Position numbers and translations under genes: made by a program
Notes under the pieces: generated by a model
Database searches by the model: none
What the model was told of the DNA's origin: nothing
What the model saw: the letters and a program-made list of their open reading frames with translations, nothing else
Assembly (NCBI GenBank): GCA_038060895.1
Contig: JBBTCT010000012.1
Location: 1-41,688, forward strand
Direction: 5' to 3'
Source of the DNA: Planctomycetota bacterium
GTDB lineage: Bacteria > Planctomycetota > MHYJ01 > WSZJ01
DNA: 41,688 nt
Shown: one piece after another, positions 1 to 41,688 of the stretch
Layout of the letters: every line of letters begins with the position of its first letter
Numbering within the stretch: position 1 is the first letter of the stretch

Positions 1-51
<51 letters not shown>

Positions 52-53
52 AT

Positions 54-297
54 GAGTTGAGAGTTCCGGAAGTTGAGTTCCGGGTTCCGCGTTCCGGGTT
101 CCGTGTGGGGTTTTGAGTTTCGAGTTGCGAGTAGTTGAGTGGGTCGCCGGTTGAGAGTTGGTCCCCTCAACGCGCAACTGAACCCCTGACCCGGGACTCA
201 CGAAACAACACGAAACTCGAAACCCCGAACCCCACCCGGAACTCTGAACCCGGAACCCGGAACTCAACTTCCGGAACCCGAAACTCCAAACCCCAAA
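54..297. repeat. Heptamer-based long imperfect palindrome, family A copy 1 (GAGTTCC/GGGTTCC ... GGAACCC/GGAACTC)
   Basis: Left arm GAGTTCCGGAAGTTGAGTTCCGGGTTCC from 61 mirrors right arm GGAACCCGGAACTCAACTTCCGGAACCC ending ~279. Homologous copies at ~32800-33000 and ~35505-35722. Confidence 0.85.
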
Positions 298-303
298 CCG
301 CCC

Positions 304-948
304 TTAGAAGTAACTCCCCTTGCGTACTTCCATCTCCCTGCAGCACGTGTAGTCCGAGCACCTCATGTGCAGGCAGAACCGCACTCCCTTCCCCTCCGCC
401 TTCGCGAGCGCGTCTTCTATGAACTGCAGTTCGTCCCACACCTGCGCCAGGTCGTCGACCATCCCCGGGAAGCGCGGGAGCAGCTCTTCCAGCTTCCACA
501 CCGTTTCAAGCCCGCGCGCCGCGTCGTGCCAGGCGAATTCCTCGCGGTTCAGTTCATCGCCATATCCGAACGCCGACAGCGGCGCCACTCCGTGCGCCAT
601 CGCCGCCTCGTCCAGCGCACGGCAGTTCCGCGCGAGCGCGTGCCCATGGAGCCACGTGCCCGCGTTCCCGAGCGGCTTCTCGAAGTACGGCAGTATCTGC
701 GGCTTCGGGAACGCGTTCGCGAGGGTGGTGATGAACAAAAGGAAGAGCAGGACCGACGCGAGAAGCGCGACGACGGGGCCGGTCCGCAAGTGACCTTCGA
801 TCGAGTTCCAGTAGAAGGCTGCGGCGTAGAGCGGGAGCGCGACGAACGGCAGGCAGCCGATCGAGCAACCGGCCTGCGAAAACAGGATGCCGCCGTACGG
901 CGCGGGGTATCCGCGAAAGTGCTTCGGGCGTGGCGTAGGCTCGGTCAT
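304..948 (-). CDS. Hypothetical membrane protein (two N-terminal hydrophobic segments plus a soluble C-terminal domain)
   Basis: 214-aa ORF with ATG start preceded by GGAG, and plausible composition. No family motif recognised. Confidence 0.7.
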   Translation of the reverse strand: MTEPTPRPKHFRGYPAPYGGILFSQAGCSIGCLPFVALPLYAAAFYWNSIEGHLRTGPVVALLASVLLFLLFITTLANAFPKPQILPYFEKPLGNAGTWLHGHALARNCRALDEAAMAHGVAPLSAFGYGDELNREEFAWHDAARGLETVWKLEELLPRFPGMVDDLAQVWDELQFIEDALAKAEGKGVRFCLHMRCSDYTCCREMEVRKGSYF

Positions 949-1094
949 GGCCCTGCTCCGGGGGCCGGGTTGTCTCTTCGATGCCGCCCGCCCCTGGCGC
1001 TCACATCCGGCGATTAGATCCGCGTCCGATTCTGTGTTCTCGCTGCTTCATGGTGTAAGCTCCCATCGCCGGGGGGACCCTCGAGGAACTCGGC

Positions 1095-4000
1095 ATGCGA
1101 CACCTGAACTGGATTCTGCGTTTCACGGCCGTCCTTTCGCTGGGCCTGCTGATTGCCGTGGGATGCGGCACTTCCTCCGAGGGCCCTCACGGATTGAGCC
1201 AGCCGCCGGGCCCCGCGAAATTCGAAGTCGTGCTGGACGCGCCACTGCAGGCAGTCGCCGGAGCAGAGGTCATTCTGCGCGCGCGCGCGATCGCGCCACG
1301 GGCGGATGGCGGCTTCGACCCGGTCGTGGGGGCATCCGTGGAAGCGGCGCTTTCCGCAAAGGCGCCAGTCGGTCATGCGGCGCGCGGTCTGACCGCGGAA
1401 GATGGATGGACGACGCTTCGAATTGCTGTACCCGCCGACGCGCCGAATCCATGCAAGCTCGGCGTGAGCGTGGAAGCTCGGGGCGAGCGTCGCGAGGCAG
1501 CGTGGCTTCTGATCGTCAGGCGCGACGTGCGCCTGTTGCTGGCGACGGACAAACCGGTCTACCAGCCGGGCCAGACCGTCCGCCTGCGCGCGATGGCACT
1601 TCGCGCCACGGACCTGCGGCCGATGACGGGGGAAGCGACGTTTGAGGCTCGGGACGGGCGGGGAAACCTCGTCATGCGCGAGCCGGTGGTGCTCACGGCG
1701 TACGGGACGGCCTCCTGTGAGCTGCCGATCGCGGAGGCGGTCAACGAGGGCGAGTGGAAGGTCTCGGTGACGGCGGGAGGGGCGACCGCGCACCGGCTTG
1801 TCGGTGTCGCCCGCTACGTGCTTCCGAAATTCAAGGTGGAGGTGAAGACAGAACGAGAAGCCTACCGGCCCGGAGAAACTGTCAAGGGCACGGTCTCGGC
1901 AGTTTATCCGTACGGCGAGCCGGTGGCGAATGCGACGGTAGCGTTGAAGTGGAACCGTTGGGGTGTCGCGCCCGGAGGAGCGTCGAAGACGACGACGGCC
2001 GACGGGACGGCGAGTTTCGAAGTGGCGCTGCCCGTGGAGGCGGATGGCCGGCTGTCGATTGAAGCGACGGTGCGCGATGCGGCCGGGCAGGAGCAGCGGG
2101 CGGCGGCTGTCAGAACGGTGTCGGGAGCGGGGATTTCTCTCGCGCTGGTCGTGCCGGAAGAGCGGCTGGTGCCCGGCGTGGAGAACGAGTTCTTCGTCGT
2201 GGCGCGGACGGCCGCAGGAACGCCGGCCAGGTGCGACGTGACGTTCGCCGGCGAACGGCGCGCGACCGATGATCACGGCGTCGCCCGGTTCCTTTTCTCT
2301 CCGAAGCGAGGCGTAGCCCCGCTGACATGGATGACAGTCTCCGCAGAGGACACTTCGGGAAACAAGGGCAAGCTCGTCGACGTCGTGACGCACCACCCGT
2401 CGCCCTTTGCGATCCTCGCCCGGACGGCCTCGCCGACGGTTCGTCCCGGCGCATCGGTCGAGATCCACATTTCCACCGCGCGTGCCGGCGGGACCGCGAC
2501 GGCCGAGCTGCTGCTCGACGGTGCGCCGCTGTCGACGGCCGTGGTCTCGCTCGCGACCGGTGTGGCCACCGCGACCCTTCCCTGCCCCGGCACGGCTTCG
2601 GGCATCCTTGAAATCCGCGCCACGAGATGGACTGACGGCGGCGACCGGCAGACCAGCCGGCGGCTGGTCCTCGTCGAGTCTGCGGCGGCGCTCCGCGTCC
2701 AGATCGGCGCTCCCCGGGAGACCCTGCGCCCTGGCGCCGACGCTTCCGTCGAGTTCCGTACGCTCGGCCCCGACGGGCACGGCGTGCCGTCCGCGCTCGG
2801 AGTCTCGATCGTGGACGAGAGCGTCCTGCAGCTCGGCGAAGCAGACGAGACTCCGCTAGAGGCACAGTTGCGACTGACAGCACTTCAGCGCGAGGCCGGG
2901 GCGGCGGGATCTCTCGTCGAAAAGGCCCGCACGGCCGTTTCCACGGCGGCGGTCCTCTCGGCGATGGTTCCTGGGTCCAGCCGGACACGAGTGTCTTCGG
3001 TGAAGCGTGCGTGGCGGGATAAGCCTGAAAAGCTGACGCGGCTTCTCAAGCTGCAGGGGACGGCGGAGTCGTGGGACAGCCCATGGGTCGTGCGAGACGG
3101 CGACGGCTATCGATTCACGGAGGATTACGTCCAGCGATTGGGAGATTCCGGCGATGCGGAAGTCACGCGCGACGCGCTGGTCGATCCATGGGGTCGGCCG
3201 ATGACGGCGGCGATGCTCGAGGAGCTCGGCGCTCCCTTCGACGCGGCGTCGCGACTTTCGTTCGCATACGCCGACATGGCGGCCGTGGTCGGAAAGGAGA
3301 TGGACGCGTGGGTCGAGCGTCACGATGTTGTTCTGAAGGGCAGGTTCGTTCCGGGCGCCGTCCGCGCGATCGCCAACGCCGGCGTGTTCAAAAACCACGG
3401 GAACGATCCACTCGGCGAAGAGTGGACGCTCGATCGCCTCGCGGAGGTCGACCCTGCGCTCTCCGTGGAAAACCTGGAGCGATTGACGATCTACCGGCGG
3501 CGCCGGGCCGCCCGCGAGGCGCTCGTCGCGAAGTTCCCGAAAGACGGCCTGGTGCCCGATGGAAGAGGCGGTTGGCGCTTCCGCGACGGCCTCGGCCGGG
3601 AGCTTGACCTGAACCTGAAGCGCCCGGACGGGAGCGAGGACACGCTGGAAAGTCTGGCCTCGACCGATCCGGGTTTCTTCCCGGGTGGGATAGCGTCGCA
3701 GGCAGATCGCATCGGCCGCGAACGGTTCTACAGGATTCTCCTCGCCGCGATTGGCGACGGCGCCCTGAGGCCCGTCCCCGGTCCCGACGGCCTCATGCTC
3801 CCCGCAGATCTGGCGGGAGAACTCGCCCGGGCCGGACGACTCAAGCCTGAAGAAGCGCGCGACCGATTCGGCGTTGCCTACGACCCTGCCATCCTTGCCA
3901 AGTCGGAAGTCCGCTTCCTTCCGGCCCTCCTTGTTTCCGCCGCGGTCTCGGAGCGGATCAGACAGATTGACGCGAAGCACTGCGAGGTGCTGCATCAGAA

Positions 4001-6872
4001 GTTGAATCTGGACGAGTCGCCGCAGGATGCGGTGGAGCAACTCGTGAAACAAGGTGCGCTGGAGGTCTGCGCGACGCTTGACCCGTGGGGACACGCGTTC
4101 CGGCTGGTCCACGGGAAGAACCTGCGGAGAGCACTGAGTTGCGCCCTGCTGAAACAATCCGACGCGGTCTCGGCGGGGCCGGACGGCGCCTTCGGCACGG
4201 CGGACGACCTGGTGTGGGACGGGATTCTGCCCGAGACATACCCGGGCGTAGAGGAGTTCGTCGCGCCTACCGACCTCCGCCCTTTGCCGAGGCCCGCGCG
4301 CTGGGGTGGGCCGCCCGCGTGGATCGTGCAAGGCTCGGCGATCGCATACTCCTCGGGCCTCTTCGAAGAAGAGTCGCCCGGACGACGAGAGCGTTTCAGA
4401 AGCATGCGCGAAGACATGCTCGAGTCTGAAATTCCCTACGACGCCGTTTCCCAGACCCGGGTCGTGGAATTCCCCGACGCAGAGACTTGGGTCGAAGGTC
4501 TCCAGCACCGTTCGGAAATCGATAAATTGCGTCATGAAATGGCGCTCAGGGAAGGGGAGACCCGGGAGAGAGGCAATCCCGTCGGGCCCGAGACCGGTTT
4601 CTACGGTCTGTTCGGCCCGGACAACTCGCGCGAGTTGCGCGGCATCGTCGAGCACCTTGTCGGCGGCAACGAGCTCGACGATTTCACGGTGCCTCCCAGC
4701 CCCGGAAGCGGCGGCTTTTTCGATGGGAGCGTGGAAATCGCCCAGAACGCCGCGATCGCCGACGTCATCGGCGAGTCAGGACTGTTCACCAATGATCAGC
4801 ACGCCCGCCGCGCCGTCCGCCTCCGCCGCCTGTTCCCCGAACTCCTCGCTTGGGAGCCCCTTCTCATCACGGACGACGCCGGCCTCGCACGCCTTCCGGT
4901 GCGCATTGCCGACTCGATCACCACGTGGCGCGTTCGGGCGCGGGGCAACACGCAGAACGGTCTCGTTGGCGAAGGCGAAGGGTCGATATGCGTCTTCCAG
5001 CCGTTCTTCGCCGACCTCGACCTGCCGCCGACGGTGACGCAGGGCGACGAAGTCGCAGTGCCGGCCATGGCTTGGAACTACTCGGATTCGGAGAAGGACG
5101 TCGAACTGCGCGTCGAAGCGGGAGAAGGCGTCGCGCTCCTCGACGCGTCGGCGCAGTCGATCCGCCTCGCCCCTGGCGCGGCCGGATCGGTGCGGTTCCG
5201 CGTGCGCTTCGACCGCCCCGGCCGGGCTTCGTTCACGGTGCGGGCCTCTGCCGGCGCCGCGGCGGACGCGACCCTTCGGGAAACCGACGTCGTCCCTGAC
5301 GGATGGCTCGTGGAGGACGCTATCAACGCGCGGCTCGACAAGCCGCTGCGCACGACGATCGCGATTCCGGCCGATGCTCTCCCCGGCTCCGTCACGGCCC
5401 GGGCGCGCTTCATGCCCGGCGCCATCTCCCAGGTCCTCGAGGGACTCCAGGGACTCGTCCGTCTGCCGCACGGCTGATTCGAGCAGTCGGGCGCCGTCAC
5501 GTGGCCGAACGTGAAGGTGCTCCAGTCGCTGCGGCGGGGCCGCGGCATCAGTGCGAAGCTCGAGGCGGAAGCGCGCCACAACGTAGACACGGGGTATCAG
5601 ATGGCGCTTTCGTTCGAAGGACCGAACGGCGGTTATGCGTGGTACTCCACCCACGTCGAGGACGCGGCGCTGACGGCGATGGCGCTGGAGATGTACGTGG
5701 ACATCGCCCAGGTCCGGCCCGTCGACCCCGCGGCAACCGCGCGGGCGCAGCGCTTCCTGACCGGGTACCTCGCCGATGGGCAGGCGCCGAACGCGGTGCT
5801 GTGCTACGCGGTCCGCGCGCTGACGGACAGCGGGCTCAAGCGAGAGGAGCTGGCGCGGTATGTCGAAGAGATCGTGAAGCGCTTCGGTTCACTGACCGAC
5901 GCCTACGACCTCGCTCAAGCGGCCGCGGCGCTCGTCGTCGCCGCGCCGGACGCGGGCGAGACCGCTGCGGTGCTGAAGCGCCTCGAACGGACCGCAGTCT
6001 CCGATCCCGCCACGGGCTTCGCTCATTGGACGACCGATCGCGAGTCCCTCTTCCACGCCTCGGGGGTCACGGCCGAAATCGAGACGACCGGCGTCGCCGC
6101 AACGGCTCTCCTGCGACGCGACCCCGCGAATGCCACCGCCGCGCTCGCGCTGTCGTGGCTCGCTTCGAAGCGCGGCGCGGACGGCACCTGGGGCTCGACA
6201 GCCGCGACCGTAGCGGCCTTATCGGCGTTCATCGCGGCGGATGCGATGGAAACGGGTGCCGACTGTGAAGCGATCGTGCGTCTGAGGGAGGTCGAACTGC
6301 GCGCTTCCCTGCCTGCGAACGACGACGGAGTGACAAGATTCGCTGATTTCAGCGCTCAATGCCCCCTCCGGCCCGGCGAAAACGACGCTTCGATCTCGGC
6401 CACCGGTTCCTGCGCCGCGCTCGCGCAGCTCATCGTCGGGTATCGCCGCCCCTGGGCCACGAGGCCGGCCGCGCCGGAGAAACGACGCTTGCGGCTCACG
6501 GCGAAGGACGACCGCCAGGCCCTGAAGATCGGCGACACGCTGGTGCGCGACGTGACGGTGTCGTTCGACGAGAAGCGCCCCGCGTTTATGACATGCGTCC
6601 GCGTCGGTGTACCGCCGGGATTTGTTCCCGACATCATGGCGCTCGAGGAACTGGTCCGGTCGAAGACGGTCGATCGATTCGAAACCGGCGCTCGATTCGT
6701 GACGCTCTACCTCGGGGAGACCGAGGGCGGGAAATCGGTTTCGTTAAAGGTGCCGATGCGGGCACGGCTTCCGTTCAAGGGACTGGCCCCCGAGTGCATT
6801 GCCTGGGAATACTACGCGCCCGACGGCCGGGACGAGTTCCCGCCTGTGGCGATCGAGGTCACCGCGCCATAA
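1095..6872 (+). CDS. Alpha-2-macroglobulin family lipoprotein (thioester-protein family), 1925 aa if the in-frame TGA at 5475-5477 is read through; candidate selenoprotein
   Basis: Lipobox LLIAVG-C. MG2-type motif TDKPVYQPGQTVRLR and YVLPKFKV. A2M-domain motifs FPELLAWEP, ADSITTWR and VFQPFFADLDLP. Thioester site reads LPHG*FEQ, followed by TED-like GGYAWY...LTAMAL and GTWGSTAATVAAL, and a C-terminal VPPGF...WEYYAP. ORF 5511..6872 is in the same frame, with no other stop. Family call is confident; read-through is inferred. Confidence 0.85.
5478..5522 (+). promoter_or_regulatory. Candidate bacterial SECIS-like hairpin immediately 3' of the in-frame UGA
   Basis: Manual pairing: UCG(5487-5489)/CGA(5506-5508) plus GCC(5493-5495)/GGC(5503-5505) close the loop GUCACGU, with 18 nt between the UGA and the loop. 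Possible outer pairing GAGCA(5481-5485)/UGCUC(5518-5522). Weak and not computed. Confidence 0.3.
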
Positions 6873-8301
6873 GTCGGATCCGCGCCGCGTACCCGCCGCA
6901 GGTCCACTCCGCGCCGGGGAGGATCTTCATTTCTTCCTCCAGCCGCAGGCCATTTCCATCCCGGATCGCGGCGCGCACCAGCGTCTCGTTCTCTTCGTCC
7001 TCGAGGCTGCACGTCGAATAGACGACGCGCCCGCCCGGTTTCGTCACGGCGACGGCGGCGTCGAGGATGCGGCGCTGGACCCGGGCGAGGACGTGGAGAT
7101 CGCGGTCGCGGAGGCGCCAGCGGGCCTCGACACGGCGGGAGAGGACGCCGGTGTTCGAGCAGGGGACGTCGACGAGGACGGCGTCGAAGACGCGGCCGAA
7201 GGGCGGCTGCTTGGCGTCGGCGAGCGCGAGGACTGCGGAGACGCCGAGCCGCTGGAACGATTTCCCCATGCCTTTGACCTTGCCGATTTCGCTGTCCGCG
7301 GCGACGACGCACGCTCCCGTTTCCGCGATCTGCGCCGATTTGCCGCCGGGCGCGGCGCACAGGTCGCCGACCAGTTCCCCCGCCTTGGCCTGCAGCATCG
7401 GCGCCACGCGCTGCGCCGCATCGTCCTGCACCGCGAACCAGCCGTCCCTGAACGACGCCAGCCGCCCGAGCAGGCCCGTGTGCGCCACGTGCAGCCGCTT
7501 CGCATCGACCTCGACTTTTTCCTCGCGCAGCCGCTCTACCAGCTTCTCCCGCGTCGTCTTCAGCGCGTTGACCCGGATCGACATCGGCGGGTGCCCGTTC
7601 CCCGCTTCCATCGCCCCCACCGTCGCCGCCGCCCCGAACTTCGCCATCCATCGCCGCACCAGCCACACCGGGTGCGACATCATCTGCCCCGCGAACGCCG
7701 CCGGGTCCACCCACGGGTCAGGCCAGAGGTCGCGATCCAGAAACGCCCGCCGGCCTCCGGGGATCGGGATGAGCCTGCGGTGCGGCAGGTCGGGCCAGCG
7801 CGCTTCAAGCACGTCCGACAGCGTCCGCCGCCACTGGCTCTCCACTTCGGGCCCGGGCGAAGCGGTCGCCGGCAAAGCATCGCCTTCGATTTTGACGATC
7901 GCCCTCTGAAGCGCCCGGAGCACGCCGGTCGCGAATCCCGCCGCGCGCTTGTCGCGGTGCCGCTTCGCCTGCTCGGCGGCCTCGTCGAGCGCTGCGTAGG
8001 CGGGGATTTTCTCGAGGAAGAGGAGCTGGCAGGCGGCGAGGCGCAGGATCCAGCGCATGCCGGCTTCCATCTTTTCCGTTTCGGTCTTCGAGAACGCGTC
8101 GAGGACTTTGTCGATCGTTCCGCGGTGCCGGATGGTCGCGTAGACCAGCGCGGTCGCGAGCGAGCGGTCCAGCGCCGTGACGCGGTCGTCCTCGAGCGCC
8201 TTCTCGAGCAGGTCCGACGCGTACTCGCGCTCGCTGTCGGAGTCCAGCAGGACGCGCAGCGCGACGGCCCGCGCGCCGAACGGGGACGGAGGCGCACTCA
8301 C
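6859..8301 (-). CDS. rsmB: 16S rRNA m5C967 methyltransferase RsmB/Sun family, with NusB-like N-terminal domain
   Basis: Motifs DLCAAPGGK, DVPCSNTG, YSTCSL, QDDAAQ and SHPVWLV. N-terminal NusB-like helices (ILRLAACQLLFL). Confidence 0.9.
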   Translation of the reverse strand: MSAPPSPFGARAVALRVLLDSDSEREYASDLLEKALEDDRVTALDRSLATALVYATIRHRGTIDKVLDAFSKTETEKMEAGMRWILRLAACQLLFLEKIPAYAALDEAAEQAKRHRDKRAAGFATGVLRALQRAIVKIEGDALPATASPGPEVESQWRRTLSDVLEARWPDLPHRRLIPIPGGRRAFLDRDLWPDPWVDPAAFAGQMMSHPVWLVRRWMAKFGAAATVGAMEAGNGHPPMSIRVNALKTTREKLVERLREEKVEVDAKRLHVAHTGLLGRLASFRDGWFAVQDDAAQRVAPMLQAKAGELVGDLCAAPGGKSAQIAETGACVVAADSEIGKVKGMGKSFQRLGVSAVLALADAKQPPFGRVFDAVLVDVPCSNTGVLSRRVEARWRLRDRDLHVLARVQRRILDAAVAVTKPGGRVVYSTCSLEDEENETLVRAAIRDGNGLRLEEEMKILPGAEWTCGGYAARIRLMAR

Positions 8302-8948
8302 TTACTCTTGCCGCGCTTCTCTCCGCCCTCAACCGCCTTCGGCGGATTCGACGGCCGCACCGGCACCGCGGAGCGGCGCACGTACTTCGCCACCAGGTCG
8401 GTCTCCAGGTTGACGAGGTCGCCCGGTGTCTTGTCGCCGAGCGTCGTCGCGTTGAGCGTGTGCGGGATCACCGTGCACGTGAACGAATGGTCCAGGACAT
8501 CCACGACCGTCAGGCTGATCCCGTTGATGGCGATGGAGCCCTTCGGCGCAATCTCCTGCATCAGTTCCGGCGGCGCGTGGAACGTGTACAGCAGGTCGCC
8601 GCCCCCGCGCTCCACTTTCTCGATGCGCCCGAGGCCGTCGATGTGCCCGGTCACGAAGTGCCCGCCCATGAGGTCGCCGACGCGAAGCGACCGCTCGGCG
8701 TTGATGGCGTTTTCGACCTTTGCGGAGCGGAGCGTCGTCTTCCGGAGAGTTTCCCCTACGACGTCGAACTCGCACGAGCCGTCGTTGCCCGAGACGACCG
8801 TGAGGCAGACGCCGTCGATGGCGATGCTCTCGCCGATCGCGATGCCCTTCATGTTGTCAGGGGGAAGGGCGACGCCGAGGCGGAGGCGCCCGGCGGTCAT
8901 ATCAACCGCGGTGACCATCCCGACGCACTGGACGAGGCCGGTGAACAT
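8298..8948 (-). CDS. ribE: Riboflavin synthase (alpha chain)
   Basis: N-terminal MFTG, SIAIDGVCLTV, GGHFVTGHIDG, KGSIAINGISLTV and VNLETD. Its stop overlaps the rsmB start. Confidence 0.95.
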   Translation of the reverse strand: MFTGLVQCVGMVTAVDMTAGRLRLGVALPPDNMKGIAIGESIAIDGVCLTVVSGNDGSCEFDVVGETLRKTTLRSAKVENAINAERSLRVGDLMGGHFVTGHIDGLGRIEKVERGGGDLLYTFHAPPELMQEIAPKGSIAINGISLTVVDVLDHSFTCTVIPHTLNATTLGDKTPGDLVNLETDLVAKYVRRSAVPVRPSNPPKAVEGGEKRGKSK

Positions 8949-9007
8949 GCCGCGATGTTAGACTTTGATTGTGCCGGCGTCAAAGTGACGGTGTGCGGCA
9001 AAAGCGG

Positions 9008-9148
9008 GTCGAAGGTCGAGAGTCGAAGGTTGAAGGCTTAAAGCCGACTGCGAAGACCGCCCGTTGGTCCCCAGTACCATTGGCCTCGCATTCAGTCCCC
9101 AGATCCCGCTCGCTCCTGCGCCGTTTCCCTCGACCTTAGACCTTCGCC
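9008..9148. repeat. Heptamer-periodic imperfect palindrome, family D (GTCGAAG ... CTTCGAC-like)
   Basis: GTCGAAG GTCGAGA GTCGAAG GTTGAAG (9008-9035) versus CCTCGAC CTTAGAC CTTCGCC (9128-9148), in the divergent ribE/trmD gap. Confidence 0.6.
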
Positions 9149-9175
9149 CCCCAACACCAGGGCCCGAACCCTCCG

Positions 9176-9850
9176 ATGCTCACCCTCGACATCTTGACCC
9201 TCTTCCCCGAAACCTTCGGCGGCTTTCTCGGCACGAGCATTCTCGGCCTCGCCCGCCAGCGCGGCATCGTGGACGTCCGGCTTCACAATCTCCGCGACTT
9301 CTCCGCCGACAAACACCACAAGGTCGACGACCGCCCCTTCGGCGGCGGCCCCGGCATGCTGATCTGCCCCGAGCCGGTGTTCCGTGCGGTCGAGTGGCTC
9401 GAAGCGCAGGGCTTCCAGGGCCGGAAGATCCTGCTCACGCCCGCCGGCCGCACCTTCGACCAGAAGTTCGCGCAGGAACTGTCGGGCGAGAAGCGGATGC
9501 TGCTGCTCTGCGGGCACTACGAGGGGTTCGACCACCGGATTGTGGAAGGAATGAAATGGGAAGAAGTCAGCGTCGGTGACTACGTCCTGTCGGGAGGCGA
9601 GCCTGCGGCGATGGCGATCGTGGACGCGGTCACCCGTCTCCTCCCCGGCGCGCTCGGTGATCCCGACTCGCCGAAGGAAGAATCGTTCTCCGACGGAAAA
9701 ATCGAGTACCCGCAGTACACGCGGCCGCGCGAGTTCCGGGGGATGAGCGTGCCGGACGTGCTGGTTGGCGGGAACCACGCGGAGATCCGGAAGTGGCGGG
9801 AGGAGGAGTCGAAGCGGCGCACCTCGGCTCGCCGGATCCCTGAACGTTGA
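9176..9850 (+). CDS. trmD: tRNA (guanosine37-N1)-methyltransferase
   Basis: DILTLFPE, VDDRPFGGGPGM, CGHYEGFD, SVGDYVLSGGE, EYPQYTRP and GNHAEIRKWR. Confidence 0.97.
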   Translation: MLTLDILTLFPETFGGFLGTSILGLARQRGIVDVRLHNLRDFSADKHHKVDDRPFGGGPGMLICPEPVFRAVEWLEAQGFQGRKILLTPAGRTFDQKFAQELSGEKRMLLLCGHYEGFDHRIVEGMKWEEVSVGDYVLSGGEPAAMAIVDAVTRLLPGALGDPDSPKEESFSDGKIEYPQYTRPREFRGMSVPDVLVGGNHAEIRKWREEESKRRTSARRIPER

Positions 9851-9969
9851 CCCTGATAGGACCCTGTGATAAAGATAGCGCCCCCATTACCCGGGAAGGG
9901 GGCCCGTATCCCGCACGCGGGTTCCCCGAACTTCCGAACCCCTCGGCTTTTCACACCAAAGGAGCAGGA

Positions 9970-12480
<2,511 letters not shown>

Positions 12481-12533
12481 ACTTCGTGGCCGGCCCGAAG
12501 GCGCAGCCCGTTTCATGCCGCAGAGGAGGTTTC

Positions 12534-15154
<2,621 letters not shown>

Positions 15155-15158
<4 letters not shown>

Positions 15159-15218
15159 GGCAGTAATGAGTGTTGAGGGATGAGTAGGGCGTAGGGGGTA
15201 GTTGGTAGGGGGTAGGAA
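15155..15218 (+). repeat. Heptamer tandem array, family B, one arm only (GTAGGGG/GTAGTTG)
   Basis: GTAGGGC GTAGGGG GTAGTTG GTAGGGG GTAGGAA. Shares the exact 21-mer GTAGTTGGTAGGGGGTAGGAA with the element at 31780-31876. Confidence 0.7.
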
Positions 15219-15253
15219 AGACAGTGCCACTGCGGCGGCTTGCGGGGTGCGGC

Positions 15254-16042
15254 TTACTTCTTTTTCCCGAACAGCTTGCGCACGGCCTTCTTCACCGCGC
15301 CATCGTGCTTGTCGTGGTAGCGCGCCCTGGCAGCGGCCTGCGCTGCTTCGCGCTTTCCTGCCCACGGGTCCGATTCCTTCGGGGCGATCCAGACGGCGGC
15401 GTCCTGGAGGAAGCGGAACTTCGCGCCTGCCTTGAGGAGGCGGGCGCCAAGGTCGCGGTCTTCGTAGCCGTATTCGCCTGGTTTGGCGAAGGACTCGTCG
15501 AAGAGCCCGGCGGCGTGGAGATGTTTTGTTTTCGCGGAAGCGTTGGCCGTGACGAAGGAACCGGCGCCGAGCTCGCCTTTCGCCGACTTGGCCGCCTCGC
15601 GCGCGCACTTGTCCCGCAGGATCGGGATGGGTGGAGCGAGGGAGAGAATCTTCTCGTCCTCGGAACGGTTGCCGACGGCGGCAAGGTTCGGGTCGGCATC
15701 GTGGGCCATCAGGTGCTGCTCGAGGAGATGCGGGTTGGGGACGCAGTCGTCGTCCATGAACACGATGATGCTTCCCTTTGCGGCGCGGATTGCCTTGTTG
15801 CGGGCGACAGAGACGCCGTTCACGTCACGGGGCAGGCCGGTGTTGAGAAGGGACCAGCGGCACTTCGGCGGCGCGGCGTCAAGGACGGCCGCCTGGATCG
15901 CGTATGACTCGGGGCCGGAGTCGTCGACGAAGATGGTTTCGAAGCGGGAGGCGGCGAGGGTCTGGGTGTCGAGAGCGCGGAGGATCCGCGCCAGGGTGAG
16001 GGGGCGGTTGAACAAGGGAATGATGAGGGAAAGGGATGGCAT
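15254..16042 (-). CDS. Glycosyltransferase family 2
   Basis: SLIIPLFNR, IFVDDS, ARNKAIRAAKG, IVFMDDDC, GLFDESF and YGYEDRDL. Start set at the ATG of MPSLS. Confidence 0.88.
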   Translation of the reverse strand: MPSLSLIIPLFNRPLTLARILRALDTQTLAASRFETIFVDDSGPESYAIQAAVLDAAPPKCRWSLLNTGLPRDVNGVSVARNKAIRAAKGSIIVFMDDDCVPNPHLLEQHLMAHDADPNLAAVGNRSEDEKILSLAPPIPILRDKCAREAAKSAKGELGAGSFVTANASAKTKHLHAAGLFDESFAKPGEYGYEDRDLGARLLKAGAKFRFLQDAAVWIAPKESDPWAGKREAAQAAARARYHDKHDGAVKKAVRKLFGKKK

Positions 16043-16070
16043 CGGGGTAAGGAAGGGCCTAATGATTAAC

Positions 16071-16138
16071 ATCGAATATCAAATATCTAATATCAAATGA
16101 AGGAGTCCTCATTCGATATTGGATATTCGATATTCGAT
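16071..16138. repeat. AT-rich heptamer-periodic palindrome, family C copy 1
   Basis: ATCGAAT ATCAAAT ATCTAAT ATCAAAT ... ATTCGAT ATTGGAT ATTCGAT ATTCGAT. Homologous to 39460-39562. Confidence 0.8.
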
Positions 16139-16181
16139 ACTAATAATTAGTCCTTTCCGCGCTCCACCGGTCTTTCCCCCG

Positions 16182-17303
16182 TCATTTCCTCACCGCCTTC
16201 GCCAGCTCCTCCGCCACCTTCTTCTGCTGCTCTCCGGTGATCTCCGCGTAGATGGGCAGGCTGAGCAGTTTCGGCGCCATTTCCTCCGAATTCGGGAAAT
16301 CTCCGTTCCGGTATCCATAATCCTTCATCGCTCCCTGCAGGTGGCAGGGAATCGGGTAGTGGATCCCCGCGCCGACGCCCGCAACCTGAAGATGCTTGAG
16401 CACCCGGTCCCGCTCTTCGACCCTCACGACGTACAGGTGCCAGCAGTGCTGCTCCACCGGGCACTCCGTCGGCAAAACGACTCCTTTGATGCCGCCGAGC
16501 AGTTCGCGGTACCGCCGGGCGGCAGCCTGCCTTCCCGCAACCCACTTGTCGAGATGGCGGAGCTTCACGCGGAGTACGGCGGCCTGCAGCGTGTCGAGTC
16601 GCGAATTCGTGCCGAAGCTGTCGTGGACGTACTTCACGACCGATCCGTAGTTGCGCAGCAGCTTCAGCTTCGCGGCGAGGTCGTCCCGGTTCGTCGTGAG
16701 CGCCCCTCCGTCCCCGGCGGCGCCGAGGTTTTTACCGGGATAGAATGACCACGCGGCGACGTCGCCGAACGAGCCGACCGACTTTCCCTTCCACTTCGCA
16801 CCGTGCCCCTGGGCCGCGTCTTCCACGACCGCCAGGTTGTGCTTTTTGGCGAGCGCTCCCACGCGGTCCATGTCGACCGCCTGCCCGTACAGGTGCACCG
16901 GGACGAGCGCCTTCGTCTTCGGCGTGATGGCCTTCTCCATCGCCGCCAGATCGACCTGCATGGTAGACGGGTCGGCGTCCACGAACGCGGGACGGGCGCC
17001 GCCGAGAAGCGCGCCCAGCGGAGTGGCGATGAACGTATTCGCCTGCATCACCACCTCGTCGCCCGCGCCTATCCCGAGCGCGCGGAACGCCAGCATCAGC
17101 GCGTCCGTCCCGCTCGCGCAGGAAACGCAGTGCTTCGTCCCCGACCACGCCGCGAATTCCTTCTCGAACTCCGCGACTTCCCCGCCGAGGATGTAATCCC
17201 CCCGCTCGAGCGCCTTCAGCGTCGCTTCCTTCAGCTCGTTTCCGATGGAAGCGAACTGGGCCTTCAGGTCGACCAGCGGGATTGAATTCACCGGTGAGCT
17301 CAC
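16182..17303 (-). CDS. DegT/DnrJ/EryC1/StrS PLP-dependent nucleotide-sugar aminotransferase (WbpE-like)
   Basis: [46 protein letters not shown] and [10 protein letters not shown]. The GTG start overlaps the upstream stop (GTGA). The 739-aa ORF in the track is over-extended. Confidence 0.92.
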
Positions 17304-17908
17304 TTCTGGAGTCTCCTTCCCTGGGCGTCGTAGACGGCATTTCCCTTCTCGTCCTTCAACGCCTGGATCGGCCCGTGGTCCTTCGCGGGATTCCCGAACC
17401 AGAGGCGCGCGGGCGGCACATCCTTCGTCACCACGCTTCCCGCGCCGATTACGGCGTTTTCGCCGATTGTCACGCCGGGAAGAAGAGTTGCGTTGAGTCC
17501 GACGCGCGCGCCCTTTTTCACGGTCGGGCCCTTCAGCACCTTGTTCTGAACGGGATACGGGTCGTTCGCGAAGCTGACGCCCGGGGCGATAAAGGCGTCG
17601 TCCTCGATGGTCGAGTACTGGCAGATGTAGACGTTCGTGTGGATGCGCACGTGGCTTCCGATCCTGCACCCGTAATCGACCACCGAATTGCTCCAGATGC
17701 TGGTCTCGTCGCCGATCGTGTTCTCTTCGCGAATCACGACGTTGTGACCGGTCTGCAGCCCCTTGCCGATTCTCACGCCTTCGTAGACGACCGTGTTGCT
17801 GCGAAGAACCGCCCCGGGGCCGATCGAGACCGAGCGGTCGGCGATCTTGCGGCCCGTGGGATACCCGATGATGACCCCCGGTTCCGGCTTGTCGATGGCT
17901 TCTGTCAC
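17300..17908 (-). CDS. Hexapeptide-repeat (left-handed beta-helix) sugar N-acetyltransferase (WbpD-like)
   Basis: Hexapeptide repeats, [42 protein letters not shown] and GNPAK. GTG 17908 follows AAGGAG. Confidence 0.88.
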
Positions 17909-17956
17909 GACTTCTCCTTTTGTGGTGCGCACGGTCCGTCCCGCATCCCCGCTCTC

Positions 17957-18703
17957 TCACGCTCTCGGCTTCATCGCCGTAATCGTCACTTCCCCGCACA
18001 AGCTCGGCGTGTGACGGCCGAACCAGCTGTGCAGCCGGTAGTACCACTCGTAGTCCTCCAGCCACGCGTACCAGAGCGAGAACACGCGGTGACCCCTCAC
18101 GCACTGCGGCTGCAGCCCGCTCTTCTCGACCCTGCGCCGGAGCCTCGTGGCGGACATGTGCTGCAGGTGCGGCGCCACGCTCATGCCCTGCAGCCGGCGC
18201 AGAAGCGCGTTGATCCGTGTCCAGATCGGGGAGAACAGGAGTTCGACAGGCATGAAGACCGGCGTCCCGACCAGCGCCGTGCCGCCGGGCTTGAGAACGC
18301 GGCGAATCTCCGAAAGCGCAAACTCGAACTGGCTGTCGTTGAGGTGTTCCAGCACCTGCTCGCACAGCACCGCATCCACCGTCCCGTCGCGAAACGGCCA
18401 CGGCCTCGTCAGATCCGCTGCGATCAGGTTTGGGTAGCCAACCTCCTTGGACTTTCCGATGCGCTTCCGGTCAATGTCCATCCCGATCATCCGCGGCGTC
18501 TTGGTCGGCACTCCCCAGCGATTCCAGTACCGCGGAAGCCGCCCCTTGCCGCAACCCGCGTCCACCACGATCGAGGGCCCGTCCGGGAGACGCTCGGCTA
18601 GCACCTCCGCGTGATAGCGGTAGCGCGCGAGACGGAGGCGGAAAAGGCGCGCGGCCGGCTCGACTTCGAACGCGAGCTTCTGGCCCGCGGTCCCGTTCGT
18701 CAT
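17957..18703 (-). CDS. Class I SAM-dependent methyltransferase
   Basis: VVDAGCGKG, DLTRPWPFRDGTVD, QVLEHL and EIRRVLKPGG. ATGA overlap with the upstream gene and an AGGAGG RBS. Confidence 0.88.
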   Translation of the reverse strand: MTNGTAGQKLAFEVEPAARLFRLRLARYRYHAEVLAERLPDGPSIVVDAGCGKGRLPRYWNRWGVPTKTPRMIGMDIDRKRIGKSKEVGYPNLIAADLTRPWPFRDGTVDAVLCEQVLEHLNDSQFEFALSEIRRVLKPGGTALVGTPVFMPVELLFSPIWTRINALLRRLQGMSVAPHLQHMSATRLRRRVEKSGLQPQCVRGHRVFSLWYAWLEDYEWYYRLHSWFGRHTPSLCGEVTITAMKPRA

Positions 18704-19812
18704 GCGGCCTCCTTTTGAACCGCGGCAATCCCCCGTGGAACGCAGATCCACGGGTCCATCTCCTTCACCCTCGCCAGAAACTCGTCGTACGCTTCCCAGG
18801 CGGCGCGATGGCCGGAGAAGTGCGTCTCAGGATGGGTGCACAGGACCGCGCAGCCGCCGACGTCGCGTATGAAGCGCGCCTTTTCGATCCATGCCTCGGC
18901 CCAGGTTCTCGGCTCGCGGCGGCGGAACACCAGGTCAGCGTCCATCGGAAGCGTCAGGGGCACTTCCAGCATGGCCCCGATGCGAAAGGGCTGGACGGAG
19001 GCGCAACCGCCGCCGGGGCCGGTGTCGGGAATCGAGGAGTCCCATGTAAAGCGTTCGGCGGCGACGCGGAGGAGGGTCGGCGTGCGGCAGAGCGACGGCG
19101 AGCGGAATCCGCGGACATCGAATTCCTCGAGGAACGGACGGGCGCCTTCCATGCGGCGGCGGATGCCGATTTCATCCTCGTACGCGATGCGATTGTCATG
19201 GAGGTCGCTGTGCCAGGCGATTTCTCCGCCCGCCGAGATGACGTCGCGCAGGAACGATTTCTCAACCGAATACGTCGAGGTCACGAACGAGTAGACCGCG
19301 GGGACGCCATGACGCGCTTCGATGTCGAGCAATCGCGGGGCGAATTGCATCCCGTCCGCTGTATCCACGTCGTGACTCAGGACCAGCGCGAATTTCTTTC
19401 CGCCCGGCCAGGCGCCGCCGCGTTCGCCGAGAATCCAGCGCAGCGCGTCGCCGGATGGATCCACCGGCCACTTTGGAAACACCGGTTTCTCCATCGCCGC
19501 CAGCGCCTGCCCGATCTTGATCCGCAGGACGCCGGGGATCTTGTGGTAATGGAACGGGAGGAAGCGCGTCACCGGCCTGGCCGGCTCACGGTAGGACTCG
19601 GTTCGCAACACCTCGAGGGCGGCCCGGGCGTCAAAACCACAGCGCAACTGGCCATCGACCTCCGCAACGACGATCGTCCTTGCTCCCGACTCCCGGCTCA
19701 CGGCAACCGGCCGTCCTTCAACGGCGCGGGCTTCTCCATGGACCGTCGCCACGCGCCCCGCCATCCACGCGGGGCCCTCTCCGTCCTCGAACCGCAGCTC
19801 AAAGCTCTTCAT
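18700..19812 (-). CDS. Polysaccharide deacetylase (CE4/NodB-like) family protein
   Basis: LSHDVD, EIAWHSDLH, GFRSPSL, WDSSIPD, EVPLTLPMD and LCTHP. ATGA overlap with the upstream GT2. Confidence 0.8.
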   Translation of the reverse strand: MKSFELRFEDGEGPAWMAGRVATVHGEARAVEGRPVAVSRESGARTIVVAEVDGQLRCGFDARAALEVLRTESYREPARPVTRFLPFHYHKIPGVLRIKIGQALAAMEKPVFPKWPVDPSGDALRWILGERGGAWPGGKKFALVLSHDVDTADGMQFAPRLLDIEARHGVPAVYSFVTSTYSVEKSFLRDVISAGGEIAWHSDLHDNRIAYEDEIGIRRRMEGARPFLEEFDVRGFRSPSLCRTPTLLRVAAERFTWDSSIPDTGPGGGCASVQPFRIGAMLEVPLTLPMDADLVFRRREPRTWAEAWIEKARFIRDVGGCAVLCTHPETHFSGHRAAWEAYDEFLARVKEMDPWICVPRGIAAVQKEAA

Positions 19813-20702
19813 GATTTCGGCCGCCTCGCCCGCCCGACCGTCCACCAGAGGTACACGAGCTCGAGAATCGTGATCACCACGTTGATGAACTTGTCTCCGG
19901 TGGAGACGCCCGTTCGCCGCGGATGGTAACCGACCTGCGTTTCCGCGAAACGGCAACCGTTGCGGGCGGCCTTGACGACGACCTCGGCATCGACGCCGAT
20001 CCCCCGGAATTCGAGGTCGAGGCCGGCAACGAGGCTCTTGCGGAACAGCTTCACCCAGTTGATGTCACGGAGCGTCACGCCGAACAGGATGCGCATGACG
20101 AAGCGGAACGCTTTCGTGTTCATCCGGCGCATCCAGGAGTCCTTCCTGCCGATGCGGTAGCCGACGACGATGTCGGCGGCCTTGGTGAACGGCAGGAAAT
20201 GGGCGAGATCCTCCGGGTAGAACTGGTGGTCCCCGGGGACGAGCGAGCACCACTCGTAATGCGAGTGCAGGAATCCGGACTTCTGCGCGCCGCCGAAACC
20301 GAGATTGAAGGGATGGTGAATCGTGCGGACCTCGCCCGGGTGCTTCTGTTCGAGCCGGTTGGCGATTTCCGGCGTCTTGTCGCGCGATCCGTCATTAATT
20401 ATCAGGACCTCGTGCTTTTCCGCGATCTGCGGCGCGACACGGAGGATCGCCTCGACCACGTCTTCCAGCGAGCCCTCTTCGTTGTAGGCCGTCACGATCA
20501 CGCTCAACCCCGAGAGCTTGCCGTGCGCGGCGGCATGATCGGCGGGCACCGGAAGCGGCGGCTGCCCGGGATGCGGCTGGCGGTGCGGCGCGTAATCGGC
20601 AGCCGGCGGACGGGAAGGGTGCTCCGCAGGCGCCGACGGCGGGGCCTCGGCGCTTTCCGCGCCCCCCCCTGCCCTGGTGCCACCCGTTGACTCCTCGGCC
20701 AT
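19809..20702 (-). CDS. GT2 glycosyltransferase, polyprenol-phosphate (DPM1/ArnC-like) type
   Basis: SVIVTAYNEE, INDGSRDKT, NLGFGGA, VVGYRIGRKD and VGYHPRRTG. Pro/Ala/His-rich N-terminal extension, so the start is uncertain. Confidence 0.85.
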   Translation of the reverse strand: MAEESTGGTRAGGGAESAEAPPSAPAEHPSRPPAADYAPHRQPHPGQPPLPVPADHAAAHGKLSGLSVIVTAYNEEGSLEDVVEAILRVAPQIAEKHEVLIINDGSRDKTPEIANRLEQKHPGEVRTIHHPFNLGFGGAQKSGFLHSHYEWCSLVPGDHQFYPEDLAHFLPFTKAADIVVGYRIGRKDSWMRRMNTKAFRFVMRILFGVTLRDINWVKLFRKSLVAGLDLEFRGIGVDAEVVVKAARNGCRFAETQVGYHPRRTGVSTGDKFINVVITILELVYLWWTVGRARRPKS

Positions 20703-20725
20703 CTCTTCGGCTCTCTCGCCTCCAC

Positions 20726-21748
20726 CTAACGCCACTTTTCGACCTGCGCCGGAGTACCCCCCGCCGCCATCGACCGGTCGATCGCCTCGAGCACCGCAAC
20801 GACGTCCGCCCCTTCAGCCCCTCCCGTCATCGGAGGCTTGTTGTCGCGGACGCAATCGCAGAAGTGCTCGACCTGGGTGCGAAGGGGTTCGCGCATTTCG
20901 ACCTTGGGAGACCGGATGTCGCCATCGCGCAGCTGGAGCTTGAATTCGCCGAACGAGTTCACGTCGCCGGAGATCTCGGCTCCCTTGTCGTAGACCCGCA
21001 CCGGCTCGAGGCCGTTGATGTCATCGAAGACGATGCGCTGCCGGTCGCCGATGACGACGACCTCGCGGACCTTGTTGGAGTCGATCCACGAAACCTGGAT
21101 GTTCCCGATCACGCCGTTGGGATAGGTGAGCGTCGCGAACGCGACGTCCTGCCGCCCCTGTCGCAGGAAGCACGCACCCACCGCGCTCACCGTCACCGGC
21201 TGCGCCCCGGCGAGGAAGGAGAAGATCTCGACGTCGTGCGGCGCCAGGTCCCAGACCGCCGAGACGTCCGGCCGGATCAGGCCCAGGTGGTTCCGTCGCG
21301 CTGACATGTAGTAAGTCTTCCCGAATTCCGGCCTCGCCACAAGGTCCTTCACCTTGCGCACGGCATCGTTGTACCGGAACGTATGCCCGACCATCAGCAC
21401 CCGCCCCCTCTCCTTCCCAAGCCGCTCGATCTTCACGGCATCCTTCAGCGTCGCCGCCAGCGGCTTCTCCAGCAGCACGTGCTTCCCCGCCGCCAGCGCC
21501 TTCTCCGCCAGCCCGGCGTGAGTCCCCGCCGGAGTCGCGATCACCACCGCGTCCACCCCGGAATTCGCGAATACCTGCTCCGGGCTCGTCGTCGCGTTCA
21601 CGAGCGGGAAGCGCTTTCGCAGTGCTTCGATTCCGGGCCGGTTCTCGTCGCAGATCTCGACCAGCCGGGCGGTGTCGCCGAGCTCGTGCAGCACGCGGAC
21701 GTAATTGCGGCCCCAGTGGCCGCAGCCGATGACGCCAAAGCGGATCAT
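20726..21748 (-). CDS. Gfo/Idh/MocA NAD-dependent oxidoreductase (WbpB/WlbA-like sugar dehydrogenase)
   Basis: GVIGCGHWG, DAVVIATP, GKHVLLEKP, MVGHTFRY and WDLAPHD. Confidence 0.9.
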   Translation of the reverse strand: MIRFGVIGCGHWGRNYVRVLHELGDTARLVEICDENRPGIEALRKRFPLVNATTSPEQVFANSGVDAVVIATPAGTHAGLAEKALAAGKHVLLEKPLAATLKDAVKIERLGKERGRVLMVGHTFRYNDAVRKVKDLVARPEFGKTYYMSARRNHLGLIRPDVSAVWDLAPHDVEIFSFLAGAQPVTVSAVGACFLRQGRQDVAFATLTYPNGVIGNIQVSWIDSNKVREVVVIGDRQRIVFDDINGLEPVRVYDKGAEISGDVNSFGEFKLQLRDGDIRSPKVEMREPLRTQVEHFCDCVRDNKPPMTGGAEGADVVAVLEAIDRSMAAGGTPAQVEKWR

Positions 21749-23421
21749 TTGGTCTCCGAGGAAATGAGGAGGATATGGCCCTGGTCGGAATCGACTTCGC
21801 GAAACGACGGGTACTCTTCAGGCAGGTCCTTGCGCTTCCGCTCCGCGAGGAGCAGGAACGTCCGGGGGTGGGCTTTGAGGAAAGCGGGCAGCTGGTCATT
21901 CTCGAGGAAGCGGCCCTTTTCGGGGGCGAGGTTTCGTCCGGAGAGGAAGTCGTGGGGGTTGCCGAGGTAGGTGACGGGGAGGCGCAGGCTCCACTCGACG
22001 TACCCGACGCGGTCTCCGTCGTTGAGGATGGCGTCGGCGGCACGGAGGGAGTCGGCGTTGCGTGCGAGGATCGACGCGGGGCTTCGGTTGTTGTGAAACG
22101 GGGCGAGCACGAAGACGCCGGGGATGGAGGCGAGGGCGAGGCCGGCGAGGGCGGACTGAAGGGCCGCGGGTGTGCGGTTCAGGGCCAGGAACCTCGCCGC
22201 GACTGCGAACCCGGCGGCGGCGACAACGGCGGCGATGGGCATCCAGAAGGTGCACAGGTCCTGCTTGTCGGCGATTACCGCGACCACTGCGGCGACCGGG
22301 GCCAGGGCCGCAAGCGTTCCCAGAGTCCAGGCGGCCGCCCGCCGCGGCCCGTCGGGCGCGCAAAGGCTTCTCGCGACAAGAAACGCCAGCGCCGGCATCA
22401 TCGGAAGGAAATAAGTGGCGAGTTTCGACGAGGAGATCGTGAAGAGCGCCATCGTCGTCGCGGACCAGAACAACGCCAGCAGCACCGCCGGGTCCGCCGC
22501 GCGCCCCTTCGCCCTCAATTCCTTCCAGGCGCCCACAAGCGCCGCAGGCAAGAGCAGCGTCCACGGGACGAACCCGCCGAGCGACCCGTAGAGCGCGTAA
22601 TACCACGGTTTCGGGTGATGGACCGAACTCGATCCGAGCGCCTGGATGTTTTCGCGCCAGAAGAAGAACTCGAAGTAGGACGGGACCTTTATGCAAAGGA
22701 TCACGGTCCATGGAAGCGCGAGCAGCGCCCAGACCAGCGGACCGAGCGCGGGCCGGAATACCTTCAGCGGGGGCCTCGGCCGGGCCAGCAACCAGCACGG
22801 CGCCGCGCCGAACACGAACAGCGCCGGCCCGACGGGGCCCTTGGAAAGAAACGCCAACGCCAGCGCCACCCACATCCCCATCGCCCCGCTCTTCCCGTTC
22901 CACGCCCGCCAGAACCCGACAAACGCTCCCAGGATCGCAACGGAGAGCAACATGTCCGTCACGAGGACGCGCGCGAGGACCAGGTAGAGCGCCGACCCCG
23001 CGAGCATCGCGGCGGTCGCCACCCCGGCGTCGCGCCCGCCCATTTCCCTCCCGAGAAGGAACGCCAGCCAGACGCCGAGCAGCGCCACGGCCGCGAAGAA
23101 GAACCGCGCGCCGAATTCATTCTTCCCGAAGATCGCCATGCCCGTCGCTTCCAGCCAGAACATCATCGGCGGCTTGTCGAGATACGGCACACCGGTGAGC
23201 GTCGGAACGATCCAGTCTCCGCTCTCCAGCATTTCGCGGCCGGACAGCGCGTACCGCCCCTCGTCGGTCGAATACAGCGGCCTCTCGCCAAGCTGCCAGA
23301 AAAAGAGCAGAGCCGCCGCAGCCAGCACGAACCACGGCGCCCGTCCTCGGCCTGCTGACGGTGCTTCCACGGTCCCGGCGGTTTCGGGCGGCGCCGCAAC
23401 GCCTGCGGTGAGCTCGTTCAT
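21745..23421 (-). CDS. ArnT-like GT-C lipid-carrier glycosyltransferase (PMT/GT83-like)
   Basis: DEGRYALSGREM, DWIVPTL, YLDKPP, EFGAR, LSKGPVG, HPKPWYY and SKLATYFLP. Many TM segments. Confidence 0.88.
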   Translation of the reverse strand: MNELTAGVAAPPETAGTVEAPSAGRGRAPWFVLAAAALLFFWQLGERPLYSTDEGRYALSGREMLESGDWIVPTLTGVPYLDKPPMMFWLEATGMAIFGKNEFGARFFFAAVALLGVWLAFLLGREMGGRDAGVATAAMLAGSALYLVLARVLVTDMLLSVAILGAFVGFWRAWNGKSGAMGMWVALALAFLSKGPVGPALFVFGAAPCWLLARPRPPLKVFRPALGPLVWALLALPWTVILCIKVPSYFEFFFWRENIQALGSSSVHHPKPWYYALYGSLGGFVPWTLLLPAALVGAWKELRAKGRAADPAVLLALFWSATTMALFTISSSKLATYFLPMMPALAFLVARSLCAPDGPRRAAAWTLGTLAALAPVAAVVAVIADKQDLCTFWMPIAAVVAAAGFAVAARFLALNRTPAALQSALAGLALASIPGVFVLAPFHNNRSPASILARNADSLRAADAILNDGDRVGYVEWSLRLPVTYLGNPHDFLSGRNLAPEKGRFLENDQLPAFLKAHPRTFLLLAERKRKDLPEEYPSFREVDSDQGHILLISSETK

Positions 23422-24800
23422 GCCCGCGGAACCTCCAGCCGGAAGCGCACTCCCATGCCGTCGCGCGGGTCGAGCGCGGCGAGCCGGCCCCGGTGAAGCA
23501 CCGCAATCTCGCGCGCCACCGCGAGGCCCAGCCCCGCGCCCTGTCCCGGCCGGTCCCCCGCGCTCGAGAAGCGCTGCATGATGCTCTCCCGATCCGCTGG
23601 GGGAATTTCTTTGCCGTCATTCTCGAACTCCAGCGCCACGATCCCGTCCACCACCTCCCATCCCACGCGCAGCCGGCCACCCTCCGGCGCGTACTTCGCC
23701 GCGTTGTCGAGCAGGTTCTGGATCGCCGTTCCCAAGAGCGAATCGCTTCCCATCGCGTCCGGCGCGCCGTCCAGCCGGGTCTCCACCTTCAGCCGCTTCA
23801 CCGTCACGTACGGCTCGATCCTCCGGAACCCCGCATCGACGAGCGGCTTCAACTCCACCGGCGCGAACGCCAGTTCGACGTGCTCCGCGTCCGCGCGGGC
23901 GAGGAACAGCAACTGATCGACGATTCGCGCCAGCCGGGCCGCCTCGTCCGCGATCACGGCGAACCGGGCGATGTCGGGATCGTCGGGCCGGTCGCGCAGC
24001 AGCAGTTCCGCTTCTCCCCGTATCACGGTCAGCGGGGTTTTGAGCTGGTGGGAAGCGCTTGCCGAGAAGTCGCGCACGCGCCGGAACGATTCCTCGAGGG
24101 CGGCGAAGGTCTGGTTGAGGACGGCGGCGAGCTGGTCGAGTTCGTCGCGGGTGCCGCGCAGCTTGATCCGTTCGCCCAGGCCGGAGGACTGGATGCGCAC
24201 GGCGGCCGCCGCGATGTCGTCGATCGGGGCCGTCGCCCGGCGCGCGACGACCAGGCCGCCGAGGAGGGCAATCAGGGCAAAGGGAATGACGGCCAGAAGG
24301 AGTTGCCCCAGGAATGTCTCACGCGCCTCGACCGCGACACGCTCCGAGAGGGCCGCCTGGAAGTAGCGCTTCCGGCCGTCCGCGAGTTCGTATTTGGCCG
24401 TGCGCATGCGCGCGTAGCGGCCCTTGATCGTCTCGGACGTCCAGGTGCGCCGGCTGGATTGGAGTTCGTCGCGCATGGCGTCCGTGAAAGGCATTTCGCG
24501 GGATGACAGCGCCGTGCTTCGAAAGAGCTCCCGGCCCTCGCCATCCCGAAACACGAACCAGATTCCCGCGCGGTCGTGCGCGCTTTCGTCGGCGGTCATT
24601 TCCTCGATCAGCTTCTCGTCGCTGACCGCCAGCAGCGTCTCGGCCTCGTGCACTTCCTCTTCCACGAACCGCTCGATCTGCCGGTCGAGGTTCCGCACCA
24701 TGCGGTAGTAGAAGTACCCCGCCAGCAGGCTCAGCGCGATCAGCGAGAGTCCCGCTGCCCAAGCTGCGATCCGCCATCGAATGGTCCGGAAGCGATTCAA
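23418..24800 (-). CDS. Sensor histidine kinase with two TM segments and a HAMP domain (CusS/heavy-metal-sensor-like)
   Basis: HAMP (DELDQLAAVLN), H-box ASHQLKTPL, N-box NLLDNAAKY and G2 box GAGLGLAV. TTG start overlaps the response-regulator stop. Confidence 0.92.
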   Translation of the reverse strand: MNRFRTIRWRIAAWAAGLSLIALSLLAGYFYYRMVRNLDRQIERFVEEEVHEAETLLAVSDEKLIEEMTADESAHDRAGIWFVFRDGEGRELFRSTALSSREMPFTDAMRDELQSSRRTWTSETIKGRYARMRTAKYELADGRKRYFQAALSERVAVEARETFLGQLLLAVIPFALIALLGGLVVARRATAPIDDIAAAAVRIQSSGLGERIKLRGTRDELDQLAAVLNQTFAALEESFRRVRDFSASASHQLKTPLTVIRGEAELLLRDRPDDPDIARFAVIADEAARLARIVDQLLFLARADAEHVELAFAPVELKPLVDAGFRRIEPYVTVKRLKVETRLDGAPDAMGSDSLLGTAIQNLLDNAAKYAPEGGRLRVGWEVVDGIVALEFENDGKEIPPADRESIMQRFSSAGDRPGQGAGLGLAVAREIAVLHRGRLAALDPRDGMGVRFRLEVPRA

Positions 24801-25471
24801 GGCGCCAGCATCATCCGGTAGCCGACCCCCCGGACGGTCTGGATGATCTCGCCCTCGCCGTTCCTGTTGACCTTGTCGCGGAGGTGCTTCACGTAGACGT
24901 CGATGACGTTGGTGCCGGAGTCGAAGTGATGGTCCCAGACGTGTTCGGAGATCATGGTGCGGGTGAGGACGCGGTCGGGGTTGCGCATGAAGTACTCGAG
25001 AAGGGCGAACTCTTTCGGGGTCAGATCGATCGCGGCGCCGCCGCGGGTGACGCGATGTTTCGCGGGATCCAGCGTGAGGTCTCCGATCGTGAGGACGACG
25101 GCCCCCTCGCCGCGACCGCGGCGCAGGAGGGCCCGGACGCGGGCGACGAGTTCGTCGAAGGAAAACGGCTTGGTGAGGTAATCGTCGGCCCCCGCGTCGA
25201 GGCCGTTCACGCGGTCCTGGACCCGGCCGCGGGCGCTCAGGAGGAGAACGGGCGTGTGCAGGTTCTTTTCGCGAATCGAACGGAGGACCTCGAGCCCGTC
25301 CTTCCCGGGGAGGACGATGTCCAGGACAACGAGGTCGTAAGGTTCCGTGATCGCCAGGTGCTCGGCCTCGACGCCGTCGGAAGCGGTATCGACGGTGTAG
25401 CTTTCAGATTTCAGGCCTCGGGCAATGAACGACGCGACTTTGGGTTCATCTTCGACGAGGAGGATGCGCAT
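24797..25471 (-). CDS. OmpR-family response regulator (CusR/CopR-like)
   Basis: MRILLVEDE, LDIVLPGKDG, GADDYLTKPF, LTPKEFALL, NVIDVYVKHLRDK and TVRGVGY. Confidence 0.95.
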   Translation of the reverse strand: MRILLVEDEPKVASFIARGLKSESYTVDTASDGVEAEHLAITEPYDLVVLDIVLPGKDGLEVLRSIREKNLHTPVLLLSARGRVQDRVNGLDAGADDYLTKPFSFDELVARVRALLRRGRGEGAVVLTIGDLTLDPAKHRVTRGGAAIDLTPKEFALLEYFMRNPDRVLTRTMISEHVWDHHFDSGTNVIDVYVKHLRDKVNRNGEGEIIQTVRGVGYRMMLAP

Positions 25472-25578
25472 GGGGCTGGGTTCTCCCGGGGCTGACCGGC
25501 GGGCGCGGAGATCGGCAGGGCGGGGCGGACGGAGCGGTTGTGGGGCCATGGGATTGTCCGAGACGGTACCGCCCGCAA

Positions 25579-25618
25579 GATGATCGGAAACTGATTGTCA
25601 GATTACAATTACATTAAG
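25579..25618 (-). promoter_or_regulatory. Possible OmpR-type tandem direct-repeat operator upstream of the response regulator
   Basis: AT-rich patch. On the minus strand, TTAAT/GTAAT/ATCAG/ATCAT recur at 11-nt spacing. Confidence 0.3.
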
Positions 25619-26282
25619 AAGTGCTCGCCGGTCCTTTCGCCACTACCACAAAGTCCTCGAAAAAGAACTTCATCTTGTAGACGCATCGAACCACTTTCAG
25701 CCCCGCCGACTCCACCTCGGCGATGGCCTGCGGCTCCGTCACCCTCTTCGTCAACTGCTTTCCGCCGAACAAAAAGCGCTTCAGGTTCCGCGTCGAAATC
25801 GCATTCAGATAATTCAAGACCACCAGTTCCGAAACCCGACCAAGCTCCCGGATCGCGGTCAGTCTCATCACGGGCGGCACGGAGTGCAGAAACCTGAAGC
25901 AGACGGATGCTGGAAACGCCTTGTCACGGAACGGCAACCTCATCGCGTCCAGGTGCACACCCCCCGTTGCTCCCGGGAGGGATTCCTTCACCATCCACGG
26001 CGAAAAGTCCGCAACAATCGGGCGCAGTCCCCGCGAACGCAACCCCCTGCTGATCCTGCCCCCGCCGCATGGCGAGTCCAGCACCAGCGCCTCCCGCGCC
26101 AGTCCCTTCAGCGCATTCCCCACCATCCGTGCGTCCAGCCAGCTTGAGTATCGCCTTCCCGGAGGACCCGCGTAGTGCCGGTCGTAATCGCTGCACCGCT
26201 CTTTCTCCTGGGCATACTTGTTCCGCCAGCCTTCGTACACCCTGGTCGTTTCTTTGTCGATCACGGCCGGACGATGCTCCAT
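25614..26282 (-). CDS. Class I SAM-dependent methyltransferase (tandem paralog 2)
   Basis: VLDSPCGGGRI, DAMRLPFRD and CFRFLH. Start MEHRP chosen by alignment to the paralog. Confidence 0.85.
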   Translation of the reverse strand: MEHRPAVIDKETTRVYEGWRNKYAQEKERCSDYDRHYAGPPGRRYSSWLDARMVGNALKGLAREALVLDSPCGGGRISRGLRSRGLRPIVADFSPWMVKESLPGATGGVHLDAMRLPFRDKAFPASVCFRFLHSVPPVMRLTAIRELGRVSELVVLNYLNAISTRNLKRFLFGGKQLTKRVTEPQAIAEVESAGLKVVRCVYKMKFFFEDFVVVAKGPASTS

Positions 26283-26381
26283 TCGTCCCATTGTCGTCTG
26301 GAGGAATTCAATTTCGGCAGAATTCTGATTAAGAAACGATGAATGGGCAACGGCCGCAAGTCACCGCGTTGCATTCCGGAT

Positions 26382-27056
26382 TCAACTACTGGAAGCCTCT
26401 TCGCAACTCTGAGCCACAACGACGAAATCCTCGAAGCAGAACCTCGCCTTGTAGACACACCGCAACACTTTCAACCCCGCCGATTCCACCTCGGCAATCG
26501 CCTGAGGCTCCGTCACGCGCCCTCTTTTCTGTTTCGCTCCCATCAAGAACAGCCTCAGGTTTCTGACCGACAATGCGTTCAGGTAGTTCAACACCACGAC
26601 TTCCGAAACCCGCCCCAGCTCCCTGATGGCGGCCAGCCTCATGACGGGCGGCACCGAATGCAGGAACCGGAAACAGACGGATGCCGGAAACGCCTTGTCC
26701 CGGAACGGCAGCCGCATGGCATCCAGCCTCACGCCACCCTCGGCCGCGGGCCGCGACTCCTTCACCATCCACTGCGAGTAGTCGGCGACCACCGGACGGA
26801 ATCCGTACGACCGCAGCGCCCGCGCAATCCGGCCGCCGCCGCACGGCATGTCCAGCACCAGGGCTTCACGCGCGGACCCCGCCAGCGCCCTCCTCACCAT
26901 CCGCGCGTCCAGCCAGCTCAGATACCGCCGGCCTGCCCAGCTCGCATGGTGCCGGTCGTAACCGGTACACCTCGCTTCTTCCTCCGCATACCGGTTCCTC
27001 CAGCGCTCGTACGACCGAACGCCGCCCTCCTCCAGGGTTGTGGGTGAGTGTTCCAT
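26382..27056 (-). CDS. Class I SAM-dependent methyltransferase (tandem paralog 1)
   Basis: VLDMPCGGGRI, DAMRLPFRD and CFRFLH. Starts 2 nt after the stop of the upstream ArnT-like gene. Confidence 0.85.
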   Translation of the reverse strand: MEHSPTTLEEGGVRSYERWRNRYAEEEARCTGYDRHHASWAGRRYLSWLDARMVRRALAGSAREALVLDMPCGGGRIARALRSYGFRPVVADYSQWMVKESRPAAEGGVRLDAMRLPFRDKAFPASVCFRFLHSVPPVMRLAAIRELGRVSEVVVLNYLNALSVRNLRLFLMGAKQKRGRVTEPQAIAEVESAGLKVLRCVYKARFCFEDFVVVAQSCEEASSS

Positions 27057-27058
27057 GC

Positions 27059-28765
27059 CTACTTCACCTGCACGTCATAGAGCACATAGGCATCCTTCTC
27101 CTTGCGGTACGGAATGTCCGGCTTTTCGCTCTCAACTTCAACGGTCGCGTCGAAGAGCGGGCTTTCCTCAATCTCTTTCCGGTACCTCGCATCCGCCACG
27201 ACAACGCCGCGGCCCCCCTGCTTCATCAGCATCCCGCGCAGCATCTCCCCATCATCTGCATCCGACGCTTCTCCCAGATACCAGAACAGCCGCGCGTTCT
27301 GGGCGTGGTAGTACAGCAGCCGCTCGCCAGGGTGCCTCTTCCGCACGGCCTGCCCGAATCTGCGCTCCACGTAGAGGCGGTCGCGAAGGACGTCGCCTGA
27401 CGTCGAAGCGAAAACATAGACCGGGAGCAGGACGCCGAGGGAGATCAAGACGTGGGCCGCAGGCGGACTTGCGCGCCTCGACCACCAGAAGCCTCCGGCG
27501 GCCGCGAGCAGGAGGACGCCGCCGAGCGGAGCGAGCGGAAGAGCGCTCGCGGCCTTGCCGAGATTCCCAGGGAGGAACGGCGCGATGCAGAGCGCAAGAC
27601 CCGCGAGCGGCGCGAAGACGTAGACCAGCAGCGCGGGCCCTTCGCCGAGAATCCGCCACCCCCCCTTCTCCCGTCCGCCCGATTCCCGCTTCCGCGCGAC
27701 CTCATCGAACATGGCCGCGACCAGGAGGGCGCACCAGGGGAAGACCGGGAGGATGTAGTAGGACCGCCGGGAGGCCGATGCCGTGAACATCAGGAAGACG
27801 ACAGCGGCGGCGGTGGCGGCGAAGCGGCGGCCGCGGTCGGATTTCCAGGTGCGGGCGGCGAAGGCGGCTGCGCCGGGGATGGCGAGACCCCAGGGCATGA
27901 AGAGGGCCGGGAGGCTGTAGAAGTAATAGAGCACCGGGTTGTTCTTGTGGTCGTAGGGGTCGTAGATGCGCTGGATGTTTTCGACATACCAGACCTTGAA
28001 GAGGCTCCAGTCGTGGCGCTGTGAGAAGGACATCAGGAAGGACATCGCGAACAAGGCCCCGGCGAGGGGGACGGCGGCCGCGAGCCAGGGCCAGGAGCGG
28101 AGAATGTCCCTGCGCCGGTGAAGCAACGCGTCGCAGAACCCCACGGCACAGGGAAGGATGATCGCAGGAATCCCCTTGGCCTGCGACCCGAGCCCGATCA
28201 GCGCCGCGAACGCGAAGGCGTGCCACGGCCGGAAGCCGCGGATCGACTCGACATAGACCGCGATCGCGGCGGTCGCAAACGCGACGTTCATCGTGTCCAT
28301 CGCGGCGGTGCGCGACCAGAGCCACCAGGAGTAGGCCGTGACCAGAACCCAGCCCGCCGGGACCGCCGCGCGGCGTCCCAGCAACCGCGCCGCGAGGTGC
28401 CCGGTGAGAAGGACCGTCGCGGCGCCGGACAACGCAGCGGGCAGACGCCCCGCCAATTCGGAGACGCCCCCGGTGAAGAACGATGAAACGGCGACGCACC
28501 AGAAATAGAGCAGCGGCCGGAACCCCCAGAATTCCCCGTAGAGATCCGGGGTGAGCCAGGCCCCCTTCGTCCTCATGCTGAGCGCGATCCCGAGCGTGCG
28601 CCCCTCGCTTCCCCAGCACTGAAGCTGTCCGAGCGCGATGAACAGGGGGATGCAGCCCAGCAGGAGGAGCGACGCATCGCGACCCGTCAGCCGTTCGCCG
28701 GGAATCCCGGAGGCGCCGTCGGGCGGAACAGGCGCGGCGTCGTGTTGTTCCGGGGGTGTGGTCAA
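27059..28765 (-). CDS. Second ArnT-like GT-C glycosyltransferase
   Basis: SEGRTL, WLTPDL, FRPLLYFW, SELAGRLPAAL, AKGIPA, DHKNNPVLYY and SRRSYYILP. TTG 28765 follows GGAAGGA. The 1061-aa track ORF is over-extended antisense to the next gene. Confidence 0.85.
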   Translation of the reverse strand: MTTPPEQHDAAPVPPDGASGIPGERLTGRDASLLLLGCIPLFIALGQLQCWGSEGRTLGIALSMRTKGAWLTPDLYGEFWGFRPLLYFWCVAVSSFFTGGVSELAGRLPAALSGAATVLLTGHLAARLLGRRAAVPAGWVLVTAYSWWLWSRTAAMDTMNVAFATAAIAVYVESIRGFRPWHAFAFAALIGLGSQAKGIPAIILPCAVGFCDALLHRRRDILRSWPWLAAAVPLAGALFAMSFLMSFSQRHDWSLFKVWYVENIQRIYDPYDHKNNPVLYYFYSLPALFMPWGLAIPGAAAFAARTWKSDRGRRFAATAAAVVFLMFTASASRRSYYILPVFPWCALLVAAMFDEVARKRESGGREKGGWRILGEGPALLVYVFAPLAGLALCIAPFLPGNLGKAASALPLAPLGGVLLLAAAGGFWWSRRASPPAAHVLISLGVLLPVYVFASTSGDVLRDRLYVERRFGQAVRKRHPGERLLYYHAQNARLFWYLGEASDADDGEMLRGMLMKQGGRGVVVADARYRKEIEESPLFDATVEVESEKPDIPYRKEKDAYVLYDVQVK

Positions 28766-28888
28766 CGGGTCCTTCCGCGAGAATTCGAACCGATAGCCTC
28801 CCGTGAACGGGCTCGGAAGGCCAGATGAAAAACTGTGCGCCCCACTGTTTCGGCCCGGATCGTATGCGCCGTCTGCTCCCAAGCTAAC

Positions 28889-30343
28889 ATGGGATTCCCC
28901 ATGGGAATCAGCATGGCCAACGGCGCACTCCCGCTCTTCCACGACGCCGTGCGCGCCGATCGACTGGTAGTGGTCGGCCTTAAGATGGCCGAGTTGGGCA
29001 ACCAGGGCCTCCGCGAGGACGTGCTCGGCTTCCCCCTCGTCGCCAAGAGGCTCTTCACGGCGATGGGGATCGAGCACACCTCCATCGACATCAACGGAAA
29101 AGACGGAGCGCTCCCGATCGACCTGGGAATCCCGATCAGCCAGCCGGAGTTGCTGGGGGCCTTCGACCTCCTGACGAATTTTGGAACGGTCGAACACGTG
29201 AACCGGCAGTACCAGGCGTGGCTCAACATCCATCGCCTGGTGAAAGTCGGCGGTCTGTTTCTTCACATCCTCCCGGAAACGGGTTCCTGGCCCGGGTACT
29301 GCGAGTACCGGTACGGCGCGGACTTTTTTCCCGCCCTCGCGGCCTGCTGTGGATACGAAATCGTGAAATCTCACCGCTGCGGGATCGAAGCGGACCGGAA
29401 ATGCTTCGCCGCGGTGCTGCGCAAGAAGGGAAGTGAATTTCCGAACGAAGCCGAGTTCCTTGCCAGGGTGCCCATCGACGCGTCGGCCGCGAGTAAGGGC
29501 GGCCCCCTGACGGTCAGACGGCTCCTCGAAATGTCCCGTGCCGATCTCGACGAACTCTACGCTTCGCGGGGGGCCGGCTCGATTCCCCAGGGCGATTCCC
29601 GCGGGACCGGCATCCCCATGGCCGGATCCTTCCTCACCGCGCCCATCTCGAGACTGGGCAACTTCCTCTGGCAGGGAAAAGTGTTCGACCCCGCCACCTC
29701 CACACTCGTCAACAAGGTCCTGGGAATCCGGCTCTTCGTCGCCCGGGTTTACCCGGGCGAAAGCTGGTTCGACGGCAAACCCGCCATCATCGTCGACTAC
29801 CAGGGCACGTCCTGGCTCTGCGGGCCCATCCGCGATGAAATCCGGGAATTGGCCCCGGGCCTTTACCTCGGCATGGCGTACCTCCGGTCCGCGGGGCGGA
29901 AGCGCCTGCTGCACTTTGCTCTCGACCTCACCCCTGCCGAGACGCCGCCCCGGTTCACGCGGCGCGTCACCGGCGTCCTGTCGGCGCTCCTGATTCTCTC
30001 CGGCATCCTCGGACTCGCGCTCCCCCATCCGATGCGCTTCACGTCCACCGCACCTCCCTTCCTCATCTTTCACATCGCCGCCGGCCTTCTGGGCAGCCTG
30101 ATCGCTGTGTTCGGACGCAACGGGCACACCCGCGCCTTCAATTTCCTCTTTGGCCTCGCCTGCCTCTACCAGGCCGTGGCCAGCTTCGCAGTGCTGTTTC
30201 CCGCGAAGGAATTCCTCTGGAAGAGGTTCGACGACGTGCTCCACCTGGCACTGGGTTTAGCGCTCGTGGCGGTCGGGCTGCTCGGCGGCGGCGTGCTGAA
30301 GCGCAGGATGAAAGAAATGAAGCGCCGCAGGTCCGGGTCGTAG
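28889..30343 (+). CDS. Multidomain protein: N-terminal SAM-methyltransferase-like domain, uncharacterised beta-rich domain, and C-terminal ~4-TM domain
   Basis: MAELGNQ, SIDING, FDLLTNFGTVEHV and LVKVGG in the N-terminal part. WQGKVF...SWFDGKPAIIVDY...IRDEIRELAPGLYLG in the middle. Hydrophobic C-terminus with FHIAAG and DDVLHL. Start uncertain (28835/28889/28901). Confidence 0.7.
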   Translation: MGFPMGISMANGALPLFHDAVRADRLVVVGLKMAELGNQGLREDVLGFPLVAKRLFTAMGIEHTSIDINGKDGALPIDLGIPISQPELLGAFDLLTNFGTVEHVNRQYQAWLNIHRLVKVGGLFLHILPETGSWPGYCEYRYGADFFPALAACCGYEIVKSHRCGIEADRKCFAAVLRKKGSEFPNEAEFLARVPIDASAASKGGPLTVRRLLEMSRADLDELYASRGAGSIPQGDSRGTGIPMAGSFLTAPISRLGNFLWQGKVFDPATSTLVNKVLGIRLFVARVYPGESWFDGKPAIIVDYQGTSWLCGPIRDEIRELAPGLYLGMAYLRSAGRKRLLHFALDLTPAETPPRFTRRVTGVLSALLILSGILGLALPHPMRFTSTAPPFLIFHIAAGLLGSLIAVFGRNGHTRAFNFLFGLACLYQAVASFAVLFPAKEFLWKRFDDVLHLALGLALVAVGLLGGGVLKRRMKEMKRRRSGS

Positions 30344-30357
30344 TCCTCGCCGGGCGC

Positions 30358-31728
30358 CTACCGGCGGTACCGCTTCAGGATCGGGAACTTCGGGCTCTTT
30401 GCGTCCCCCGAGGCCAGGCCGACGGGCCCCTGCTCCAGCGCCGCCCGGAACGTCGGGGGCGGCTGCCCTGCCACCATCGCCTCGAGGTCGCGCACGAGTT
30501 GCCCGGGCTGCTGGTAGCGCGCAGCGGCGTTCTTCTCCATCATCCTGCCGATGACGAGGTTCACGCCGATGGGAAGCGACGGACGGCGCGCGCGCGGCGG
30601 CACGAGCGGCTCGGTGGCGTGCTTGCGCATGACTGCGACGGCGTCGCGGCCGCTGAACGGAAGCTGCCCGGTCACCATGTGGTAGAAGGTCGCGCCGAGA
30701 GAGTAGATGTCGCTTCGGATGTCGATGTCCTCGGAGCCCAGTGACTGTTCCGGGGAGATGTAGTCCGGCGTCCCGACGGCAAAATCCGGGTCGGTCTCGT
30801 CGGGGTCCCCCGCCATCGCCTTGGCAAGCCCGAGGTCGCACAGCTTCGCGACGCCCGTGTCCGTCACCATGATGTTGTCGGGCTTGATGTCCCGGTGAAG
30901 CAGCCCCGCCGTCCACGCCGCCTCCATCGCGCTGGCGACCTGCTTGACGATCCCGCAGGCCTCGCGAGGCTCAAAGACCTCCCCGCGCGCCAGGATCGCT
31001 CCGACGGTCCTCCCCTCCACGAACTCCATCACGAAGTAGTAGAGCCCGTTGTGCTCGCCGACGTCGATCCCCTGGATGATGTTCGCGTGCGAGACCTTTG
31101 CCGCCGCGCGCGCTTCGCGGAAAAACCTCTGCACAAATTCCTGCCGGTGCGAGTACTTCGGCGAGAGGATCTTGATCGCGACCTCGCGCTCCATCCGGAC
31201 CTGAAGCGCTTTGTAGACCGTTCCCATCGCGCCGCGCCCGACAAGCCCGAGAATCCGGTACCCCGGGATCAATTCGTATCCGCGCTTTTTCTGCTGCACC
31301 TTCAAGACCATCTTCCCCTGCTCGCTCGTCACGTACCCTTTGTCCACCATGAGCGCCGCGATCCGGCGGTGGTGCGGCCCGTTCTCGCGCTGAACGCGCT
31401 GTTCCATGAGGCACTGGTCCACCTGCTCGATCGTCACGAGCCCCAGGTCGATGGCGACTGCCCCGAACGAAAGGTCCTGCTGGTCGGCCAGGGCGATCTC
31501 GTCAAATCCTTCCTCCGGCGGCTCCGCCCCGCCCTTGCTCTGCGCGTCGATGACCTCGCGCGCCTGCTCGACCGTCATGTGACCCTTCTTGATCAGGATC
31601 GTCGCGATCTTCGGAGTGTGCTTTCCCTGCTGGCGAAGCCGGTGCTGGAGCGCAAGGCACTCGTTGAGTTGCCGAAGGGAGAGAAATCCGCGCTGGACGG
31701 CGAGTTCGCCGAAGGAGTTGTCGTGCAC
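30358..31728 (-). CDS. Hanks-type Ser/Thr protein kinase with N-terminal MshEN-like repeats
   Basis: GRGAMGTVY, VAIK, RFFREA, HRDIKPDN, DLG, GTPDYISPE and SDIYSLG. Four ~24-aa N-terminal repeats ending in Q. Confidence 0.92.
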   Translation of the reverse strand: MHDNSFGELAVQRGFLSLRQLNECLALQHRLRQQGKHTPKIATILIKKGHMTVEQAREVIDAQSKGGAEPPEEGFDEIALADQQDLSFGAVAIDLGLVTIEQVDQCLMEQRVQRENGPHHRRIAALMVDKGYVTSEQGKMVLKVQQKKRGYELIPGYRILGLVGRGAMGTVYKALQVRMEREVAIKILSPKYSHRQEFVQRFFREARAAAKVSHANIIQGIDVGEHNGLYYFVMEFVEGRTVGAILARGEVFEPREACGIVKQVASAMEAAWTAGLLHRDIKPDNIMVTDTGVAKLCDLGLAKAMAGDPDETDPDFAVGTPDYISPEQSLGSEDIDIRSDIYSLGATFYHMVTGQLPFSGRDAVAVMRKHATEPLVPPRARRPSLPIGVNLVIGRMMEKNAAARYQQPGQLVRDLEAMVAGQPPPTFRAALEQGPVGLASGDAKSPKFPILKRYRR

Positions 31729-31779
31729 CCGCGCGAGTATAGCGGGGGTCCGTTCGGGCGGCGAGCGCCGAGGAAGGGG

Positions 31780-31876
31780 GTAGTGTGTAGTTGGTAGGGG
31801 GTAGGAACGGCCAAGTCCATCTCGACCGGGAGGATGTTCCTACCCCCTACCCACTACCTCCTACCCACTGCCCTAC
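31780..31876. repeat. Heptamer-periodic palindrome, family B full copy
   Basis: GTAGTGT GTAGTTG GTAGGGG GTAGGAAC ... GTTCCTAC CCCCTAC CCACTAC CTCCTAC CCACTGC. Confidence 0.8.
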
Positions 31877-32733
31877 TCGGCGGCCATCTTCAACAGTCTC
31901 TCGCGCAGCGAGTCTTCGGGCAGCTGCTTCCAATGCTCCCCCGCTTTCGCCCCTTCTCCCAGCGAGATCAGGATCCACCCTGCCAGGAATCTCGCATTGA
32001 CGCTGGCCGGGTCGCTCTTGAGCCTGGCCTCGACGTCCGCCGAAATCCGGTCTCGTTCCGCCCGGTCCGGGACCAGGTCGGCCAGTCGCGCCCAGGTCCG
32101 CCGGAACTCAGGCGTCGCTTCGAGTCCCCGCCGGATCGCTTTCGCCGCGGGCGCAATGTCGCCGGCCGCGAGCAACGCAAATCCGTACAGCATCTGCGCC
32201 GGCCCGTCCTCCGGGTCCGCCCACACCGCGTCCTTCAGCGCCGTCTGCGCATCGACGTAATTGCGCTCGCGCAGAAAGGACAGCCCCGCCTGGATCGCCT
32301 TCGACCGCGCCTTCTTCGTCTCCGCTTCGGCACGCCCGAGGCCCTTGTCGCGAAGCGCGGCCTCGCGCTGCAGGAGGGTCAGGTCGAAATCAAAACCCCG
32401 GCCGGATTTCGGGTACTCCGAGACGCCGGTCACCTTCCCGTCAGCGTCCAGGTAGACAAGGCCGAAAGTGCGGTAGCTCGGCGGGTTGTAGGGGTTATAG
32501 AACCAGACGTCGTCCGTGGTGGCATAGAAGCGGTTCCCGGGGGTCGGCCAGCGCGCGTGGAAGATCGGCCCGTAGGCTCGCGAAGCGACCGGCAGGATGG
32601 CGCTTCCATAGCCGCCGACTCCAATCGTCACGGACCAGCTGGAGTGGCTTCCGGAGTGGGAATAGGCGAAGGAGAAGCCTGCGTGGGCGAGGGACGGAAG
32701 GGCGAGGGCGGCCAGGACGGCGATGAAGCGCAT
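31873..32733 (-). CDS. Exported protein with C-terminal TPR-like repeats
   Basis: Signal peptide MRFIAVLAALALPSLAHA, a Tyr/Gly/Ser-rich N-terminal part, and TPR-like helices (AQMLYGFALLAAGD, ARFLAGWILISLGE). Confidence 0.75.
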   Translation of the reverse strand: MRFIAVLAALALPSLAHAGFSFAYSHSGSHSSWSVTIGVGGYGSAILPVASRAYGPIFHARWPTPGNRFYATTDDVWFYNPYNPPSYRTFGLVYLDADGKVTGVSEYPKSGRGFDFDLTLLQREAALRDKGLGRAEAETKKARSKAIQAGLSFLRERNYVDAQTALKDAVWADPEDGPAQMLYGFALLAAGDIAPAAKAIRRGLEATPEFRRTWARLADLVPDRAERDRISADVEARLKSDPASVNARFLAGWILISLGEGAKAGEHWKQLPEDSLRERLLKMAAE

Positions 32734-32798
32734 GAGAGAAGCTCCCGAGCGGGAAGCAGGCCCGCGTCAATCCCCCCGACGTCCGGATTGTACACCTG

Positions 32799-33000
32799 GG
32801 TTGGGGGTTTGGAGTTCCGGAAGTTGAGTTCCGGGATCCGGGTTCCGAGTTCCGGGTGGGGTTGGGAGTTTCGGGTTGCGAGCAGAGGTTCGCAAACCGC
32901 TCCGTGCCCGCAACCGAACTGCAAACTCCCGACTCGCGACTCAGAACCCAGGTCGGAACCCGGAACTCGGATCCCGGAACTCAACTTCCGGAACCCCAAA
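32799..33000. repeat. Heptamer-based long imperfect palindrome, family A copy 2
   Basis: GAGTTCCGGAAGTTGAGTTCCGGG from 32812 and CCCGGAACTCAACTTCCGGAACCC ending ~32996. Confidence 0.85.
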
Positions 33001-33002
33001 CC

Positions 33003-33037
33003 AAAAACAAAGAGGCCCCGGCAAAGCCGGGGCCTCT
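33003..33037 (-). terminator. Rho-independent terminator of the HEAT-repeat gene
   Basis: Perfect 12-bp stem AGAGGCCCCGGC/GCCGGGGCCTCT with a 3-nt loop, followed on the minus strand by TTGTTTTT; lies 23 nt after the stop at 33061. Confidence 0.8.
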
Positions 33038-33060
33038 GATAACCGCTGTGTCGCCGATCC

Positions 33061-35337
33061 CTACTTGAGCTGGTGCAGTCTCTTCGCTGCAAAGATCGCC
33101 GCGCGCTGCTCGTTCGTCATCCGCGCCGCGCCGATCGCCTTCGAGGTCGCCCGCTGAACGTCGACGTCCGCATCCGTGATCCCGGCGATCAGGGCCTTCA
33201 CCTGGTCCTCGCTCGGAACCGCGGCCGACAGCTGATAGATCTTCGCCAGGCCGCCTTCGGCTGCCGCGATCCGGACGCTCTTGTCGTTCGCTCCGTCCGC
33301 AAGAACCTTGGACAGGGCGTCCAGAGCGGAAGGATTTCCCAGCGCGCCGAGCGCCCAGCAGACAGGGCGACGGATCGTGTCGGTGCGGCCGTCCAGCGCC
33401 GCCACGCCGCCGTCCACCGCTTCCGCGAGGTTGGTGAACACCGTGTTCTGGATCTTGATCAGGGCGAGGGCGCCGGCAGCCGAGATCGCCGCCTTCTCCG
33501 CACGCGCTTTCGAACGGTCCATCGTCGGCTCGATCAGCGGGTCCAGCTTCGCCTGCCACGCTGCGCCGGCGATGTTCTTCTCGGCGTAATCCTTCACCTC
33601 GGCCTTGAAGATCCCCTGCCACTTCGTGACCTCCGCGGCATCCGCGCCGGTCACGACCACCGGAACCTGCTTCGTCCGGAGGTCCTGCTGGAGCGAATCG
33701 AGGACCGACGTCTCCGCCTGCTGCTTGCCCCGGATCTCGACGCTGAAGACGACCGTGTTCAGGGTCTGGCCGTCACAGATGATCACGTCCTCGATCGGGA
33801 ATTCCTTGATCTTGAGAAGCGCGTGCTTCGCGCTGGACGCCTGCACGACGTAGATCCCGGCCGTCGCCAGCTGGTCCGCCATCTGGGCGCGGATCGTATC
33901 GTCGGGCTCGACGAGAAGCGCCACCCGCACCGACTGTTCGCGGATCGCCTTGCCGAGGTTTCCGGCCACCAGCTCCATGTTCGCGAAATTCTGCGTCGGG
34001 TTCAGCCGGACGATCGCTTCCGCCGCCGCGTACTGCACCCGCTTGTCGATGTTCTTGAGCGCCTCGCAGAGCGGGGGGCCAACCACGTCGCCCGCCGCCG
34101 TCAGGTCGCTTCCCTGCGCCGTCATGCCAAGGGCCCAGCAGAGCGCCACGGAAACCTGAGGCGTGTCGTCCGCCAGCGACTTCGACAGACCGCGGTAGAG
34201 CGCGTCGCGCCCCGCCATGACGCCGAGGAAGTTCGCCTGCTCGATCATCTGCAGCTCGAGCTTGAGCGCGTCCATCTGCTCCGGCTTGATCTCGCCGAGG
34301 GCCAGCTGCTTCTCCCCGGTCTCGAGAGAAATCTGCGCTTCTTCATACTGCTGGAACGAAACACAGGCCAGCAGGCTCCACGCGTCCGCGTACGCGTTGT
34401 CAATCTGGATCGCGTCGTGGCACGCCTCTTCCGCCAGCTCTTCGTTCATCGCGAAGGGCGGGACGTCGCGGCCGACGATCTTGTTCTGGCTCGCGCTCCA
34501 GCGCCACACGACGTAGTCGCCGAACATGTAGTGCATCACGGCGGGATGCGAGCGATACCACCGCTCCGCCAGGATCACGTACGTCTCTTTCGCGCTCTTC
34601 CCGGACAGCCCCGTCTCCTCGGGATGATTCGCGACGATCCGGTCGATCGCCCGCTGCGCGAACGTCTTGACTTCCGCATCCGCCCCGCCGCTCTCGACGA
34701 TCCGGCGTAGCTCCGCCAGGCCGCGGATGTCCCCGATGTTGCCGAGAACCACGCACGCGTTCTGCTGCGTCAGCTTGTCCGTCGAGTTCAGCGCGTCCGC
34801 CACCGCCAGCGTCGCCTCGTCCTGCATGTGCGACAGGCAGACGATGACGTTCGTGCGAAGCGTCTCGCTCTTCGCGTCGCCCAGGCGCCCGATCAACGCG
34901 CCAAGGGCATACGCCCCGATCGCGCGCAGGTGCGCTTCCGCCTCCGTCACCTGCACGAATTTCGGCGAATCGAGCTGAAGCACGTAGGCTTCGATTTCCT
35001 CGCCGTTCTTCTTGAGATTCTGGGCCTTGCTCTTCGCCAGCTCCATGATGCGAAGGGCGGTCTGGCGGGTTTCGCCACCGTCCATGAGCATCATCTGAAG
35101 AGTTTTCCAGCTCATCTCATCGCGCATGTACAGGACGAGCTTGTCGTCGACCTTGATCCGGAGAGCCTGCTCCAGCTTTTCGTAGGCTTCCTTCTTCTGG
35201 CCGCGCTGGTACAGGTCGAGGCCTTCGCGATAAAGGGCCTTGAACTGTTCCTCGTCAGCGCCCTGCGCAAAAGCGACAGAGCCGGCGAAAAGGAAAGCGG
35301 ACAGCGTCAGCGACGTCAGAACTCGGGCGCGCATCAA
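33061..35337 (-). CDS. Exported HEAT-repeat protein with an embedded CheY-like receiver domain
   Basis: Signal peptide (AFA-Q). HEAT/PBS-like units (NACVVLGNIGD, VQYAAAEAIV, VCWALGALGNPSALDAL). Receiver-like VALLVEPD...DVIICD...DLRTKQVPVVV. Confidence 0.75.
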   Translation of the reverse strand: MMRARVLTSLTLSAFLFAGSVAFAQGADEEQFKALYREGLDLYQRGQKKEAYEKLEQALRIKVDDKLVLYMRDEMSWKTLQMMLMDGGETRQTALRIMELAKSKAQNLKKNGEEIEAYVLQLDSPKFVQVTEAEAHLRAIGAYALGALIGRLGDAKSETLRTNVIVCLSHMQDEATLAVADALNSTDKLTQQNACVVLGNIGDIRGLAELRRIVESGGADAEVKTFAQRAIDRIVANHPEETGLSGKSAKETYVILAERWYRSHPAVMHYMFGDYVVWRWSASQNKIVGRDVPPFAMNEELAEEACHDAIQIDNAYADAWSLLACVSFQQYEEAQISLETGEKQLALGEIKPEQMDALKLELQMIEQANFLGVMAGRDALYRGLSKSLADDTPQVSVALCWALGMTAQGSDLTAAGDVVGPPLCEALKNIDKRVQYAAAEAIVRLNPTQNFANMELVAGNLGKAIREQSVRVALLVEPDDTIRAQMADQLATAGIYVVQASSAKHALLKIKEFPIEDVIICDGQTLNTVVFSVEIRGKQQAETSVLDSLQQDLRTKQVPVVVTGADAAEVTKWQGIFKAEVKDYAEKNIAGAAWQAKLDPLIEPTMDRSKARAEKAAISAAGALALIKIQNTVFTNLAEAVDGGVAALDGRTDTIRRPVCWALGALGNPSALDALSKVLADGANDKSVRIAAAEGGLAKIYQLSAAVPSEDQVKALIAGITDADVDVQRATSKAIGAARMTNEQRAAIFAAKRLHQLK

Positions 35338-35504
35338 CCCCTCCTTTGAAGATCAGATCGGGGAACCCCCAGGCACTAAGGGGCGGGATTGTAGGAATGA
35401 GAGGGAAGCGGAGTCAAGGAAGAGAAGGTGTCCGCAGGCTGCTGCAGGGTGAAGGGAGGAAAGGGGTTACAGGAATGTCTGTCCTGGAAGCGGGGAACTT
35501 CTTC

Positions 35505-35722
35505 GGGGTCTGGAGTTCCGGAGGTTGAGTTCGGGGTTCCGGGTTCCGGGTTCCGAGTGAGGTTTTGAGTTCGAAGTTGCGCGTTGCGGTGCGACTGCGA
35601 TTGGCCCCCGAGAGGCCGCCGCGCCCCGTTGGAGAAACTCAATGAACTCAGAACTCGCAACTTCGCCCGGAACTCGGAACCCGGATCCCCGAACTCCACT
35701 TCCGGAACCCGCAACACTCAAC
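35505..35722. repeat. Heptamer-based long imperfect palindrome, family A copy 3
   Basis: GAGTTCCGGAGGTTGAGTTCGGGGTTCCGGG from 35513 and CCCCGAACTCCACTTCCGGAACCC ending 35710. Confidence 0.85.
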
Positions 35723-35725
35723 CAC

Positions 35726-36451
35726 CTACTTCGTCTCACTCCCCTTCTTCTGCCCTTCTCTCCACGCCCTCCCCCAGTCCGTCGATTTGAACCATTCCTG
35801 TGCCTTCGGCTTCTGCTCGCCGGTCAACAGCGGGTCGATCCTGTCTTTCAGCTTCTCGCGCGCACTGGCCATGATGTCGCCGCGCCAGCCGATCATGTTG
35901 TCGCCCGCCTCCCCCTGCGCCAGCTTCTCTTCCTCTTCCTTCATGATGTCCGCGACCAGCTGGTCCACCGCGGCCGCCTGCGAACCTGCCAGGCCGAGAT
36001 GCGTCTTCAGCGCGTTCGACTCCGTGTCGATCCATCCTTTCAGGAATCCTTTCACGCGCTTCCGCGCCGTCTCGTCCATCAGGTCCTCGACCTGCGACTC
36101 GATCGGCTTGCCGCCCGCCGCATTGACGACCCCCGCGAGCCGTTCACCCTCGACCGTCCTCCTCGCGTTCTCGCGCGTGACGTCGGACAGGAGCGAATTC
36201 CACTCGCCCGATGAATTCTCCTGGTGCCTGTCGAGCTTCGCCTCGATTTCGTCGAGCCGCTTCACCAGTTTCTCAACTTCTGCCCGGTCCGCCTCAGTCA
36301 TGGCCGACAGCGGCTTCGAGGTCGTGGGCTGCCCGGACGCGTCCACCCGGGAAGGACGGGCCGAGATGTCCGCGCGCACCGGCGCGAACCACGCCGCCGC
36401 GGCGCCGGCAGCGGCCGCGAGCACCATCGCAATCGGCAGAAGCGCTTTCAT
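35726..36451 (-). CDS. Hypothetical membrane-anchored helical protein (paralog 3)
   Basis: Start MKALLPIAMVL via an ATGA overlap. N-terminal hydrophobic segment, coiled coil, and LGLAGSQ...LLTGEQ motifs. Confidence 0.75.
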   Translation of the reverse strand: MKALLPIAMVLAAAAGAAAAWFAPVRADISARPSRVDASGQPTTSKPLSAMTEADRAEVEKLVKRLDEIEAKLDRHQENSSGEWNSLLSDVTRENARRTVEGERLAGVVNAAGGKPIESQVEDLMDETARKRVKGFLKGWIDTESNALKTHLGLAGSQAAAVDQLVADIMKEEEEKLAQGEAGDNMIGWRGDIMASAREKLKDRIDPLLTGEQKPKAQEWFKSTDWGRAWREGQKKGSETK

Positions 36452-37194
36452 CGGCCGCCTCCCCCGCCGCCGCCCGGCCTGAACGGGTCCTGATAGAAGG
36501 TGGGCTCCACCTCCTTCTTCCAGGTGTCGTACTGCTCCGGCTTCAGCACTTCCTTCATCTTGGCGTCCGTTCTCACCTTCGTGTCCTCCACCTTCGTCTC
36601 CAGCACCTTCTGGTCCACCGCCTCGCCGCTGAATATCTGCGCGAGCGTGTCGCTCCACTCCGTGTAGATCGCCTCGAAGTACTTCTTGAGCTCTTCCATC
36701 TGCTCCTCGGAGAGGTTCATCTTCTCCTTCGCGGACTTCATCTGCTTCTGGCCCTGGCCCTTGAGAAGCTTCTTCATGTCCTTCTTCCGCTTCTCCAGCA
36801 GCCCCGCCCGCACCTGCTCCTCGAGGATCGCGTCCGTCAGCTCCTTCGGCGGGTTCGCCTTGATCTCCGCCAGCTTCGCCATGATCTCCATCGCCTGCCC
36901 GTCGATCTCGTCCGACGCCCGCCCCGCCTCTTCCTGGAACGCCTTCACGCTGAATTCGTAGTCCGAGTCCGACTGCGCCAGCCGCCTTTCCAGCATCTCC
37001 AGCCGCGACGCCAGCGCCCCGCGCGGGTCGTTCACGTCGGGCTTCGCGGCGTCGGGAAGGGCGCCCGGTTCGGGGGCCTGCTCGAGGGCGGTGACCTTTC
37101 TTTCGAGCTGCTTCAGGTCGTGAAGCGCCCATCCGGCGACACCGGCCAGCGCGACCGAGATGACGCAGCTGGCCGCGGCGAGTTTGTTGCTCAT
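36448..37194 (-). CDS. Hypothetical membrane-anchored helical protein (paralog 2)
   Basis: Start MSNKLAAASC via an ATGA overlap. TM segment, coiled coil, MNLSEEQ...VLKPEQY and a Gly-rich tail. Confidence 0.78.
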   Translation of the reverse strand: MSNKLAAASCVISVALAGVAGWALHDLKQLERKVTALEQAPEPGALPDAAKPDVNDPRGALASRLEMLERRLAQSDSDYEFSVKAFQEEAGRASDEIDGQAMEIMAKLAEIKANPPKELTDAILEEQVRAGLLEKRKKDMKKLLKGQGQKQMKSAKEKMNLSEEQMEELKKYFEAIYTEWSDTLAQIFSGEAVDQKVLETKVEDTKVRTDAKMKEVLKPEQYDTWKKEVEPTFYQDPFRPGGGGGGGR

Positions 37195-37934
37195 TGCCCG
37201 CCTCCCTGCTGGCCGCCCTGCCCGTCGCCGCTCTGGCGTCCGCCGCCGCCGCCCCACTGTTTTTTCTGGATGTCCTGGTACTTCTTGAACTGGTCCTCGC
37301 TCATGAACCCCTGCATCTTCGTGTTCGACTCCGTCACGAGTTCCTGGAACTTCGCCGGGTTTCCTTCTCCGTCCATGAAACTCGATCCCATCTCCGAGAA
37401 CTTGTCGAACATCTCCCCGCTGACCTGGTCGAACTGCGCGCACTGGTCCGGCGTCAGCCCCAGCTCCGTCTTCACCTTCTCCATCTCGCCCTTCATCCGC
37501 TCGCCCATGAACTTCTTGAACATCGCCTTCTGCTGCTCCGTCCGGATCTTCTTCGTCAGCTCCGCCACCTTCTCCTTGTCCGCCGACTTCTTCGCCAGCT
37601 CTTCCTTCAGCGCCAGCGATTCCTTCGCAATCTCCTGCAGCGACTCGTCCGTGCGCTGCTTGATCCCCGCGAACCGCTCTTTGGCATCCCTAAGCGCCTT
37701 CGTCTCCCGCTCGATTTTCAGGTCGACTTTCACCGAGCACGCTTCGATCCGCTTCGCCATCTCGGCCACCTCATAAGGTGAGGGGGGCGGCTCTTGGCCT
37801 GCGCCCGTCGAAGGAGCGCCAGCGGCGGGTGGCGGCACCGCGTGGAGTCGCTTGCCGAGTGAAGCGGCCTGTGCGATCGCAGCGACGAGCAAAGCGGTTG
37901 CGACGGCAATAGTGAGAAGAGCGACGACTTTCAT
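37191..37934 (-). CDS. Hypothetical membrane-anchored helical protein (paralog 1)
   Basis: Start MKVVALLTIAV. TM/signal segment, coiled coil, LGLTPDQ...FMSEDQF and a Gly/Gln tail. Confidence 0.78.
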   Translation of the reverse strand: MKVVALLTIAVATALLVAAIAQAASLGKRLHAVPPPAAGAPSTGAGQEPPPSPYEVAEMAKRIEACSVKVDLKIERETKALRDAKERFAGIKQRTDESLQEIAKESLALKEELAKKSADKEKVAELTKKIRTEQQKAMFKKFMGERMKGEMEKVKTELGLTPDQCAQFDQVSGEMFDKFSEMGSSFMDGEGNPAKFQELVTESNTKMQGFMSEDQFKKYQDIQKKQWGGGGGRQSGDGQGGQQGGGQ

Positions 37935-38015
37935 GGTGCCCCCGTGAATCGTGGCGATCCAAGAGATACGCCGGAGAAGGAGGGATGTTGGCGAACCGCG
38001 GTCCGTCCAGCGCGA

Positions 38016-38043
38016 TTGACACCCCGGCAAGCCCCGCTAGACT
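38016..38043 (+). promoter_or_regulatory. Sigma70-type promoter for tRNA-Cys
   Basis: TTGACA (38016-38021), 16-nt spacer, TAGACT (38038-38043), then a GC-rich discriminator as in stable-RNA promoters. Confidence 0.65.
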
Positions 38044-38065
38044 GCGTCGTCGCCGTAGCCCTTTT

Positions 38066-38157
38066 CCGCTATTCCGAGTGGGCCTCTCCTGTTTTCGAGG
38101 GTCGCGCGGCCGTTCGTGCGACCCTCGAAAACAGGAGAGGCCCACTCGGAATAGCGG
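38066..38157. repeat. Perfect 40-bp inverted repeat in the tRNA 5' leader
   Basis: 38066-38105 is the exact reverse complement of 38118-38157. The right arm includes tRNA G1-G2. Confidence 0.95.
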
Positions 38158-38226
38158 CGGGTTAGCCAAGTGGTAAGGCAATGGTTTGCAAAACCATCAT
38201 CTCCGGTTCAAATCCGGAACCCGCCT
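38156..38226 (+). tRNA. tRNA-Cys (GCA), CCA not encoded
   Basis: Acceptor GGCGGGT/ACCCGCC plus U73 discriminator. D-arm GCC-AAGTGGTAA-GGC. Anticodon arm ATGGT-TTGCAAA-ACCAT with GCA at 38188-38190. T-arm TCCGG-TTCAAAT-CCGGA. Confidence 0.95.
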
Positions 38227-38326
38227 TTGCGAAGGGGTCGGACGTGAAAAAAGCGGGCGGCTGGAGGCGCACCCTGCGCGCCTCGCAGCCGCCCGCTTTT
38301 TTCACGTCCGACCCCTTCGCAAAGGC
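38223..38326. repeat. Perfect 41-bp inverted repeat (plus inner 7-bp stem) in the tRNA 3' trailer; may also act as a bidirectional terminator
   Basis: 38223-38263 is the exact reverse complement of 38286-38326, with inner GAGGCGC/GCGCCTC. Contains A6/T6 tracts. The left arm includes the last 4 nt of the tRNA. Confidence 0.93.
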
Positions 38327-38329
38327 CGG

Positions 38330-39415
38330 CTAAGGCAATCCTGCCGGGTTCTTAGACGCTTCCGCCAGCGCCTTCTGGGCCATTCGGCCTACGGCCAGGG
38401 TGACGAGCAAGCTCGCTCCCAGTGCGGTCCAGAGGGCCCAGTTGATCCGGAGACCGTCTCCCCTGGCCGTCGCGAGGTACTCGGTCGCGGTCTTCTGGCG
38501 GTCGCGCGCCGTGCCGGGACGGCCGTGGTCGAAGAAATTCGCCGCTTCACGCGCCTGGAAGCCTGCGGCGTGGAGCGCGTCGGCGACGCGGTGGCGTGCG
38601 GATTCGGGGGATTCTCCGGGGCGCGGGGGCGGCTCGGCCGATCCGGCGCGGAGGCGGTTGGCGAGGGAGTCCACGAGGGACGCGAGGCGCGCCTGTTCGA
38701 CGGGTTCGCCGGGCTCGTTTTCGCGCCAGAGGACGAGCTGGCGGTTGCGCAGCCAGGTGATGCCGGCCTTGACGGACTCGGGATCGGACGGTCCCTTGTC
38801 CATCAGGACCAGCGGCGGGCGCGGACCGGCCTCGGCCATTTCGCGCTTCGCCTCCTCGGCAGCCTTTCCGAGCGCCGCAGCAGCCGTGGTCAGGATGAGA
38901 GTGGCGGGGATCATGCCGACGAGCGAGAAGAAAGCGAAAGTCGGGAGGCGCACGCGCGTGAGGCCGAAGGCGTAGTTAAGGAGGACGTATGGAAAGGCGG
39001 GCGAAAGGCGCATGAGGATCACGATTTTCCAGGCGTCGCCTGCGACGGCGCGGTCGAGGGCCTGGAAGCGCGGCGAGTCGGCGAACTTTTTCGCGAAGCG
39101 GTCGCGGAGGAGGTAGCGGGCGACGAGGAACGCGAGGCAGGCGGCCAGGGTCGAGGCGGAAAGGGAGATGGCGGTGCCGCGGGCGGTGCCGTAAAGGAGG
39201 CCCGCGGTGAAGGTCAGGGCGGAGCCGGGGATTAAGGCGAGGGTGAAGAGGACGTAGAGGGCGACGTAGAGGACGGGGGCCCATGCGCCGTAGGTTTCGA
39301 TGCGGACCTGGGCGGCGGCGATCCAGTCGAGGAGAGGCAGGAAATAGGCGATGGTGGTCGCCGCGATGGCGGCGGCGATCAGTATGGCCCAGCGGGCGAG
39401 GCGGGTGCGGGGCAT
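38330..39415 (-). CDS. TVP38/TMEM64 (DedA superfamily, VTT domain) membrane protein with a large soluble insertion
   Basis: IPGSALTFTAGLLYG, AFLVARYLLRD, LMRLSPAFPYVLLNYAFGLTRV and GMIPAT. Confidence 0.88.
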   Translation of the reverse strand: MPRTRLARWAILIAAAIAATTIAYFLPLLDWIAAAQVRIETYGAWAPVLYVALYVLFTLALIPGSALTFTAGLLYGTARGTAISLSASTLAACLAFLVARYLLRDRFAKKFADSPRFQALDRAVAGDAWKIVILMRLSPAFPYVLLNYAFGLTRVRLPTFAFFSLVGMIPATLILTTAAAALGKAAEEAKREMAEAGPRPPLVLMDKGPSDPESVKAGITWLRNRQLVLWRENEPGEPVEQARLASLVDSLANRLRAGSAEPPPRPGESPESARHRVADALHAAGFQAREAANFFDHGRPGTARDRQKTATEYLATARGDGLRINWALWTALGASLLVTLAVGRMAQKALAEASKNPAGLP

Positions 39416-39459
39416 GCGGGGCGCGGAGTATAGGGGCTGGGGAAAGGCAAGGGCTTAAT

Positions 39460-39562
39460 TTATAATATCAAATATCTAATATATAATATTCAATGTAAGG
39501 GCCGCTCGGGCTCGCAGCTCATTAGACATTCGATATTGGACACTCGATAATTCGACATTAAT
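39460..39562. repeat. AT-rich heptamer-periodic palindrome, family C copy 2
   Basis: Shares exact AATATCAAATATCTAATAT and ATTCGATATTGGA with 16071-16138. Confidence 0.8.
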
Positions 39563-39601
39563 CCGTTCCTGCTCAACTCCCTCGCCGTTAGCCTCCCTCA
39601 A

Positions 39602-40981
39602 ATGGCCCTCGCCCTCGTCATCGACGATGAACCCTCCATCTGCTGGGCCTTCCGGCAGATGCTCGAGGGCAAGGGCCACCGCGCGGTCGTCGCGCCCACC
39701 GCCGAGGAAGGCCTCGCCGCCCTCTCCCCCGAGGTTGATCTCGTCGTCCTCGACGTACGCCTCCCCGGGATGGACGGGCTCACCGCGCTCCGCCGCATCC
39801 GCGAACGCCGCCCCGACCTGCCCGTCATCGTAATCACGGCCCACGGGACGATGCAGACCGCCGTCGAGGCGATCAAGTCCGGCGCTTTCGAGTACCTCAC
39901 CAAGCCGGTCGATCTTGCTGAAGCTGAATCCGCGGTCGCGCGTGCTCTCGAGCGGCGGGCGATGTCGAAGGAGGTCGCAAAACACCAGGGCGAATCCGAC
40001 CTGGGCGGGCTTGTCGGCTCCACCGCGGCGATGCAGGACGTCTTCAAGAAGATAGGCGCCGTTTGCCTGACCGACGCGACAGTTCTCATCACGGGCGAAA
40101 GCGGGACCGGCAAGGAACTCGTCGCGCGCGCCATCCACTCGAACTCGCGGCGTGCAAAGAAAAACTTCGAGCCAATCAACTGCGCCTCGCTTCCGGAAGG
40201 CCTGGTGGAAAGCGAGCTCTTCGGCCACGAAAAAGGCGCGTTCACGGGGGCCATCCGCACCAAGCCGGGCCGCTTCGAGATCGCGCAGGGCGGCACCGTC
40301 TTCCTCGACGAGGTCGGCGACCTGCCCCAGCCCGCCCAGGCAAAGCTCCTGCGCTTCCTCGAGGACCGGTCCTTCACACGCGTCGGCGGCACCGACCGGC
40401 TCACCGCCGACGTGCGGATCGTCGCCGCCACCAATCGCGACCTCCGCCAGCTCGTCGCCGACGGCGCGTACCGCGAGGATCTCTTCTACCGTCTCAACGT
40501 CGTCTCCATCGTCCTGCCGCCGCTGCGCGAACGCAAATCCGACCTCCCGCGCCTCGTCGCCCGCTTCCTCCAGGACGGCGGCAACGCCGGCAAGGCGGTG
40601 AGCGAAGCGGCGCTGGAAGCCATGATGTCGTACGACTGGCCCGGAAACGTCCGCGAACTGCGCAACGCCGTCGAGCAGTCCCTGGTGCTCTCGCGCGGCG
40701 GGGCGATCCTCCCTGAGCACCTGCCCCCCCGCCTTCACGCGAAAGCCGGCGGGCCCGACGATGAGCAGGCAAAGCTGCTCGTGGAGCGGTGGCTGGCCGA
40801 AGCACCCGAGGGCGCGGCGTGGGACGCGGTGAGCGACAAGTGGGAGAAGCTGCTGGTGGAGAAAGCGCTGACAGACGCGAAAGGATCGCTGAGCGCGGCG
40901 AGCCGGAGGCTGGGGATCAACCGGGCGACGCTGAGGAAGAAGATGGAGAGGCACGGCCTGCGGGGGGAGGCGGACCCGTGA
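39602..40981 (+). CDS. Sigma54-dependent response regulator (NtrC/AtoC family)
   Basis: Receiver (VIDDE, LDVRLPGMDG), Walker A GESGTGKE, ESELFGHEKGAFTGA, FLDEVGD, FYRLNV, WPGNVRELRN and a Fis-type HTH (LGINRATLRKK). Confidence 0.96.
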   Translation: MALALVIDDEPSICWAFRQMLEGKGHRAVVAPTAEEGLAALSPEVDLVVLDVRLPGMDGLTALRRIRERRPDLPVIVITAHGTMQTAVEAIKSGAFEYLTKPVDLAEAESAVARALERRAMSKEVAKHQGESDLGGLVGSTAAMQDVFKKIGAVCLTDATVLITGESGTGKELVARAIHSNSRRAKKNFEPINCASLPEGLVESELFGHEKGAFTGAIRTKPGRFEIAQGGTVFLDEVGDLPQPAQAKLLRFLEDRSFTRVGGTDRLTADVRIVAATNRDLRQLVADGAYREDLFYRLNVVSIVLPPLRERKSDLPRLVARFLQDGGNAGKAVSEAALEAMMSYDWPGNVRELRNAVEQSLVLSRGGAILPEHLPPRLHAKAGGPDDEQAKLLVERWLAEAPEGAAWDAVSDKWEKLLVEKALTDAKGSLSAASRRLGINRATLRKKMERHGLRGEADP

Positions 40982-41023
40982 TTGATTGAGAGTTGAATGT
41001 TTGCCTTTTGGTATTATCAAGCC

Positions 41024-41688
41024 ATGTGCTGCCACAACTCATCATGTCGCCCCAGCGGCTTCCTGTCCTGGATGGCGTCCTGGCTGACCTTCCCCCTCTG
41101 CCCCCTCCTCTCCGCCCCGCTTGCCGCGATTTCCGTAGTCCGTGCGGTCCGGAGCGGAAGCGCCGCCGCGATGACGCGCAGCGCGCTCCTCTCGCCCTTC
41201 GTGGTCGTGACCATGTGCGTCGCGATCGGCGCTTCGGCGGACTACTCCCGCGGCCGCGCCGTCTGGCACACCGTGCCCGACTGCTGCAGCCATAGGCAGG
41301 TGGAAACAACCGCGAGCTGGAGCATCCACACGAAAACACGGGCCCCGATCGACGCGCGCCGGCCGCACGGTCACCAGTACTTCACCTGGCGCGTCTCCAA
41401 CCGGGTCGTGAAGACCCTGCACCGGCTCTTCGGGCCGCAGCGGGGCGCCTACGCCGGTTCGCTTCCCTCCCCGGTGGACGTCGAGGCCGCGTTCGTCGCC
41501 TCCGGCCGTCTCGCCTCCCCGACGCAGATGCAGGATCTCATGGGGTACGTGATGGGCGGACACGTGGACGAAGCGCCGCGATTCGATTGCCAGTGGGCGG
41601 GGGACGAGCGCGAGCAGGACGGTTACAGGAACGCCGCCGGTCACCTCTTTGGCTGGGGCAAACGCGGTGTCCTCGAGGCCGTCGGTAC
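41024..41688 (+). CDS. Hypothetical membrane protein, 3'-truncated by the window end
   Basis: Hand translation from ATG 41024 (MCCHNSSCRPSGFLSW...) is open to the end of the window, with two hydrophobic segments and GC-rich third positions. Absent from the ORF track, probably because it has no stop in the window. Confidence 0.55.
   Translation, partial: MCCHNSSCRPSGFLSWMASWLTFPLCPLLSAPLAAISVVRAVRSGSAAAMTRSALLSPFVVVTMCVAIGASADYSRGRAVWHTVPDCCSHRQVETTASWSIHTKTRAPIDARRPHGHQYFTWRVSNRVVKTLHRLFGPQRGAYAGSLPSPVDVEAAFVASGRLASPTQMQDLMGYVMGGHVDEAPRFDCQWAGDEREQDGYRNAAGHLFGWGKRGVLEAVG

What the first reader, a model, noticed from the sequence alone, without database searches (positions are those of the whole stretch)
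5460..5510. Alpha-2-macroglobulin with an in-frame TGA exactly at the thioester cysteine (G-U-F-E-Q): candidate selenoester protein
Seen: codons 5460-5510 read R-L-P-H-G-[TGA]-F-E-Q-S-G-A-V-T-W-P-N. The frame stays open for 464 more codons, encoding the rest of the thioester domain and the C-terminal domain, to TAA at 6872. There is no obvious RBS before GTG 5511. TGA is an ordinary stop elsewhere in the window (trmD, first hppA, ribE), so the code is not globally reassigned. Established: A2M/complement-C3-type proteins form a reactive thioester between the Cys and Gln of GCxEQ, and UGA aligned to a catalytic Cys is the classic selenoprotein signature. Inference: Sec insertion would give a UxEQ selenoester, a more reactive acyl donor, in a surface/periplasmic protease-trap lipoprotein; I know of no described example. 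Alternatives: Cys insertion by a UCA-anticodon tRNA, regulated partial read-through giving armed and unarmed forms, a nonsense mutation, or a base-call error. A random nonsense change hitting this one codon of ~1900 is unlikely but possible (TGC>TGA). No sel genes are in this window.
Basis: partly seen in the sequence, partly recalled or inferred. Interest (0 to 1): 0.95.

Follow-up and report, generated by a model that had tools for sequence, protein, structure and literature searches.

The report
Selenocysteine at an alpha-2-macroglobulin thioester site
A large bacterial protease-trap protein carries a selenocysteine codon exactly where its relatives have the cysteine of their reactive thioester, and dozens of related bacteria share this, so nature appears to have built a selenium version of this covalent trap.

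Summary
Window 5460-5510 reads R-L-P-H-G-TGA-F-E-Q..., inside one 1925-codon frame (1095-6872) that is a complete alpha-2-macroglobulin (A2M).

The TGA is neither an error nor a private mutation:
- Contigs from two other studies, one from an RNA library, carry it unchanged.
- 51 homologous genes in 31 genomes of the same phylum (record titles: Planctomycetota) have TGA at this column. They are only 28-40% identical to the window's protein.
- All other homologues examined have TGC/TGT there.

The host genome has selA, selB, tRNA-Sec, and selD and fdhA genes that each hold an in-frame TGA. TGA also ends 6 of 10 other genes checked in the window. selA is present in 30 of the 31 TGA-holding genomes.

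In 14 close homologue pairs, the region after the TGA is under purifying selection (dN/dS 0.13-0.41). The 66 nt after the TGA fold more stably than synonymous recodings in TGA genes (mean z -2.1 and -3.0). Cys genes do not show this (-0.45 and -0.42).

Best reading: a genuine selenoprotein family, arisen at least twice within A2Ms. That Sec forms a selenoester with the invariant Gln is inferred, not shown. I found no description of it in the literature I could search.

The parts
1095..6872 (+). Whole read-through A2M gene: 1925 codons, one in-frame TGA, TAA stop.
1095..1166 (+). N-terminal signal peptide ending in a lipobox-like A-V-G-C (Cys at residue 24). This suggests an exported lipoprotein.
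   Evidence: Sequence read by eye. No predictor was run, so this is inference.
1533..1775 (+). MG2 macroglobulin domain (residues 147-227).
   Evidence: PF01835, 2.6e-21.
4848..5111 (+). A2M family domain (residues 1252-1339).
   Evidence: PF00207, 5.3e-16.
5421..6242 (+). Thioester domain (TED), an all-helical region. It spans residues 193-466 of the 650-residue modelled segment.
   Evidence: PF07678, 4.8e-24; helices H193-H466, pLDDT mostly 85-96 but 62-72 around the motif.
5472..5486 (+). Reactive-site motif G-[TGA]-F-E-Q, at the position of the thioester G-C-x-E-Q.
   Evidence: (G, U/C, E and Q are invariant in 15 of 15 aligned Sec homologues).
5475..5477 (+). TGA read as selenocysteine (residue 1461).
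5489..5522 (+). SECIS-like hairpin. It starts 11 nt after the UGA, has 7 + 6 base pairs around a one-base bulge, and has the six-base apical loop GGCCGA (5503-5508).
   Evidence: structure. (z = -3.09 against 200 synonymous recodings, none as stable). (same register as 9 other homologues).
6588..6824 (+). C-terminal A2M receptor-binding (MG8-like) domain, residues 1832-1910. It lies downstream of the TGA.
   Evidence: PF07677, 7.3e-05. domain 3.

Best explanation
The gene at 1095-6872 encodes one full-length exported alpha-2-macroglobulin of about 200 kDa. UGA 5475-5477 is decoded as selenocysteine by the organism's SelA/SelB/SelD/tRNA-Sec system, helped by the hairpin that begins 11 nt downstream. 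Sec takes the place of the thioester cysteine in G-C-x-E-Q.

Shown here:
- The TGA is real and conserved at this column in 51 genes of 31 genomes.
- It alternates with Cys codons in homologues.
- It co-occurs with the Sec machinery.
- It is followed by selected RNA structure and by coding sequence under purifying selection.

Inferred:
- In the folded protein the selenolate attacks the side-chain amide of the invariant Gln, three residues on, and gives an internal gamma-glutamyl selenoester.
- As in A2M and C3, cleavage of the bait region exposes this bond, and a nucleophile on the attacking protease opens it, so the protease becomes covalently tied to the trap.
- A selenoester is a better acyl donor than a thioester (general chemistry, recalled). 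Capture would therefore be faster or would work under conditions where a thioester is sluggish.

My odds: about 0.85-0.9 that Sec is inserted, and about 0.6-0.65 overall that a selenoester forms.
For: 1. Machinery.
- selA, 541 bits.
- selB, 344 bits summed over two pieces in one frame.
- selD, 364 bits, itself with one in-frame TGA in the context SSCAG-TGA-ASKLGP.
- fdhA, 647 bits, with one TGA.
- tRNA-Sec at G000:C4:13533-13624, 71.7 bits, with an 8-bp acceptor stem, a 5-bp T stem and a long variable arm.

2. Recurrence.
- In 61 related genomes, the 36 best matches (29-40% identical) all hold a TGA, and so do 4 more distant ones. All 40 have it at the Cys column.
- 11 further genes in 8 genomes of other classes of the phylum also have it there.

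3. Sec/Cys pair.
- 28 of 28 other homologues examined in the first set have TGC/TGT.
- So do 70 of the 80 best loci across the species collection and 9 of 9 checked.
- 66 matches in 64 of 201 genomes of a phylum sample centred on an Armatimonadota-titled genome have no internal stop.

4. Co-occurrence with selA.
- selA is above its cut-off in 23 of 23 TGA-holding genomes of the first set and in 7 of 8 of the second. The exception is 59% complete.
- None of the 11 of 61 genomes without selA above the cut-off holds a TGA form.
- Four Cys-form genomes that are 92-96% complete lack selA.

5. RNA structure in the 66 nt after the codon, against synonymous recodings.
- TGA genes have mean z -2.14 (n=40) and Cys genes -0.45 (n=28).
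- In the second sample the values are -2.99 (n=10) and -0.42 (n=70).
- The window's gene has z -3.09, with 0 of 200 recodings as stable.

6. Selection. dN/dS after the TGA is 0.13-0.41 in 14 of 14 close pairs, against 0.08-0.61 before it. In the window's gene, GC3 is 0.83 after the TGA and 0.79 before it.

7. Base call. Contigs of runs X3 and X4 (study P2), X5 (DNA) and X6 (RNA library; both study P3) cover 5475-5477 with no differences.

8. Ester chemistry.
- G, U, E and Q of the motif are invariant in the 15-sequence alignment of Sec forms.
- The model (pLDDT 82.9, pTM 0.78) puts Sec at the start of a TED helix.
- The model matches native C3, A2ML1, CD109 and A2M with TMq 0.66-0.76, and activated C3b with only 0.32-0.35.
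Against: - No protein-level evidence exists. Selenium incorporation, a full-length product and the ester bond are all untested.
- No single hairpin is conserved. RNAalifold finds no consensus structure over 47 sequences. The stems sit in different registers: 16, 10 and 7 of the 51 TGA genes in the three commonest registers.
- Fixed-register pair counts are only moderate. One register gives 62.6% of cells paired against 35-50% when slid. The other gives 59.6% against 29-50% when slid, and three of its five measures, percent paired and the covariation score among them, do not exceed shuffles.
- With generic dinucleotide shuffles, the 86 nt from the window's TGA onward are not exceptional: z -1.17, and 23 of 200 shuffles fold as well.
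- Related genomes are not independent, so the rank-test p-values overstate the case.
- The window's own copy is the most divergent member. It sits on a branch of 0.94, is at best 40% identical to any homologue, and lacks about 20 residues in the TED. No close orthologue was found, so its own dN/dS could not be measured.
- Model confidence is lowest (62-72) exactly around the motif.
- Four of five Cys-form holders from other phyla have selA. Sec users can therefore keep Cys here, and the advantage of Sec is unexplained.
Confidence: 0.8

Rival explanations
1. Sec is inserted, but no selenoester forms. The selenol instead serves as a redox, metal-binding or disulfide-exchange centre in an A2M scaffold that has changed its job.
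For: Almost all known selenoproteins are redox enzymes. A 2022 review says only that Sec occurs in several non-redox proteins whose selenium role is unknown (one passage seen). Model confidence is low around the motif.
Against: The Glu and Gln of G-U-x-E-Q and the following T-S-S-x-T-Y-P-N block are conserved as in Cys forms. A role that does not need the Gln would not predict this. The modelled domain arrangement is that of native thioester proteins.
Confidence: 0.12
2. UGA is read through as another residue. It could be Cys carried by a UCA-anticodon tRNA, or Trp or Gly by near-cognate decoding. The protein would then be an ordinary thioester A2M, or an inert one.
For: Aragorn calls a second tRNA with anticodon UCA at G000:C1:472898-472990. 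Recoding of UGA to Cys by selC-like tRNAs has been described in some bacteria (recalled, not checked in a call).
Against: That second tRNA has a mismatched acceptor stem and is not among the listed Rfam tRNA-Sec hits. A canonical tRNA-Sec, SelA, SelB and SelD are all present. The TGA forms track selA. A SECIS-like hairpin is selected. If Cys were the product, TGC would do the job without any machinery.
Confidence: 0.05
3. The main product is the 1460-residue protein that ends at the UGA. This would be a TED-less macroglobulin, with read-through only a minor or regulatory event, for example one gated by selenium supply.
For: Sec decoding competes with termination in bacteria (general knowledge, recalled). 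A truncated protein would still hold the MG domains.
Against: The 464 codons after the TGA are under purifying selection in the family. They keep a coding GC3 and encode an intact TED and C-terminal domain. Both forms may coexist, and in that case this reading does not conflict with the best explanation.
Confidence: 0.03
4. The TGA is a nonsense mutation (pseudogene) or a sequencing or assembly error.
For: A single TGC-to-TGA change would give this codon.
Against: The TGA is identical in contigs from two studies other than the possible source. It is at the same column in 51 genes of 31 genomes. The downstream frame is open and constrained.
Confidence: 0.005

Closest known systems
Eukaryotic alpha-2-macroglobulin / A2ML1 / CD109 / complement C3 (thioester-containing proteins; PDB 7von, 6tav, 7q1y, 8s3o, 8cem)
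   Same: Same domain order (MG domains, A2M domain, TED, C-terminal receptor-binding domain). These are the best sequence matches in the PDB (human A2M, E 1.6e-41), and the reactive-site motifs align residue for residue. The model superposes on the native forms with TMq 0.67-0.76.
   Different: The codon for the thioester Cys is TGA. The protein is bacterial and has a lipoprotein-like signal peptide. It is about 450 residues longer than human A2M, and residues ~340-1250 have no Pfam match apart from one weak sub-threshold hit.
Bacterial A2M of the E. coli YfhM (ECAM) / Salmonella type (PDB 4ziq, 5a42, 4u48)
   Same: It is a periplasmic lipoprotein protease trap with a C-x-E-Q thioester. The host genome also holds one such Cys form (G000:C9, L080, motif YPYGCVEQTMSRF). 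A small separate group of four TGA forms lies inside this ECAM-like branch.
   Different: It is only a distant relative of the window's protein (E 5.5e-11, against 1.6e-41 for human A2M). The linkage to pbpC that I recall for this type is not seen here. The neighbours are rsmB, ribE and two H+-PPases.
Bacterial selenoproteins with Sec/Cys homologue pairs and an in-frame SECIS (for example FdhA and SelD)
   Same: An in-frame UGA aligns with Cys in homologues. A stem-loop with a G in a small apical loop lies just downstream, a feature named in PMC1088965 (passages seen). The full sel gene set is present. The same genome has TGA-containing selD and fdhA.
   Different: The replaced Cys is not a redox or metal-ligand residue. 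It is the sulfur of a protein-internal thioester, so the expected role of Se is as the leaving group of an acyl donor. The A2M family is not mentioned in the main text of the 2022 and 2026 reviews of prokaryotic selenoproteomes or of the deep-Sep paper.

Membership tests
Alpha-2-macroglobulin / thioester-containing protein family | Multi-domain architecture: MG domains, A2M domain, TED, C-terminal receptor-binding domain. | tested here: met
   MG2, MG3, MG4, A2M_BRD, A2M, TED_complement and A2M_recep are all above the Pfam cut-offs; three aligned stretches to human A2M.
Alpha-2-macroglobulin / thioester-containing protein family | Reactive-site motif G-C-x-E-Q in the TED. | tested here: inconclusive
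   G, E and Q are present and invariant, but the Cys codon is TGA. The feature is met only if Sec is accepted as standing in for Cys.
Alpha-2-macroglobulin / thioester-containing protein family | Fold and domain packing of the native (unactivated) form. | tested here: met
   pLDDT 82.9. TMq is 0.67-0.76 to native C3, A2ML1, CD109 and A2M, and 0.32-0.35 to C3b.
Alpha-2-macroglobulin / thioester-containing protein family | An internal (thio)ester bond that reacts with nucleophiles after bait cleavage. | not testable with these tools
   This needs mass spectrometry, methylamine reactivity or a solved structure.
Bacterial selenoproteins | In-frame UGA aligned with Cys in homologues (Sec/Cys pair). 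| tested here: met
   51 TGA genes, against 28 + 70 + 9 TGC/TGT genes at the same column.
Bacterial selenoproteins | The UGA is conserved in homologues of other Sec-using organisms and is absent where the machinery is absent. | tested here: met
   30 of 31 TGA holders have selA, and the exception is 59% complete. 0 of 11 genomes without selA above cut-off in the first set hold a TGA form.
Bacterial selenoproteins | SECIS stem-loop directly after the UGA, with a small apical loop that contains G. | tested here: inconclusive
   A hairpin is present at 5489-5522 with loop GGCCGA. Stability exceeds synonymous recodings. There is no single conserved structure and only moderate pair statistics. No bSECIS search program was available.
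Bacterial selenoproteins | selA, selB, selD and tRNA-Sec in the genome. | tested here: met
Bacterial selenoproteins | Selenium in the protein. | not testable with these tools
   This needs 75Se labelling or mass spectrometry.
E. coli YfhM/ECAM-type bacterial A2M | Gene adjacent to pbpC (a feature recalled from the literature, not read here). | tested here: not met
   the neighbours are rsmB (6859-8301, minus strand), ribE and two H+-PPases. No penicillin-binding protein domain was found among the ORFs scanned.

The most novel reading that the evidence does not exclude
Planctomycete A2Ms carry a genetically encoded protein selenoester, a gamma-glutamyl-selenocysteine bond in place of the thioester of A2M and complement C3. 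This use of Sec arose at least twice within the family. It would be the first selenoprotein in which selenium acts as the leaving group of a covalent-capture warhead rather than as a redox or metal-ligand centre. It would also be the first natural stable selenoester in a protein.
Probability: 0.6. Interest if true: 0.93.

Novelty: new variant of a known kind. Interest (0 to 1): 0.88.

Why it matters
Known selenoproteins use Sec almost only for redox catalysis or metal ligation. Thioester proteins (A2M, C3, C4, insect TEPs) are a textbook case of a protein-internal reactive bond.

A natural Sec-for-Cys swap at that bond would be a new chemical use of the 21st amino acid. It would also be a natural experiment on why thioester proteins are tuned as they are. 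The Sec and Cys forms coexist in the same genomes and can be compared directly for how the ester forms, how long it lasts and how fast it captures proteases.

It bears on genome annotation too. By my inference, gene callers that treat TGA as a stop would split these roughly 1600-2000-residue genes in two, so the family would be under-annotated in Planctomycetota. Chemists already use selenoesters for fast peptide ligation (titles and abstracts listed). A natural enzyme-free system that makes one inside a folded protein could be of practical interest.

Tried and rejected
- Consensus SECIS. RNAalifold on the gapless 47-sequence alignment gave no structure. Subgroups use different registers, so I dropped the idea of one conserved SECIS and built no covariance model.
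- Fixed-register pair counts gave only moderate support. I report them as such.
- Generic dinucleotide shuffling of the 86 nt from the window's TGA onward gave z -1.17. In a 66% GC gene this control is weak, so I replaced it with synonymous-codon recoding.
- The search for homologous proteins with the 464 residues after the TGA, limited to 255-812 residues, returned nothing at E <= 1e-20 among 8000 scored candidates. Six-frame searches find many such relatives, so I treat this as a failure of the word prefilter. It is not evidence of absence. I did not repeat it.
- The ORF 6799-8961 (+) that overlaps the gene's end has no Pfam match. The opposite strand encodes rsmB, so I take the ORF as spurious.
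- The second aragorn 'tRNA-SeC' on contig C1 looks unreliable.
- The idea that internal TAG or TAA stops in four phylum-level hits marked another recoding was rejected. They are the genes' terminal stops, and the motif holds Cys.
- The sample centred on a Verrucomicrobiota-titled genome had only 1 of 301 genomes with a match, so it says little.
- A CAGE-complex preprint that mentions both macroglobulin and Planctomycetes proved unrelated.
- Literature. Searches found no paper that describes Sec in an A2M or thioester protein. For one search only the top 25 of 57 hits were listed.
- Term look-ups in the main texts of PMC13188914, PMC12013277 and PMC9312934 likewise found nothing.
Examples are S9 of PMC4807772 and Table S2 of the deep-Sep paper.
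- I did not run a metagenome scan, complex prediction, the protein-atlas search or the search of protein representatives.
Full report
**The observation**

Window 5460-5510 reads R-L-P-H-G-TGA-F-E-Q-S-G-A-V-T-W-P-N, with the TGA at 5475-5477. The frame is open from ATG 1095 to this TGA (1460 codons) and for 464 more codons to TAA at 6870-6872. It is the only in-frame TGA in 1925 codons, and the gene has 15 ordinary Cys codons.

Read through, the protein matches Pfam MG2, MG3, MG4, A2M_BRD, A2M, TED_complement and A2M_recep, all above their cut-offs. Its best relatives among solved structures are human alpha-2-macroglobulin (7von and 6tav, E 1.6e-41), CD109 and A2ML1. E. coli YfhM and Salmonella A2M are much more distant (E 5.5e-11). 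The alignment to human A2M runs straight across the TGA and places it on the Cys of the human thioester motif.

The N-terminus looks like a lipoprotein signal peptide ending in A-V-G-C. I read this by eye, so it is an inference.

TGA is a normal stop in this organism. It ends 6 of 10 Pfam-supported ORFs checked in the window: rsmB, ribE, the first H+-PPase, DegT, a PMT gene and a histidine kinase.

**Is the base real?**

The window is the first 41,688 bases of contig C12 of a 5.4-Mb assembly of 47 contigs. The assembly is 86.5% complete with 1.5% contamination.

Besides two runs that may be the source of the assembly, four other runs hold the region. I laid their contigs on 4800-6300. The following cover 5475-5477 with no differing letters:
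- X3 (5239-5600) and X4 (5309-5618), both from study P2;
- X5 (DNA, 5114-5539), from study P3;
- X6 (metatranscriptome library, 5243-5593), from study P3.

X6 also has a contig at 6073-6300, downstream of the TGA. An RNA library can contain DNA, so this is a hint of expression and no more. A base-call error or a private mutation is excluded.

**Can the organism decode Sec?**

The genome encodes:
- selA (541 bits);
- selB (311 bits, or 344 with its C-terminal piece);
- selD (364 bits).

The selD frame itself has one TGA, in the context SSCAG-TGA-ASKLGP, followed by a hairpin. A formate dehydrogenase alpha subunit (647 bits, just under the family's cut-off of 666 bits) also has one in-frame TGA.

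A tRNA at G000:C4:13533-13624 scores 71.7 bits against Rfam tRNA-Sec. It has the 8-bp acceptor stem, 5-bp T stem and long variable arm expected of a bacterial tRNA-Sec. A second aragorn 'tRNA-SeC' on contig C1 has a poor acceptor stem, and I regard it as doubtful.

**Recurrence in relatives**

I ran a six-frame search of the 60 nearest genomes plus the window's own, using residues 1201-1925. It gave matches in 39 of 61 genomes.
- The 36 best matches (29-40% identical to the query, 208-1595 bits) each hold a TGA. One holds two.
- Four weaker matches hold one as well.

I fetched all 40, plus 30 matches without a TGA. The 30 were the 10 that arrived as loci and 20 that I picked from the roughly 95 others.
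- In all 40, the TGA is the codon at the thioester Cys column, in G-TGA-[F/M/T]-E-Q.
- Of the 30 without a TGA, 28 have TGC or TGT there. In the other two (L061, L074) I found no motif.

The host genome has a second TGA copy (C21:63917-65968) and one Cys form (C9).

A sample of 401 genomes of the phylum gave matches at E <= 1e-70 in 37 genomes, with only two candidates scored per genome.
- The 11 new TGA-holding matches come from 8 genomes outside the window's class. All have the TGA at the same column.
- Four hits flagged with a TAG or TAA carry Cys, and those stops are simply the gene ends.

In total, 51 genes in 31 genomes have the TGA at this column.

A pattern scan of the species-genome collection returned 80 loci: 10 with TGA and 70 with TGC/TGT. 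One of its two search patterns required a Cys codon, so it was biased toward Cys forms.
- The 10 TGA loci have titles naming Planctomycetota, Planctomycetia, Planctomycetales, Gemmatales or Gemmataceae.
- The Cys loci come from many phyla by title, among them Hydrogenedentota, Verrucomicrobiota, Armatimonadota, Acidobacteriota, Zixibacteria and WOR-3.
- Some of the 10 are probably the same genes as in the handle-based sets, so I do not add them to the count.

Two further phylum samples found no TGA form:
- Centred on an Armatimonadota-titled genome, 64 of 201 genomes have the family at 36-54% identity to a planctomycete Sec form. None of the 66 matches has an internal stop.
- Centred on a Verrucomicrobiota-titled genome, 1 of 301 genomes had a match, without a stop.

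In what I searched, the TGA form is therefore confined to one phylum. I infer that phylum to be Planctomycetota, from the titles of the nearest named loci.

**Co-occurrence with the machinery**

- selA is above its cut-off in 50 of 61 genomes of the first set, and in all 23 that hold a TGA form.
- None of the 11 genomes without selA above the cut-off holds a TGA form. Three of them have Cys forms or matches without a stop.
- Of the 8 further TGA holders, 7 have selA. The one without is 59% complete.
- I checked 7 phylum genomes whose scored matches are Cys forms. Four of them, 92-96% complete, have no selA match, and three have selA.
- Four of five Cys-form holders from other phyla also have selA.

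The machinery is thus needed for the TGA form, but having it does not make an A2M a selenoprotein.

**Phylogeny**

I built a quick maximum-likelihood tree of the 68 TED-region sequences (IQ-TREE, LG+G4, 465 columns, SH-aLRT support only, midpoint root).
- 35 Sec forms fall in one group (support 97).
- The window's protein sits on a long separate branch (0.94) beside that group and a six-member Cys group. One further Cys sequence (L033) sits unresolved at the same fork.
- 4 Sec forms (L037, L058, L059, L060) make a group (support 99) inside the distant ECAM-like branch, whose other members have Y-P-Y-G-C-x-E-Q-T-M-S-R-F.
- The fewest Cys/Sec changes on the tree is 3, and well-supported branches force 2.

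I did not run a clade test or root the tree, so I claim only 'at least two switches'.

The window's copy is the family's outlier. It is at best 40% identical to any homologue, lacks about 20 residues in the TED, and has S-G-A where the others have T-S-S. No close orthologue turned up in the seven same-genus genomes.

**RNA structure after the UGA**

In the window a hairpin spans 5489-5522. It starts 11 nt after the UGA, has stems of 7 and 6 bp, and has the apical loop GGCCGA. [quoted passage not shown]

Generic dinucleotide shuffles do not single this hairpin out (z -1.17). The fair control for a coding hairpin is to recode the same peptide with the gene's own codon usage.
- By that control the window's 66 nt after the TGA have z -3.09, and 0 of 200 recodings are as stable.
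- The 40 TGA genes of the first set average z -2.14, and the 28 Cys genes average -0.45.
- In the second sample, 10 TGA genes average -2.99 and 70 Cys genes -0.42. Only 7% of the Cys genes fall below -2.
- The rank tests give p of about 1e-8 and 1e-6. Relatives are not independent and the two samples overlap, so these values overstate the case.

There is no one conserved structure.
- RNAalifold finds none in the gapless alignment of 47 sequences.
- Over all 51 TGA genes, the best helices fall in different registers: 16 sequences in one, 10 including the window in another, 7 in a third, and the rest scattered.
- Counting pairs for the commonest register over the 47-sequence alignment gives 62.6% of cells paired, against 35-50% for slid controls. 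It also gives 19 double-change cells, a count reached by 0 of 500 shuffles.
- A second register gives 59.6% paired against 29-50% for slid controls, and three of its five measures, percent paired and the covariation score among them, do not exceed the shuffles.

The picture is of a hairpin that is kept but rebuilt from lineage to lineage. It is always centred on the T-Y-P-N-V codons.

**Selection downstream**

In 14 pairs of close homologues, dN/dS after the TGA is 0.13-0.41, and before it 0.08-0.61 (Nei-Gojobori). The part after the TGA is therefore translated in the family.

For the window's own copy no close relative exists to measure this. Its downstream frame is open for 464 codons, has GC3 of 0.83 against 0.79 upstream, and encodes a TED and a C-terminal domain that Pfam recognises.

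**Structure**

I ran an AlphaFold2 model of 650 residues around the site, with the 15-sequence alignment and Cys standing in for Sec.
- It has mean pLDDT 82.9 and pTM 0.78. Confidence is 62-72 around the motif and 85-96 over most of the helical TED.
- The Sec position sits at the start of a helix.
- Foldseek ranks native C3, A2ML1, CD109, A2M and insect TEP1 first, with TMq 0.66-0.76. Activated forms match poorly: C3b 0.32-0.35 and induced A2M 0.45.

The domains are therefore predicted to pack as in proteins whose thioester is still intact and shielded.

**Mechanism**

Shown: a conserved, machinery-linked UGA, followed by a hairpin, at the thioester Cys column of an otherwise intact A2M.

Inferred:
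- Sec is inserted co-translationally.
- The lipoprotein is exported.
- On folding, the selenolate attacks the amide of the Gln three residues on and forms a selenoester.
- Bait cleavage exposes the bond, and a protease amine opens it, which ties the protease covalently to the trap.

The invariance of G, E and Q in all aligned Sec forms argues that the ester chemistry is kept. That selenoesters are faster acyl donors than thioesters is general chemistry that I recall. Only titles and abstracts of ligation papers were seen.

Why Sec is favoured here, while Sec-using bacteria of other phyla keep Cys, I cannot say.

**Comparison and novelty**

The protein is an A2M-family member by architecture and fold. 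Its Cys feature is met only through Sec. It is not of the pbpC-linked ECAM type, since its neighbours are rsmB, ribE and two H+-PPases. It meets the usual computational criteria for a bacterial selenoprotein, apart from the lack of a single consensus SECIS.

- NCBIfam has no model that matches it (0 families).
- Nine full-text searches found no description of Sec in an A2M or any thioester protein.
- Look-ups in the main text of two reviews of prokaryotic selenoproteomes (2022, 2026) and of the deep-Sep paper found none either.
- One paper notes that Gemmata obscuriglobus and Isosphaera pallida have full Sec gene sets (PMC4807772, passages seen).
'Not found' is therefore limited to what I could search.

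**Verdict**

This is a real and widespread feature: a family of selenocysteine-containing alpha-2-macroglobulins in Planctomycetota. I rate it a new variant of known kinds, since both A2M and bacterial Sec recoding are known. Its predicted chemistry, a protein selenoester, has no precedent that I know of or could find.

Noticed in passing
G000:C21:63917-65968 (locus L047): A second TGA-containing A2M in the same genome. It belongs to a different paralogue group that is shared by all seven same-genus genomes searched. The genome also has one Cys-type ECAM-like A2M at C9:210351-211817 (L080).
   Followed up: partly
Loci L037, L058, L059, L060 (G019, G023, G048, G054): A separate small group of TGA forms inside the ECAM-like A2M branch, with motif Y-P-[YH]-G-TGA-[MT]-E-Q. 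Two of the four (L037, L058) have a short hairpin made by the A-R-F-V-P codons, and L059 a weaker one at the same place. Their synonymous-recoding z-scores are weaker (+0.08 to -2.08).
   Followed up: partly
G000:C22:195134-199316: About 35 tRNA genes are packed into roughly 4.2 kb. One of them aragorn could not name and gave a four-base anticodon call.
   Followed up: no
G000:C22:273515-273721: Two adjacent, unusually long tRNAs: Trp(cca) of 94 nt and Pro(tgg) of 97 nt. Both have 8-bp acceptor stems and long variable arms. By recall they resemble the 'allo-tRNAs' described in the literature.
   Followed up: no
G000:C1:472898-472990: Aragorn calls a second tRNA-SeC(tca). It has 75% GC, a mismatched 7-bp acceptor stem, and is not among the listed Rfam tRNA-Sec hits. 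It is probably not a working tRNA-Sec.
   Followed up: partly
window 9847-12480 and 12486-15158: Two tandem genes for membrane H+-pyrophosphatases (Pfam H_PPase, 585 and 765 bits), six bases apart on the + strand.
   Followed up: no
window 1095-6872, residues ~340-1250: About 900 residues between the N-terminal MG domains and the A2M domain have no Pfam match above threshold. The protein is roughly 450 residues longer than human A2M.
   Followed up: no
G012:C7:41940-44000 and 51619-53748; G010:C34:6620-8659 and 11387-13423: A2M paralogues lie in tandem: two TGA forms about 8 kb apart in one genome, and two Cys forms about 3 kb apart in another. Some genomes give up to 13 A2M-like matches (G010), which points to a large expansion of the family in this phylum.
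   Followed up: no
window 6799-8961 (+): A 720-codon ORF that overlaps the end of the A2M gene has no Pfam match. It lies antisense to rsmB (6859-8301, minus strand) and ribE (8298-8948, minus strand). It is most likely a spurious ORF of a GC-rich genome.
   Followed up: yes
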